NCBI GenBank assembly: GCA_965235115.1
Contig: OZ249436.1
Location: forward strand, 4,032,001-4,096,000
Origin: Laetmonice hystrix
Lineage: Eukaryota
Length of the DNA stretch: 64,000 bases
Reading direction: 5' to 3'
Part shown: piece by piece, positions 1-64,000 of the stretch
How positions within the stretch are numbered: position 1 is the stretch's first letter
How the letters are laid out: the number at the start of each line of letters is the position of its first letter
Notes under the pieces: model-generated
The model's input: the letters and a program-made list of their open reading frames with translations, nothing else
Told to the model about the DNA's origin: nothing
Databases searched by the model: none
Made by a program: the position numbers and the translations under genes

Positions 1-2757
1 CTCAGACCATACACTAACCCTTCCACCCCGTCCTCAGACCTTACACTAACCCTTCCACCCCGTCCTCAGACCTGACACCAACCCTTCCATCCCGTCCTCA
101 GACCTTACACTAACCCTTCCACCCCGTCCTCAGACCTGACACCAACCCTTCCATCCCGTCCTCAGACCTTACACTAACCCTCCACCCCGTCCTCAGACCT
201 GACACCAACCCTTCCACCCCGCCCTCAGACCTTACACTAACCCTCCACCCCGTCCTCAGACCATACACTAACCCTTCCACCCCGTCCTCAGACCTTACAC
301 TAACCCGTCCACCCCGTCCTCAGACCTTACACTAACCCCTCCACCCCGTCCTCAGACCTTACACTAACCCTTCCACCCCGTCCTCAGTCCTTACACTAAC
401 TCTTCCACCCCGTCCTCAGACCTTACACTAACCCTTCCACCCCGTCCTCAGACCTTACACTAACCCTTCCACCCCGTCCTCAGACCTTACACTAACCCGT
501 CCACCCCGTCCTCAGACCTTACACTAACCCTTCCACCCCGTCCTCAGACCGTACACTAACCCTTCCACCCCGTCCTCAGACCTTACACTAACCCTTCCAC
601 CCCGTCCTCAGACCTTACACTAACCCTTCCACCCCGTCCTCAGACCTTACACTAACCCTTCCACCCCGTCCTCAGACCTGACACTAACCCTTCCATCCCG
701 TCCTCAGACCTTACACTAACCCTTCCACCCCGTCCTCAGACCTTACACTAACCCGTCCACCCCGTCCTCAGACCTTACACTAACCCTTCCACCCCGTCCT
801 CAGACCGTACACTAACCCTTCCACCCCGTCCTCAGACCTTACACTAACCCTTCCACCCCGTCCTCAGACCTTACACTAACCCTTCCACCCCGTCCTCAGA
901 CCTTACACTAACCCCTCCACCCCGTCCTCAGACCTTACACTAACCCTTCCACCCCGTCCTCAGTCCTTACACTAACCCTTCCACCCCGTCCTCAGACCTT
1001 ACACTAACCCTTCCACCCCGTCCTCAGACCTTACACTAACCCTTCCACCCCGTCCTCAGACCTTACACTAACCCGTCCACCCCGTCCTCAGACCTTACAC
1101 TAACCCTTCCACCCCGTCCTCAGACCGTACACTAACCCTTCCACCCCGTCCTCAGACCTTACACTAACCCTTCCACCCCGTCCTCAGACCTTACACTAAC
1201 CCTTCCACCCCGTCCTCAGACCTTACACTAACCCTTCCACCCCGTCCTCAGACCTTACACTAACCCTTCCACCCCGTCCTCAGACCGTACACTAACCCTT
1301 CCACCCCGTCCTCAGACCTTACACTAACCCTTCCACCCCGTCCTCAGACCTTACACTAACCCTTCCACCCCGTCCTCAGACCTTACACTAACCCGTCCAC
1401 CCCGTCCTCAGACCTTACACTAACCCGTCCACCCCGTCCTCAGTCCTTACACTAACCCTTCCACCCCGTCCTCAGACCTTACACTAACCCTTCCACCCCG
1501 TCCTCAGACCTTACACTAACCCTTCCACCCCGTCCTCAGACCTTACACTAACCCTTCCACCCCGTCCTCAGACCTTACACTAACCCTTCCACCCCGTCCT
1601 CAGACCTTACACTAACCCTTCCACCCCGTCCTCAGACCTCACACTAACCCTTCCACCCCGTCCTCAGACCTCACACTAACCCTTCCACCCCGTCCTCAGA
1701 CCTCACACTAACCCTTCCACCCCGTCCTCAGACCTCACACTAACCCTTCCACCCCGTCCTCAGACCTTACACTAACCCTTCCACCCCGTCCTCAGACCTT
1801 ACACTAACCCTTCCACCCCGTCCTCAGACCTTACACTAACCCTTCCACCCCGTCCTCAGTCCTTACACTAACCCTTCCACCCCGTCCTCAGACCTTACAC
1901 TAACCCTTCCACCCCGTCCTCAGACCTTACACTAACCCTTCCACCCCGTCCTCAGACCGTACACTAACCCTTCCACCCCGTCCTCAGACCTTACACTAAC
2001 CCTTCCACCCCGTCCTCAGACCTTACACTAACCCTTCCACCCCGTCCTCAGACCTTACACTAACCCTTCCACCCCGTCCTCAGACCTCACACTAACCCTT
2101 CCACCCCGTCCTCAGACCTTACACTAACCCTTCCACCCCGTCCTCAGACCTTACACTAACCCTTCCACCCCGTCCTCAGACCTTACACTAACCCTTCCAC
2201 CCCGTCCTCAGACCTTACACTAACCCTTCCACCCCGTCCTCAGACCGTACACTAACCCTTCCACCCCGTCCTCAGACCTTACACTAACCCTTCCACCCCG
2301 TCCTCAGACCTTACACTAACCCTTCCACCCCGTCCTCAGACCTTACACTAACCCTTCCACCCCGTCCTCAGACCTTACACTAACCCGTCCACCCCGTCCT
2401 CAGACCGTACACTAACCCTTCCACCCCGTCCTCAGACCTTACACTAACCCTTCCACCCCGTCCTCAGACCTTACACTAACCCTTCCACCCCGTCCTCAGA
2501 CCTTACACTAACCCTTCCACCCCGTCCTCAGACCGTACACTAACCCTTCCACCCCGTCCTCAGACCTTACACTAACCCTTCCACCCCGTCCTCAGACCTT
2601 ACACTAACCCTTCCACCCCGTCCTCAGACCTTACACTAACCCTTCCACCCCGTCCTCAGACCTTACACTAACCCGTCCACCCCGTCCTCAGACCGTACAC
2701 TAACCCTTCCACCCCGTCCTCAGACCGTACACTAACCCTTCCACCCCGTCCTCAGAC
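1..2757. repeat. 32-bp minisatellite, ~86 copies, truncated by window start
   Basis: Unit CTCAGACCTTACACTAACCCTTCCACCCCGTC. Confidence 0.98.
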
Positions 2758-3049
2758 CCCCCCCCCCCAAGGACCCCCCATTATCTGCCCCTGCGTCTAC
2801 CCCTAATTCCGTGAGAATTTACAATGGGGGAATAGACAAGAGTTGAAGAGTGTACCGTACGTAATAACACTAATGATCACATGGGTGGAGTTCCGTAGGC
2901 CTACATCTCGAGTGAAAGATACTCGAGCTGACCCTAACGACGCGCTATATAAGGCACATTCTTTCTCATTGACTGAATTAACCGACCTATCCCAGTCAGT
3001 TTTTTAAAGCGCCGTCCATAGCCTCCAGAACCTGATACCTATACGTCTG

Positions 3050-3263
3050 CAGTGGGGGATCCAGGATTTTGATAAGGGGGGCACCAGGATTTTCACAAGG
3101 GGGGGGGGGCAGCAGGATTTTGATAAGGGGGGTAAAACCTTTTTTTTGCCTCGTTATGCTCGGCTTTTGATTTTGGCTGTACTAATGCATCTTCATTCAA
3201 CCCCAAAAAAGAAGGAAAATCTAAGGGGGCCCGGCCCCCTAGGCCCCCCTAGATCCCGCACTG
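3050..3263. mobile_element. hAT-like MITE with 5-bp TSD
   Basis: TIRs CAGTGGGGGATC / GATCCCGCACTG (11/12), flanked by GTCTG on both sides. Confidence 0.75.
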
Positions 3264-3901
3264 GTCTGTTATACACAGGGCCATCCCGCAATGGACGACC
3301 TTGCTATACGATAATGCTGCGTGCGGCTGTCATATTGACAATCAACATATTTATTTGGTGCAGTGAAGCACCATGATTCTCCTCGGTCGTTATGTCATCC
3401 CTTGTCATTATTAGCACTGACGCCATCGCCTACAGCGCCTGGAGTCAGGTAGCAGTAGAGACGCCCCCTTCCGTGAAATGATATCACCCCTTTAAGAGGA
3501 CCAACAAAATATTCCATCGCGGTCTCCATTCGAGAGTCATAGACAGCACCCGGGCCTGTAATATTTGATCTAATGTTTGTCGAGGACTAGTCCATGTGGG
3601 CGGAGATGACGTGTAACAGACACGTTGTGACGGTCGGCGTGCCTGGAATGACAGTGACCTGTGGCCAACCTGCAGGATATTCCCTCCAACCTACTTATAG
3701 AGTAGAGTCGGGCAGTTGGTGTGGGATGGTGGCGGCTGTGTGGGTACAGGATCAGATGGTAATTGCACACTGTGTCGGGCCCATCGCCGACTCGCCAGGT
3801 GTGATTACGTGATTCCAAACACGTTATTGGGACTGATGATTGATCGAAGAGTGGACGGAGCTCGGGACCGTACGGACAGACGGAGCAATGGCGATTTAGG
3901 A

Positions 3902-4477
3902 CCGGTGTAACGATTTCAAGTTCCCCCCTCATTCAAGTCCCCCCCCCCCCCCGGGAACTTGAAAACGTTTTCAAATTCCTCCCCCGGGAACTTGAAAACG
4001 TTTTCAAATTCCCTCCCGCGATTTAATTTTCCCTCCCCCAGGGACTTGAAAACGTTTTACGTTTATAAATAAAATATAGGCCTACCTTATTATTTTATAA
4101 CTAATTTTAAATGTCGATCCTTTTTGTCCTTCTTACTTCACCACATCTAGGGGGTAGGTCCTAGGCCTAGATATCTTTTGCCAGCTTGTTTCTCTCGATT
4201 CATTTTACTGACCGTTCATTTTCACCCTAACCTAACCCTAACCCTAACCCTAACCCAAACCCTAGCCCTAACCCTTTCCCAAGGGAACGCGTATTAACGT
4301 TTTTCACGTTCTCGTGGGGGGAAATTGAAACCATTTTCAGAATCCTAGGGGGGAATTTGAAAATGGGGGGAGGAATCTGAAAACAATTTCAAATTCCTGG
4401 GAGGGAATTTGAAAACGTTTTCAAATTCCCGGGGGGGGGGGGGATTCCGGAGGGGGAATTTCAAAACGTTACACCGG
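3902..4477. mobile_element. Foldback-type non-autonomous DNA transposon with internal (CCCTAA)n
   Basis: Termini CCGGTGTAACG / CGTTACACCGG; subterminal GGGAACTTGAAAACGTTTTCAAATTCC modules on both arms; telomere-like tract at ~4224-4275. Confidence 0.75.
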
Positions 4478-4999
4478 GAGGGGGGGGGGGTCCCCTTAAT
4501 TTTTTGCACTTGCTAAGAACTTGCTAACTCCCAATATGTTACCATTACACGATATGGTACCTCCCATGATATGTTAGAGTCTCCCATAATATGTTAGAGT
4601 CTCAATCTACAGTTCGAGTTAACCCTATAACCTCTGACCCCTGACCTCCCGGGGAGTCACCAATAAAACCTACCTACAAACAATGCTCCCATATTGATGC
4701 GTGCTTCTCAGTTTCCCAATTAAATCCCCAGGTTTAGAAATGATCCCTCCTCCATCATCAAAAATAATGTTAGAATAATCTAATAATGATTCAAATTGAC
4801 GATTGTACTTTTTAAGAGGTGAATGTTCATGAGAAGCTGTTCATTACCTACTGACAACATCCGTCCGTTCTTGTTAATCAAAGTTTAATTCTTTTCATCC
4901 AGATTTCATAATATTTTGTCTGGCAGGGGCCTTCTTAAAACAGGTGGTAGTCTTGGGACTGCGTGATTCGCATAACTTCCTACTTAAAGTGGCACCCAT

Positions 5000-5775
5000 A
5001 ATTCCTCAGTTACTTACATGTACCTTTAACCCCCAGTGACACCATGTTAAAATTCCTCAGTTACTTACCTTTAACCCCCAGTGACACCATGTTAAAGTTC
5101 CTCAGTTACTTACCTTTAACCCCCAGTGACACCATGGTAAAATTCCTCAGTTACTTACCTTTAACCCCCAGTGACACCATGTTAAAATTCCTCAGTTACT
5201 TACCTTTAACCCCCAGTGACACCATGTTAAAATTCCTCAGTTACTTACCTTTAACCCCCAGTGACACCATGTTAAAATTCCTCAGTTACTTACCTTTAAC
5301 CCCCAGTGACACCATGTTAAAATTCCTCAGTTACTTACCTTTAACGCCCAGTGACACCATGTTAAAATTCCTCAGTTACTTACCTTTAACCCCCAGTGAC
5401 ACCATGTTAAAATTCCTCAGTTACTTACCTTTAACCCCAGTGACACCATGTTAAAATTCCTCAGTTACTTACCTTTAACCCCCAGTGACACCATGTTAAA
5501 ATTCCTCAGTTACTTACCTTTAACCCCCAGTGACACCATGTTAAAATTCCTCAGTTACTTACCTTTAACCCCCAGTGACACCATGTTAAAATTCCTAAGT
5601 TACTTACCTTTAACCCCCAGTGACACCATGTTAAAATTCCTCAGTTACTTACCTTTAACCCCCAGTGACACCATGTTAAAATTCCTAAGTTACTTACCTT
5701 TAACCCCCAGTGACACCATGTTAAAATTCCTCAGTTACTTACCTTTAACCCCCAGTGACACCATGTTAAAATTTC
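5000..5775. repeat. 45-bp minisatellite, ~17 copies
   Basis: Unit AAATTCCTCAGTTACTTACCTTTAACCCCCAGTGACACCATGTTA. Confidence 0.97.
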
Positions 5776-6307
5776 AGGTTCGAGCGATAAGCGAAAGAAT
5801 GTTACAACTGGATCTCTCGAGCTTATAGTAAAACACAATAAATGCGAGGATACCCCTCTATATACTTCATTCTAATATTACAGAAGCACATAATTATAAA
5901 GAGTTGTTTTCATATATTTTTTATCATGTCCAAATATATCAACAGTGCCCACCAAATAAAAACCATACATATTGAATACTGGTGAAGACATTTCGTTGCT
6001 GGGCCACAGACGCTCGTGTTTGATGCATGTCAATGCAGACAGTATTAGTGGCACCTTGTGGCAATTGGTCTACGCCCTGTTTATGTGGTATGTGCCCTGT
6101 TTATGTGGTAAGGCTTTGTCAACAGAGGTCCTATACAATATATAGCTGCATGTCAACCACCAGCTACACCGCTTCACGTAGAGCAAGCAGACAGGCCATA
6201 CACTTGACAAAATACAGTCAACAAATCGGGGCAGACTGACGAATGACGGGTTCGAGGGCAAGTTATTAACAACGTGTTACTGTCACAAATCAGTTCTATG
6301 GTCACTC

Positions 6308-6498
6308 ATTGATGTAAATTATAATATAATGACCATTGAATAGTAAATTATAATATAATGACCATTGAATAGTAAATTATAATATAATGACCATTGAATA
6401 GTATATTATAATATAATAACCATTGGATAGTATATTATAATATAATGACCATTGAATAGTATATTATAATATAATGACCATTGAATAGTATATTATAT
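6308..6498. repeat. 29-bp AT-rich tandem repeat, ~6 copies
   Basis: Unit ATTGAATAGTAWATTATAATATAATGACC. Confidence 0.92.
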
Positions 6499-6967
6499 AG
6501 ACGGACATTGGAACTAGCAGAGCTATACTTGCGCTCATTTTGTGCACAAATAAAGTATACAGAAAGAAGTAAAGTTTCAAATTAAAAAAAAGAAGACACA
6601 ACAAAGCCTATGTTCACTTGGAAACATAACGACGATTCTGACTATATAATAAATCACCAAGTTAATGTGGCGTGTAGATCTCGATGTGTGATAGGTTTGA
6701 CATGATTAATCCTGAATATTCCTAACATACAAACTCTGACACCACTGCACAATAAACCGACGCCTCAAACAAAGCGACAATGAAAGCCACTGTCTTATAC
6801 CACCACTGACGCGTATATTGTTGAAACAAAATCAAAGGTAGGCACTTTTGTCGTTGGCACACATCTGGTTCAAAGCTACTACGGACCTTTGACGTTACAT
6901 GTCATAGCACTTGACAAAAATCAATTCTTCGCATTCATGAATAAAAATAGCACTGATAACTCAGTGG

Positions 6968-7373
6968 CCGCTGGGAGGGTTGACGCCGGTTGAGTCGCTG
7001 GGAGGGTTGGCGCCGGTTGAGCCGCTGGGAGGATTGACGCCGGTTGAGTCGCTGGGAGGGTTGACGCCGGTTGAGTCGCTGGGAGGGTTGGCGCCGGTTG
7101 AGTCGCTGGGAGGGTTGACGCCGGTTGAGTCGCTGGGAGGGTTGACGCCGGTTGAGTCGCTGGGAGGGTTGACGCCGGTTGAGTCGCTGGGAGGGTTGAG
7201 GCCGGTTGAGTCGCTGGGAGAGTTCACGACGGTTGAGTCGCTGGGAGGGTTCACGCCGGTTGAGTCGCTGGGAGGGTTCACGCCGGTTGAGTCGCTGGGA
7301 GAGTTGACGCCGGTTGAGTCGCTGGGAGGGTTGACGCCGGTTGAGTCGCTGGGAGGGTTGATGCCGGTTGAGT
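6968..7373. repeat. 27-bp minisatellite, ~15 copies
   Basis: Unit GCTGGGAGGGTTGACGCCGGTTGAGTC. Confidence 0.96.
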
Positions 7374-8062
7374 TGGTTTTAAACATATCATTCTTTGGGA
7401 TACGGTTCTGACGCCAGTAAGTAAAGGTTGACCAAAATAGGGGCACGAGTTATATAACATAGCAACGTTTATTACAGATACCACTGCTTGCTCCTTTGTT
7501 CCAACATACATGTACATACGTACGAATGATATACTAGTTTTTTTAAAGGCAATATAGCTATGTATATCGGTGTGGCTATATGTGCTGGCCCAGCGGCGGC
7601 CTTCCGGTCGCTGGTCGGCCGTGATATCTCCAGGCAGCTGGTGGACCATTCAGACACCATACTGATAGCGTCAATGGCGTCACCTCGCAGTACTGACACA
7701 CCAGATCAGTTCGTATATACGGCCTACTACTCAGCCCTGACCAAACGTCTCATATCAGGCTTGTTCCTGCTGTAATACGTAATCAGTAGGCAGCAGTGCC
7801 CGCAAACATGGACCATTTCTATATACTACTCACATCGCCACTTTTCACATCGTAAGGCTCGTATCCAAGGCACCCCGACTCAGAAGGACAGAACCCTTGT
7901 GGCACTGTGATCTGATTATGTTGGGGGTAGATCAGACCTTTGCAGGGTGTCAGTTCTCCCCTTGTGTGGGAACCATATACACCTACAGTGTGTCTGCACT
8001 AGCATTCGGAGAGTCAGACCCAGCGTTCAGTTCCATTTACCAAACCAGTGTTCATACCAAGC

Positions 8063-8068
8063 TTTATT
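8063..8068 (-). promoter_or_regulatory. Candidate polyadenylation signal of RASD-like gene
   Basis: AATAAA on the minus strand ~100 nt after the stop codon; another at 7468-7473. Usage unknown. Confidence 0.3.
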
Positions 8069-8165
8069 CTCCACTTTGCGCAATCTCCTTCACATTTCTG
8101 TCATGCCTGGTGTACCTTTGATACCTATCAAGGCATATCAAAACGATGCCATCCACCGCGTAGAC

Positions 8166-8737
8166 TCATTGCAGGACACACTTGGTACCCCCGTCAGCCC
8201 CTCTCCGACTCTCACTGTCGGTCGTACCATCCGGGTGTTTCGTCTGCAGGATGAGGAGATCGGTACGAATGCTGGGCCGGCGAGTGTTGGGAGCCACGGC
8301 TCCGCACGCGTCACTGAGCCGGCGACGGATGGTAACACCCCGGCGGAAGCTGCCGCTACCTCCGCCCTGGGCGCCACCCACGTAGGTCGGCTGGACTTTA
8401 CGGTGTAATGACGGGCTCATCTCGGTTGGCAGTTGCGCCAACATGAAGAGTTTCAAGAAGATCTCCTCGATGTTGATATTTCTCTTGGCTGATGTTTCCA
8501 CGGCTCCGCAGCTGGGGAGGCCCTCGACCAGAGCCTTCAGCTCGTCAGTACCTATCACACGTTCTGCCTCCTTATCGCATTTATTGCCCACAAGTACCAT
8601 GGGGACACGCGGCCGTTTCTGAGCCTGACCCTGATCCGGACTCTGCCCCTTCGATTCCCAGACCTGAGACTGTAGACGCTTCACCTCCTCGAAACTCTCG
8701 CGATTATCGATGCTGTAGACCAGGATAAAGAGGTCGC
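8166..8737 (-). CDS. RASD: RASD/Rhes/Dexras1-like small GTPase, coding exon 2 (terminal)
   Basis: Acceptor TTTCTCTCTGCAG|GC (AG at 8739-8738) completes G|GC = Gly, then DLFILVYSIDNRESFEEV...LVGNKCD (G4)...ETSAK (G5)...LPTEMSPSLHRKV...ACGAVAPNTRRPSIRTDL...KCVLQ*. CAAX box present; stop TGA at 8168-8166. Joined CDS is 861 nt = 286 aa. Confidence 0.95.
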
Positions 8738-8961
8738 CTGCAGAGAGAAAGCACAGGGCATGAGGTCGGGATCTCTCCCGAGCACAGTCAACATCAAACA
8801 CATCTATAGTTGAAAAGGTCGACCGGAAACAGACAGCTACTATCAAGCAAACCGATAAATCCATAGGTAGAATCGTTGTTAGATTTGTTCTGTGGATTTG
8901 TTGTCTCTGGGTCCCCTCCCCCGAAGGCTTTTCTGTCGATCCGACTCTCTTGTTGAGTTCA

Positions 8962-9977
8962 CCGGATACATATTACATTAGTACACATGGGATCATTGAA
9001 AGTGTCTCCAATTACTGGTCTGTGTATCATGCATGCTTCACGTATCAAGATACATATTACATTAGTACACATGGGATCATTGAAAGTGTCTCCAATTACT
9101 GGTCTGTGTATCATGCATGGCTACACGTATCAGGACACATATTACATTAGTACACATGGGATCATTGAAAGTGTCTCCAATTACTGGTCTGTGTATCATG
9201 CATGCTTCACGTATCAAGATACATATTACGTTAGTACACATGGGATCATTGAAAGTGTCTCCAATTGCTGGTCTGTGTATCATGCCTGGCTTCACGTATC
9301 AGGACACATATTACATTAGTACACATGGGATCATTGAAAGTGTCTCCAATTACTGGTCTGTGTATCATGCCTGGCTTCACGTATCAGGATACATATTACA
9401 TTAGTACACATGGGATCATTGAAAGTGTCTCCAATTACTGGTCTGTGTATCATGCATGCTTCACATATCAGGACACATATTACATTAGTACACATGGGAT
9501 CATTGAAAGTGTCTTCAATTACTGGTCTGTGTATCATGCATGCTTCACGTATCAGGACACATATTACATTAGTACACATGGGATCATTGAAAGGGTCTCC
9601 AATTACTGGTCTGTGTATCATGCCTGGCTTCACGTATCAGGATACATATTACATTAGTACACATGGGATCATTGAAAGTGTCTCAAATTACTGGTCTGTG
9701 TATCATGCATGGCTTCACGTATCAGGATACATATTACATTAGTACACATGGGATCATTGAAAGTGTCTCCAATTACTGGTCTGTGTATCATGCCTGGCTT
9801 CACGTATCAGGATACACATTACATTAGTACACATGGGATCATTGAAAGTGTCTCCAATTACTGGTCTGTGTATCATGCATGCTTCACGTATCAGGATATT
9901 ACATTAGTACACATGGGATCATTGAAAGTGTCTCCAATTACTGGTCTGTGTATCATGCATGGCTTCACGTATCAGGA
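8962..9977. repeat. ~84-85-bp tandem repeat, ~12 copies
   Basis: Unit GGATACATATTACATTAGTACACATGGGATCATTGAAAGTGTCTCCAATTACTGGTCTGTGTATCATGCATGGCTTCACGTATCA. Confidence 0.96.
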
Positions 9978-11942
9978 TCTGTTTGGGGTCAAGCCAGCTC
10001 TGACGGGAAGGATCCCTGTATGATCTGGTTGAGGTCAAGCCAGCTCTGACGGGAAGGATCCCTGTATGATTTGGTTGGGGTCAAGCCAGCTCTGACGGGA
10101 AGGATCCCTGTATGATTTGGTTGGGGTCAAGCCAGCTCTGACGGGAAGGATCCCTGTATGATTTGGTTGAGGTCAAGCCAGCTCTGACGGGAAGGATCCC
10201 TGTATCAGGATCTGGTTGGGGTCAAGCCAGCTCTGACGGGAAGGATCCCTGTATGATTTGGTTGAGGTCAAGCCAGCTCTGACGGGAAGGATCCCTGTAT
10301 GATTTGGTTGGGGTGAAGCCAGCTCTGACGGGAAGGATCCCTGTATGATTTGGTTGGGGTCAAGCCAGCTCTGACGGGAAGGATCTCTGTATGATTTGGT
10401 TGGGGTCAAGCCAGCTCTGACGGGAAGGATCCCTGTATGATTTGGTTGAGGTCAAGCCAGCTCTGACGGGAAGGATCCCTGTATGATTTGGTTGAGGTCA
10501 AGCCAGCTCTGACGGGAAGGATCCCTGTATCAGGATCTGGTTGGGGTCAAGCCAGCTCTGACGGGAAGGATCCCTGTATGATTTGGTTGAGGTCAAGCCA
10601 GCTCTGACGGGAAGGATGCCTGTATGATTTGGTTGAGGTCAAGCCAGCTCTGACGGGAAGGATCCCTGTATGATTTGGTTGGGGTCAAGCCAGCTCTGAC
10701 GGGAAGGATCCCTGTATGATTTGGTTGAGGTCAAGCCAGCTCTGACGGGAAGGATCCCTGTATGATCTGGTTGGGGTCAAGCCAGCTCTGACGGGAAGGA
10801 TCCCTGTATGATCTGGTTGGGGTCAAGCCAGCTCTGACGGGAAGGATCCCTGTATGATCTGGTTGAGGTCAAGCCAGCTCTGACGGGAAGGATCCCTGTA
10901 TGATTTGGTTGGGGTCAAGCCAGCTCTGACGGGAAGGATCCCTGTATGATTTGGTTGAGGTCAAGCCAGCTCTGACGGGAAGGATCCCTGTATGATTTGG
11001 TTGGGGTCAAGCCAGCTCTGACGGGAAGGATCCCTGTATGATTTGGTTGAGGTCAAGCCAGCTCTGACGGGAAGGATCCCTGTATGATCTGGTTGGGGTC
11101 AAGCCAGCTCTGACGGGAAGGATCCCTGTATGATTTGGTTGAGGTCAAGCCAGCTCTGACGGGAAGGATCCCTGTATGATCTGGTTGGGGTCAAGCCAGC
11201 TCTGACGGGAAGGATCCCTGTATGATTTGGTTGGGGTCAAGCCAGCTCTGACGGGAAGGATCCCTGTATGATTTGGTTGAGGTCAAGCCAGCTCTGACGG
11301 GAAGGATCCCTGTATGATTTGGTTGAGGTCAAGCCAGCTCTGACGGGAAGGATCCCTGTATGATTTGGTTGGGGTCAAGCCAGCTCTGACGGGAAGGATC
11401 TCTGTATGATTTGGTTGAGGTCAAGCCAGCTCTGACGGGAAGGATCCCTGTATGATTTGGTTGGGGTCAAGCCAGCTCTGACGGAAAGGATCCCTGTATG
11501 ATTTGGTTGGCGTCAAGCCAGCTCTGACGGGAAGGATCTCTGTATGATTTGGTTGGGGTCAAGCCAGCTCTGACGGGAAGGATCCCTGTATGATTTGGTT
11601 GGGGTCAAGCCAGCTCTGACGGGAAGGATCCCTGTATGATCTGGTTGGGGTGAAGCCAGCTCTGACGGGAAGGATCTCTGTATGATTTGGTTGGGGTCAA
11701 GCCAGCTCTGACGGGAAGGATCCCTGTATGATCTGGTTGGGGTCAAGCCAGCTCTGACGGGAAGGATCTCTGTATGATTTGGTTGGGGTCAAGCCAGCTC
11801 TGACGGGAAGGATCCCTGTATGATCTGGTTGGGGTCAAGCCAGCTCTGACGGGAAGGATCCCTGTATGATTTGGTTGAGGTCAAGCCAGCTCTGACGGGA
11901 AGGATCCCTGTATGATTTGGTTGAGGTCAAGCCAGCTCTGAC
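9978..11942. repeat. 46-bp minisatellite, ~43 copies
   Basis: Unit GTCAAGCCAGCTCTGACGGGAAGGATCCCTGTATGATTTGGTTGRG; directly abuts the previous array. Confidence 0.97.
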
Positions 11943-13424
11943 AGTAAAGATCTCTGAGCCGGAAACGGAAGCGATTCTGCAGGAAATCCCTGCGCTGAGT
12001 TAGGACGTCATTCGGGGGAGAATAATCTGTAGTTGGTGTAATCTTTTTTATCTCCGACACGGAGAAAACGGTAAACAGGAAATTACCCAGGATGCACTCT
12101 GGCCGGTACCTTTAATCAGCTTTGAAGTTTTTCTCATATTACTTTGTGTAAAGTAAATACATTGTAGATTTGTACAATTTCAGGCTCTGTTAATTATCTG
12201 TTAAGCTATTTTACCACTAATCTATCGTCCTCCTACTTAACTTTCTTATGGAGTCCTAAAAACATACACGATTGCTGCAACCTTTAAGTGACCTTCAGCT
12301 GTGGAGACGGTTGACCTCTGAGTAAATATGTGCTGTCAGTAGCCACACAATGACCACCGTGGGTTCCGCCCATTGCCACCAACACCTTTAAACCGCCTGG
12401 CATTATCAGCCTTGCGTAAATATCGACAAAAATGGTCCTGAGCTTCCTAGTAATGAGATCGTTGAATGGACCAAGCATTGTGTAGATTGACAGGGCGTGT
12501 TCCTGCACGGTTTCAACTGGTCGCCAACTGGCCGCCTTATCTGATGCTAGCTCTGGCAGATAAACCGACTTTTCAATTAGCATTGACCCTTGAAACCACG
12601 TCGTCATGTCGCCCACCTTTGACAACGATAAGGCAGGTCCTGTTGCCATGGTAATCCGCCAACTGCAGGTAGACGCTGAGGTACGGGTGAGTGGACGGAC
12701 GGACGGACGGTCGGGGCAAAGTGCCAAGAAGGTGTGGCCAAGAGAAGCGCGACTCGCACAGACCTCGACTGTCTCCGGCATTTATTACTTCTCTATACCA
12801 GATCAGTGCTATACTGCAGAGTCCCCAGCGCGGACAGCTGGAGCTACAGAAACAAAACACCTTCTTGATGAAATCATTATCTCTATACAGCCGTTTTCAG
12901 TTCAAACAGGTCATTGTAATCGTAATGATGGAATTGACAGAACCCCGACTGATATTTTCCTGCTCGTTCTGTCTACCATCACTGGTCGAACATCAGAGCT
13001 ATTCTTTAAGACGGAGGTTTAGTCTTTTCTATACTAAATGCAAATTTTTGATTCTGGAATTGGAAGATTTCAAACGATATTGAATAATGGATGTTGGTTG
13101 TGGAAGCATGGTTTATGCAATTAGCGACGCATGGCCACGCAGATAGGATGTTATATGATGTTATTACCTTGGATGTTGTCGGAGTTTTCGTCTATGGCTG
13201 TAAAAACCGCTTATGCCGAGAATAATTATTCTATTCATTTCATTTAATTTTTCATGCCATTATGGTATCCATAAATCTATGTGGTATCCGACAATGCCTT
13301 AGAGAATGTTCTTTTCACCATATCTTTTTTCCTTTGACAAAGAGTTCCTATTCGTCCGACGACGGGACGGACAGTCTGTCAGGTTCAACCTTTGGGAAGA
13401 AAATATCCTCCTCAATGATGCTCC

Positions 13425-14385
13425 TATACTCTCTCCCTGTCCCCCTCTTTATCTATCTCCCTGTCCCCCTCTTTATCTATCTCCCTGTCCCCCTCTTTAT
13501 CTATCTCTCTATCCCCCTCTCTATCTCTCTCTCTATCCCCCTCTTTATCTATCTTTCTATCCCCCTCTTTATCTATCTCTCTATCCCCCTCTTTATCTAT
13601 CTCTCTATCCTCCTCTTTATCCATCTCTCTATCCCCCTCTTTATCTATCTCTCTATCCCCCTCTTTATCTATCTCTCTATCCTCCTCTTTATCTATCTCC
13701 CTATCCCCTCTTTATCCATCTCTCTATCCCCCTCTCTATCTCTCTCTCTATCCCCCTCTTTATCTATCTTTCTATCCCCCTCTTTATCTATCTTTCTATC
13801 CCCCTCTTTATCTATCTCTCTATCCCCCTCTTTATCTATCTTTCTATCCCCCTCTTTATCCATCTCTCTATCCCCCTCTTTATCTATCTCTCTATCCTCC
13901 TCTTTATCCATCTCTCTATCCCCCTCTTTATCTATCTCTCTATCCCCCTCTTTATCTATCTCTCTATCCTCCTCTTTATCTATCTCCCTATCCCCTCTTT
14001 ATCCATCTCTCTATCCCCCTCTTTATCTATCTCTCTATCCTCCTCTTTATCTATCTCTCTATCCTCCTCTTTATCTATCTCTCTATCCCCTTCTTTATCT
14101 ATCTCTCTATCCCCCTCTTTATCTATCTCTCTATCCTCCTCTTTATCTATCTCTATCCTCCTCTTTATCTATCTCTCTATCCCCCTCTTTATCTATCTCT
14201 CTATCCCCTTCTTTATCTATCTCTCTATCCTCCTCTTTATCTATCTCTCTATCCCCCTCTTTATCTATCTCTCTATCCTCCTCTTTATCTATCTCTCTAT
14301 CCTCCTCTTTATCTATCTCTCTATACCCCTCTTTATCTATCTCTCTATCCTCCTTTCTACCCCTCCCTAACTCTCTCTCTTCCCC
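13425..14385. repeat. Pyrimidine-rich ~24-bp minisatellite
   Basis: Unit CTCTTTATCTATCTCTCTATCCCC. Confidence 0.95.
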
Positions 14386-15734
14386 ATATCCCCTAGCCAT
14401 ACCAGTGGCGGACACAGCGTGGCTGGGTGTAGGAGGGCCGTACCCCACAGCGGACTTTCTAAAATTGAAAGTGAAAATACCCCAGACTCCCTATAGCTCG
14501 GTGAACCAGCAGCGCGCCATAGATGGTATGCAGAAACTAATTACAGAGCGTAACATGAGGCCTTGAAAGTTCCGGGGAGAGTAGGCGTTTCACCAGAAAC
14601 CTGAGTGCTTTATCAAACACGCCTATCATATGTCAGCACTGCTTGGCGTCTGTCTTACCCTTTGTACAGGCATACTATACCCAAAGACGGCCTCGAGAAG
14701 GACAGCGCTAGAATATGTCTGGGAAGCCAGTGACGGTCTGAGTGCCAACTGATAATATTATAAAGTTGTGCTACTCGTCTGACATTGACTGCCCTGACCT
14801 CGCTATAGCAAGCAATCAGAAACAATTCGCATTGGTTTACACGGGTCCTCGCACTTTAAGTGCGAAACTCGTGAAGCAGCACACCCAATTAAATCCAAAC
14901 TTCGCAGTTGCCAAGGGTCAATTTCACGTTTCCATTCTCTGACTGCGCTGTGGTTACATATTGTGGACTTGGTGATTAGGCTAGGGGTATTGGTCCGCGG
15001 TCCCGATTCCATGTGTGGATCTATTTGTTAAAGTAGTTCCAATGTTGCTACGTATGTTTTCTCCTCTGCATCCCGTTCCTGTGAATACCATTCTTTATTT
15101 CCCATTTAATGGCAGGCTCCATAACCAAGCCTCAAACAAAATTTGAAATATTTCATCTTGAAGGTCTCTCACCTTATCTTCAACCGAAGTCGGTCTGTCG
15201 GTGGCGAAAAAATGATGACCATGGGCGCTCACCTGAGATGCCTGATCGTTAAGAACCGAATAAATGAGTTGCCAAGGTTGTAAAAACTAACAGGCCCATG
15301 TAAACGTCCGGCGTAAACGATTTGTAGTGCCAGAATGACCGTTACGTCCTTGTGACGTCATCCACATGACCGCACGAACGCTTCTTTCGTTAAATTGTTA
15401 CGTCACGGGCCGCTAACAGGAAACGCGCGTTTTCAAGACCGCGCCGCCCATTAAAGAGATTAGTGTTTCTTACTCTTTTATTTTAGTTCAGTGCAGATTT
15501 AAAAGAACATAACTAACAATTTCTCCATCTCGACAAAAAGATAAATCAAAGCAATGCGTGGTCTTTGACTTCATTTGAAGCCTGTAGCACAGCAGCGTTC
15601 AGATTGCTGCGGTTTGCAGCCTTGGGCGAGCGATCATGGGAGAGATTCCAGTCTGTTTGCCATTCCTACCTCACTGTCGGCCCACCAAATAACGCAGTGT
15701 TTGTCTAAACTGAGATTAGACAAGTCAGTGACAG

Positions 15735-16159
15735 AAGAATACGTCTTCCCTCAAATAGAATGTCACTCGTAAGACAACTATTTGACTACATGTAGAATAT
15801 GTCTTCCCTCAAATAGAATGTCACTCGTACGCCAACTATAGGGGCCTATTTGACTACATGTAGAATATAGGCCTACGTCTTCCCTAATACAGAATGCCAC
15901 TCGTAAGCCAACTATTTGACTATATGTAGAATATGTCTTCCCTCAAACAGAATGCCACTCGTAAGCAAACTATTTGACTACATGTAGAATACGTCTTCCC
16001 TCATACAGAATGCCACTCGTACGCCAACTATTTGACTACATGTAGAATACGTCTTCCCTCAAACAGAATGCCACTCGTAAGCCAACTATTTGACTACATG
16101 TAGAATACGTCTTCCCTCATACAGAATGCCACTCGTACGCCAACTATTTGACTACATGT
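15735..16159. repeat. 58-bp tandem repeat, ~7 copies
   Basis: Unit GAATACGTCTTCCCTCAAACAGAATGCCACTCGTAAGCCAACTATTTGACTACATGTA. Confidence 0.93.
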
Positions 16160-17562
16160 CACTGAAATCGAAAATGCCACGCCTCAACGTCAAAGTGACT
16201 CACAGAGAAGCGAGAAGCGACGTAGGCCCCTTTAACAGACTCTACACATGCATGCAAGCCTATCGTAAGGGTAGGTCCCCGCCTGTGACAATTGCTTGCC
16301 ACAGGTCAGTCGGTTTCGCCGGGTATTCCGCTGCTAGTTACACTGATCGTTTCATAGATCTATGACCACGAAGACAGTCCAATGAGGTTGGGACATAGTT
16401 TAATAACGTGACGTTGGCCAAGAAACAGGTAGGACGTTGTCACGACACAATCTTGAGGCGCACAAAGGCTACCCGAGGGCGTTGCCCACGTATAGTCGTA
16501 CCGTACAATCTTAACGAGTTCACGTAGTGATGGAGACCATACCCACCGTCTTAGAATCCAACAACGCTTGCCCATGATTGTTCCACTATATCCGGGCCAT
16601 TGTATGGAGTCCTCCTGGCCACTGGGGATGGATCCTACTATATGAGCCAGGCCTAATTTATCGGTGACTTGAAATCGCTATATGAACTCTCTTCATAAGA
16701 GAATTGTCTGAAAACCCTTACATGGGCCTCCCCTTACTTGCTGCAAACTCTAAACTCCCACAGCCTCAGTTGATACTTACATCTCACTTAGTCCAATGAC
16801 GTTAATGATCTGTGTGTTTAATTGATCCTTTTTAAAATAAACTCGTTGTAATGTACTTTAATCTCCCGTGAACCCTGGGATTGCACTCGCCAAGCCTTGG
16901 TTAGTGGCAAGGACGCGCACGGCGGACCCCGCCCCACAGCTACCTATGACGCACTGCCATGTCTGACGGTCTGACACCATCCTACGTATTTGTCACGACA
17001 AAGCGCCGGTTACTTTGACGTGCAAACCACAGTAGTATCGGTGTCCCTGTTTTTCTCCCCGTGATTAGAAGAACAAACTACAACCACAGAACTATGTTGG
17101 CTGTGAACAGTCCTGTCTACAGCCGTCGACTGAGTGCCGATAAAAACAACTATTTACTGCGGGACTGGTGCGTCTGGGCTAGCCAATCTACGTACAAATG
17201 GACCACTCGCTACGTTAATTCACCGCTAATTTTATAATAATATCTGACGTGAATTGAAGAACTGGTAGGCAGAAGGATTTCCATGTTATTCTTGAGCCTT
17301 ACCGGGAATTTCTGTAACAACAAATAAAAACCATTCTTTCGTCTCCTTTCAGACACATGCTTAAAACTACACATAGGCCTATCATTTCCTATACACATAA
17401 TATCAATTATGTAGGCAAGATACCCTGTCATAGCATCAATTACATTGGAACTACCAAATATTAAGAAAAAGGGCATCCAATTGTGGTACAAAGCAATTCA
17501 GATGTGAGGGCATTGCTCGTCAATATGTTATAAGGACTATTGCCTTTATCTCAATATATCTG

Positions 17563-17689
<127 letters not shown>

Positions 17690-18517
17690 CTGCAAGTCTC
17701 GGGAAATGATGTCGCCAGAGTTGAACAGTTCGATATTCTGGCACCCTTATATTATCGCCCAGAGGGGCCTAATATTGTTTAGGTTAACATAGTCTTATCA
17801 AGACAAGCCTCTACCATTGCTGTATTGCAACAATTATGCCACGATTCTGCAAGAAACAAGGAAAAGTTTAATTTTGTCATTCAGCTAAGATTTTAAATAC
17901 ATGATGCGCGTCCTGGGTTTAGGAGAACGGATGGTCATACTTCCTTTAATTAGGAATTGGTAGGCATGGGACGCCCATAGGAATTGGTAGGCATGGGACG
18001 CCCATAGGAATTGGTAGCCAAGGGACGCCCACAGAGAACAGATGGTTATACCTCCTTTAATTAGGAAGCAGTACATGGGACGCCCACATGAAGGTGTGTC
18101 ACCCCCACAACTGGCATGGCATTAGAATATCAATGTTTCAAATTAATGCCGGAAGTATCGGATAGAAATATAATACTATAGGTGCACGGGTGGTGAAGGA
18201 CAGGCCATTATCGGTCTATCTCGTTCCTGCTTGACAAATCGGATCCGAAACGTAACACAGCAGGTGTTTTGGGGAACCCGTGCCAACAAAAATCTGGTCA
18301 GATCGAGGTGTAACCTGCCATAACCGGTTCTAACCGGTTCTAATCGGTTGTTGCCGGCTGGGCCACGTCCGGTCCGCGGCTACACGCTACACAGACATCG
18401 TTAATGACATTTTATGACCTTATGACCTTGTCCTGTTTCCTCGGTGTAGTGTGACGTATCAATCTGGACTGGGGACATGACCAGCCATCATTCATACCCG
18501 GCATCATTGACACCCTG

Positions 18518-18683
18518 CTTCTCTCTCTCCTTCTCTCTCTCTCGCTCTCTCTCTCTCTGTCTCTCTGTCTGTCTGTCTGTCTGTCTCTCTCTGTCTCTGT
18601 CTGTCTGTCTGTCTCTCCCTCTGTCTGTCTGTCTGTCTCTGTCTGTCTCTTTCTCTGTATCCCTGTCTCTGTCTGTCTGTCTG

Positions 18684-18717
<34 letters not shown>

Positions 18718-18893
18718 CCTCTGTCTCCCTGTCTCTGTCTGTCTGTCTGTCTCTGTCTGTCTCTCTGTCTGTCTCTGTCTGTCTCTGTCTCTGTCTGTCT
18801 GTCTCTCTCTGTCTCTCTCTCTGTCTCTGTCTGTCTCTCTCTCTCTGTCTGTCTCTCTCTGTCTCTCTCTGTTTCTCTCTGTGTCTCTCTCTG
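18518..18893. repeat. (CT)n/(CTGT)n simple repeat
   Basis: Directly visible. Confidence 0.97.
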
Positions 18894-20289
18894 AGGTAAG
18901 AGTGCATCCATGGCCTGGGGTAATCCTCCAGCCACAACACTCATACACCGGTAAACCCAGGGTCCCACGAACACAAGGACGTCTTCCTCAGCAAGCACAG
19001 AACCTCAACCTGATGGGTTTGTACAATCAGTCTCTCTCCGTCCCTCCTAACAACCAATCCTGATTTATAGACTCGCCTGTCAGCGCCAGGTCCGTCTTAC
19101 GGTGCAGTCAGATCGTCCAATACGTCAGCATTAAGTTTGCTGTCAGAGGCGGGCAGCAGTGAATCTGCTGTGACACAGGAAAACCAACAGATAGATGACC
19201 ATCGATGTTACACTCTGGGAGGCGAGATTCGCGCCATCTGTAGGGCCTACTCTGTCCCCAGATTTTTTTTAATTATTCACAGGAAGACGATATCTGTACC
19301 TGATTTCGGATGAATAGGCCTATCCCTGATAAGTTGGCCAACAAGCAGCAGGTGCAGATGGTCATACCCGAGGTAGAATTAGTAATAGGCCTACTCATTC
19401 GGCCCACCTCGGGACTGTTAGGGCCAGATCCTCTCGGCCCTCGCACATTCGGCCCACCTCGGGACTGTTAGGGCCAGATCCTCTCGGCTCTCTCACAGTC
19501 GTCACCATGTTGGATCTACTTTTATCACGTGACCCAACGTGGTCAAAATGGCGACGGCCGACACACCGACAAAGGTGAAAGACAAGCAGTGTCTGGCTTG
19601 TTTAAAAGCAGATCTCCGCTTGATACCTCTGACAAGTGGATTAGACGTCAAAGAAAATCTATTCAGGTCTCTATAGATACTTGTTTAGATGTTGACATTC
19701 CTATTGGCATTGTTTATCGTCCCACGGACGCGCTGTCTCACTCGGGATTCCCTTGGGATTCCTTCGGGCGTATGACGTCATTTCTTATGTTGATGCAAGC
19801 TAGTTAAGTCGTATGATTTCATAAATACTGCAAAACTGAATGTGTCCGGCTGCTAAGAACGATCGAGACGGCAAATCTTCGGAAATTATCCATCTTTCCC
19901 GATGAACAATCCCGCGTTAGGCCGAATACCGACGATCTATGAACTACTTTGCGCACTACGCGAGTTGTGATGTGCCCAGACCCGTGGAATCTCTGTCATA
20001 TCTCTACGGCTTGCGAGGTCCGAGACCACAACTAGCGAAGCGACCGGAAGTTGGGCCGAAGTGTTCCGAATGAGGCCTACTGACTACTGACTACTTTCAG
20101 GCTTTTAGGCTAATCATTTTTATTCCGCGGTCATCTATTATTATTATACAATCGACATTGCTCCATTTTGATAATACCCTGTTAAAGTCCATTCATGTGG
20201 ACATAGACGATATGGCCTAATTGGATTCGTCTCTCCACCTTGTTGAACTATGCCTGCACTGGCCTGTGTTGATATTCAATTATACTAGA

Positions 20290-20515
20290 TACAAATATTG
20301 GATGGCGGCGAGTCCCCTATACAGTTTACGGGACGAAGAAGAGTAATAATGGACGAGGCGAAATCGAGTCCATTATGCGCTTTTCAGAGTCCCGTAAACT
20401 ATATAATGGACGAGCTGCCATCCAACATTTGCTATATTATACAAGCCAACCTTTTCCTATCGTGACGTTGTTTTCATTTTGACGTTGTTGCTATGGTTTC
20501 CCGAGCGAACCATCC
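20290..20515. mobile_element. Crypton-like non-autonomous hairpin element, copy 1
   Basis: Long imperfect palindrome centred on GAGGCGAAATCGAG, followed by a TATCGTGACGTTG...GAGCGAACC tail shared with 24154-24207. Confidence 0.55.
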
Positions 20516-23189
20516 CTTGTATTTTCTTTATGCTTACCTTCTCATGCTATGAGTATAAACAGAACTCTCCCTTCATCGGAATGAAGTACACAAACTACAA
20601 CAGAAGTGAAGTCAAGGAAAGCAGTCATTCTGGCATGTTACAAATCGTGAGAACATAGGCATTAGTCTATACACGTGGGAATGCCTCCATAGGTTTCCTA
20701 TCTCAAGATCGGCCGTAAATCGGTCTGCGCATCTTCTGGTAATTATGTAATAGCACGATTTTGAGCAATTTGATAGGATTTCAGTCAGTGGACGATCCCG
20801 TCACCATCAATACCAGGAGCGCCTAAGGCGTGCGACTATATCAACCTATAACAAAATTGGGGCTCTTGAGCAGGTAGGGGGGCGACCCCCGACCCCAACC
20901 CCCCAACCCCCCCCCCCCCCGACACGCACCTGCATTGTCTTGTCCCATTGTTTGATGTCCCTCTTATGTCCCAGTATGTCCCGGGAACCAACTACATTAT
21001 TACACCTTTCTACAGAGGATTCGTTGGCGAGGCGCCATTAGGCCTACATGAGGCTACAGCAGCAAATGTATAACACCTGTTGGTAGGCCTATGTGTCATA
21101 TGGGGATGGTTATTTAACATACCCTGGCCCAGCGCATGTCATTATGTGAAGTGTGTGCCTCATTATCTGTCAGCCTAAGCCTTGAGTCCCTTACAGTGAT
21201 GTGGACCCAGGCGTCACGCACGTCATCATCAGGCGATGGTACTTAATACTCATCAGGTTATTGCAAACAGCGGGGTCAGCGAGTGCATGTCCAACCACGC
21301 TGACCAGAAAGATGGTCCGAGGATCTTCCGTCTTCAAGGACGCCTGGCGAGGCTGAGACGCTGCCCTGGACATCCGGTGTAATTAGCAGTCACGCAATCT
21401 GTGTTTATGGCTCCCAGACCGCGGGGAGGGAGGGAAAACTAAGCTTGTCCAGTCGTCTTACAGATCAACAGCATTGATTTTACTCGTTGAGGGACGCCAC
21501 CAGGGCAATCCACCACTGCTTCTATTAATGCAGTTTACAGTTTTCTCAAAGTCTTTGCATCATTCCGACCTGATTGCATGGCCCGAACCTTGATAAGCTG
21601 AGATTGTATTAGTTTCTTGCAGGCTCCCGTATCAAGATGTCAGAACACACTACTGCTATACCAAAGTCGGTGGATGCCACTCTGTCGGGGTTAGGCCTCC
21701 ATATTTAAGCCTATATTTTAGAGCATGTTTAACGGTCGTCTTCGACCATCTGCGCCACAGCAGTCTTGATTTTAGTGAGTCTATGCTAACGGTCATATCA
21801 CCTGGCCGTCGTGAAATTTTCTGCTGCCTGCTTTCAGTGGTGGCATCAATATTTTAAAATGGAGAGAGAGGGAGAGAGAGAGAAAGGAAGAGAGTTACCA
21901 CTCTCAAATAGAGTCTGTGCTTGTTTTCCCTGCTTATACACTGTGTATCGTTAAAGACTGTCTCGGAAAATTGAGAGGCTCACAATTTGACGTTGCAGAC
22001 TTCTAGGAATTCATAAGAGTGCGTCACATGGACGATTTGTCCTGTACCGTTCTGATGATGCAGCATAGACGTGTATTTTTGGAACGAGACGACGGGTATG
22101 AGACTTTATACTGAAATGTTTTAAAGTCGTAGCGTTGATATTCTCCTTTATTATTCTCCCTTGAAATTAGACAACACAGAGGAACATTCATAGCTTCGTT
22201 TTGAGGACGTGGATTTCTATTTTGAGCTGAATATCAAGATACCTTTTTAACAAAAGCTTTTTACTGGTTTGGCTGGGTTGTATTTCACTCCCTGCGGAAA
22301 TCTGTAAATAGATTATATTTATAACTGAACACCGAGTATAGCTTGGAGCAGGAGGTCAGAGATTCATATAGACCAGCCTGTTGGCAGACGTATCCGGTCA
22401 AGTATTGTAAGACACGACCATGTTTGTGACCTTCAGAAATAGCCTCGAAACGCCTCACTTTGGTCCCTAAACGATTGTTACGTCACATTTTCTCCATTGG
22501 TTTAACATAGGATGAGAAAACACTTTTTGTCAATTTTGACATCTAGGACATGAAATGTATTCTTTCATACGTAAAATAGGCTGGTCCTCTTGTACAAGAA
22601 TGAAAGCGCCCTAACCATGAAATAATATTATTTAGAAGTTGAGAGTTGCCGGCTCCTATGGGAGTCGCAATGCTAAAGTGACGAGATTACGACAGGTTAG
22701 GAGCAAAGCGGGCTGTTCTCGGGTTTTCTCATGTTTTCTCTTGACCCACTTGCACACCTAATTCCCTAGCGCATTCCAGAATCAGAACTGACAACTCCAA
22801 TCTGTCTGTTTTCTACATGGTAACCTCGATACTGTGCCATCTGAAGTATTGTAGTCGAGGTTTGCGTCAGCCGAGCGAGGCCTTGAAATATTGTAGACCC
22901 AGCATCACAGCATCTTCCCACGGCTGAATAAGTTTGATGATGAGGATGGTGGTCGTTTTCTGCTCACCACTTGCAGGAAATGAAAGAACCCTTGCCCAAA
23001 GCCATCTGTGATTACTTGAGTTTCTCAGAGGATGTTTCTATCCACTCAGGGCTGGCTATAATAGGATACGGTAGGACATACACGAGACTGTGGTCGTCTT
23101 TTGTCACATGTAAGATCTCCTCATGAGATAACAGTCTTATCGTAATCAACAGGAACTTGTGTCCCATTACTCTCGTGTTCTACGAGAAC

Positions 23190-23450
23190 TCATTCATCAG
23201 TGGATCTATTGGAAACTATAGCTCTGCCTACATGAAATCATTCATCAGTGGATCTATTGGACACTGAAACTAAAGCTCTGCCTACATGAAATCATTCATC
23301 TGTGGATCTATTGGACACTGAAACTAAAGCTCTGCCTACATGAAATCATTCATCAGTGGATCTATTGGACACTGAAACTAAAGCTCTGCCTACATGAAAT
23401 CATTCATCTGTGGATCTATTGGACACTGAAACTAAAGCTCTGCCTACATG
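23190..23450. repeat. 54-bp tandem repeat, ~5 copies
   Basis: Unit TCATTCATCAGTGGATCTATTGGACACTGAAACTAAAGCTCTGCCTACATGAAA. Confidence 0.92.
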
Positions 23451-23569
23451 ACAGCGCTAATGACCCTTGAAGGAAGAAGGCCACTTAATATTACTAAAGA
23501 AGGCGAGAAAAAAGGAAGAATGAAAATTAAACTAATTTTACATCTGACCTTGAAAACACCCTTTTTGTC

Positions 23570-24210
23570 GACTAGGCGGCGGGTCCACTATACAGTTTTC
23601 GGGATGTCGTAAAGCGATATTGGACGAGGCGAAGCCGAGTCCAATATCGCTTTACGACATCCCGAAAACTGTACAGTGGACGAGTTGCAATCTGCTATAT
23701 TATTATACGTAATACGGTATGCCGATTCTGGTTTAAAGGAAATATGTCGGGGGGGGGGGGGGTTAACGACCGAAATCTTTAGTGCGATGAATCCGCCATT
23801 TTGGCCCCCTTTGGCTGCCGCAAATCGTTTGAACGGATCCCATGATCACGTGACTCTCGCTGTGATTACTCGAGATGTAAACACGCGCTATAATGGTCCA
23901 TCCGCCGATCGTGTGACAAGGGTGCAAAACACAGCCGGCTGCAAATCCCGTGGTCTCGGAATCTAAGTGTGTCATTTTCAGTGAACGTATTAAGAATTGG
24001 CGATTTTTTTTTTACAAAATACCGGCCATAGCTACATAAACAGGTAGGGGACCTTTGGGGCATATCGGAGACCCGCAATGCAGACATATTTTTGCTGAAA
24101 CACGACGTATTATTTGAAATTCGTGACATATTACCTTTAAGCGAACCGTACCATATCGTGACGTTGTTTCTATTTTGACGTCGTTTCTATGGTTTCCAGA
24201 GCGAACCGTC
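23570..24210. mobile_element. Crypton-like hairpin element, copy 2 (interrupted by a Kolobok-like MITE)
   Basis: Near-perfect ~45-bp stem around GAGGCGAAGCCGAG (~23626-23639); tail homologous to copy 1. Confidence 0.6.
23737..24136. mobile_element. Kolobok-like MITE (TTAA TSD)
   Basis: TTAA|AGGAAATATGTC ... GACATATTACCT|TTAA (TIR 11/12). Confidence 0.75.
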
Positions 24211-24644
24211 CATGAACCAATCAGATTCTTTAGCTGCGCCAAGCGTATAACATAAACAATCTCAGGACAACCTATAAAATGTGTTTAATGTATTCATTTT
24301 AATGCAGCACCACTTTCTGGGATACAGGCTGCTATTCCCAGTACCGAATCAAAATGCAAGTCCATCTAAATGAGAGAATCTGATGCAGGGGGCAGCAACC
24401 TTATCGGTCACTACCATTGCTCACTGTACAGGCGTCAGTGAGCGTCCCTGCAGAGAGACGCCAGTGGAGCGCCTGTCGTCGGGGACGTACCACAAACATG
24501 TGACCCGTGTGTCGTCAATCGCCATCATCGGTAATATAGACGCCAGAGAGCCGCGACGCCATAATCGTTGGCCATCATTATACGGCCATGTTCTGAGACT
24601 CCGTCCAGGACCGAGGATATGCGCGTAACTGTAACGGTCAAGTA

Positions 24645-25797
24645 ACGGACAGGTCACAGCAGGTTACGGACAGGTCGCGGACAAGTCACAGATAGGTCGC
24701 GGACAGGTCGTGGACAGGTCACAGACAGGTCACAGACAGGTCGCGGACAGGTCACAGACAGGGCGCGTACAGGTCACAGACAGGTCGCGGACAGGTCACA
24801 GACAGGTCGCGGACAGGTCACAGACAGGTCGCGGACAGGTCACAGACAGGGCGCGTACAGGTCGCGGACAGGTCAGACAGGTCGCGGACAGGTCACAGAC
24901 AGGTCGCGGACAGGTCACAGACAGGTCGCGGACAGGTCACAGACAGAGCGCGTACAGGTCACAGACAGGGCGCGGACAGGTCACAGACAGGTCGCGGACA
25001 GGTCAGACAGGTCGCGGACAGGTCACAGACAGGTCGCGGACAGGTCACAGACAGGTCGCGGACAGGTCACAGACAGGTCGCGGACAGGTCAGACAGGTCG
25101 CGGACAGGTCACAGACAGGTCGCGGACAGGTCACAGACAGGTCGCGTACAGGTCACAGACAGGGCGCGGACAGGTCACAGACAGGTCGCGGACAGGTCAG
25201 ACAGGTCGCGGACAGGTCACAGACAGGTCGCGGACAGGTCACAGACAGGTCGCGGACAGGTCACAGACAGGTCGCGGACAGGTCAGACAGGTCGCGGACA
25301 GGTCACAGACAGGTCGCGGACAGGTCACAGACAGGTCGCGGACAGGTCACAGACAGGTCGCGGACAGGTCACAGACAGGTCGCGGACAGGTCACAGACAG
25401 GTCTCGGACAGGTCACAGACAGGTCGCGGACAGGTCACAGACAGGTCGCGGACAGGTCACAGACAGGTCGCGGACAGGTCGCGGACAGGTCAGACAGGTC
25501 GCGGACAGGTCACAGACAGGTCGCGGACAGGTCACAGACAGGGCGCGTACAGGTCACAGACAGGACGCGGACAGGTCACAGACAGGTCGCGGACAGGTCA
25601 GACAGGTCGCGGACAGGTCAGACAGGTCGCGGACAGGTCACAGACAGGTCGCGGACAGGTCACAGACAGGTCGCGGACAGGTCAGACAGGTCGCGGACAG
25701 GTCACGGACAGGTCGCGGACAGGTCACAGACAGGTCGCGGACAGGTCACAGACAGGTCTCGGACAGGTCAGACAGGTCGCGGACAGGTCACAGACAG
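24645..25797. repeat. 11/22-bp minisatellite rich in AGGTCA/AGGTCG
   Basis: Units ACAGGTCACAG and ACAGGTCGCGG mostly alternate; 9-bp variant ACAGGTCAG. Confidence 0.97.
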
Positions 25798-26559
25798 AAC
25801 TGTACACTACATCCAGGCAATGCTATCTCCGGACGTATTGGCCGGCAGTCCCCGAGACTTCCGCCCTGTGAATATGTCGAGGGAGAACAATACCATAATC
25901 ACGTTGTTGGGGAGTTGTTAGATATTCTTTGACCATGGTGATCATGTTAAACGTTCACCAACCATAACACGTTCAACACGATACACACTGTTCCTTGACA
26001 TCAGATGTTATTGGGGGGGGGGGGGGGGGGTGCATGGCTGTGATGGTAACAAGTGGTTGATGATCAATAAACACGTAATAATGATTCTATACCGATGCGA
26101 CCATAGAGATGGCGGAGTGTAATGGCTGTAACGACATGCTATTGACCGGTACATGACAGTAAAGGACCTCCATAAATACAACCTGCAGTAGGACCTAATG
26201 CGTTTATCGGGAAGTGTTCAGAAATTATTTAGTATCTAAATTATCTAATTATGCTGGGGTCAGTCGTCATATACACCATCAAACCGCCTTGCATCAGGGA
26301 TCAGACGTATAGCCTCTCTGTGTCTGGGATCTGTCTGTGTCTCTCTCTGCTCTCTGCTCTCTGCTCTATCTCTCTCTCTATGAATTTCTGGTCCTGGACT
26401 AGGCTGGGGCACATGTTCTGGGACCCGCAATTCTCAAACTCGCCTTACCTGTCACACAGCTATATCGTCCTCCCTACCTTTACCATGACCCCCCCCCCCC
26501 CACCCACCCACCCCATCGTAACATCGTAATCTGGGAGTCAAAACTGTACATCTGCCACT

Positions 26560-27170
26560 GTCCCTAACCCCTGACCTCTGTTCCCGTCCCCAACACGTCC
26601 CCCCTAACCCCTCACCTCGGTTCCCCTCCCCAACACGTCCCCTCTAACCCCTGACCTCTGTTCCCCTCCCCAACACGTCCCCCCTAACCCCTGACCTCGG
26701 TTCCCCTCCCCAACACGTCCCCCCTAACCCCTGACCTCTGTTCCCCTCCCCAACACGTCCCCCTAACCCCTGACCTCGGTTCCCCTCCCCAACACGTCCC
26801 CCCTAACCCCTGGCCTCGGTTCCCTTCCCCAACACGTCCCCCTAACCCCTGACCTCGGTTCCCTTACCCAACACGTCCCCCCTAACCCCTGACCTCGGTT
26901 TCCTTCCCCAACACGTCCCCCTAACCTTTGACCTCGGTTCCCTTACCCAACACGTCCCCCCTAACCCCTGACCTCGGTTCCCTTCTCCAACACGTCCCCC
27001 CTAACCCCTGACCTCGGTTCCCTTCTCCAACACGTCCCCCATAACCCCTGACCTCGGTTCCCTTCTCCAACACGTTCCCCCTAACCCCTGACCTCGGTTC
27101 CCTTCTCCAACACGTCCCCCTAACCCCTGACCTCGGTTCCCTTCTCCAACACGTTCCCTGCCCCATAACC
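26560..27170. repeat. ~40-bp C-rich minisatellite, ~15 copies
   Basis: Unit CCCCTAACCCCTGACCTCGGTTCCCCTCCCCAACACGTCC. Confidence 0.95.
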
Positions 27171-27990
27171 CTTATTTCGTGGGAATATTACAACGAAGGA
27201 GTGACCTTGACATGACCTACAAACTGTGTTGATTGTGATCAAGACAGTAAGGGCGGATTGCGGTCGATATATAGTTACCCCGAAGGCCAGTCATACCGAC
27301 TTTACACTGACCGACCATCAGCTTGTCCGGCAAAATGAAATGAAAACTTGCACGGTCACAAATGTTGACATTAAACTGAACAAATGACCGTCAGTGTTAC
27401 TTTGCTGCGTTGTACGACCGCTAGAATTGCTGTCAGCAATCCTAGGCCTAGCCCTAACAACATGCCCCAGGTCGGGGGACGAATGCACGTACGACCGACC
27501 ATTCTGGAAGCAATCCGTCAATGTCACCCGTCATGTCGTATAGAAAGACAAAAGGCTGAATTGAGGACGGATTTTGGGGCAAATTCTCGGAAAAGATTAA
27601 ATCACACTCAGATTAAGACCATGAAGACTGGACTGCATCCTGCAAATTTCGATGAACGCAGTGCGGACGTGGACAAGATGGGGAAATGTGCAGTTTCCAA
27701 GTTCATACAACGTCCTTACCAGGGGCGGATCCAGGAGGGGGGGGGGGGGGACCGGGACGATTGCGGAAGAGGGTGGCTGGTCCTGAACTGCTGATAACTA
27801 AATCATGTTTTATAAAAATTTCAATCTTCATAAATCTCCAGGTTTAATGTTAGACCTTACTTTACTGCTCGAAAGGGGTGGCTGGGTGTGGGGTCACAGT
27901 GAGAGGGTAATCAGCTGTCATGGATTTCACAATTTTCGGTGATGTCACTGCGCTTTTGGTGGTCCCCCCTAACCCCTGACCTCTGTTCCC

Positions 27991-28399
27991 GTAAAGAGGT
28001 CGCCGGCTGATCGCTGTGGAGTGTGACAGGGACATTAACATGTAAAGAGGTCGCCGGCTGATCGCTGTGGAGTGTGACAGGGACATTAACATGTAAAGAG
28101 GTCGCCGGCTGATCGCTGTGGAGTGTGACAGGGACATTAACATGTAAAGAGGTCGCCGGCTGATCGCTGTGGAGTGTGACAGGGACATTAACATGTAAAG
28201 AGGTCGCCGGCTGATCGCTGTGGAGTGTGACAGGGACATTAACATGTAAAGAGGTCGCCGGCTGATCGCTGTGGAGTGTGACAGGGACATTAACATGTAA
28301 AGAGGTCGCCGGCTGATCGCTGTGGAGTGTGACAGGGACATTAACATGTAAAGAGGTCGCCGGCTGATCGCTGTGGAGTGTGACAGGGACATTAACATG
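27991..28399. repeat. 51-bp perfect tandem repeat, 8 copies
   Basis: Unit GTAAAGAGGTCGCCGGCTGATCGCTGTGGAGTGTGACAGGGACATTAACAT. Confidence 0.97.
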
Positions 28400-28999
28400 C
28401 CTTCAGCCCGGCCACGTTTCCACTCTTCCGCTTTACAAAACCAAAGAGATGGATATTTGTATGGAGGGGACGAAACGACACACGTGTCGGTCTGTGACCT
28501 GCGAGTCTAGGCACCCATTTCTCCTTACCATAATACCACATCGATCACACACTGGTACACGGTACCCCAATCCCTGGTGTATCATACCTGGTATCCAGCT
28601 ACACGTGAGTTGTGACGGCAGAGGGTAGGCCTGAACTATGTTACCTCGAGTTAAAAAAACCCACACGCACAATATTATAATTGTTTGTGATTTTACCTTT
28701 TTATAAGTGTTTGTATTCAATTTTCAGCGTAGAAATCTCAGAATATTAATTTTTTTAAATCCGAATATTTCTATACGATGGATTATTATCATATGGCATT
28801 TTTAAGTACATCGATGTACACATCTTCTATACTATAAACCACGGCGCATGAGGACAATGTCACAGCCGGTTTCTTTCCCGCGACAGCTCTACACAAGAAA
28901 TCTACTTAGGATATCTTTTAATTCGCCGCCACTGATCGTCAAAATCGATTGTCCTTAAATGAGTGACCTGGTATCGAGTCTGGGAGGTACTATACGGGA

Positions 29000-29105
29000 A
29001 AAAACTGTAAATGGTGTTATGCCGTATCATGCCCTCGGCTACGCTTCGAGCATAATTATTATCACTGCATAATACCGTCTCGATCTCCTCATGTAATATA
29101 CTAAA
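29000..29105 (-). mobile_element. Degenerate Crypton-like hairpin element, copy 3
   Basis: CTCGGCTACGCTTCGAG is the reverse complement of a GAGGCGWAGCCGAG-like loop within a decayed palindrome. Confidence 0.4.
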
Positions 29106-29110
29106 TAATG

Positions 29111-29347
29111 ATTCAGAATCTACATGACCTGTCCAGGTGTAGATCTAGGCTCTAGTTGATACCTTCCAGGAAATCTATTCAGAATTTACATGACCTGGCC
29201 AGGTGGTTCTAGTTGATACCTTCCAGGAAATCTATTCAGAATTTACATGACCTGGCCAGGTGGTTCTAGTTGTTACCTTCCAGGAAATCTATTCAGAATT
29301 TACATGACCTGGCCAGGTGGTTCTAGTTGTTACCTTCCAGGAAATCC
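29111..29347. repeat. 57-bp tandem repeat, ~4 copies
   Basis: Unit ATTCAGAATTTACATGACCTGGCCAGGTGGTTCTAGTTGATACCTTCCAGGAAATCT. Confidence 0.9.
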
Positions 29348-29467
29348 AGGGGTTCGCAGTTTGTTTCTTCAACTGTTTTAATACAGACCACGGGTGTTTT
29401 CTTATGGCTCGCTCATTATCTCACAGAAAGAGTTCCTTTTTCTCCTCGTTCACATTTATTAATGCTC

Positions 29468-30205
29468 CATGCATCTGTTACGTTTCCATTGGATACAGGC
29501 TGGGTTATCATGCATCTGTTACGTTTCCATTGGATACAGGCTGGGTTATCATGCATCTGTTACGTTTCCATTGGATACAGGCTGGGTTATCATGCATCTG
29601 TTACGTTTCCATTGGATACAGGCTGGGTTATCATGCATCTGTTACGTTTCCATTGGATACAGGCTGGGTTATCATGCATCTGTTACGTTTCCATTGGATA
29701 CACGCTGGGTTATCATGCATCTGTTACGTTTCCATTGGATACAGGCTGGGTTATCATGCATCTGTTACGTTTCCATTGGATACAGGCTGGGTTATCATGC
29801 ATCTGTTACGTTTCCATTGGATACAGGCTGGGTTATCATGCATATGTTACGTTTCCATTGGATACACGCTGGGTTATCATGCATCTGTTACGTTTCCATT
29901 GGATACAGGCTGGGTTATCATGCATCTGTTACGTTTCCATTGGATACAGGCTGGGTTATCATGCATCTGTTACGTTTCCATTGGATACAGGCTGGGTTAT
30001 CATGCATCTGTTACGTTTCCATTGGATACAGGCTGGGTTATCATGCATCTGTTACGTTTCCATTGGATACAGGCTGGGTTATCATGCATCTGTTACGTTT
30101 CCATTGGATACAGGCTGGGTTATCATGCATCTGTTACGTTTCCATTGGATACACGCTGGGTTGTCATGCATCTGTTACGTTTCCATTGGATACACGCTGG
30201 GTTAT
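29468..30205. repeat. 41-bp minisatellite, ~18 copies
   Basis: Unit CATGCATCTGTTACGTTTCCATTGGATACAGGCTGGGTTAT. Confidence 0.97.
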
Positions 30206-30638
30206 AACATCGGATTACACATAATTAAATGCATTGTTGTGCTCTTTCCGGGATTGGGGGCATACCCTGAGCTCTCATCACGTGGTTTCTATTGACCAAT
30301 AAGAACACATATAGGTGGACCTGTCATTAAAACGGCGGGATCCAGGGTGGCAGAAATCTCGACGGACAATCCGTTTGCCAAAAGAGGATTCCGCCATGGC
30401 GCCAGGTCCTATTATCAAGATTCTTAGACTGGGATTCTGTCAAAGACTGCTGTCTGCAGCGGGTGGGAGACTTACAGAAACCATGTGGTGCAGCAAGCCG
30501 CGGTGGCTGGCTGGCTGCACGCTGGGTCAGCAACTGCCATAACAGTGATCTGCCACTTGTGACAGTTTGAATCGAATTCTATCGTCATTCAGTTTATATC
30601 GATCAGGGTACGTCGTCTATACAAATCACAACTCTGAT

Positions 30639-31473
30639 TGGAGCTCCTCCGAGAACATTACTGGAGCTCCTCCGAGAACATTACTGGAGCTCCTCCGAGA
30701 ACATTACTGGAGCTCCTCCGAGAACATTACTGGAGCTCCTCCGAGAACATTACTGGAGCTCCTCCGAGAACATTACTGGAGCTCCTCCGAGAACATTACT
30801 GGAGCTCCTCCGAGAACATTACTGGAGCTCCTCCGAGAACATTACTGGAGCTCCTCCGAGAACATTACTGGAGCTCCTCCGAGAACATTACTGGAGCTCC
30901 TCCGAGAACATTACTGGAGCTCCTCCGAGAACATTACTGGAGCTCCTCCGAGAACATTACTGGAGCTCCTCCGAGAACATTACTGGAGCTCCTCCGAGAA
31001 CATTACTGGAGCTCCTCCGAGAACATTACTGGAGCTACTCCGAGAACATTACTGGAGCTCCCCCGAGAACATTACTGGAGCTCCTCCGAGAACATTACTG
31101 GAGCTCCTCCGAGAACATTACTGGAGCTCCTCCGAGAACATTACTGGAGCTCCTCCGAGAACATTACTGGAGCTCCTCCGAGAACATTACTGGAGCTCCT
31201 CCGAGAACATTACTGGAGCTCCTCCGAGAACATTACTGGAGCTCCTCCGAGAACATTACTGGAGCTCCTCCGAGAACATTACTGGAGCTCCTCCGAGAAC
31301 ATTACTCGAGCTCCCCCGAGAACATTACTCGAGCTCCTCCGAGAACATTACTGGAGCTCCTCCGAGAACATTACATTACTGGAGCTCCTCCGAGAACATT
31401 ACTGGAGCTCCTCCGAGAACATTACTGGAGCTCCTCCGAGAACATTACTCGAGCTCCTCCGAGAACATTACTG
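30639..31473. repeat. 23-bp minisatellite, ~36 copies
   Basis: Unit TGGAGCTCCTCCGAGAACATTAC. Confidence 0.97.
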
Positions 31474-33893
31474 CGCCAATCTGTACAATAGATGGAGATT
31501 ACACGTCATGGATGTGACATCAGCTCCAAGATGTTTAACTCAAACTTATGTACGCGTGGACATATCATATATTATATACTGATCCAGCGCCATCTATATT
31601 CCACTTGCGGATAGATTAAACCTATGTATATAATATACACCATGATACCCTTTCTCGTGTCCTCATAATGTGGTCTCGGATGGGCACCGGAATCGCGAAG
31701 TTAGACGCATAACAAATGTCCACATATCCGCATCTACGTATATCGTCAAATCTATGATTACAGCCACCGACATTATCGGCTCTATCCCTTGTAATACAAG
31801 GAGAATTTTACTTTGAAATGCAACATTAGAAGATACACAGTAGATGTCGGCTGAAGAGGAAACGTTGTGCTGATTTGATAACACAGAACCAAATGCGACC
31901 TGTCATACTGAATACCGAGCATACCAATTTAGTGCTGCCAGGAACTAATTGGTCCGCTTGTGTTCGCGATGAAGGGTGCTCGCTGCCCCTCCTCATCACA
32001 TCTTTCTCGCTTGTTTTTTTTAAATAATATATGTAAGATTTATAATACCTAATACTTAATAGAACTATTATTCTACCTATAATTGATGATTGTCAATAAG
32101 GAGCGATTGGAATGATTCGCATTATGCCAGGACCACTTTACAAAACAAACGAAAGAGCCACCATTACAGGTTCTCTGCTGGAAGTCAGCCAATGGCAATT
32201 TTCTGACAACCCCAGCAACTAAAACGGAGTTATCGCTTTGTGCCACACAAATAAAGTCTCTAGTCCTGCAGTGGTCCGACCTAGGCTGACACGACGCCAT
32301 GAATGAGCAGGTTACAGCAGCTATACGAGCGGCGCGAGGCTCGCGATTTCCTGTAATCACCTTGAATATACAATGTTGCCGTAAGTTGGCACGTCGCGGC
32401 CAAAGTGACGCGTCACCAGACACTGACAACGTCACGTCACGTCAGCCTGGTCTGATGTGGTCACGTCTGTCTGGAGGGAGCTGGAAATCAGCTCCTCGTT
32501 TTTCTCAGTGTTATTTGGGGAACTATTATGTCAACGCTGCTTGGGGACAAAATGATCGGCCCTTTGTTGGGCACTCATGCCATCAACAATCTGCTTGGCC
32601 ATAATATAGCAAAGTTTACTTTTAGCCAAGATAGCGCTTCCAGCCGTACGGTGCATTAGGCCTATTTAAAATAACTGCTGCTATTACTTCGACTGAAAGT
32701 CCAGGCCTTGCAGGCCGGAAGTAGTTTTACGTATTTTTCTCCGTGTCACGTGGTCAGCCTGGACCAATTTGTGGACGCTACAGAGGCAGATCACTTCACT
32801 GTTGCTTGATCGCGGCCCCTGTTACTGACCTTGGCATTCGACATTAAACTGGTTCTCGGACTCCATGAAACACTAGGCCTACCATTTCACAGGTATACAA
32901 TATCTCAACCTTTTCTATGGGCAAGACAGAATATAGCCTTATTACACCATCTCCGTCTCTCTCTTTCTCTGTCTTTCCTTGATTCGGTTGTAGATGAACA
33001 GAAGCTCGGCTTCCCTCGTTAACGATGGCATCATGCCCAGGCGATGACCTTCGTGCGCATGTCAAGGTGAGAAGGCAGGATCTGTGGGCGACACGATGTG
33101 CTCCAATTTTCTACAAATACCCACTGTAATATTGGTATGGTGGTTATACACCTGGGTCCAGTTCTTAAAAACTTAAGATCTTGCTTAAGCTTAAGCTTAA
33201 CGCTTCTGATTGGCTGAAGCCAATCAGAAGCCAAATTTGATGCAATTGGATTCCTTTAAGAGCTAAAAGAAATATTATTTGCTTAGAGCCCTTTAATGCT
33301 GATTTATAATCTACAGTGATTATAACTTATCTTTGATGCCAGGGTCGACTTACGGTAAAGACTTACGATAAAGACTTACGATAAAGACTTACGATAAAGA
33401 GCTTTGCGACTGCACTCGACCACAGTTTGCAATATTTCCGGCTCGTTGCTGACATCACAACTTTCTCAGAAGGCACAAAGAATAGTATTCAAGTCATGGA
33501 CCAAGTTCAAACCTTTGGGTAGATACGATGGAAGCCAACCAAAGCAGGGGACAGAAGCCCGGTATCTGGGTTTCCTGCGGAGTCGGCCTCAGTTCTGACA
33601 GGAACATGTTCGAACACGAACGAAATGTTGAGTATGCCTGGTGAGATTACACCAATCAGCCCAATGGTCTCAGGAGGAAACGTTACAAATAGGTCAGGGG
33701 TACCATCCAGGTGACGAAAAGCCAATCCGATTTAGTATTCGATTTGTGAAGTCTTCCCTTGAAGGGAGGTAGACTCCGTGTTGGACGACGAACATACGTA
33801 TTGCACCAAAATGGTCAAAGGGACGGATAAAATTGGCGAATCCACGAAGGAGATTGTTCTTGCGATGTCCACGCGATTCTTACGTAGGCCTTA

Positions 33894-34110
33894 GGGCCTG
33901 GGCACACTAAGCCGATTTACATCCGATCGGCCATCCGATTTTCTTAACTTTTGAAATTATTGGTAATTTGTGTCATCAAATCATTAAAGGACATTTAATT
34001 TGTAAAGATTAGATATATATTTTTCGTCGGACACAAATATCAGATAGCCTACATTTTATCATCAATCGGATGGCCGATCGGATGTAAATCGGCTTAGTGG
34101 AATCCAGCCA
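33894..34110. mobile_element. Harbinger-like MITE (TTA TSD)
   Basis: Inverted repeat CACTAAGCCGATTTACATCCGATCGGCCATCCGATT / AATCGGATGGCCGATCGGATGTAAATCGGCTTAGTG; TTA on both sides (33891-33893, 34111-34113). Confidence 0.75.
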
Positions 34111-35048
34111 TTACTCTTTCATCTTATTGTGATTGTCAGTTGAAAAAATAAAAAGCCATTCCAGAATCTGAGACGCGGGGCTAACACAAAGTGCAGAACG
34201 TCATTACGTCATCAACGTAAAAATCGGTCGCTGTAAAGGCCGACAGCCTTGGTGGAGTATCTCACGAATTTCAAGTCATAGGGGAAGTTTCATAAAAAAA
34301 ATATGTCTGCATTGCGGTCCTCCGATATCGTCCAAATCTGCCCATACCTTTTTGTGGACTTGGCGGGTATCTAAAAGTCGCCAAATCTTATTTCAGTCAC
34401 TGAAATTGACCCACTTGGCTTCCGAGACCTCGGGAGTTTTCATATTCCTATACGTACATATCTATGCAAATTATGGTATGTGCTGTCAGTATTCGCAATA
34501 GAGATATTCCATTTGTATTAGTGAAAATAGATTTCGAATATTGTTAGCATTATTCTCGGAAAAAATCACGGATATTTTTTTCATGAAATCTGGAACTAGA
34601 TTCGTTGTGGACTGTTACTGAAGGTATGCTCTACACCACAACACAGCGTTTGGCGACAGCTGCGTTCACCGTGTTTGCGTGCACTCGGGCTAGTTTTTGT
34701 AATTTTTCTACCATTAGGGATAATTTCATAGCTGTCATAGGATGTGTTAACAGAATCAATATGAGAAACATAAAATACGTTAGTGGTGAGGAGGTGAGTA
34801 TATATCTGAAGATTCCGGTCGATGATCCGGCGAGTGAAACAATCCCTTTAAATGTGAACTGTGAAATGACAGAATGAGTTCTCAGTGCAAGTCGATCATC
34901 AAACAGCTTGTGCAGCGCTGGGTGACCTTCTCAAGTCAACCCAAAGACTACTGCAGAACTGTATGTATCGACTAGATCTCTAACTCAAGCCCATATCTTG
35001 GCATATAACCATTGATATACAACTTTCTCAAGCAATCCTTTCTCTTAA

Positions 35049-35388
35049 AGGTGCTATTCGTGAAAAAAAGTTCATTTTTTTAATTTTTTATTTTGTTGAC
35101 GTTTATGTGATCCCACCTATCATGGAAATAGATTCACAACAAAGGAAATCAAAATTTTTCATGGATAACAGCACAAATGGGGCTCTCTCAGAAGGCCTGT
35201 GGAGACCCTGACACGCCCCACCATAGGAAATAGCTCTATCTTGGTGCGCACCGAGATAGGTTTCAAATGCTGCACACAGACTAATAGAAGGTTTATCAGG
35301 CCAATGGTATCGGTAGGAATTTTTTCTAGTACTATGTGCACAATGTATGATAGGAGAAATGCCATTCTGTGCGAGACGAATAGCACCT
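35049..35388. mobile_element. Kolobok-like MITE (TTAA TSD)
   Basis: TTAA|AGGTGCTATTCGT ... ACGAATAGCACCT|TTAA, perfect 13-bp TIR. Confidence 0.85.
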
Positions 35389-36479
35389 TTAAAATTGATT
35401 ACCTATATAAGGGGTACGGCATACGAGTAAAGGCTGACGAGTTAGCGGGACAAGACTTGTGTAACCGACACCGAGATTGCTGTATAAATGAAAGACTCTC
35501 TCATGAATAGAGTAATATCCCTGCAGACGCAGAGAATACTGATACCATCATTACGTGCACTGAATCACATATATGGCAATCCAGTGCTGGAAAATGGGAT
35601 ATCGCATTTTAAGGCTACCTCAACTTTATTATGAATTGTCATTCTCTTGAACCAGACATGAGGCGTGCCTAGGTTGCTCTTCTACGTAGGATGTTCGTAT
35701 TAAAAGGAACTTGAAACATCCATATCGTCTTCAGGAAAACGCCTATTGAAATACCCGAGCATATTATGTGCAATTTTATTTTCCCGTTACAGTTGTCAGG
35801 TCCCAGCAAATACATATCTACAAATGAATATCGTGTGTACATGTAGGGTCTATACTTTGGGCAAAACAGACTGAACCCCAGAGAACAATGCCTATATGGT
35901 TGCGTTTAATCAGTGCGTAGTCGTAGTGTAGCTTTGAATGAGATTTGAATGATTATTGAGGGCATGATGCTGGAAAGTGTAGCCTATGCAGGGGTCTGTC
36001 GCTATTGGTTACAAGGTTCTTATAGGGGCTGGTCTTGGTGAGCAGCCTTGTGGAATGGACACCAATCTCCGAGAGGAGGTCATTTCGATTCGTTCACGTA
36101 ACGTAAATGACGTGCCGTTGCCTGGGAGTTATTGAGATGTTTGTCCTTAAAGCGAGGCTGTCCCATACTGCCCTTGAGCGCCACGCCGTGCAACCTTTCT
36201 CTAACCGGAAGTAGGCCGCAAGGACGGCCGACAAGGCAGTGATCCACGACTATAGCCTGCAGCGCGCTGCATGGCTTTCCGCGCCCAAATTGGTGTTTAT
36301 GTGAACGGATCTATATATGATTTGTTTATATGCGTTAACTCGCCGCCCATGGAGGGGCGTTAATGCAGTGGTAGTGCACAGGTCGACATGCACGTGAGGG
36401 CACTGGCGGATCCAGGATTTCACTAAATGGGGGGTGGGGTGGGGGGGGGGGGGGTGGGGGGGGGGGGGTGGGGGGTATT

Positions 36480-36668
36480 TGGGGTTTTACGCCTTGCAAC
36501 AGCCAGGGTCATATCACGGCGGTGAAGATGATGATGATGATGAAAGTCAGTTTTTCTTGGTGGAGGAAACCGGAGTGCCCTGAGGAAACCACCGACCTTC
36601 GGGAAGGAACTGACTGACAAACCTTTCACACATGCAGCCCTGGCCAGGGATCGAACCTGGACCGCAGC
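36480..36668 (-). mobile_element. 5'-truncated tRNA-derived V-SINE-like element, copy 1
   Basis: Minus strand has B-box GGTTCGATCCC and a V-domain-like core GGTGGTTTCCTCAGGGCACTCCGGTTTCCTCC. Confidence 0.7.
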
Positions 36669-37050
36669 GGGGGGGGGGGGGGGGGCACAGAATAGCAATT
36701 CATGATTGTTTCCATTACTAATTAAAGCTCATGCTCTTGAATGAGAGTTTTAGAGGTATAGGCCTACATAATAGCTCGGGGTTTCCCTGAGATACACCGT
36801 CAGTGTTAAAATTAATTAAAAATGAGTAGACTATAGGCGTGTAGGCCTATAATTAGTGAAGCTTAAGGGTGGGGGGGGGGGGGCACGTGCCCCCTGTGCC
36901 CCCCTCTGAATAGCTCGGGGTTTCCCTGAGATACACCGTCAGTGTTAAAATTAATTAAAAATGAGTAGACTATAGGCGTGTAGGCCTATAATTAGTGAAG
37001 CTTAAGGGGGGGGGGGCACGTGCCCCCTGTGCCCCCCTCTGGATCCGCCT

Positions 37051-37240
37051 TTGGGGTTTTACGCCTTGCAACAGCCAGGGTCATATCACGGCGGTGAAGA
37101 TGATGATGATGATGAAAGTCAGTTTTTCTTGGTGGAGGAAACCGGAGTGCCCGGAGGAAACCACCGACCTTCGGGAAGGAACTGACTGACAAACCTTTCA
37201 CACATGCAGCCCTGGCCAGGGATCGAACCTGGACCGCAGC
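37051..37240 (-). mobile_element. 5'-truncated V-SINE-like element, copy 2 (local duplicate)
   Basis: Nearly identical to 36480-36668. Confidence 0.7.
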
Positions 37241-37959
37241 GGGGGGGGGGGGGGGGGGGCACAGAATAGCAATTCATGATTGTTTCCATTACTAATTAAA
37301 GCTCATGCTCTTGAATGAGAGTTTTAGAGGTATAGGCCTACATAATAGCTCGGGGTTTCCCTGAGATACACCGTCAGTGTTAAAATTAATTAAAAATGAG
37401 TAGACTATAGGCGTGTAGGCCTATAATTAGTGAAGCTTAAGGGTGGGGGGGGGGGGGCACGTGCCCCCTGTGCCCCCCTCTGGATCCGCCTTTGCGTGAG
37501 GGGGTTTCTACTTAACAACATTCTAGGCCTACTTACATTAATATGCAGCTATTACCGACCGGCAAATGTTTCATAATGTTATTTTTGTTTATTCTATTAC
37601 CGCTCCGAGGGACTTCCAATAGAAAAGATATGATCATTATTCTTGAGGAGTGATCGGTTTTTAATGGAATAGTGTGGTGGTCATCGAGTAATGCATCGTT
37701 TTCCATTCATCACTTCTCGTTCAATCTAGGTCATAAAAACGCAGTTATAGACCCGATTACCTGCATGACATCAACATCAAACGGTTCCGTGTCCTTTTAA
37801 GTGCATTATTGGGGAAAAATGAACCCCAAATTTAGAGTGCTCCCCAGTGTCACTGACAGGTAATTCACTGACTTTACGACGATCTTATGTAGGTTCCAGC
37901 TACCACGCCAAATAGCGATTGCTGCCTAAAGGCCTCGTGAAATGGCAACAGGTAGGTTT

Positions 37960-38456
37960 GGTGCAGGACTACATGATGGTTAGCAGCATCAGTTAGTGCA
38001 CCTATGCAGGACTATGGTTATAGCAGCATCAGTTAGTGCACCTAGGCAGGGCTATGGTTAGCAGCATCAGTTAGTGCACCTATGCAGGACTATGGTTAGC
38101 AGCATCAGTTAGTGCACCTATGCAGGACTATGGTTATAGCAGCATCAGTTAGTGCACCTAGGCAGGGCTATGGTTAGCAGCATCAGTTAGTGCACCTATG
38201 CAGGACTATGGTTAGCAGCATCAGTTAGTGCACCTATGCAGGACTATGGTTAGCAGCATCAGTTAGTGCACTTAGGCAGGACTATGGTTAGCAGCATCAG
38301 TTAGTGCACCTAGGCAGGGCTATGGTTAGCAGCATCAGTTAGTGCACCTAGGCAGGGCTATGGTTAACAGCATCAGTTAGTGCACCTAGGCAGGACTATG
38401 GTTAGCAGCATCAGTTAGTGCACCTAGGCAGGACTATGGTTAGCAGCATCAGTTAT
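37960..38456. repeat. 38-bp minisatellite, ~13 copies
   Basis: Unit TAGCAGCATCAGTTAGTGCACCTATGCAGGACTATGGT. Confidence 0.95.
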
Positions 38457-38973
38457 ATGCAGGAAGCACGAGGTCTATTGAACTTGGTCGACCTTCAGTA
38501 AGGTGACTGAGTATTGCGACCGGGCCACACTTCAAGGCCAGACGGCAGCGACGCGCTGGGATATATTGGTGAGACGGAAGGCGCGTCGATAAGAGAAGCA
38601 TGTAGGCCTATCTGCTTGCCCCGACAGTGCTCAGCTCGACGAAAACCACATCACGGCTTCAGCTGCCTCCGGCCTGTAAGTGGCAGATCTCGGCGAGCCT
38701 TGACGTGTGCTGACGTATTGCTAATCGGGGGATGCTCGGACCACAAAACTTACCTTATCAAAACAGTCCCTAAATTATCCTCAAGTACATGTACAGTTAC
38801 CATGTTGCCATCAGTGTTGTTGTAGGGGGGGGGGGCAAAAAGAACGATCCATGTAAAAATCATATTTTAAAAATAATAAGTATAGGGCCCAACTGGTTTT
38901 CAAAAGTGACCGGTTTAAAATCAATTCTAGCATAGCCTACATTTCCCTAATTAAAATAGACCATTTTACATAC

Positions 38974-39262
38974 CTGTTAATAGTGACAAACGTCGCATGG
39001 CAGGAAATGGGTCATTCCCTGAGGTGTCCAGGATGTCCAGCCGATAAGCCTCTCCTTTAATCCGGTAAACTTTTCGATGGAAATCCTCGATCGTTGGCGT
39101 GTAATTATCGTCAAACTTATTGTTCAAGAAGCGAGCCACTATGGCCGTCTTGCCAACTTTAGCAGACCCAAGGAGAACAAGTCGATGACAATTTTTTGGC
39201 GGGGCCGCCTCCCCTTCTGAGAGTATTGGCATTGAGCCTGGTCTGGTTACCTCAGACTGCAT
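38974..39262 (-). CDS. RASD: RASD/Rhes/Dexras1-like small GTPase, coding exon 1
   Basis: Translates MQSEV...MPILSEGEAAPPKNCHRLVLLGSAKVGKTAIVARFL...YTPTIEDFHRKVYRIKGEAYRLDILDTSGNDPFPAMRRLSLLT-G. G1 GSAKVGKT, G2 YTPTIEDFH and G3 DTSGN are RASD-type. Donor ACAG|GTATGT (GT at 38973-38972), phase 1. Start is ATG 39262 or alternatively 39232. Confidence 0.95.
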
Positions 39263-41145
39263 TCTTTGCACAGAGTACGCTGACAGATAATCAAATCGCC
39301 GGACAGCGGGTACTGTCCAGTTGGTCCTGACGTCACGACGTGACGTCGTCACGTTTGTCGGTGTAATGTCGTCACGTCACGTTTGTCGGTGTAATGTCGT
39401 CACGTCATGGCGTCGTCACGTTTGTCGGTGTAATGTCGTTACGTCATGAAACATGCCCTCAGACGCTGCGTCTGTTGACCGTTCAGTCCGTCATGCAGTC
39501 ACTCTGTCAGTCAGCTCTGTGGGGCCACCACGTGGCGAGAATCACTGCTCTCACTACTACACCATGGCAACCCGTCGACGCCACACTCTTGGGGTAACAG
39601 CATTTCTGGCCGAGGTGCGAGGTATTTTCAATGGGTGGTCACCATGCCTCTCAATAATTCACTTATTCTTCGTCAAACTGAAGAACCATCACGGTGTGAA
39701 ATGATGCAGGTAAAAACACCCCCAATAGGTTTTCTGCTTTGCGTTGCACTCCAAACGATTAATTTCTCATCACTCCAAAACTGAGCCGTCACTGAGAATG
39801 AAGTTGGCGGGCCGACCATCGCTATGATTTCCACGAATCATCCTACATGTTTCTGTTCCGTAAGCTGTCGGCTCACTCTCCGTTGAGTTCCGGCACGACG
39901 AATCCCGGGATACGTAAACCGTCCGATCTACAAGCCATTAGCCTGCTGGCGGCCATGTCCAGTTTGCGCGGCCAGTTAGGCCTACACAGAAGTCGCTTAC
40001 TCACGTGCATCTTCACGCGCCCCTGACAGAGTCTGACCCGCCGCCACCCATGCTCAACGTACAGTGAGCTAGTGCTGCACACGTGTGGGACGTCGTTCAT
40101 AACGAAACTACCGCAGCGCCACCGGGAGGCATTCAAGGAAATCAACCAGTTAAGCCTTGTGGATAATACATCTATGGTATATAGTCGAAGGCGAACTCAG
40201 GAATTTTGTCAAGTAAAAGGGGGGGGACGAACCGATTTTTTAAAGAGGCATAAGCTAAGGAAATATTTTAAGGTGAAACCTACGGATCCCTACGGACATG
40301 AATAGAAAAAAAAACCAAATCGTATTAATCTGGTTTTGGTGACGCTTGAGTGACGTCAATATTACGAGAAAATGACTTTTGGATCCTATAGACAAGCAAA
40401 AAAAGAAAGTCTTATTGTAGGCCTACCGTATATATTATGAAGACAGAATTACGTCATGTAACCTAGGTAACTATAGGCGTAAAGTGACCATCTATAGATT
40501 ATGGCACAATATTGTCGTTAAGATAATAACAAGCGTCAAAGAGATTTTCTGTACCGTTTAATCACATACTTTGACCCTTATAGAGATCTAAGGCCTATAA
40601 ATAGGCTACTGCCTAATCAGACCGTCATTCTGCCGTAACTTACGTCTATGATTCTGTTGATAACAACACAGAGCGGGAGAGAGCCGTGGAGTGATCTAGT
40701 ACTAATTAAAATGACTGATGGAACACATTGAAAGGTCACCAGTAACACATAAACTTGAAATAACAGAAGATAATAGAGATGAAATATAGTGATTTGCATT
40801 TCTTTTGATGTCTGCTTATCTTATTCATGACCAACGTCACAATAAAATAACGTGCCTGCGTCATAGGAGTGATTACACGTCAAAAGGTAACCTGCCGTGC
40901 CAGCATCGACTAGGCGTGGAGACATGCGACTACGCCATTCGTTGTTCTGTCTAGCATGCTTAGTTCTTCTTTCTCTGAAATCAGTCGACAAATACCGTTA
41001 ACAAAGCCAGGAGCTGCTCAATGTTTAATTATACCAGAGACTGCCCTATGACGTTTGGCAAACAGCACTGACAAAAATCACACAGAAACTGTCATGGGGC
41101 AACCGACTAGTGCCGGTTCTACAATAGCGATTGGAAGGGGGTTTG

Positions 41146-42486
41146 CGGTGTAGATATACCTGAGTGGGTGTAGATGGACCTGAGTGGGTGTAGATGGACC
41201 TGAGAGGGTATAGGTGGACCTGAGTGGGTGTAGGTGGACCTGAATGCGTGTAGATGGACCTGAGTGGGTGTAGGTGGACCTGAGTGGGTGTGGGTGGACC
41301 TGAGTGGGTGTAGCTGGGCCTGAGTGGGTGTAGGTGGACCTGAGTGGGTGTAGCTGGACCTGAGTGGGTGTAGATATACCTGAGTGGGTGTAGGTGGACC
41401 TGAGTGGGTGTAGACTCTAGATGGACCTGAGTGGGTGTAGCCTCTAGATGGACCTGAGTGGGTGTAGGTGGACCTGAGTGGGTGTAGATAGACCTGAGTG
41501 GGTGTAGATAGACCTGAGTGGGTGTAGGTGGACCTGAGTGGGTGTAGGTGGATCTGAGTGGATGTAGATGAACCTGAGTGGGTGTAGATGGACCTGAGTG
41601 GGTGTAGCTGGACCTGAGTGGGTGTAGATGGACCTGAGTGGGTGTAGGTGGACCTGAATGCGTGTAGATGGACCTGAGTGGGTGTAGGTGGACCTGAGTG
41701 GGTGTGGGTGGACCTGAGTGGGTGTAGCTGGACCTGAGTGGGTGTAGATGGACCTGAGTGGGTGTAGGTGGACCTGAATGCGTGTAGATGGACCTGAGTG
41801 GGTGTAGGTGGACCTGAATGCGTGTAGATGGACCTGAGTGGGTGTAGGTGGACCTGAGTGGGTGTGGGTGGACCTGAGTGGGTGTAGCTGGACCTGAGTG
41901 GGTGTAGATGGACCTGAGTGGGTGTAGCTGGACCTGAGTGGGTGTAGATGGACCTGAGTGGGTGTAGGTGGACCTGAGTGGGTGTAGGTGGACCTGAGTG
42001 GGTGTAGGTGGATCTGAGTGGATGTAGATGAACCTGAGTGGGTGTAGATGGACCTGAGTGGGTGTAGCTGGACCTGAGTGGGTGTAGATGGACCTGAGTG
42101 GGTGTAGGTGGACCTGAATGCGTGTAGATGGACCTGAGTGGGTGTAGGTGGACCTGAGTGGGTGTGGGTGGACCTGAGTGGGTGTAGCTGGACCTGAGTG
42201 GGTGTAGATGGACCTGAGGGGGTGTGGATGGACCTGAGTGGGTGTAGGTGGACCTGAGTGGGTGTAGGTGGACCTGAGTGGGTGTAGGTGGACCTGAGTG
42301 GGTGTAGGTGGACCTGAGTGGGTGTAGGTGGACCTGGGTGGGTGTAGGTGGACCTGAGGGGGTGTAGGTGGACCTGAGGGAGTGTAGGTGGACCTGAGTG
42401 GGTGTAGATAGACGTTAGTGGGTGTAGGTGGACCTGAGAGGGTGTAGGTGGACCTGATGGGGTGTAGATAGACGTTAGTGGGTGTA
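41146..42486. repeat. 20-bp G-rich minisatellite, ~66 copies
   Basis: Unit GTGGGTGTAGRTGGACCTGA. Confidence 0.97.
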
Positions 42487-43904
42487 CATCATTTTTGTAA
42501 TCGGTTTCGCGGGGGTTGAAAGTTTATGTTTTATTCGTTATTTTACGTCGGGGTAGAAAACCTACTCTATGAGACTGGGGCTCATGTACTGTCACGCGAC
42601 TATAGCTGGTGACGTGACCGCGGTGTCAATCTCCCAACTGCATATACTTATTTCCACTGCACGGTACCACAGCGGAATGGATAAAAAGGACAGAATGCTC
42701 AAGAATGATGATAAGGATAAGGTTACAGATAGATGGCGTTACTGGTACTGTAGTTTAGCTGTGAGATGTCAACTTGACAGGCGCTGTGCATGATGTTAAC
42801 AAACGAGGTAGTGTTGAAAAGATAGACTGAAATGGTCACGGTATTTTTGCTCCACATGTTGTAGGCTACTGGAGCCTATCTTTGTTTTATCACGGTAGTC
42901 AGGGTCTCTGACGTTGTTATATGTTTTCTCACCTCCGCAGGGGATATGTCTGCCTTCTCCTGTATCTTCGTGCCATTGGTATTTTACACATGTACTGCTG
43001 ACTGTATTACGTGATTGTGAGATTTTGCAGAACGGGATGCATGCAGTGACGGCAAAAAATCGCTTCTCGAGTGATTTTTTTTGGCGGATAGCCGGACTGA
43101 CGCGTTACCAGATGTGTACACACTGATTGGATTTTATTGTTCGCGATTTTTTTTTCTTTTTTTTTTGCCGTTGCCGCATTGTCGAATTATCTTTGCCGTT
43201 GCCTTTCAAACGCTACATTTGTACGCAGCTTAAGGCTTCAAACAGATATAATATTTCCCAAATGCTACAAGCGATGTTATTTTGAATTTAGAGGGAAAAT
43301 TCCCTTTCCTGATTTTTCGTCTGCGGTTTTAGCATTACGAATAGCCAGTTGACGGTGACGTCGACTATTAGATTAGTTATTAGAATCACATTAACAAAGC
43401 AATAATAGCATAGGTTTCAGTAGATTTACACTTAGTGTGTCGTGGTGGAATGGATGCCTAGCGTCTATGAGGAATGACATAGGACATAAATTGGGTTTGA
43501 AAAATGCAGTCACCGCCGACAGGCCGACAGGCCGACAGGCCGACAGGCCGACAGGCCGACAGGCCGACAGGGATAGATGGAGGCACATAGGAAGACAGGC
43601 GAGCCATGTAATTGATGTCATCGACCTAGAACGATGTTTATTGGTCAACTTTGCTAGACGACGGTCGCCAACTTCCTCCATGCAACCCGATTAATCAGCA
43701 CAGAGTTCACATCTGTCTTCCGGCGAGGTTGTCGACTCCAGACTCCGGGCCGCGGGTTTAAGTTACATGCCTTTCTCTGCTCTGGGCTCAGGTATGGAGG
43801 CTTGAAAGAGCTCAGCAGATATCGTTGCGATCCCTAAACTCCATCCTAGTACGTAGATCTACTTAATCTTAATACTGACTCCATCCTAGTATGTACTCAA
43901 TCCT

Positions 43905-45065
43905 AGTACGTAGTCCTAATCAAGCCTGGTATGTATACTCAATCATTGTACTCAATACGTATTCCTAATCAAGCCTGGTATGTATACTCAATCATTGTAC
44001 TCAACACGTAGTCCTACTCAAGCCTGGTATGTATACTCAATCATTGTACTCAATACGTATTCCTAATCAAGCCTGGTATGTATACTCAATCATTGTACTC
44101 AATACGTAGTCCTACTCTTAGCCTGGTATGTATACTCAATCATTGTACTCAACACGTAGTCCTACTCAAGCCTGGTATGTATACTCAATCATTGTACTCA
44201 ACACGTAGTCCTACTCAAGCCTGGTATGTATACTCAATCATTGTACTCAACACGTAGTCCTACTCAAGCCTGGTATGTATACTCAATCATTGTACTCAAC
44301 ACGTAGTCTTACTCAAGCCTGGTATGTATACTCAATCATTGTACTCAATACGTAGTCCTACTCAAGCCTGGTATGTATACTCAATCATTGTACTCAACAC
44401 GTAGTCCTACTCAAGCCTGATATGTATACTCAATCATTGTACTCAACACGTAGTCCTACTCAAGCCTGGTATGTATACTCAATCATTGTACTCAACACGT
44501 AGTCCTACTCAAGCCTGGTATGTATACTCAATCATTGTACTCAACACGTAGTCCTACTCTTAGCCTGGTATGTATACTCAATCATTGTACTCAACACGTA
44601 GTCCTACTCAAGCCTGGTATGTATACTCAATCATTGTACTCAACACGTAGTCCTACTCAAGCCTGGTATGTATACTCAATCATTGCACTCAACACGTAGT
44701 CCTACTCTTAGCCTGGTATGTATACTCAATCATTGTACTCAACACGTAGTCCTACTCAAGCCTGGTATGTATACTCAATCATTGTACTCAACACGTAGTC
44801 CTACTGAAGCCTGGTATGTATACTCAATCATTGTACTCAACACGTAGTCCTACTCTTAGCCTGGTATGTATACTCAATCATTGTACTCAACACGTATAGT
44901 TCTACTCAAGCCTGGTATGTATACTCAATCATTGTACTCAACACGTAGTCCTACTCTTAGCCTGGTATGTATACTCAATCATTGTACTCAACACGTATAG
45001 TTCTACTCAAGCCTGGTATGTATACTCAATCATTGTACTCAACACGTAGTCCTGGTATGTATACT
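43905..45065. repeat. 49-bp minisatellite, ~23 copies
   Basis: Unit CTCAAGCCTGGTATGTATACTCAATCATTGTACTCAACACGTAGTCCTA. Confidence 0.96.
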
Positions 45066-45937
45066 GAATTCTAGCACACGTACACGTGTACACTGGGGAC
45101 GGATCCGGAATTTGTAACTCTGAAGGGGGCGGCTTGATCGTCTAAGGTGCGCTGCATTTAATTTCTGTGGTAATTTCTCCCAGAAGATTTAAACTCCCAT
45201 AGCCCCCCCCCCCTACAACTCCATCCCATAAGCTAATTTAGGGGGAGTGAGCGTTTATGAGAAGGGAGTTCATTTAAACTCCCATAGCGCCCCCCTACAA
45301 CTCCATCTCTCATTTAAGCTAATTTAGGGGGAGTGAGCGTTTATGAGAAGGGAGTTCATTCTTATATGACCTCGTTATTTCGTTATCAGGTTTAAAACGA
45401 ATAGTCGAATCATCATGTGCGCCTTCACTAACAGGAGGACTCTCCTACATACAAACTGAGGAACATTCGCGATCGATATGTCTGCAGCTACGACATATAC
45501 ATGGGGCGCAAAGCCTTGTTTGGCTTCATTCCTTTCAATGTGACAGATAGAATAATAAGATCATTACAAAGAGGTTAGTTCTATTTCTGCTGTAACATTC
45601 GGTCGCCCTAGCTTGCACTGTATCATATGGCGCCTCCCATTATAAGTGACTATAACCATGGGGCGAAAGCCCTAAATTAAGTAGGGGGCAGTAGTTCTGT
45701 GACAAATAGTGGGGTGCTCATCTTTGTGCCCCTCGGCATTATTTACTGTTGTTAATAGACGTCCAATTGTACCCACTGGAGGCCCACAGCTGACAGATCC
45801 GACCCGACCAGACCTACATAGTCCTTTATAACTGTTTGATGCCACAGGTCGCAGGCCCTACATATTTGTAATGCAATGTAAATATAGTCTAATGGTTCTA
45901 TTTTTCCTTTAAGAATTCCAATATAAATGTCCTTTCC

Positions 45938-46281
45938 CCCTGTTCTGCCCCTGCTCCTGCTCCTGCACCTCTCTCTGCCCCTGCACCTCTTTCTGCCCCT
46001 GCTCCTGCTCCTGCCCCTGCACCTCTCTCTCTGCCCCTGCTCCTGCTCCTGCCCCTGCACGTCTCTCTGCCCCTGCCCCTTCTCTGCCCCTGCCCCTTCT
46101 CTGCCCCTGCCCCTCCTCTGCCCCTGCCCCTCCTCTGCCCCTGCACCTCTCTCTGCCCCTGCCCCTCCCCTCCCCTGCCCCTCCTCTGCCCCTGCCCCTC
46201 CCCTCCCCTGCCCCTCCTCTGCCCCTGCCCTGCCCCTGCTCTTCCCCTGCCCTGCTCCTATCCCTGCTTCACCTGCCCCTG
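45938..46281. repeat. (CTGCCC)n-like low-complexity repeat
   Basis: Directly visible. Confidence 0.93.
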
Positions 46282-47689
46282 TCACCAATGTTTCCATACA
46301 GAACGATAAAAGCGAGCCTTTCCGCATCGTGGGGTTTAACCACAATATGTGCCTACCTGGGCCCCATGTCGATATTCCGCCGTGGTTAACGATAAGACCA
46401 ATTTTCGGCTAGCAAACCCTCGATTTGTCACTGTGTACGGTCTGCTTAAAATGAGCAGTGAATGCAATTAGGCCTATGGGCGACACACGGCGCCAGTGGG
46501 AGGGCAAGATGTCTCACTGATAATAATCCAATGTCATTATCGTAGAAGGAAAAAGAGAGGACTTATTTGTGGAAGATGGTGGCTTGATGTCCACGGTGTC
46601 CTCTCCTGATGTTAGCACCGGCTAACGGGCAATAAAAACGGCAATGGCCGAACGGCAGCGTCCCCGGATTTACATTGGTTATTTGGACGTGTCACTCCTG
46701 TGATGAGGAGATCGACTGATGGAGAGTGGGAAGCCAGGGTTTGATGTCCACTAGGCTGGGTCCATCGAGGGTATGCAGCGTATAGGCGGTAGTTCCATCC
46801 GCGGAGGTCAAGCAGACAGACACTGTTGCTTTAAACATGCATGTCAAGTATATTTATCAAACAATCCAAATAAACAGATTACGTACTTCAATTTTAGCCA
46901 TTATGTTAAAGCCAACAGCGCGTATCTCTCAATGAGTCCAAAATACGGACATGGGCTGTCAGGTTAGGACTACATAAATCAATAAATGTTTACTCACAGA
47001 AATGGGGAAATCTAATGAAATTCAACATTCCAGTTGCCTGTTGTCGCCATGAAGCGAACGTCTCATGACTTGTTGTTGACCTGGCATTGACTTGGACAGC
47101 CAATTAAATTAAGGCATTACCTAATCGTCTTGTGAGCTGACAAAAATCCGAGCTCCCTGCGCTTACTGGGAGTGCAGAAAGTATTGAAGCAGTGCTAGAC
47201 GGTGTATAACTAAAAGATTACATGTCTGGAGATCTACGCGTTAACGATCGACGTGCCTTGTGTATGGCGTATGTTAACACCCCAGGCAGACCTAATGGTC
47301 CACACACCCGCATTCTGACAATGCCCCGTAGGGATCTATAGGCCTGTTATAACCCGAGAATCGACCAAGACGATTGTGTTTGCGGATATTTACATTAAAG
47401 GTAGACTTTCACTCTGCAATTGGCCGCCACTCCCCCATGGGGTCCATCCTTTAATGGGATGGTTAGAGTAAGGCTAGTCATGGCGTCGTCCAGGTCGATA
47501 AATCAGGGCCCTCTTGGATGCAGTGAGACGGACACCCGTATGGACTTCCTGGCTCTTTTGTCCAACTTCCGGTTAACCAGGATATAGTTACATCCGGCGT
47601 CAACTCTCAGCTAGGTGTGGCTGCCCGGCGTCGGTTTGCTCCTCACTGAATGTGTCGGGTGATAGGATTATTCTGAAACAGGGTACCTA

Positions 47690-48718
47690 GTGGGCTGCCA
47701 AAAACATGGGGATTCTATAATGTTTACCTCAATGTCATAATATTTGGAATATGATGGGTAATTGGGGCGTGTGGTACAAATTTAAGATAAATAGGTCATA
47801 ACGTCTAAAAAAATAGGGTCATTTTAAAAACTGCATATCAAAAATTGCAATGCCGGACCAGGCGTCCTCGGCAGAGTTGGTCCTACTGTGTCTGGAACAC
47901 TCTTTACGTGACTATAGCTTCTACAATTTGCATTGTTTGCCACCGATATTTAGGGCATCATATTTATATGGTTAATAGCATTTTGTGGTGAAACTTCCAT
48001 GCAGATAGGCCAAAATCTCTTTATGTGGAAACAAATCAAACATCACATGTCGAAAAATGCAATGCCGGAGAGCCATGTAAGTGTCACCTACCTATTTCAG
48101 TTAGAATGAAAAGGTGATCGATGTGACCCCATCCTGTTCACTGTTCACACACAGCCCTTAGTCTCTTTTTGAATATCCCGATTGACGTCCTGACTTCTTC
48201 TAGAGCAATTCCCTCCCACTTTTCGCTGAATTTTCTCCTATTGATCGTTCTCGGTGAATTTTTGTTTGCGACCTTTATAGACTTTTTCAGACAGGGAATC
48301 TTAAATGGTGTAATCCATGGGGTTTAAATCGGGACCGGCCACCAGTTTTTGGCAGGGGTCATTTCATACATTTGACGTCACGTCATTCAGACACAGTGGC
48401 AACAACCCTGCCTTAATTGGGACACGCACCAAGAAAACTGGGTCATTCAACGCGACGGGATTCGACGGTTTTTTTCAGGGCAGTTTCCCGCTTAAAAGAC
48501 GTGCGGCATCATGCTAATGACCCTGGTCCGGCATTGCAATTTTTGACACGGATTTTTAAAAATGGCCCTATTTGTAGACGTTTTGACTTATATCTGAAAT
48601 GTGTACCACAGGCCCCAAATAACCAGATGATATCATGCCAAAATATTATGACATTGGGATAAAAATCGTAGAAGTTTTAGTCAAGAAAAGAGTGTTTCAA
48701 ATTTTTTGGCCCACCCGA
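47690..48718. mobile_element. ~1-kb non-autonomous DNA transposon with long imperfect TIRs
   Basis: ~47728-47866 (CAATGTCATAATATTTGG...AATTGCAATGCCGGACCAGG) is the diverged reverse complement of ~48519-48657. Confidence 0.7.
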
Positions 48719-50829
48719 TATATAGGATACCTAATATACTACTTTAATTAAAGGTAATCGATCACCCTAGAGCCACCGAGTTTTGTCGGAGCGTTGTCCC
48801 CACTTCCTACGAATCCGCGTATTTCAAGATTACCTTATCTTGAATCTATCCCACTGGACTGATAAAACATTCTGTCGTAATCCTAACATTGTTGTGCTAG
48901 GTCTGTTGTTAATTAAGAGCCATAATGAGGCGATACATCCCGTCTTTTTCATCCCAATGGACTGAGAACTGCCGCATTCCCTTCCTAACCATCATAGCGG
49001 TCGTTACTAAGCAACGGGAACAGCGCGCATGCGCGTGTGCTGCTCGCCCCCCCCCCATAATCCAAATAAGGGCATGATTTGATTCGCGTGCTCTCGTCTC
49101 TAGCCAAATAGGCAAACGCTTGATTAATTAATTAATTAAAAATATTGTCGATATGGACGCGCCATGGTACCAGACTGCTAGAAACCCCTTAAAATTATTG
49201 TTTTTACTCAAGTTTTGTTGAATTGACTGCGTTTATTTCAATTTTCGGACAGATTTCCTTAACGTGAAATTAACTGTGGGTGCTCAGACTGTATGGTATA
49301 AGACATTTTCTGTATTGGCACTACTTCATACTTGGATTACTGCTCCTCGCATATTGTAAGAATCTGAAACTTAGGAAGTGTTGCTCCTGAGGCAAGCGGT
49401 GCAAACGTTAAACCCTTTCAGCATTCTGACATTTTAAAAAAATGGAGACTGTGTGATCCGTATTCAAAATACTTTAATAATTTAACAGTTGATATTTTAA
49501 CGGAAAAGAGCGAACGAACGGTATCAACTTGTTGGGGGTACATCGCCCATGATAACTTAACCCCCACGAAATTTGGTCGAAAGTAAAGATCTATATGGCC
49601 CTGACCTTATCCCTCACCCCTAACCTCAGTCCCTACACCTCTCAAAAAGATACCCCTATGCTATCCCTATCCCTATCCCTGACCTTAACTCTAACCCCTG
49701 CCTGTGGGTAAAGTATCATGGGGGAATAACCTTGTTGGGCCACTCTGAGTGATAAGTCTACAACACATCTGACTCTATTGGAAAATATACACGTGAGGAA
49801 TCTGTATGCATCCCATAAAGCCGGCCTTAAACATGTATTGGCAAACGTTTAGTTAAATTTATTGTCACAATTGCAGGCCGCTATAAATAATTCATGTTTA
49901 ATGGGCCAGTTTGATGGTGGCGCCGCCTGGTGTACTAAAGGTTCCCTATTCGATGTCTGGATTGTATCTGGGCCGTGCCGGGTAATTCTCGCCTCCTTGG
50001 TCAAATAAGTCCACCGCCCGGCACACTGCCTTTATAGCTCCGCCGCCTTGAATGGATGCTTGTCGATGCTACCCTACAGCAATTCGCCTTGGAGTTCGGC
50101 AAACCTATTATTCTGTCTTTTCTGAGTCATATATCTTTCCTGTCTCTACTGACATCCCGAATAGACCTGTCTGCTCAAGCCATATGAACGAGAAAGGATC
50201 CACGACCGGAATTTCCTCGGTCGATTGGCAATAAATGAACGAATTCGTGGTGTGAAGAAGCATAGACATGTTTCACAGCGGACAAGGAACAGCCAGATAT
50301 GATTTACTTCTCCTGGTAAGAAAAGTTTAACTTTCCCGGGAGGAAAAAATATACGTTTTTTGTTGACATGGCATTCGTCTGGTTATGAAGGCTGTCAAGC
50401 AGAAGAAGAAAAAGAAGAAGAAGAAAAAGAAGAAGAAGAAGAAGAAGAATTATCGGAGAAGAATCGGTAATTGTAGCCTCCTACATTACAGATTTTTATG
50501 TTGCTGGCGCCCCAACAACAGTGTGGGTCTTAATTAGCCCAGATGTTAATTAAACATTTGGTTGTCCGGCCCATAGTGACTGGCGTTAGTCCCGCCGGAA
50601 GTCAGCCCCGAACAACCTCATTTCCGGGACCTCCTTGAAGCCAACTGGCAGCCTGGGATTGGCGTTAACTGCGAGGCCGAGTCAATCTGGCAGCACTTTA
50701 TTGCTGCAGTTAGATACATATTATGAGCCTAAGCCCATTTCATTAGGACATCGGTCATGCTTGAGCCCTGGAAATAAAGGGGTAAGTGCTTTGGGGAGCC
50801 TTTGGCAAGTTCCATTATCCTTTTCTTAA

Positions 50830-51861
50830 AGAGGCATGCTAAAATGTACGTTTTTGAGGATTTCCGGCGATTATCCAACATGACCGTGTACTAGGGGACT
50901 AAGTAAATAATCCTACCACAGCATTTTGTCCTCCAACGTGTTTTCGCTGCGTATGCAGCACAAGTAGATTCTATTCGACCAAACCTATAGATTTCTCACG
51001 ATAGGACATCTCCCGCCATAATTTAGGAGACAACCTCCCATCAACCCGTGTAATCGCGTACTGCGTCACATCCTGTTTGTGCACTCTACAGGTGTTTGGC
51101 AAACTTGTTCCCACCGCGCATGCACGACCTCTGACCTCCGCCGTTGGAGAGTGGGTCACTGGGTGCTTGGTCACGTGCTTCGCTTAGTTGTAAACAATTC
51201 AGCAGAGCTCTGCACTCGGCTTATCGTTCGCATCAAAATGCCACCCAAAAAATATTTTACGGAATCAGCAGTGAAGCGGGCAAGGACAGAAAGATACAGA
51301 AGTTGGAAAAGACAGCAAGTCAATCTTGGAAACCAAGGCAGGGGGCCGCTGGCGAGGTTGGCGGGGTCGTTGGGTGGCACCAGCGGCCGGTAGCGGTGAC
51401 GGTGACAGGTGAGGCTGTGTGTCTTGGGGGAGCGGGGATGGACACACGGGACACGGTCGGTAGGTACGTACGGAGCCGCTATTCCCGATTCCTTCCACCA
51501 CGATCGAGTGTCAGACAATTTCCTGACTGATAAAACTAAACGTACACACGAAATGTTTGGCGTTTATACTCGCCATCTCCATCCCGTTCGTAGCCATGTG
51601 AAACGCTTCAAAACAAACCGTCTGAGCATGCGCGAGGGTTCTGCGTATCACGTGTGTCAACAAAAGCCACGTGCAAACGGTGGGCGGAGCAGTTTTCCCA
51701 GACGGTCAGAAGGGGGCTCCAAAAACTTCGATTTCTCACGCAAAATAAAAATGATATGTCTGTCTTTGTTTACCAGTCAATTTTAATGAAGGATCTCTTC
51801 ATGGAAACAGCAAAAGTTCTTTGAAATACCGATTTCTCACTTTTTCCCATAAAATACACCT
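50830..51861 (+). mobile_element. Possible Kolobok-related element remnant
   Basis: TTAA-flanked RR..YY ends with weak TIR match; internal ORF fragment MPPKKYFTESAVKRARTERYRSWKRQQVNLG. Confidence 0.35.
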
Positions 51862-52823
51862 TTAACTACATTAAGATGAGGAGAAACGGCCTAATTAATC
51901 TGTCTATCTGGGCCCTGTAACATTTTGGCATGCTATCGATATCGTATTCATCATAATAGCTGTTTAAACAGTAGGTCATGATACACTAATATGACATATT
52001 GTACATCACAAGGTCCAAATTTACGCTTTTTGAAGGGTCATTGTACACCATGTTGAAAACAGGGTAGGCAGGTCTGGCGAGATGACTGCAAGGGTCGTTA
52101 AAACAAAAACAAACAAAAAACAAAAAAAAAAAACAAAAAAAAAAAAAAGATTGTTCAAATTCCAACCACCTGTTTGAGCTTCCTGTGTAGAAAGGGTTAG
52201 GAAGGCGGGGCTATTTCCGCTCGGAAGTAAAAGATGTTTTCGTATGCAATCAAGATTACCCAGTCCTGGCTTAAGCCGATCGTAAGTGCCATTAAATGTC
52301 TGTTAGTGTTTTCTCATTAGCCGTTTGACAGTGCTGTCGTCTTCTGGGACTGTTGGATGACATAAAAACGCAACTCATACGGAGGCCATTTTTTGTCGGT
52401 GGTTCGTACGCATGCGGCCTGGAATCGTGATCGACATGGCATGAACAATTAATCCCGGCTCACTCTCGAATCTTGGAGTGTCAGGGTATAGTTCTTGGAG
52501 TGTTGGGATAGTTATTGATGTCGTTGTGTAAAATGTGTGTTTGGCGTGCTGTTAATAATGTTTAGGCTCGCAATTTATAAAATTTGGCATCGGCAAAATA
52601 AAGGTAGGAGGCATGTAAATGTATTTTCAACTTTTTCGTTTCATTTTGAACGAAACGGGATCATCCCAACCGGGTCTGCGCCGGGGCGCCGTGCATAGTA
52701 GTGGTAGTATAGACTGTAAGTGAGAGAGAGGAGGGAGAGGGAGATAGAGAGAGAGACAGGGAGAGAGAGAAAAAGAGAGATATGGGGGAGGGCGAGGGAG
52801 AAAAGAAAAAAGAAAAAAAAAAG

Positions 52824-52828
52824 AAAAA
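52824..52828 (-). terminator. Pol III oligo-T terminator, copy A
   Basis: TTTTT directly after the 3' strand of the closing stem, followed by further T runs. Confidence 0.6.
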
Positions 52829-53199
52829 GTGAACTTGGTCTTAGTCGACTGGATACGTTCATCCTACCGTTCGAAGATCTGGCGTCTGAGACAACACGTG
52901 ATAACCCAATGATAGCCGCCATACGGAACTGTGCCACAGATCGACCCACTGACGGGGAACGGGTTGTATTGCTACATCCCTTTAGAAGAGTCATGTCGCA
53001 CTTTTCTCAGGCTTGCACCCTCCCGCCTCCAAGTGGACACTAAGTGACTCATCATACTGTCAGTGTTTGAACCATCAGCACGTGTTGCCAGACTACGACC
53101 GAACGTGGACCCATGCAAGCTCCTTCCGACCCATCAGCCAGTTCATGGGAGACAGACCCGAGTCTATCTAAGCGATACTTTCAGACGTGACCGTTCACT
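52824..53199 (-). ncRNA. Putative Pol III-transcribed structured ncRNA, unknown family, copy A (~376 nt)
   Basis: Starts AGUGAAC 34 nt after the start of TATATAAAGC and ends GUUCAC-UUUUU (5'/3' closing stem plus T5). Core 52866-53109 is homologous to 60350-60602, with identical blocks of 33, 22, 17 and 14 nt. Confidence 0.75.
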
Positions 53200-53223
53200 G
53201 TACATGTGCCAAGTGGTTTCGTG

Positions 53224-53267
53224 GCTTTATATAGTGGGGAGGTCAAGCTGGACCTCAAGAGTGGTGT
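53224..53267 (-). promoter_or_regulatory. Type-3 (U6-like) Pol III promoter of copy A: PSE-like box plus TATA
   Basis: ACACCACTCTTGAGGTCC (53267-53250), 16-bp spacer, TATATAAAGC (53233-53224). Geometry matches copy B. Confidence 0.65.
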
Positions 53268-54177
53268 CCCACTCAACCACATTGTTTTAATAAGATAAAA
53301 ACATTTTACAGGCGACAACCAAAGCCTTGGAGGTGTAGATCCTGTCTGGAGCATTAAAAATGGGGTGGCGATCCAGTTATTTCGTGCAAGTTGATTTTAT
53401 TAAAATATATTAATAAAAATGATAAAATCAGGGCAACATGGACAATGAGGCACGTGACACCGACGTTCTGTATACGACAGTCGTCACCAAGCGTCAAGAT
53501 CCACATAGTTGCAGTCATTTATATACAAATTATGGTCTCACCTCCAAAACCAATTGCCTACATGGCTGTATTTTAGTGGGTTCTTTATCACCAAGCAATA
53601 TAAGTGAACACCGACTTAAACATCAGAAGGTTTCCCAGGTAGAACATATCTCACATTAATCAAGACACCATTTCTAACGTCCTGTCTGTCCAAATTAAGT
53701 CAAGGTGCTACAACCAAGCATGTCTGGCGGGGTCATACTGTCTACAGGTAAAAGTGTTGACTGTAACTGAATGACTGACGTACTGAGTCACTGGCGTGAG
53801 GTGTGACAAACAAACCTGGACAATGAAAACCACTACTTGGTATTTATAGCACAAGAATTTATTAGAGGAGTGCGTATACTGGCATATCTTTCACCTACTC
53901 TATGTACCACCAAAATCTTGCTTACGTTTGAAATACAGTAATTGAATAAATTATGCCTGATGGTTAATTATTAATCATTTGATTATTGTTTGGTCATGAA
54001 GGAGTAAAAGTTTTAATAGCAACTGATGCAATGTCTGCCCCTGACTTCATGGATCTGCAGCTATATCCGTAAACCATCTCATTTCTGCCATGCTGTCTTT
54101 TTTTTTCTTAGTCAAAGAAAAAGAAATCAATTCCACTCAAGTAATCCTTTGAGACTATGAGATTACGCGTATCGGCA

Positions 54178-54586
54178 AGTAAAGCGATAAAGATTTTCTT
54201 CTTTTTCCTCTTTCGCCCAATTGGCACAAAATTTTATTGTATGAACTAAGCATCAACACAATCTAATAGGCCAGTTCCCTGTGAAAAGGTCTTTCAGGCG
54301 TTAGACTGGGTGAAAAAGTGGATTTTGGTGGAAATGAGGGGTTTTAGGGGGAATTTGGGGCGTGACAAAAGTCGGCAGAGTGGTGTGACAAAAGTATTGG
54401 CCTTGACAAGTTTGACAAAACTGCTCAAAAATACATATGACTAAAGTGGTGTCCTCGAGAACGTCAAAAGTGGGCATTTTGTGTGACAAAAAGTGGTAAA
54501 AATGACAAAAGTGGTTGCTACAACATCCATTAGTGCAGGGCCTAATATAGCGGTTCCATTCTCAGGAAAATCTTTATCGCTTTACA
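54178..54586. mobile_element. Inverted-repeat element with internal GTGACAAAAGT modules
   Basis: GTAAAGCGATAAAGATTTTC / GAAAATCTTTATCGCTTTAC inverted pair. Confidence 0.55.
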
Positions 54587-55114
54587 AATTGTATGCATTT
54601 ATTCTAGAGTCAGAAGTCTAGAGTAGACCTACTACGTCTCAGGATTAATGTCCATGTCTTTCTGGGAGCTGAGCCCTTCGCAGGTAGGCTACCATCGATC
54701 CCGGCCTTCATTGGATCTAATTTCTGAAAACGTTTCTCGGTTCCCTGTGCCGCCGATAGGAGGCGACTGGTCTGTGTGATGATTTGACGGGTCTCTGTGG
54801 TCTGACACGCTGTGAATGGGTCACGTGGGGTTACCCTCGCCCGTCTCAGAACAAGAAAATCAACCATGTGGTTAGCAAGATGACCACCAGATGGCGCGCA
54901 GGACTTGGCGAACCTTTAAAGAGAACAGACGCCTCGATATAGACCTCCCATTGGATAGATCATAACGAACAATCGTTTTAAACTAACCAATGAGGGAGCC
55001 ACATAATAAACGTTTTGTATCATTCCATCGCCTGCCAATTCCTTTCGTTTTCAAATACAAAACATGCAAAACATCTAAATATGTAAACTGTTCATACTCA
55101 TTCACCCCCTGGTG

Positions 55115-58100
55115 TATGCATCCACCCATTCATCCACCCATCCACCAACCCAGCAATCCACCCACCCACCAACCCAGCAGTCCACCCACCCACCAACCGA
55201 GCAGTCCACCCATCCACCCACCAACCCAGCAGTCCACCCACCCATCCACCAACCCAGCAGTCCACCCACCCACCCACCAACCCAGCAGTCCACCCATCCA
55301 CCCACCAACCCAGCAGTCCACCCACCCACCCACCAACCGAGCAGTCCACCCACCCACCCACCAACCCAGCAGTCCACCCACCCACCCACCAACCCACCAA
55401 TCCACCCACCCATCCACCAACCCAGCAGTCCACCCACCAACCCAGCAGTCCACCCACCCACCAACCCAGCAGTCCACCCACCCACCAACCCAGCAGTCCA
55501 CCCACCCACCCACCAACCCAGCAGTCCACCCACCCACCCACCAACCCAGCAGTCCACCCACCCACCCACCAACCCAGCAGTCCACTCACCCACCCACCAA
55601 CCCAGCAGTCCACCCACCCACCCACCAACCCAGCAGTCCACCCACCCACCCACCAACCCAGCAGTCCACCCACCCACCCACCAGTCCACCCACCCACCCA
55701 CCCACCCACCAGTCCACCCACCAACCCACCAACCCAGCAGTCCACCCACCCACCCACCAACCCAGCAGTCCACCCACCCATCCACCAACCCAGCAGTCCA
55801 CCCACCCACCCACCAACCCAGCAGTCCACCCACCCACCCACCAACCCAGCAGTCCACCCATCCACCAATCCAGCAATCCACCCATCCACCCACCAACCCA
55901 GCAGTCCATCCACCCATCCACCAACCCAGCAGTCCACCCACCAACCCAGCAGTCCACCCACCCACCAACCCAGCAGTCCACCCATCCACCCACCAACCCA
56001 GCAGTCCATCCACCCATCCACCAACCCAGCAATCCACCCACCCACCCACCAACCCAGCAGTCCACCCATCCACCAACCCAGCAATCCACCCATCCACCCA
56101 CCAACCCAGCAGTCCATCCACCCATCCACCAACCCAGCAATCCACCCACCCACCCACCAACCCAGCAGTCCACCCACCCACCAACCCAGCAGTCCACCCA
56201 TCCACCAACCCAGCAATCCACCCATCCACCCACCAACCCAGCAGTCCATCCACCCATCCACCAACCCAGCAATCCACCCACCCACCCACCAACCCAGCAG
56301 TCCACCCACCCACCCACCAACCCAGCAATCCACCCACCCACCCACCAACCCAGCAGTCCACTCACCCACCCACCAACCCAGCAGTCCACCCACCCACCCA
56401 CCAACCCAGCAATCCACCCACCCACCCACCAACCCAGCAGTCCACCCACCCACCCACCAACCCAGCAGTCCACCCACCCATCCACCAACCCAGCAGTCCA
56501 CCCATCCACCAACCCAGCAATCCACCCACCCACCAACCCAGCAATCCATCCACCCACCCACCAACCCAGCAGTCCACCCACCCACCAACCCAGCAATCCA
56601 TCCACCCACCCACCAACCCAGCAATCCACCCACCCACCAACCCAGCAATCCATCCACCCACCCACCAACCCAGCAATCCACCCATCCACCAACCCAGCAA
56701 TCCACCCACCCACCAACCTAGCAGTCCACCCACCAACCAACCCAGCAATCCACCCACCCATCCACCAACCCAGCAATCCACCCACCCATCCACCAACCCA
56801 GCAGTCCACTCACCCACCAACCCAGCAATCCACCCACCCACCCACCAACCCAGCAATCCACCCACCCACCCACCAACCCAGCAGTCCACCCACCAACCCA
56901 GCAGTCCACCCACCAACCCAGCAGTCCACCCACCCATCCACCAACCCAGCAATCCACCCACCCACCCACCAACCCAGCAGTCCACCCACCCACCAACCCA
57001 GCAGTCCACCCACCCACCCACCAACCCAGCAGTCCACCCACCCACCCACCAACCCAGCAGTCCACTCACCCACCCACCAACCCAGCAGTCCACTCACCCA
57101 CCCACCAACCCAGCAGTCCACTCACCCACCCACCAACCCAGCAGTCCACCCACCCACCCACCAACCCAGCAGTTCACCCACCCACCCACCAACCCAGCAG
57201 TCCACCCACCCACCCACCAACCCAGCAGTCCACCCACCCACCCACCAACCCAGCAATCCACCCACCCACCAACCCAGCAGTCCACCCACCCACCCACCAA
57301 CCCAGCAGTCCACCCACCCACCCAACAGTCCACCCACCCACCCATCAACCCAGCAGTCCACCCACCCACCCACCAACCCAGCAGTCCACCCACCCACCAA
57401 CCCAGCAGTCCACCCACCCACCCACCAACCCAGCAGTCCACCCACCCATCCACCAACCCAGCAGTCCACCCACCCACCAACCCAGCAGTCCACCCACCCA
57501 CCAACCCAGCAATCCACCCACCCACCCACCAACCCAGCAGTCCACCCATCCACCAACCCAGCAGTCCACTCACCCATCCACCAACCCAGCAATCCACCCA
57601 CCCACCCACCAACCCAGCAATCCACCCACCCACCAACCCAGCAATCCACCCACCAACCCACCAACCCAGCAGTCCACCCATCCACCAACCCAGCAGTCCA
57701 CCCACCCATCCACCAACCCAGCAGTCCACCCACCCACCAACCCAGCAGTCCACCCACCCACCAACCCAGCAGTCCACCCACCCACCAACCCAGCAGTCCA
57801 CCCACCCACCAACCCAGCAGTCCACCCATCCACCAACCCAGCAGTCCACCCATCCACCAACCCAGCAGTCCACCCACCCACCCACCAACCCAGCAGTCCA
57901 CCCACCCACCAACCCAGCAGTCCACCCACCCACCAACCCAGCAGTCCACCCACCCACCAACCCAGCAATCCACCCACCCACCAACCCAGCAATCCACCCA
58001 CCCACCCACCAACCCAGCAATCCACCCACCCACCCACCAACCCAGCAGTCCACCCATCCACCAACCCAGCAGTCCACTCACCCATCCACCAACCCAGCAA

Positions 58101-58806
58101 TCCACCCACCCACCCACCAACCCAGCAATCCACCCACCCACCAACCCAGCAATCCACCCACCAACCCACCAACCCAGCAGTCCACCCACCCACCCACCAA
58201 CCCAGCAGTCCACCCACCCACCAACCCAGCAGTCCACCCACCCACCAACCCAGCAGTCCACCCACCCACCAACCCAGCAGTCCACTCACCCATCCACCAA
58301 CCCAGCAATCCACCCACCCACCCACCAACCCAGCAGTCCACCCACCCACCAACCCAGCAGTCCACCCACCCACCAACCCAGCAGTCCACCCACCCACCAA
58401 CCCAGCAGTCCACCCACCCACCAACCCAGCAGTCCACCCACCCACCAACCCAGCAGTCCACCCACCAACCAACCCAGCAATCCATCCACCCACCCACCAA
58501 CCCAGCAGTCCACCCACCCACCAACCCAGCAGTCCACCCACCCACCAACCCAGCAGTCCACCCACCCACCCACCAACCCAGCAGTCCACTCACCCACCAA
58601 CCCAGCAGTCCACCCACCCACCAACCCAGCAGTCCACCCACCCACCAACCCAGCAGTCCACTCACCCACCAACCCAGCAGTCCACCCACCCACCAACCCG
58701 GCAGTCCACCAACCCAGCAGTCCACCCACCAACCCAACAGACCACCCACCCACCCACCCACCCACCCACCCACCCACCCACCCACCAACCCAGCAGTCCA
58801 CCCACC
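55115..58806. repeat. ~3.7-kb CCAC-based minisatellite (20-28-bp units)
   Basis: Unit (CCAC)n-CAACCCAGCARTCCA. Confidence 0.98.
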
Positions 58807-58828
58807 CTGTCGGAAGTGTAGAACTTAC

Positions 58829-58973
58829 CCCCGTCGCCGGCCAACTGACAGGTCCGTTCCAGGTGACCTCCCGAGTCCCGCTGTTCGGCGGACAGGTGCG
58901 GACAGAACCGGCGCCTTGCCGCGGTCTGAGCCGCATGGAATGACAGCTGTTGGATCTGCATGGGGTCCAGTTT
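58829..58973 (-). other. Candidate internal exon of an unidentified gene
   Basis: GC-rich 145 bp between GTCTTCGTCAG| and |GTAAGT; open in all three frames. No homology recognised. Confidence 0.3.
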
Positions 58974-59007
58974 CTGACGAAGACGTACACAAGAAACAGT
59001 CATGTCT

Positions 59008-59195
59008 CGGGGGCGGATCCAGGAATTTTTTTATTTGGGGGGGGGGGGCACGGGTGTATGGGTGGATAAATGGATCCATAGCTACCTGACATGGGCAAGG
59101 GTCACTCAGTATTGGGGGACCAGAACCCTGCTTTTTCAAAATTTCGGGGGGGGGGGGGGCAGGGCCCCCTGAGCCCCCCCCTAAATCCGCCACTG
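59008..59195. mobile_element. hAT-like MITE with probable 5-bp TSD
   Basis: CGGGGGCGGAT ... ATCCGCCACTG; flanks TGTCT / TGTAT. Confidence 0.65.
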
Positions 59196-59524
59196 TGTAT
59201 ATAGGACTATTCGATGTAGCCGCTTTTTGTTTTCCTCAATCGCCTAACTACATCCACCCGACCCCCCCCCCCCCCTCCGGCGGATCTAGACGGGGTTACC
59301 CTAGGGGGTACCGTCGGAATCCGAATGGTAAACACTGAGTTGCTCTTGTTGCTCTGAAACATAGAACGGGGATTGGCCCCTTTTGGGGGTCTGTAAGGGG
59401 AGGCACGTGCCCCCCCCCCCTCCGGCTCCCTGGATCCGCGCCTGCCCCCGAATAGCAGTAAACACCTGGGTATGACTCAAAATCTACTTATAGCGATTCC
59501 TAGCTACCACGATGTTATACAGAG

Positions 59525-59700
59525 CAGGGCCGTAGCCTGCCCAAAAATCCCAGGGGGGCAGTGTCCTATGAACAATAACCAGATAGGCCTAACGCGTGAT
59601 AGCGCGTCATTGCGCCGGTCGAGCTGGGAGTCTGGGTTACAAAAAATGGAAATCCCAGGGGGCAGTTGCCCCCCCCCCCCCCCGCAGGCTACGGCCACAT
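59525..59700. mobile_element. hAT-like MITE
   Basis: TIR GGCCGTAGCCTG / CAGGCTACGGCC. Confidence 0.6.
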
Positions 59701-60014
59701 GTGATAGTTCGACACCAGGGAATGTAGGGAAATGAACTTCTCTTTCAATTTCTTTTGGGTGGGAGAGTATGTACCCGACCCTGTAGCATGGCGTTGCAGC
59801 TCTGGTGGTTGCAGGTATTTCACTGCGCCCATACTTTCCTAAAATCAACTTTCACACCTGATGGCTAAATATACGTATAGATCCACATAGGCCTGCTCGA
59901 TGTTTCATGCAGGCAAAGGCTACTGACATTTCTTCACACGTCAGTGAGTCGCAAAACAACAGACCCAAACAATAGAGCGTCTAATAATAGTCTGTCCCTG
60001 CGACTGGCACTCTT

Positions 60015-60022
60015 ATTTGCAT
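60015..60022. promoter_or_regulatory. Octamer motif (possible distal sequence element) upstream of ncRNA copy B
   Basis: ATTTGCAT ~310 bp upstream of the inferred +1. No equivalent seen for copy A. Confidence 0.35.
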
Positions 60023-60260
60023 ATCAAATAGGTATCAAGACATGCTCACGTGATTAGAGAGGGCGCTCACGTCGCAATTTTGCTGGGTAGTTTTCAAAAT
60101 ACACAAATGTATCTGTTTATGTTCACTAAAACAAATTTTACAGACGTAAAATATCTATCAAAATTTGCTTTTAATCTTTACCTAAGACCTGTAGTAGTTG
60201 AATACTTCTAATTTTGCCGGAACTCTGTTTTTATCCTAGCATAACGTTGAGTGTATGTGC

Positions 60261-60304
60261 ACACCCTTTCTGTGGTCCTCGACCTGGAGGGGGATATATA
60301 AAGC
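60261..60304 (+). promoter_or_regulatory. Type-3 (U6-like) Pol III promoter of copy B: PSE-like box plus TATA
   Basis: ACACCCTTTCTGTGGTCC (60261-60278, 13/18 identical to the copy A box), 16-bp spacer, TATATAAAGC (60295-60304). Confidence 0.65.
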
Positions 60305-60327
60305 AATTACCACCACTGTAGTAATGT

Positions 60328-60643
60328 AGGGAACAGCGAGGCGCCGGTCTCCACGTTCGGTCGTAGTCTGGAAACAGACGCTGTTGAAAACCTGACAGTA
60401 CGAAGAGTTCGGCTCGGTTGGTATGTGTCCACTTGGAGAGGTGAGGGTGTAACTCGGCGATAAGTGTGACACAACTCTTCTAAAGGGATGTAGCAATACA
60501 ACCCGTACCCCGTCAATGGGCTCAATCTGCGGCAAGGTTCCAAATCAGTTGACTCTCAATGGGCTATCGTGTGTTCTCCAGACGACAGATCTTCGAACGG
60601 TATAGGACTTGGACCAAGTCTCAAGGATCAGTTCCCCTTTTTT
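60328..60643 (+). ncRNA. Putative Pol III-transcribed structured ncRNA, unknown family, copy B (~316 nt)
   Basis: Starts AGGGAAC 33 nt after the start of TATATAAAGC (60295) and ends GUUCCCC-UUUUUU (closing stem plus T6). Same core as copy A, with compensatory changes. Confidence 0.75.
60638..60643 (+). terminator. Pol III oligo-T terminator, copy B
   Basis: TTTTTT directly after GTTCCCC. Confidence 0.65.
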
Positions 60644-61002
60644 AGTACTCTGAATTTTTAGTTACTCTCAGCTCGATACAAATGATAATAAAAAGTGTCC
60701 TGAGACACTCTTGTCCCAGAACTTGATTCCTCCGTGATCATCCCAGGTGCAATCGGTCGCTGGAATAACTCGCAATACATTACACAGTATTTTGACCCAA
60801 GCTTCTGAGTCCCGATTCTCTGTGGCAGTCTAAGCATAAATCAAGTATACTATATAACTGGAAAACTATCGTGAGATATATCGTATCGTTTGTTGTATCG
60901 TGATACGTATCGTATCGTGGCACAAGTGTTTCGTTTCGAAATCTGCACGGCTAAATAATACGGACTCCCACGTCTTTCTCGACCATTACCTGAGAACTTT
61001 AA

Positions 61003-61609
61003 ACATCACATCTCATGACATTCTCAAAGTTCACATCTCATGACATTCTCAAAGTTCACATCATCTCCTGACATTCTCAAAGTTCACATCTCCTGACATT
61101 CTCAAAGTTCACATCTCATGACATTCTCAAAGTTCACATCTCATGACATTCTCAAAGTTCACATCTCCTGACATTCTCAAAGTTCACATCTCCTGACATT
61201 CTCAAAGTTCACATCTCATGACATTCTCAAAGTTCACATCTCATGACATTCTCAAAGTTCACATCTCATGACATTCTCAAAGTTCACATCTCATGACATT
61301 CTCAAAGTTCACATCTCATGACATTCTCAAAGTTCACATCTCATGACATTCTCAAAGTTCACATCTCATGACATTCTCAAAGTTCACATCTCATGACATT
61401 CTCAAAATTCACATCTCATGACATTCTCAAAGTTCACATCTCATGACATTCTCAAAGTTCACATCTCATGACATTCTCAAAGTTCACATCTCATGACATT
61501 CTCAAAGTTCACATCTCATGACATTCTCAAAGTTCACATCTCATGACATTCTCAAAGTTCACATCTCATGACATTCTCAAAGTTCACATCTCATGACATT
61601 CTCAAAGTT
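61003..61609. repeat. 25-bp minisatellite, ~24 copies
   Basis: Unit ACATCTCATGACATTCTCAAAGTTC. Confidence 0.97.
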
Positions 61610-62193
61610 TTTACCTGAAAGTCTGTGACACGTATGTGGTACACGACGACCTCATCGATGGAGTCTGTCACGTTAGCACCAGCCGCCCGGAGCTCACTCC
61701 CCTCAAATCCAGCTTGATGTATACGAAGAGAAAACCCAGGTTGTTCTAACCATTTGAGCATAATTTAATATCAAAAGTTACTCTCACCAGTTACCGGTTA
61801 TACTTAGGCCTATCCCCGCGCCGCCCGCCCTACACCCTTCTAGCTAGTTTTACAGGCCTCGCCATATTTCTTCGACGTTATAACTAGGCCTATTCGTACG
61901 TACGGGTTACTAAGTCGTACGTACGGGTTTCTAAGTCGTACGTACGGGTTACTAAGTCGTACGTACGGGTTAGACTTTTTTGTGATTTTTTTTTGCCATG
62001 GCCCTAATACAGCTTCGTACTTAAGCCCCTGTTACTTGTGTAGGCTACATGTATTTCTTTAAAATATTTCTGGGCGATCGGCCCTCATGTATACATAGGC
62101 CTACTCCTGCTTCGTAGATTTTCGATTCCAAACTTGGCAAAGTCCAGTGTCCCGATGCCGGAACGGAATCCAATAGGTCGGGGTGAGACTTAC

Positions 62194-62333
62194 CGATTAC
62201 GATTCCAAACTCGGCAAAGTCCGCCTCCGTCCGCTGAGAGACGACCCCGTAAATAGTTCTGTATCGTGCCGCCAGGTGGCGCAGCACCGAGTGCTGACAT
62301 CGGCGGAGCTGTCCGAGAATGCTGACCGCGGCC
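62194..62333 (-). other. Candidate internal exon of an unidentified gene
   Basis: GC-rich 140 bp between TCTTTTGTCAG| and |GTAAGT; open frame AAVSILGQLRRCQHSVLRHLAARYRTIYGVVSQRTEADFAEFGIVI. No homology recognised. Confidence 0.35.
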
Positions 62334-62339
62334 CTGACA

Positions 62340-62996
62340 AAAAGACCATCTCTGGTTAAATTACCCACAACTTTACCAAAGACCATTTCTGGTTAAATTA
62401 CCCACAACTTTACCAAAGACCATCTCTGGTTAAATTACCCACAACTTTACCAAAGACCATCTCTGGTTAAATTACCCACAACTTTACCAAAGACCATCTC
62501 TGGTTAAATTACCCCCAACTTTACCAAAGACCATCTCTGGTTAAATTACCCCCAACTTTACCAAAGACCATCTCTGGTTAAATTACCCACAACTTTACCA
62601 AAGACCATCTCTGGTTAAATTACCCCCAACTTTACCAAAGACCATCTCTGGTTAAATTACCCCCAACTTTTCCAAAGACCATCTCTGGTTAAATTACCCC
62701 CAACTTTACCAAAGACCATCTCTGGTTAAATTACCCCCAACTTTACCAAAGACCATCTCTGGTTAAATTACCCCCAACTTTACCAAAGACCATCTCTGGT
62801 TAAATTACCCCCAACTTTACCAAAGACCATCTCTGGTTAAATTACCCCCAACTTTACCAAAGACCATCTCTGGTTAAATTACCCCCAACTTTACCAAAGA
62901 CCATCTCTGGACCCCCAACTTTACCAAAGACCATCCCTGGTTAAATTACCCCCAACTTTACCAAAGACCATCTCTGGTTAAATTACCCCCAACTTT
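62340..62996. repeat. 37-bp minisatellite, ~18 copies
   Basis: Unit AAAGACCATCTCTGGTTAAATTACCCMCAACTTTACC. Confidence 0.97.
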
Positions 62997-63030
62997 CTCC
63001 AGGCAACGGCGGCGCAGACTTGTTATAATT

Positions 63031-63442
63031 TAGGATATCACATATCAAATAGGGGACAACGCAGGATATCACATATCAAATATGGGACAACGCAGGATAT
63101 CACATATCAAATAGGGGACAACGCAGGATATCACATATCAAATAGGGGACAACGCAGGATATCACATATCAAATAGGGGACAACGCAGGATATCACATAT
63201 CAAATAGGGGACAACGCAGGATATCACATATCAAATAGGGGACAACGCAGGCTATCACATATCAAATAGGGGACAACGCAGGATATCACATATCAAATAG
63301 GGGACAACGCAGGCTATCACATATCAAATAGGGGACAACGCAGGATATCACATATCAAATAGGGGACAACGCAGGCTATCACATATCAAATAGGGGACAA
63401 CGCAGGATATCACATATCAAATAGGAGACAACGCAGGATATC
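63031..63442. repeat. 31-bp minisatellite, ~13 copies
   Basis: Unit AGGATATCACATATCAAATAGGGGACAACGC. Confidence 0.97.
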
Positions 63443-64000
63443 TGGGGGACTGGTTCCCGCCCTAGTCTTCACTTCTGTCGACCTATGACTTAGTGATATC
63501 TTTTTGATAGATCCGATGGTATTGCGAAGCTATGCCTATGCTTGGTTGACCTGATTTCCTTTAGTTTTTTTTTCAAAGAAACTCCTCATTTTGTATGTAG
63601 GCCACGTCAATATCGAGGTGTGCCCTTACCCAATGTTTCGGTCGCTGATCCGGCTGATGTTGGACAGAGACACTCCACAAAATATGTGATTCATGGAAGC
63701 AATGTCGCTGTCCGTGGCCACTAACAGACCATTCAGGGCAAAGTAACGCCCTGCAAGGACTTCCAACTGAATGGTAAAAAAACAACAAATATCAGCAAAG
63801 AGGCCTATATATTCTAGCTGCCCAAATTAACAGTGACTAGCCTAAGACAGAACACTAAGGAAATTCTACAAATCACTTCAGTGCTTAGGTCCAAGCTGAC
63901 CAGGGCCCGTTTTTTGTTTGTTTACTGTTCCACTCTGAGCAAGGGTGAGCTGAGCCGAGCAAGGGTGAGCATGACCTCATGCTCACCGTTTTCGCCCCCC

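What the first reader, a model, noticed from the sequence alone, without database searches (positions are those of the whole stretch)
52824..60643. Divergent pair of paralogous, unclassified ~320-380-nt structured ncRNA genes with full U6-type Pol III architecture
Seen: 52866-53109 (minus) and 60350-60602 (plus) are diverged homologues sharing identical blocks TCCACGTTCGGTCGTAGTCTGG (22 nt), GTGTCCACTTGGAG (14), ACTCTTCTAAAGGGATGTAGCAATACAACCCGT (33) and CAGATCTTCGAACGGTA (17). Both are preceded by TATATAAAGC 33-34 nt before a purine start. Both close with a 5'/3' stem that co-varies (GUGAAC/GUUCAC vs GGGAAC/GUUCCC), followed immediately by T5/T6. They point away from each other, ~7 kb apart. 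Knowledge: PSE + TATA + oligo-T is the layout of type-3 Pol III genes (U6, 7SK, RNase P/MRP RNA, Y). I see no U6 ACAGAGA box, RNase P/MRP conserved regions, telomerase template, recognisable 7SK ends or tRNA A/B boxes. Inference: these are bona fide genes of a structured RNA family that I cannot name and that may be undescribed. The conserved external promoter and lack of TSD or poly-A tail argue against retroposed SINE copies.
Basis: partly seen in the sequence, partly recalled or inferred. Interest (0 to 1): 0.92.

Follow-up and report, generated by a model that had tools for sequence, protein, structure and literature searches.

The report
Transposon-borne Pol III RNA gene family
The two flagged loci are two of roughly 900 copies of a small-RNA gene with a U6-style promoter that rides inside two kinds of cut-and-paste transposons and in tandem arrays; the RNA fits no catalogued family and looks constrained, but nobody has yet seen it as RNA.

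Summary
The reading needs a large correction. Both copies carry this genome's own type-3 Pol III promoter. The ACACC box sits 34 nt before TATATAAAG, as in the U6 and 7SK genes of the same genome, and 32-36 nt in RNase MRP and RNase P. Both end in T5/T6.

No Rfam family matches. Canonical U6, 7SK, RNase P, RNase MRP and SRP RNA genes lie elsewhere.

They are not a private gene pair. The shared 33-mer occurs 996 times in the 627-Mb assembly: about 698 A-type (371 nt) and 194 B-type (310 nt). B lies in a ~2.0-kb ORF-less element with 15-bp TIRs and 5-bp target duplications. A lies in a ~2-kb element with ~150-175-bp TIRs, and also in 1.95-kb tandem arrays.

Among copies, promoter boxes and RNA vary far less than the transposon backbone. 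Ten helix pairs show compensatory changes, against 0-3 in slid controls.

Best reading: a lineage-specific, functional Pol III RNA gene amplified as transposon cargo. Expression is untested and function unknown. Interest is moderate to high.

The parts
52829..53199 (-). Copy A predicted RNA, 371 nt (A-type; carries an extra ~60-nt 5' domain that B lacks)
   Evidence: Among A copies conservation starts at AGTGAACGG and ends at GTTCAC. RNA is 98.9% identical between A1 and A2 contexts whose upstream 250 nt are only 66% identical.
52824..52828 (-). T5 terminator of copy A, followed by a CT-rich low-complexity tail
53225..53233 (-). TATATAAAG box of copy A
   Evidence: Exact at the expected distance in 34 of 40 sampled copies.
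53249..53267 (-). PSE-like box of copy A (ACACCACTCTTGAGGTCC...), with ACACC 34 nt before TATATAAAG
   Evidence: 1 of 19 sites segregates among 32 A1 copies.
52723..54522 (-). Partial A1-type non-autonomous transposon carrying copy A. The outer end of the 5' TIR is at 54522. No 3' TIR lies in the window.
   Evidence: Complete relatives have 150-174-bp TIRs.
54340..54522 (-). 5' terminal inverted repeat of the A1 element, built of CCACTTTTGTCA subrepeats; terminus TGTAGCAACC
   Evidence: 340 matches to the terminal 33-mer in the genome.
60328..60637 (+). Copy B predicted RNA, 310 nt (B-type)
   Evidence: 194 genome matches to its first 33 nt at 3 mismatches or fewer.
60638..60643 (+). T6 terminator of copy B
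60295..60303 (+). TATATAAAG box of copy B
   Evidence: 0 of 9 sites segregate among 12 colinear B copies.
60261..60279 (+). PSE-like box of copy B (ACACCCTTTCTGTGGTCC...), with ACACC 34 nt before TATATAAAG
   Evidence: 1 of 19 sites segregates.
59525..60937 (+). Partial B-type non-autonomous transposon (positions 1-1429 of a 2012-bp relative) carrying copy B. The 15-bp 5' TIR CAGGGCCGTAGCCTG lies at 59525-59539. The 3' part and 3' TIR are missing; minisatellites follow.
60485..60504 (+). Invariant hairpin GGGAUGUA-GCAA-UACAACCC with a GNRA-type loop (52980-52961 in copy A)
   Evidence: Pair 239:248 is G-C in 54 rows and C-G in 2 rows.
60354..60380 (+). 5' strand of the long-range helix (H2a-c). 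It pairs with 60568-60599. In copy A: 53105-53079 with 52900-52868.
   Evidence: Pairs 119:319 and 120:318 switch between A and B.

Best explanation
Copies A and B are two members of one family of roughly 900-1000 RNA polymerase III transcription units. The promoter is external, of U6/7SK type. The products would be structured RNAs of 371 nt (A-type, about 700 copies) and 310 nt (B-type, about 190 copies).

Shown here:
- The unit (about -110 to the T-run) is the only sequence shared by two otherwise unrelated, ORF-less TIR DNA transposons of about 2 kb.
- The same unit also sits in tandem arrays with repeat units of a few kb.
- Because the DNA element moves with the upstream promoter inside it, new copies keep a working promoter. 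SINEs and U6 retro-pseudogenes do not.
- Among copies, the PSE, the TATA box and the RNA vary far less than the transposon backbone. Helices keep pairing through double changes.

Inferred:
- A SNAPc-like factor binds the ACACC box and TBP/Brf2 the TATA box.
- Pol III starts about 33 nt after the TATA box and stops in the T-run.
- The oligo-U-ended RNA folds into a closing stem, a long-range helix and three arms, one of them capped by GCAA. It works in trans as a stable RNA-protein particle.

My committed guess on the beneficiary:
- The gene is kept because elements with an active unit leave more copies, so the cargo serves the transposon: about 40%.
- It is a cellular RNA that transposons merely spread: about 30%.

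The molecular role is unknown.
For: Promoter:
- ACACC lies 64-69 nt upstream of the start and 32-36 nt before the TATA box in 7 of 7 control genes of this genome: 3 U6, 7SK, RNase MRP and 2 RNase P. Both copies show the same layout.
- No B box at 1 mismatch or fewer, and no tRNA-like part.
- 1 of 56 distinct copies has an internal T4, against 65% and 47% of shuffles.

Copy number:
- 33-mer: 996 matches, control 0. A-specific 33-mer: 698. B-specific 33-mer: 194.

Carriers:
- The B element has a sharp 5' edge with unrelated flanks in 9 loci.
- It has 15-bp TIRs, and 4 of 6 two-ended copies have 5-bp TSDs.
- A1 has TIRs of 150-174 bp in 3 of 3 loci with enough flank, and 5-6-bp duplications in 2 of 3.
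- 12 of 12 assessable TIR pairs on contig C1 enclose a gene copy.
- No ORF longer than 78 aa.

Constraint, as segregating sites:
- A1, 32 copies: PSE+TATA 3 of 28, backbone 244 of 514 (Fisher p 1e-4), the two spacers 27 of 41 (p 5e-6), RNA 82 of 371 (p 5e-15).
- B, 12 colinear copies of 21: PSE+TATA 1 of 28, backbone 192 of 564, RNA 42 of 310, downstream backbone 93 of 269.
- A1 against A2 contexts: RNA 98.9% identical, upstream 250 nt 66%, downstream not alignable.

Structure:
- 64 pairs, 97.7% of cells paired.
- 10 pairs with double changes, against 0-3 when partners are slid.
- Covariation score 0.148, against 0.007-0.044 for the slid versions.
- Pair 187:202 is G-C in 21 rows, A-U in 20 and C-G in 15.
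Against: - No transcript evidence. No listed run is on record as RNA, and the four runs laid are contigs of one sample that cover gene and flanks alike, so they say nothing about expression.
- Folding energy is not unusual: z -1.47 and -0.98.
- Independent compensatory events are few, about ten. The structure was derived from the same sequences that were counted.
- The shuffle control did not separate the count of pairs with a double change: 59 of 500 shuffles reached 10. The observed count of further pair types (27) was below the shuffled mean (28.9).
- Copies were picked by similarity in the RNA: by top BLAST score or by an exact 33-mer. This favours young copies and biases the RNA diversity of the B set. 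The promoter-against-spacer contrast is not directly biased.
- Only one genome could be searched, so there is no cross-species conservation.
- Against a need in cis: B elements with an ~870-bp insertion that splits PSE from TATA still sit at 3 loci (L077, L079, L081). Two of them, L077 and L079, have their own TSDs.
- With an RNA that acts in trans, selection on each element would be weak, so the 'serves the transposon' step is the least secure.
Confidence: 0.7

Rival explanations
1. A cellular, lineage-specific abundant Pol III RNA. The native genes are the kb-unit tandem arrays, as for U6 and SRP RNA in this genome. The two transposon families merely captured the gene cassette and scattered extra copies, and the host is the beneficiary.
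For: A-type genes form arrays with spacings of 1.95 kb and about 4.3 kb on several contigs. U6 (1.5-1.7 kb) and SRP RNA (2.2 kb) are arrayed in the same way. The A/B homology ends at the functional edges of the gene, as expected for a captured cassette. These elements do capture host DNA: the A2 array unit holds a frameshifted H2B pseudogene with its octamer promoter. Private variants are also depleted in the RNA, 0.198 against 0.436 per site. Hundreds of tandemly repeated 4.5SH genes in rodents are a precedent (PMC7279448, passages read).
Against: No copy outside repeat context was identified. Selection on each of about 900 copies for host dose should tolerate dead promoters, yet PSE and TATA are the least variable parts. 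All assessable complete A1 elements carry the gene, 12 of 12. Gene-less derivatives do not outnumber gene copies: 97 B 5' ends against 194 B genes, and 340 A1 TIR ends against 698 A genes.
Confidence: 0.3
2. Non-functional cargo. A once-captured Pol III gene is copied passively by young transposons and arrays, and the apparent conservation only reflects recent amplification.
For: Many copies are 95-100% identical. No expression data exist. Folding z-scores are weak. Promoter-split B elements still spread.
Against: Recency cannot explain why PSE and TATA stay fixed while the 16-nt and 25-nt spacers beside them vary: 3 of 28 against 27 of 41 sites, p 5e-6. It cannot explain an RNA at 98.9% identity where the upstream flank is at 66%. 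It cannot explain compensatory pair changes within and between A and B.
Confidence: 0.1
3. A divergent member of a known RNA family: 7SK, RNase P, RNase MRP, SRP RNA, telomerase RNA, U3, vault or Y RNA.
For: Size, type-3 promoter, 5'/3' closing stem and a GNRA-capped hairpin recall RNase P/MRP, 7SK or Y RNA in general build (the resemblance itself is recalled knowledge).
Against: Zero Rfam matches at gathering score on the window. At E of 10 or less there are only two chance-level hits for A (15.8 and 13.7 bits, against cut-offs of 45 and 43) and none for B. Canonical genes are present elsewhere: U6 118 bits, 7SK 58 bits, RNase MRP 99.7 bits, RNase P 144.6 bits, SRP 266 bits. There is no blastn similarity to this genome's own 7SK, MRP, RNase P or U6. 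There is no run complementary to six common telomere repeats longer than a 7-nt chance match. About 900 copies would be odd for any of these.
Confidence: 0.03
4. An ordinary SINE or other retroposed Pol III transcript.
For: High copy number. A CT-rich simple-repeat tail follows many A copies. Two of 40 sampled copies are 5'-truncated within the RNA.
Against: Homology runs far beyond the transcript. 32 of 40 sampled copies share at least 528 nt upstream with copy A. B copies share about 800 nt upstream and about 290 nt downstream. The external promoter is present in copies: 34 of 40 are exact and 2 more have a 1-nt TATA variant. The edges are TIRs with TSDs, not the transcript ends. There is no A/B box.
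Confidence: 0.02

Closest known systems
Type-3 Pol III genes (U6, 7SK, RNase P RNA, RNase MRP RNA) of the same genome
   Same: Same upstream ACACC box at -64 to -69, TATA box at about -30 to -34, purine start, T-run terminator and no internal promoter.
   Different: The RNA matches none of them by covariance model or by blastn. There are about 900 copies, inside transposons, instead of one to a few tens.
Rodent 4.5SH RNA genes (also primate snaR): lineage-specific Pol III RNAs in tandem repeats
   Same: Hundreds of copies, each gene embedded in a tandem repeat unit of a few kb. For 4.5SH this is stated in PMC7279448 (passages read). snaR was seen only in a search listing.
   Different: Those RNAs are about 90-120 nt, derive from SINE/7SL-type sequences and use internal A/B-box promoters. 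This RNA is 310-371 nt, has an external PSE+TATA promoter, and is also dispersed by TIR transposons.
SINEs, including snRNA-headed SINEU (PMC4494074, search listing only)
   Same: Pol III-linked, high-copy, dispersed.
   Different: SINEs move through RNA, carry internal promoters, and their copies end at the transcript. Here the moving unit is DNA bounded by TIRs and TSDs, with the promoter inside it.
Dada DNA transposons (PMC8869645, start of abstract only)
   Same: DNA transposons tied to multicopy small-RNA genes.
   Different: Dada elements insert into small-RNA genes as targets. Here an intact small-RNA gene is internal cargo, about 800 bp from the element end.
Transposon-encoded structured RNAs: TnpB/Fanzor omega RNA, IS110 bridge RNA (recalled knowledge, no call)
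   Same: A structured non-coding RNA of a few hundred nt encoded by a mobile DNA element.
   Different: Those RNAs abut an element end, carry a variable guide or loops complementary to the element ends or the target, and accompany a nuclease or recombinase gene. Here the gene is internal and the RNA is constant between loci. No ORF longer than 78 aa is present. Similarity to the TIRs is at chance level.
Viral Pol III RNAs: adenovirus VA, EBV EBER (recalled knowledge, no call)
   Same: A mobile genetic parasite carrying its own abundant Pol III-made structured RNA that acts in trans.
   Different: Those genes use internal promoters and sit in viral genomes. No sequence or tested structural relation exists.

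Membership tests
Type-3 (U6-type) RNA polymerase III gene | Proximal sequence element about 55-70 nt upstream, matching that of bona fide type-3 genes of the same organism | tested here: met
   ACACC box at -67/-68 in both copies, against -64 to -69 in 7 of 7 control genes
Type-3 (U6-type) RNA polymerase III gene | TATA box about 25-35 nt upstream at fixed distance from the PSE | tested here: met
   TATATAAAG starts at -33/-34; ACACC-to-TATA distance is 34 nt as in U6 and 7SK
Type-3 (U6-type) RNA polymerase III gene | Run of 4 or more T directly after the RNA and none inside it | tested here: met
   T5 and T6; internal T4 in 1 of 56 distinct copies
Type-3 (U6-type) RNA polymerase III gene | No internal A/B-box promoter | tested here: met
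   No B box at 1 mismatch or fewer inside either RNA, and no tRNA-like structure; the A box was not scanned
Type-3 (U6-type) RNA polymerase III gene | Transcript made by Pol III, with defined 5' end and oligo-U 3' end | not testable with these tools
   No listed run is on record as RNA; the laid runs are contigs of one sample covering gene and flanks alike
Any Rfam 15 family (U6, 7SK, RNase P, RNase MRP, SRP, vault, Y, telomerase RNA, ribozymes) | Covariance-model score at or above the family's gathering score | tested here: not met
   0 matches on the window at gathering score; at E of 10 or less only ceN69 (15.8 bits) and ROSE_3 (13.7 bits) for A, none for B
Telomerase RNA | Template of more than one telomere repeat | tested here: not met
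   No run longer than 7 nt for six common repeat types; the species' telomere repeat is not known to me
SINE / retroposed Pol III transcript | Copy edges coincide with the transcript; internal promoter; TSD around the transcript | tested here: not met
   Homology extends at least 528 nt upstream in 32 of 40 copies, and the TIR/TSD edges lie about 800-1300 bp from the gene
Non-autonomous TIR DNA transposon (the carrier) | Terminal inverted repeats | tested here: met
   B: 15-bp CAGGGCCGTAGCCTG at both ends of 6 elements. A1: 150-174-bp TIRs at 88-92% in 3 of 3 loci.
Non-autonomous TIR DNA transposon (the carrier) | Target-site duplication and unrelated flanks at different loci | tested here: met
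   B: 5-bp TSD in 4 of 6 (GGATC, ATGTC, GAGTT, AAGAC), with unrelated 5' flanks in 9 loci. A1: 2 of 3 (GAGGT, CCCATG).
Non-autonomous TIR DNA transposon (the carrier) | No transposase gene; superfamily assignment | tested here: inconclusive
   No ORF longer than 78 aa. No transposon library was on hand. hAT5-like for B and Ginger-like (TGT terminus) for A1 are recalled leads only. No autonomous partner was sought.
Transposon guide or bridge RNAs (omega RNA, bridge RNA) | RNA gene at an element end, with a variable or end-complementary segment, beside a nuclease or recombinase gene | tested here: not met
   The gene is internal (B: positions 804-1119 of 2012). The RNA is constant between loci. 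TIR similarity is at chance: the best 8-mer is reached in 18-23 of 200 shuffles. No such ORF in the elements.
Lineage-specific multicopy Pol III RNA in tandem repeats (4.5SH type) | Hundreds of copies, each in a kb-size tandem unit | tested here: met
   Arrays with 1952-1954-bp spacing on C4 and about 4.3-kb spacing on C1; many other copies are dispersed
Lineage-specific multicopy Pol III RNA in tandem repeats (4.5SH type) | Origin from a SINE/7SL/tRNA sequence, with internal promoter | tested here: not met
   No B box, no tRNA-like part, no SRP match

The most novel reading that the evidence does not exclude
Two unrelated families of eukaryotic cut-and-paste transposons each keep, as their only conserved cargo, a dedicated Pol III gene for one structured RNA that the elements need for their own success. 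The RNA could be a cofactor of transposition. It could instead be a decoy that blunts host silencing, a transposon counterpart of viral VA/EBER RNAs or of bacterial transposon RNAs.
Probability: 0.2. Interest if true: 0.85.

Novelty: new variant of a known kind. Interest (0 to 1): 0.62.

Why it matters
If the RNA is made, this animal genome holds an abundant, undescribed structured RNA of 310-371 nt.

It would also show an unusual route to gene amplification. DNA transposons would carry a complete external-promoter Pol III gene, so that every new copy is born active. That is the opposite of SINEs and U6 pseudogenes.

It poses a clean evolutionary question. Who benefits from promoter and fold being conserved across about 900 mobile copies, the host or the transposon?

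On the practical side, the ACACC-N-TATA promoter defined here for seven control genes is directly usable for guide-RNA expression in this organism.

Tried and rejected
- **Rfam:** at gathering score and at E of 10 or less, nothing real.
- **Own small RNAs:** blastn of both RNAs against this genome's own 7SK, RNase MRP, RNase P and U6 gave only 9-17-nt chance matches.
- **Telomerase template:** scan for six repeat types, none.
- **Guide or mimic of transposon ends:** the best shared word is 8 nt, reached in 18-23 of 200 shuffles. Rejected.
- **tRNA or B-box head:** none.
- **Further diverged copies:** nhmmer with the 56-copy profile over the window and all held loci gave 91 hits, but only the two known copies in the window and no new subfamily.
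- **Other collections:** two exact-word scans of metagenome contigs, one of viral contigs and one blastn against phage records gave 0 matches. These collections are not animal genomes, so this says little.
- **Papers:** three topic searches and one search for the conserved words as printed sequence found no description. Unsearched subscription journals and transposon libraries may still hold one.
- **Sequencing runs:** no RNA holder listed. The four runs laid are contigs of one sample covering gene and flanks alike. They show only that words of the gene are many times more frequent than words of the B backbone.
- **Folding energy:** against shuffles, not significant.
- **Earlier notes of this scan:** nothing on this genome or sequence. 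The word hits concern fungi and phages and do not bear on this.
- **First diversity run on all 21 B loci:** spoiled by copies with a nested insertion or partial homology. It was redone on the 12 colinear ones. The 9 dropped were L002, L034, L077, L078, L079, L081, L082, L084 and L087.

Full report
**1. The observation**

Copy A lies on the minus strand. Its conserved RNA runs from 53199 to 52829 and is followed by T5 at 52828-52824. Copy B lies on the plus strand. Its RNA runs from 60328 to 60637 and is followed by T6 at 60638-60643.

The identical blocks of 22, 14, 33 and 17 nt are there. The shared core is 78% identical over 258 nt, with E 2.5e-36. A has an extra 5' domain of about 60 nt. 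TATATAAAGC sits 33-34 nt before the first conserved A in both.

The terminal stem co-varies: U-A in 36 A-type rows and G-C in 20 B-type rows. The two copies diverge across 7.1 kb. Of that, 3.7 kb is a 28-bp minisatellite.

**2. The promoter is a real type-3 Pol III promoter of this organism**

I located the genome's own controls with Rfam models:
- U6 in tandem arrays, 118 bits
- one 7SK gene, 58 bits
- RNase MRP RNA, 99.7 bits
- two RNase P RNA genes, 144.6 and 142.9 bits

All seven control genes examined have an ACACC box 64-69 nt upstream and a TATA box at -30 to -34. The two lie 32-36 nt apart: 34 in the three U6 genes and in 7SK, 32 in RNase MRP, 36 in RNase P. Copies A and B have the same box at -68 and -67, and the same 34-nt distance to TATATAAAG. 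The similarity extends to ACACCnnTCTGnGGTC as in U6.

Neither RNA holds a B box or a tRNA-like part. Only 1 of 56 distinct copies has an internal T4, against 65% and 47% of shuffles.

**3. It is not a known RNA**

Rfam 15 gives no match on the whole window at gathering score. With permissive filters at E of 10 or less there are two chance-level hits for A and none for B.

The slots for the usual RNAs of this size and promoter type are filled elsewhere in the genome. These are 7SK, RNase P and RNase MRP, plus SRP RNA in arrays at 266 bits. Neither RNA resembles this genome's own 7SK, RNase MRP, RNase P or U6 by blastn. Neither carries a telomere-repeat template.

**4. It is a family of about 900-1000 copies**

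Searching the window's own 627-Mb assembly changed the picture.
- The B RNA finds 40 scored matches at 95-100% identity out of 1596 first-look candidates. The A RNA finds 40 at 99-100% out of 1328, on many contigs.
- The invariant 33-mer occurs 996 times at 3 mismatches or fewer, with 0 for the reversed control.
- An A-specific 33-mer occurs 698 times.
- A B-specific 33-mer occurs 194 times.
- Many A copies stand in tandem arrays. Spacing is 1952-1954 bp on C4 and about 4.3 kb on C1.

The window's 'pair' is a chance neighbourhood of two members.

**5. The carriers are DNA transposons**

B-type:
- Copies at unrelated loci share a unit that starts sharply at window 59525 with CAGGGCCGTAGCCTG. 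Flanks are unrelated in 9 loci.
- Six elements have the inverted copy of these 15 nt at the other end. The length is 2012-2019 bp, or longer with nested insertions.
- Four of the six are flanked by 5-bp direct duplications: GGATC, ATGTC, GAGTT and AAGAC.
- The gene occupies about positions 804-1119 of the element.

A1-type:
- Copies share at least 528 nt upstream with copy A in 32 of 40 sampled loci.
- In 3 of 3 loci with enough flank they are bounded by 150-174-bp inverted repeats made of CCACTTTTGTCA subrepeats, with terminus TGTAGCAACC.
- Two of the three have 5-6-bp duplications.
- On contig C1, 12 of 12 assessable plus/minus TIR pairs lying 2.1-2.7 kb apart enclose a gene copy.

Neither element has an ORF longer than 78 aa. 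The two backbones share nothing but the gene cassette.

A second A context, A2, is a 1.95-kb tandem unit. It also holds a frameshifted H2B pseudogene with its octamer promoter.

In the window both carriers are partial:
- A1 runs from its 5' TIR end at 54522 down to about 52723, without a 3' TIR.
- B runs from 59525 to 60937, which is positions 1-1429 of 2012. Minisatellites follow.

**6. The gene is constrained inside the mobile copies**

I sampled 40 copies on C1, chosen only by an exact 33-mer:
- 34 have an exact TATATAAAG at the right distance, with the PSE.
- 2 more (L064, L071) have a 1-nt TATA variant with the PSE.
- 1 B-type copy (L054) shows the PSE but no exact TATATAAAG; its TATA stretch was not read.
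- 1 copy (L066) lacks the promoter.
- 2 copies (L053, L069) are truncated within the RNA.

Segregating sites among the 32 A1 copies:

| Region | Segregating sites | Fisher p |
|---|---|---|
| PSE + TATA | 3 of 28 | – |
| Upstream backbone | 244 of 514 | 1e-4 (against PSE + TATA) |
| The two spacers beside the boxes | 27 of 41 | 5e-6 (against PSE + TATA) |
| RNA | 82 of 371 | 5e-15 (against backbone) |

Among the 12 colinear B copies of 21 (9 were dropped for a nested insertion or partial homology), segregating sites were:
- PSE + TATA: 1 of 28
- upstream backbone: 192 of 564
- RNA: 42 of 310
- downstream backbone: 93 of 269

Between the A1 and A2 contexts the RNA is 98.9% identical. The 250 nt upstream are 66% identical and the downstream flank cannot be aligned. 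Conservation starts at the predicted start and stops at the T-run.

Private variants are depleted in the RNA too, 0.198 against 0.436 per site. But with 32 of about 700 copies sampled, many 'private' variants may be unsampled lineages. This does not tell selection on single copies from selection on propagating lineages.

Caveat: the copies were chosen through the RNA. That biases the RNA figures of the B set. It does not directly bias the contrast between promoter boxes and their spacers.

**7. The RNA has a conserved fold**

I aligned 56 distinct copies (36 A, 20 B). The consensus structure has these parts:
- a closing stem
- a three-part long-range helix, B: 60354-60380 with 60568-60599
- a long arm
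- an invariant hairpin GGGAUGUA-GCAA-UACAACCC
- a third arm

Pair counts on this structure:
- 97.7% of 3582 cells form standard pairs.
- 10 of 64 pairs show changes on both sides, against 0-3 when partners are slid by 1-3 columns.
- The covariation score is 0.148, against 0.007-0.044 for the slid versions.

Some double changes arose inside families:
- pair 187:202 is G-C in 21 rows, A-U in 20 and C-G in 15
- pair 175:218 is G-C in 46, A-U in 7, with 3 G-U intermediates
- pair 239:248 is G-C in 54 and C-G in 2

Points against:
- Folding energies are ordinary, z -1.47 and -0.98.
- 59 of 500 column shuffles reach the count of 10 pairs.
- The observed count of further pair types (27) is below the shuffled mean of 28.9.
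- The structure was derived from these same sequences.
- The independent events number about ten.

**8. What it most likely is and how it works**

Shown:
- A complete external-promoter Pol III transcription unit is the sole conserved cargo of two unrelated non-autonomous TIR transposon families, and of tandem arrays.
- The promoter boxes, the RNA and its pairings are kept while the rest drifts.

Inferred:
- Pol III makes an oligo-U-ended structured RNA of 310 or 371 nt that acts in trans as an RNA-protein particle.
- Because the moving unit is DNA with the promoter inside, each new copy is born active.

Who benefits is open. For a benefit to the element:
- Every assessable complete element carries the gene.
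- Gene-less ends are not in excess. There are 97 B 5' ends against 194 B genes, and 340 A1 TIR ends against 698 A genes.
- The promoter boxes, which host dose selection on 900 copies should let decay, are the best-kept sites.

Against a need in cis:
- B elements whose PSE is split from the TATA box by a nested ~870-bp insertion sit at three loci (L077, L079, L081).
- Two of them, L077 and L079, have their own TSDs.

For a cellular RNA:
- The arrays resemble the U6 and SRP RNA arrays of this genome.
- Rodent 4.5SH genes show the same array habit: hundreds of copies, each in a 4-5-kb tandem unit (PMC7279448, passages read).

I put cargo serving the transposon at about 40%. A cellular RNA spread by transposons gets about 30%, non-functional cargo about 10%, and a known family or SINE a few per cent together. 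The remainder is for mixed or unforeseen cases.

**9. Comparison with what is known, and novelty**

The promoter is that of U6 and 7SK. The genomic habit recalls 4.5SH and snaR. The copy number recalls SINEs. None of these fits:
- The RNA is in no Rfam family.
- The promoter is external.
- The vehicle is a TIR DNA transposon.

Transposon-encoded structured RNAs such as omega RNA and bridge RNA differ in position, in having guide segments, and in accompanying a protein gene. A test for similarity to the element ends was at chance.

I found no description in four literature searches. Transposon libraries and subscription journals were out of reach.

I rate it a new variant of a known kind: lineage-specific, repeat-borne Pol III RNA genes. 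It would be categorically new only if the RNA proves to serve transposition.

**10. Limits**
- There are no RNA data.
- There is one genome and no related species.
- There is no transposon library.
Strong Metazoa_SRP and 7SK matches point to an animal.
The autonomous partners and an unbiased census could therefore not be pursued.

Noticed in passing
window 55134-58807: A 3.7-kb C-rich minisatellite (28-bp unit, about 138 copies) fills most of the gap between the two copies. The 1300-aa 'ORFs' listed there (for example 54990-58943) are artefacts of the repeat.
   Followed up: partly
window 61006-61609, 62341-62996, 63032-63442: Three further minisatellites (25 bp x24, 37 bp x18, 31 bp x13) directly follow the truncated B element where relatives have their 3' part and TIR.
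   Followed up: no
window 1-4000: The window opens with a C-rich minisatellite, with a unit of about 32 bp by eye. GC skew is -0.75.
   Followed up: no
L021 (G000:C4:9903000-9912999), each 1952-1954-bp unit: The A2 tandem unit contains a histone H2B pseudogene (frameshifts and a stop) on the opposite strand, with an ATTTGCAT octamer and a TATA box. It also holds an internal duplicate of the region upstream of the RNA gene.
   Followed up: partly
L077, L079, L081 (B elements on C1 and C2): An ~870-bp inverted-repeat element is nested exactly in the TATA box of the RNA gene (ATAT duplicated). It moves the PSE about 870 bp away. The composite sits at three loci, and two of them (L077, L079) have their own 5-bp TSDs.
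   Followed up: partly
G000 C2:53.92 Mb, C12:19.15 Mb, C21:10.85 Mb; C10:15.07 Mb and C12:24.03-24.15 Mb: U6 genes (spacing 1.5-1.7 kb) and SRP RNA genes (spacing about 2.2 kb, at least 25 copies) are organised in tandem arrays in this genome.
   Followed up: no
G000 C10:16476182-16476484 and C30:5693572-5693874: Two nearly identical RNase P RNA genes lie on different contigs, with similar flanks for at least 110 nt upstream. This is either a duplication or an uncollapsed haplotype.
   Followed up: no
window 36647-36657 and 37219-37229 (minus strand): Two exact B-box consensus matches (GGTTCGATCCC) lie 572 bp apart. ARAGORN calls no tRNA in the window. They may be tRNA-derived repeats.
   Followed up: no
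window 8166-8864 (minus strand): An ORF with a Ras-family domain (Pfam PF00071, E 9e-17), probably an exon of a small-GTPase gene.
   Followed up: no
window 59900-60900, contigs of runs X1-X3: Contigs of the coded runs show variant forms in which parts of the B RNA are replaced by other letters, for example 60321-60390. This hints at further subfamilies not sampled among my loci.
   Followed up: no

What the first reader, a model, noticed from the sequence alone, without database searches (positions are those of the whole stretch)
60350..60602. Co-varying multi-helix core with a GNRA hairpin and a candidate pseudoknot
Seen on the transcribed strand (A vs B): outer helix CGUUCG/CGAACG in both. 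Long helix GUCUGGCAACACGUG/CACGUGUUGUCUCAGAC vs GUCUGGAAACAGACG/CGUGUGUUCUCCAGAC. CACUGAC/GUCAGUG vs UGAC/GUCA. GAGUCA/UGACUC vs GAAGAGUU/AACUCUUC (compensatory). UGUCCACUU/AAGUGYGACA in both. Invariant hairpin GGGAUGUA-GCAA-UACAACCC, whose GNRA loop exists only on the strand predicted from the promoter. RAUCUG inside the long helix can pair with CAGAUC just outside it, forming a crossing helix. Inference: selection acts on a tertiary fold, as expected for a ribozyme or RNP scaffold. Function unknown.
Basis: partly seen in the sequence, partly recalled or inferred. Interest (0 to 1): 0.8.

Follow-up and report, generated by a model that had tools for sequence, protein, structure and literature searches.

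The report
Thousand-copy Pol III structured RNA gene
The flagged stretch is the conserved core of a roughly 315-375-base structured RNA gene with a 7SK-type promoter, present about a thousand times in this animal genome and matching no catalogued RNA family, so it is probably an undescribed abundant non-coding RNA of unknown function.

Summary
The helices exist, and most are supported by compensatory changes. The pseudoknot and one long-range helix are not supported.

1. Copy number. The two "copies" belong to two subfamilies of a repeat. Its invariant GCAA hairpin occurs 1069 times in this 627 Mb metazoan genome.

2. Promoter. Each copy has an ACACC-type proximal element at -68 and a TATA box at -34. 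The genome's own 7SK, RNase MRP and RNase P genes have the same geometry. A T-run follows directly on a stem that pairs the RNA's 5' and 3' ends.

3. Constraint. In a positional sample, private substitutions are 2.4 times rarer in the transcribed block than in the upstream flank.

Rfam gives no match. Canonical 7SK, SRP, MRP, RNase P and vault RNA genes lie elsewhere in the genome.

Best reading: a lineage-specific, high-copy Pol III (type 3) gene family for a 315-375 nt structured RNA, probably an abundant RNP scaffold. The main rival is a selfishly amplified DNA unit that carries such a gene.

Expression could not be tested. Nothing supports a ribozyme.

The parts
60329..60643 (+). Predicted transcript of copy B (about 315 nt). 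It runs from the first base of the terminal stem (GGGAAC) to the end of the T-run.
   Evidence: The 5' end lies 34 nt after the start of the TATA box, as in the genome's 7SK, MRP and RNase P genes. The T6 run is at 60638-60643.
60350..60602 (+). Conserved core shared with copy A (the finding's coordinates). It holds the outer helix, the long rod and three arms including the GCAA hairpin.
   Evidence: BLAST block of 258 nt at 77.5% identity. Consensus structure and pair counts.
60485..60504 (+). Invariant hairpin GGGAUGUA-GCAA-UACAACCC (copy B).
   Evidence: 37 of 37 copies. 1069 places in the genome with at most 2 mismatches; the reversed control pattern gives 0.
60295..60303 (+). TATA box TATATAAAG of copy B.
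   Evidence: TATAWA sits at -34, the same position as upstream of the genome's own 7SK, MRP and RNase P genes.
60255..60275 (+). PSE-like element of copy B (ACACC at -68).
   Evidence: ACACC lies at -65 to -69 upstream of the genome's 7SK, MRP and RNase P (two copies) genes, and at -68 in both A and B.
60329..60334 (+). 5' strand of the terminal stem of copy B (GGGAAC). It pairs with GUUCCC at 60631-60636.
   Evidence: Compensatory against A (U-A in 27 copies, G-C in 7, pair 14/398).
60631..60643 (+). 3' strand of the terminal stem (GUUCCC), followed by C and the T6 terminator (copy B).
59525..60937 (+). Repeat unit of family B as it is shared with other B loci (about 1.4 kb).
   Evidence: BLAST of L001 against L002-L010, conservation profile and boundary print-out.
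52824..53199 (-). Predicted transcript of copy A (about 375 nt). It has an extra 5' domain of about 68 nt with two hairpins, the same core, a 3' hairpin, the terminal stem GUGAAC/GUUCAC and a T-run.
   Evidence: The block of lowest diversity in family A coincides with these limits.
52961..52980 (-). Invariant GCAA hairpin (copy A).
53225..53233 (-). TATA box TATATAAAG of copy A.
53255..53275 (-). PSE-like element of copy A (GGGACACCACT; ACACC at -68).
52520..54100 (-). Repeat unit of family A as it is shared with other A loci (about 1.6 kb).

Best explanation
The finding is the conserved core of a gene for a structured non-coding RNA of about 315 nt (family B) or 375 nt (family A). The gene has an external, 7SK-type (type 3) RNA polymerase III promoter, and this metazoan genome holds roughly 1000 copies, both dispersed and in short tandem arrays.

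Proposed mechanism: Pol III initiates about 34 nt after the TATA box and stops at the T-run. The first 6-7 nt pair with the last 6-7 nt before the oligo-U tail. A closed end of this kind stabilises small Pol III RNAs and leaves a La-type 3' tail. The body folds into an irregular rod (outer helix plus long helix) that opens into a multi-branch core with three arms: one with a purine-rich apical loop, the invariant GCAA-capped hairpin, and a third arm. The RNA most likely serves as an abundant protein-binding scaffold (RNP).

Shown here: the promoter geometry, the terminator, the copy number, the compensatory pairs, the strand, and the lower substitution rate in the transcribed block.

Inferred: transcription itself, the polymerase, the RNA ends, protein binding and any cellular role.
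For: Copy number and families:
- The 20-nt hairpin occurs at 1069 places with at most 2 mismatches; the control gives 0.
- A second gapped pattern occurs at 963 places. The first 100 listed fall into type A, a one-T-shorter variant of A, type B, and rare single mutants.
- The 40 best matches are 97-100% identical for B and all 100% for A.

Promoter:
- A and B share ACACC at -68 and TATAWA at -34.
- The genome's 7SK, RNase MRP and two RNase P genes have ACACC at -65 to -69 and TATAWA at -33 or -34.
- By my reading, the first TTTT follows within 0-2 nt of the terminal-stem 3' strand, or a one-base variant of it, in 35 of 39 copies.

Structure:
- 82 pairs, with 98.2% of cells paired (0 of 500 shuffles reach this; 34-44% when partners are slid).
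- 9 pairs show changes on both sides. Two pairs show three states: G-C 15 / C-G 15 / A-U 7, and G-C 25 / G-U 7 / A-U 5.
- A against B alone gives 9 double changes, against 3.5 +/- 1.7 in shuffles.

Strand: 98.2% paired on this strand against 89.6% on the other (282 G-U cells against 29 A-C cells).

Constraint, in 28 full-length A copies from a positional sample:
- Diversity is 0.033 in the gene, 0.062 in the promoter and 0.078 upstream.
- Private substitutions are 69 per 377 sites in the gene and 259 per 581 sites upstream (Fisher p = 1.6e-17).

Not a known RNA:
- No Rfam hit.
- Canonical 7SK, SRP, MRP, RNase P and vault candidates lie elsewhere.
- No sequence similarity to the genome's own 7SK, MRP, RNase P or SRP genes.

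Precedent: mouse 4.5SH has 700-800 Pol III genes in 4-5 kb tandem units, and paired ends lengthen the lifetime of small Pol III RNAs (PMC3440375, passages read).
Against: - There is no evidence of expression.
- Covariation rests on about 2-4 lineages within one genome. No homologue from another species was found. The only metagenome hit to the 20-mer is unrelated outside it.
- Single-sequence folding energies are unremarkable (z = -1.4 and -1.5).
- Within the gene, private variants do not clearly avoid paired sites. There are 61 distinct variants on 229 unpaired sites. On 148 paired sites there are 36, of which 24 break the pair.
- Constraint is only 2.4-fold, so many copies may be decaying.
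- My first diversity profile overstated the contrast, because truncated copies were misaligned. The high downstream diversity (0.27) lies in a low-complexity pyrimidine tract and is unreliable.
- The sample was chosen by the 20-mer and comes from one chromosome.
- Gene haplotypes track flank lineages, as in transposon subfamilies.
Confidence: 0.6

Rival explanations
1. The object is a selfishly or neutrally amplified DNA unit: a mobile element, rolling-circle product or segmental repeat of 1.4-4 kb that happens to carry a Pol III gene. On this reading the thousand copies reflect DNA amplification rather than a need for the RNA, and only a few master copies, or none, matter to the host.
For: - Copies fall into subfamilies whose gene haplotypes track their flank lineages, with star-like private mutations of about 1-2% per copy.
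- A and B were each amplified together with their own 0.8-1 kb of unrelated upstream DNA.
- Tandem arrays have several different periods, about 2.1, 3.1, 4.3-4.4 and 4.8-5.6 kb.
- Truncated copies exist: 5 of the 40 sampled are clearly partial.
- The left edge of the B unit is sharp at four independent loci.
Against: - Private substitutions are 2.4 times rarer in the transcribed block than upstream. Neutral decay of a repeat does not predict this.
- Changes fixed between subfamilies are compensatory.
- The unit's edges are not constant in family A, and I saw no terminal repeats or target duplications.
- No protein-coding capacity was noticed.
- This rival overlaps with the best explanation: a selfish spread could still carry a functional RNA.
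Confidence: 0.25
2. The RNA is a ribozyme (self-cleaving or ligating) whose tertiary fold includes the proposed pseudoknot.
For: A compact multi-helix core, an invariant GNRA tetraloop and several invariant joining strands.
Against: - No hit to any ribozyme family in Rfam at gathering scores or up to E = 10.
- The pseudoknot has no compensatory change. Its one change in B is compensated in a competing nested helix instead.
- A GNRA loop and invariant joints are equally typical of protein-bound RNAs.
Confidence: 0.05
3. It is a very divergent member of a known Pol III or snRNA family (7SK, RNase P/MRP, SRP, Y, vault, telomerase RNA) that the models fail to recognise.
For: - Same promoter type as 7SK, MRP and RNase P.
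- Size in the range of 7SK, SRP and RNase P RNAs.
- No Y RNA was detected in this genome, although that search was uninformative because its control found nothing anywhere.
Against: - Canonical 7SK (58 bits), SRP (266 bits, at least 25 copies), MRP (99.7 bits), RNase P (144 bits, 2 copies) and 2 vault candidates are all found elsewhere in the genome.
- No similarity to those genes.
- No Rfam hit.
- About a thousand copies and 315-375 nt do not fit Y, vault or telomerase RNA (typical sizes and copy numbers recalled, not tested).
Confidence: 0.03
4. There is no functional RNA. The helices are leftovers of repeat history, and the promoter-like motifs are inert.
For: No expression data. Few independent lineages. 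Weak single-sequence z-scores.
Against: - Identical PSE/TATA/start geometry to four bona fide genes.
- Compensatory changes, including three-state pairs.
- Reduced private substitutions in exactly the promoter-to-terminator block.
- Strand asymmetry of G-U pairs.
Confidence: 0.07

Closest known systems
7SK, RNase MRP and RNase P (H1) RNA genes, the type 3 (external PSE + TATA) Pol III gene class
   Same: ACACC-type PSE at about -68, TATA at -34 and a T-run terminator. The geometry is identical to this genome's own 7SK, MRP and RNase P genes. The size of about 300 nt is also similar.
   Different: No sequence or covariance-model similarity. Those genes are present in 1-2 copies, against about 1000 here. 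The fold is different.
Mouse 4.5SH RNA genes
   Same: A lineage-restricted Pol III RNA encoded by hundreds of genes (700-800), each within a 4-5 kb tandem unit (PMC3440375, passages read). Here there are arrays with 2-5 kb periods and hundreds of near-identical genes.
   Different: 4.5SH is about 94 nt, derives from a SINE, has an internal promoter and lacks paired ends (same paper). This RNA is 315-375 nt, has an external promoter and paired ends, and is also widely dispersed. No abundant repeat shares its 5' domain: 734 candidates, about the number of A genes.
Y RNAs and vault RNAs
   Same: Pol III RNAs whose 5' and 3' ends form a stem followed by oligo-U (recalled; Y RNAs are named as such in PMC3440375).
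   Different: They are about 70-140 nt and low-copy as genes (recalled). No Rfam match here, and vault candidates exist elsewhere.
SINEs and Pol III retropseudogene families
   Same: High copy number and Pol III-type transcription units.
   Different: Copies share 0.8-1 kb of upstream DNA, including the external promoter, and end in a T-run rather than an A-tail. They were therefore duplicated as DNA, not retroposed.

Membership tests
Type 3 (snRNA-type) RNA polymerase III genes | Proximal sequence element about 55-70 nt upstream of the start. | tested here: met
   ACACC core at -68 in A and B. It lies at -65 to -69 in the genome's own 7SK, MRP and two RNase P genes.
Type 3 (snRNA-type) RNA polymerase III genes | TATA box about 25-35 nt upstream of the start. 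| tested here: met
   TATATAAAG at -34 in A and B, and -33 or -34 in the four reference genes. The start in A and B is inferred from this spacing and from the terminal stem. It was not measured.
Type 3 (snRNA-type) RNA polymerase III genes | Run of four or more T as terminator at the RNA's 3' end. | tested here: met
   T6 at 60638-60643 and T5 at 52828-52824. By my reading, 35 of 39 sampled copies have this.
Type 3 (snRNA-type) RNA polymerase III genes | Actual transcription by Pol III. | not testable with these tools
   No RNA run was listed for this sequence.
7SK RNA (RF00100) | Match to the covariance model (5' hairpin with GAUC motifs, 3' hairpin). | tested here: not met
   No hit up to E = 10. 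A canonical 7SK lies at C7:18450595 (58.3 bits).
RNase P / RNase MRP RNA (RF00009, RF00030) | Match to the models (the P4 pseudoknot and conserved regions CR-I/CR-V; these names are recalled). | tested here: not met
   No hit. Canonical genes lie elsewhere.
SRP RNA (RF00017) | Match to the model (Alu and S domains). | tested here: not met
   No hit. At least 25 canonical genes lie elsewhere.
Known self-cleaving ribozymes (Rfam families) | Match to any ribozyme model. | tested here: not met
   No Rfam match at gathering scores in the window or in 18 related loci. The 4 weak matches up to E = 10 around the copies are not ribozyme families.
SINE / retroposed Pol III transcript | Copies share only the transcribed part, with an internal promoter, an A-rich or simple-repeat tail and unrelated flanks. 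| tested here: not met
   Upstream flanks are homologous over 0.8-1 kb within each family, the promoter is external, and the 3' end is a T-run.
DNA transposon / Helitron-type mobile unit | Constant termini, terminal repeats or hairpins, and target-site duplications. | tested here: inconclusive
   The left edge of the B unit is sharp at four loci. The edges of A units vary between sub-lineages, and no terminal repeats were seen. No systematic search for target duplications was made.

The most novel reading that the evidence does not exclude
This is an undescribed class of abundant animal RNP RNA: a Pol III type 3 transcript of 315-375 nt with its own conserved fold, kept intact by selection at hundreds of loci in two ancient subfamilies. 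It would then rank among the most highly encoded non-ribosomal, non-tRNA RNAs known in an animal. Its role would probably need very high dosage, for example storage in eggs or embryos or genome-wide regulation in the manner of 4.5SH.
Probability: 0.3. Interest if true: 0.75.

Novelty: new variant of a known kind. Interest (0 to 1): 0.6.

Why it matters
Animals have a short, well-known list of Pol III type 3 transcripts: U6, 7SK, RNase P/MRP, Y, vault and a few others. A further structured RNA of about 300 nt, with the same promoter but a thousand gene copies and no match to any catalogued family, would add a new member to that list. It would also raise the question of what needs so much of it. 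If the family instead turns out to be mainly selfish, it would show a Pol III gene spreading as DNA while its RNA fold stays under selection. Either way the object is easy to test, with a single Northern blot or a total-RNA library.

Tried and rejected
- **Rfam.** At gathering scores there was no match in the window or in 18 related loci. At E up to 10 around B and A there were only chance-level hits: snoR111 and mir-1791 downstream of B, and ceN69 and ROSE_3 in A. The ceN69 hit rests on an AUGAUGA box that is present in A but not in B.
- **Public runs.** No RNA holder was listed. The four listed holders come from one sample and one study. Read laying was not used, because contigs cannot show expression.
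- **Metagenome scan with the 20-mer.** It gave one hit (L023), which is unrelated outside the 20-mer. No homologue from another organism was obtained, so no cross-species covariation test was possible.
- **Earlier findings of the scan.** Nothing by place or by sequence. A search by words failed on its argument.
- **First diversity profile.** It overstated the gene/flank contrast because truncated copies were included. It is superseded.
- **5' domain of A as a module derived from a more abundant repeat (the 4.5SH model).** Rejected: 734 candidates, about the number of A genes.
- **Similarity to the genome's own 7SK, MRP, RNase P or SRP genes.** None beyond 8-11-nt words.
- **Y RNA search in the genome.** No hit, but the control found nothing anywhere, so the result is uninformative.
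- **Literature.** Three full-text searches found no description of such a family. The organism's name is not known to me, so a species-specific paper could have been missed.

Full report
**What is at the coordinates.** BLAST of the two predicted genes against the window finds exactly these two copies. It delimits the shared block as 258 nt at 77.5% identity, 60350-60602 against 53109-52865. Outside this block the two loci share only short promoter motifs upstream and a T-run downstream.

**The family is high-copy.** The window lies in a 627 Mb assembly of 35 contigs.
- A DNA search with copy B gave 1582 first-look candidates. The 40 that were scored are 97-100% identical.
- Copy A gave 1311 candidates, and all 40 scored are 100% identical.
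- The invariant 20-nt hairpin occurs at 1069 places with at most 2 mismatches. The reversed control pattern occurs at 0.
- A second, gapped pattern across the most variable part of the rod occurs at 963 places. The first 100 listed fall into type A, a variant of A that is one T shorter, type B, and a few single mutants.

Copies are dispersed over many contigs. They also sit in short tandem arrays with periods of about 2.1, 3.1, 4.3-4.4 and 4.8-5.6 kb. Within each family the similarity extends over 1.4-1.6 kb: for B, window 59525-60937; for A, 54100-52520. The flanks of A and B are unrelated to each other.

**Not a known RNA.**
- Rfam gives no match at gathering scores in the window or in 18 related loci.
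- Up to E = 10 around either copy there are only chance-level hits.
- The genome is metazoan and carries canonical genes elsewhere: 7SK (58.3 bits), Metazoa_SRP (266 bits, at least 25 copies, mostly in tandem), RNase MRP (99.7 bits), RNase P (two copies, about 144 bits) and two vault RNA candidates.
- A Y RNA search found nothing, but its control was silent too, so it is uninformative.
- A and B share no more than 8-11-nt words with the genome's 7SK, MRP, RNase P and SRP genes.

**Promoter, start and end.** I compared the upstream regions with those of the genome's own type 3 genes.
- 7SK, MRP and both RNase P genes have an ACACC core at -65 to -69 and TATAWA at -33 or -34 from the 5' end of the Rfam match.
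- A and B have ACACC at -68 and TATATAAAG at -34 when the start is placed at the first base of a terminal stem.
- The SRP genes lack this arrangement.

This puts the starts at 60329 (GGGAAC...) and 53199 (A-GUGAAC...). The last bases before the T-runs are GUUCCC (60631-60636) and GUUCAC (52834-52829). The 5' and 3' ends therefore pair, with a compensatory U-A (27 copies) against G-C (7 copies) difference.

By my reading of the list, the first TTTT follows the 3' strand of this stem, or a one-base variant of it, in 35 of 39 copies. The predicted RNAs are about 315 nt (B) and 375 nt (A). A has an extra 5' domain of about 68 nt with two hairpins. The starts and ends are inferred, not measured.

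**Structure.** Single-sequence folding energies are not exceptional (z = -1.4 and -1.5).

For A against B alone, RNAalifold gives 74 pairs, 9 of them with changes on both sides. Column shuffles give 3.5 +/- 1.7 such pairs, and 3 of 200 reach 9. The energy z-score is -3.0.

I then fetched 40 copies taken in positional order along contig 1 from the 20-mer list. I aligned 37 full-length genes: the two window copies, 6 B and 29 A. I dropped four truncated copies (L030, L053, L054, L058) and L063, which a position filter in my script missed.

On this alignment the nested structure plus terminal stem has 82 pairs:
- 98.2% of cells are paired, against 95.8 +/- 0.2 in shuffles (0 of 500 reach it) and 34-44% with partners slid by 1-3 columns.
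- The covariation score is 0.094, against 0.051 in shuffles (0 of 500).
- 9 pairs have changes on both sides.

Family A itself holds sub-lineages that add events. The apical stem of arm I shows G-C (15), C-G (15) and A-U (7). One pair of the UGUCCACUU/AAGUGYGACA helix shows G-C (25), G-U (7) and A-U (5).

Caveats: the structure was derived from these sequences, and there are only about 2-4 independent lineages.

- The outer helix, the long helix, the GAGUCA/UGACUC helix, the UGUCCACUU helix and the GCAA hairpin all hold.
- The CACUGAC/GUCAGUG pairing and the RAUCUG/CAGAUC pseudoknot show no change on both sides, and they lose 2 pairs and 1 pair respectively in B.
- The G-to-A change in B that breaks the pseudoknot in 7 of 7 B copies is compensated by C-to-U in a nested helix, where G-C becomes A-U in 7 of 7. 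The pseudoknot also overlaps three pairs of the outer rod.
- The window's B copy carries private changes (GUCAAUG, GACGACAG) that the other B copies lack.

**Strand.** The same pairs are 98.2% standard on the promoter-predicted strand and 89.6% on the opposite strand (282 G-U cells against 29 A-C cells). The GCAA loop would read UUGC on the other strand.

**Constraint.** My first profile overstated the contrast between gene and flanks, because truncated copies were misaligned.

With 28 full-length A copies, diversity is as follows:
- 0.078 upstream (-940 to -360 from the hairpin);
- 0.062 in the proximal promoter;
- 0.033 in the transcribed block.

The value of 0.27 downstream lies in a low-complexity pyrimidine tract and is not reliable.

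Private substitutions number 69 on 377 gene sites and 259 on 581 upstream sites (Fisher p = 1.6e-17). Sites with shared variants make up 5.3% against 17.2% (p = 1.4e-8). The sample was chosen by 20 of the 377 gene positions, which is a small bias.

Inside the gene, private variants do not clearly avoid paired sites, and 24 of 36 distinct variants at paired sites break the pair. Many copies may therefore be decaying. Gene haplotypes follow the lineages defined by the upstream flanks (Spearman 0.29, p = 6e-9). Copies thus arose by duplication of whole units from a few source lineages, not by conversion of the gene alone.

**How the copies spread.** They were duplicated as DNA, because the external promoter and 0.8-1 kb of upstream sequence travel with the gene. 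This excludes a SINE or a retropseudogene family.
- The left edge of the B unit is sharp at four loci and begins with a 13-nt inverted repeat pair (59528-59540 and 59684-59696).
- The A units extend to different points in different sub-lineages. I saw no terminal repeats or target duplications.
- The A-specific 5' domain is not part of a more abundant repeat (734 candidates).

I cannot say what mechanism amplifies the units.

**Interpretation.** The best-supported reading is a lineage-specific, high-copy gene family for a Pol III type 3 transcript with a conserved fold. The fold has a closed terminal stem with an oligo-U tail and a long irregular rod. The rod opens into a multi-branch core with three arms, one of them the invariant GCAA hairpin.

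A stem between the two ends lengthens the lifetime of small Pol III RNAs. Hundreds of tandemly repeated genes for one lineage-specific Pol III RNA are known for mouse 4.5SH, with 700-800 genes in 4-5 kb units (PMC3440375, passages read). I therefore propose an abundant RNP scaffold, with confidence 0.6.

The main rival, at 0.25, is a selfishly amplified DNA unit whose cargo is such a gene. The two readings are not exclusive. A ribozyme, a divergent known RNA and "no RNA at all" are each unlikely, for the reasons given under the rival explanations.

**Novelty and limits.** Three full-text searches found no description of such a family. I do not know the species, so a species-specific report could exist.

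Expression could not be examined, because no RNA run is listed for this sequence. No homologue from another organism was available. The decisive steps are a Northern blot or total-RNA library, and a covariance-model search of related genomes.

Noticed in passing
window 60015-60022, within 59890-60060: An octamer-like ATTTGCAT lies about 310 nt upstream of the predicted B start. It sits inside a block that is about 100% conserved among the closest B copies. It may be a distal enhancer element of the snRNA type. No octamer was seen in the part of A's upstream region that I read (53230-53500).
   Followed up: partly
window 59528-59540 and 59684-59696: A 13-nt inverted repeat (GGCCGTAGCCTGC / GCAGGCTACGGCC) encloses about 145 nt with internal direct repeats and C/G runs, exactly at the left edge of the B repeat unit. 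It looks like a small MITE-like insertion or a terminus.
   Followed up: no
window 1 to at least 1200: A long array of a C-rich repeat of about 32 bp (ctcagaccttacactaacccttccaccccgtc) with strong negative GC skew. The skew extends to about 4000 in the composition profile.
   Followed up: no
window about 60990 to beyond 61300: A tandem array of a 25-bp unit (cacatctcatgacattctcaaagtt) starts near the point where the window's B unit stops matching the other B loci.
   Followed up: no
window 54990-59090: A GC-rich (0.59-0.64), strongly strand-skewed low-complexity block that is open in several frames on both strands, with ORFs up to 1336 aa. It is probably a repeat-coded or simple-sequence region. 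It lies between copies A and B.
   Followed up: no
window 8166-8972 (-): An open frame with a Ras-family match (PF00071, E = 1.2e-16, profile positions 59-157), probably an exon of a small GTPase gene.
   Followed up: no
G000 C12:24.03-24.15 Mb and C10:15.07-15.10 Mb: SRP (7SL) RNA genes are present in at least 25 copies, mostly in tandem arrays with a period of about 2.2 kb. This genome therefore also amplifies a canonical Pol III gene.
   Followed up: no
G000 C7:18450595-18450893 (L024): The single canonical 7SK gene scores only 58 bits on RF00100, and RNase MRP is short (203 nt). Both fit a non-vertebrate animal.
   Followed up: no
window 53036-53061 (-): Copy A, but not B, contains AUGAUGA (a box C-like word) in the strand GACAGUAUGAUGAGUCACU. 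This produced a chance-level C/D snoRNA hit (ceN69, E = 3.6).
   Followed up: partly
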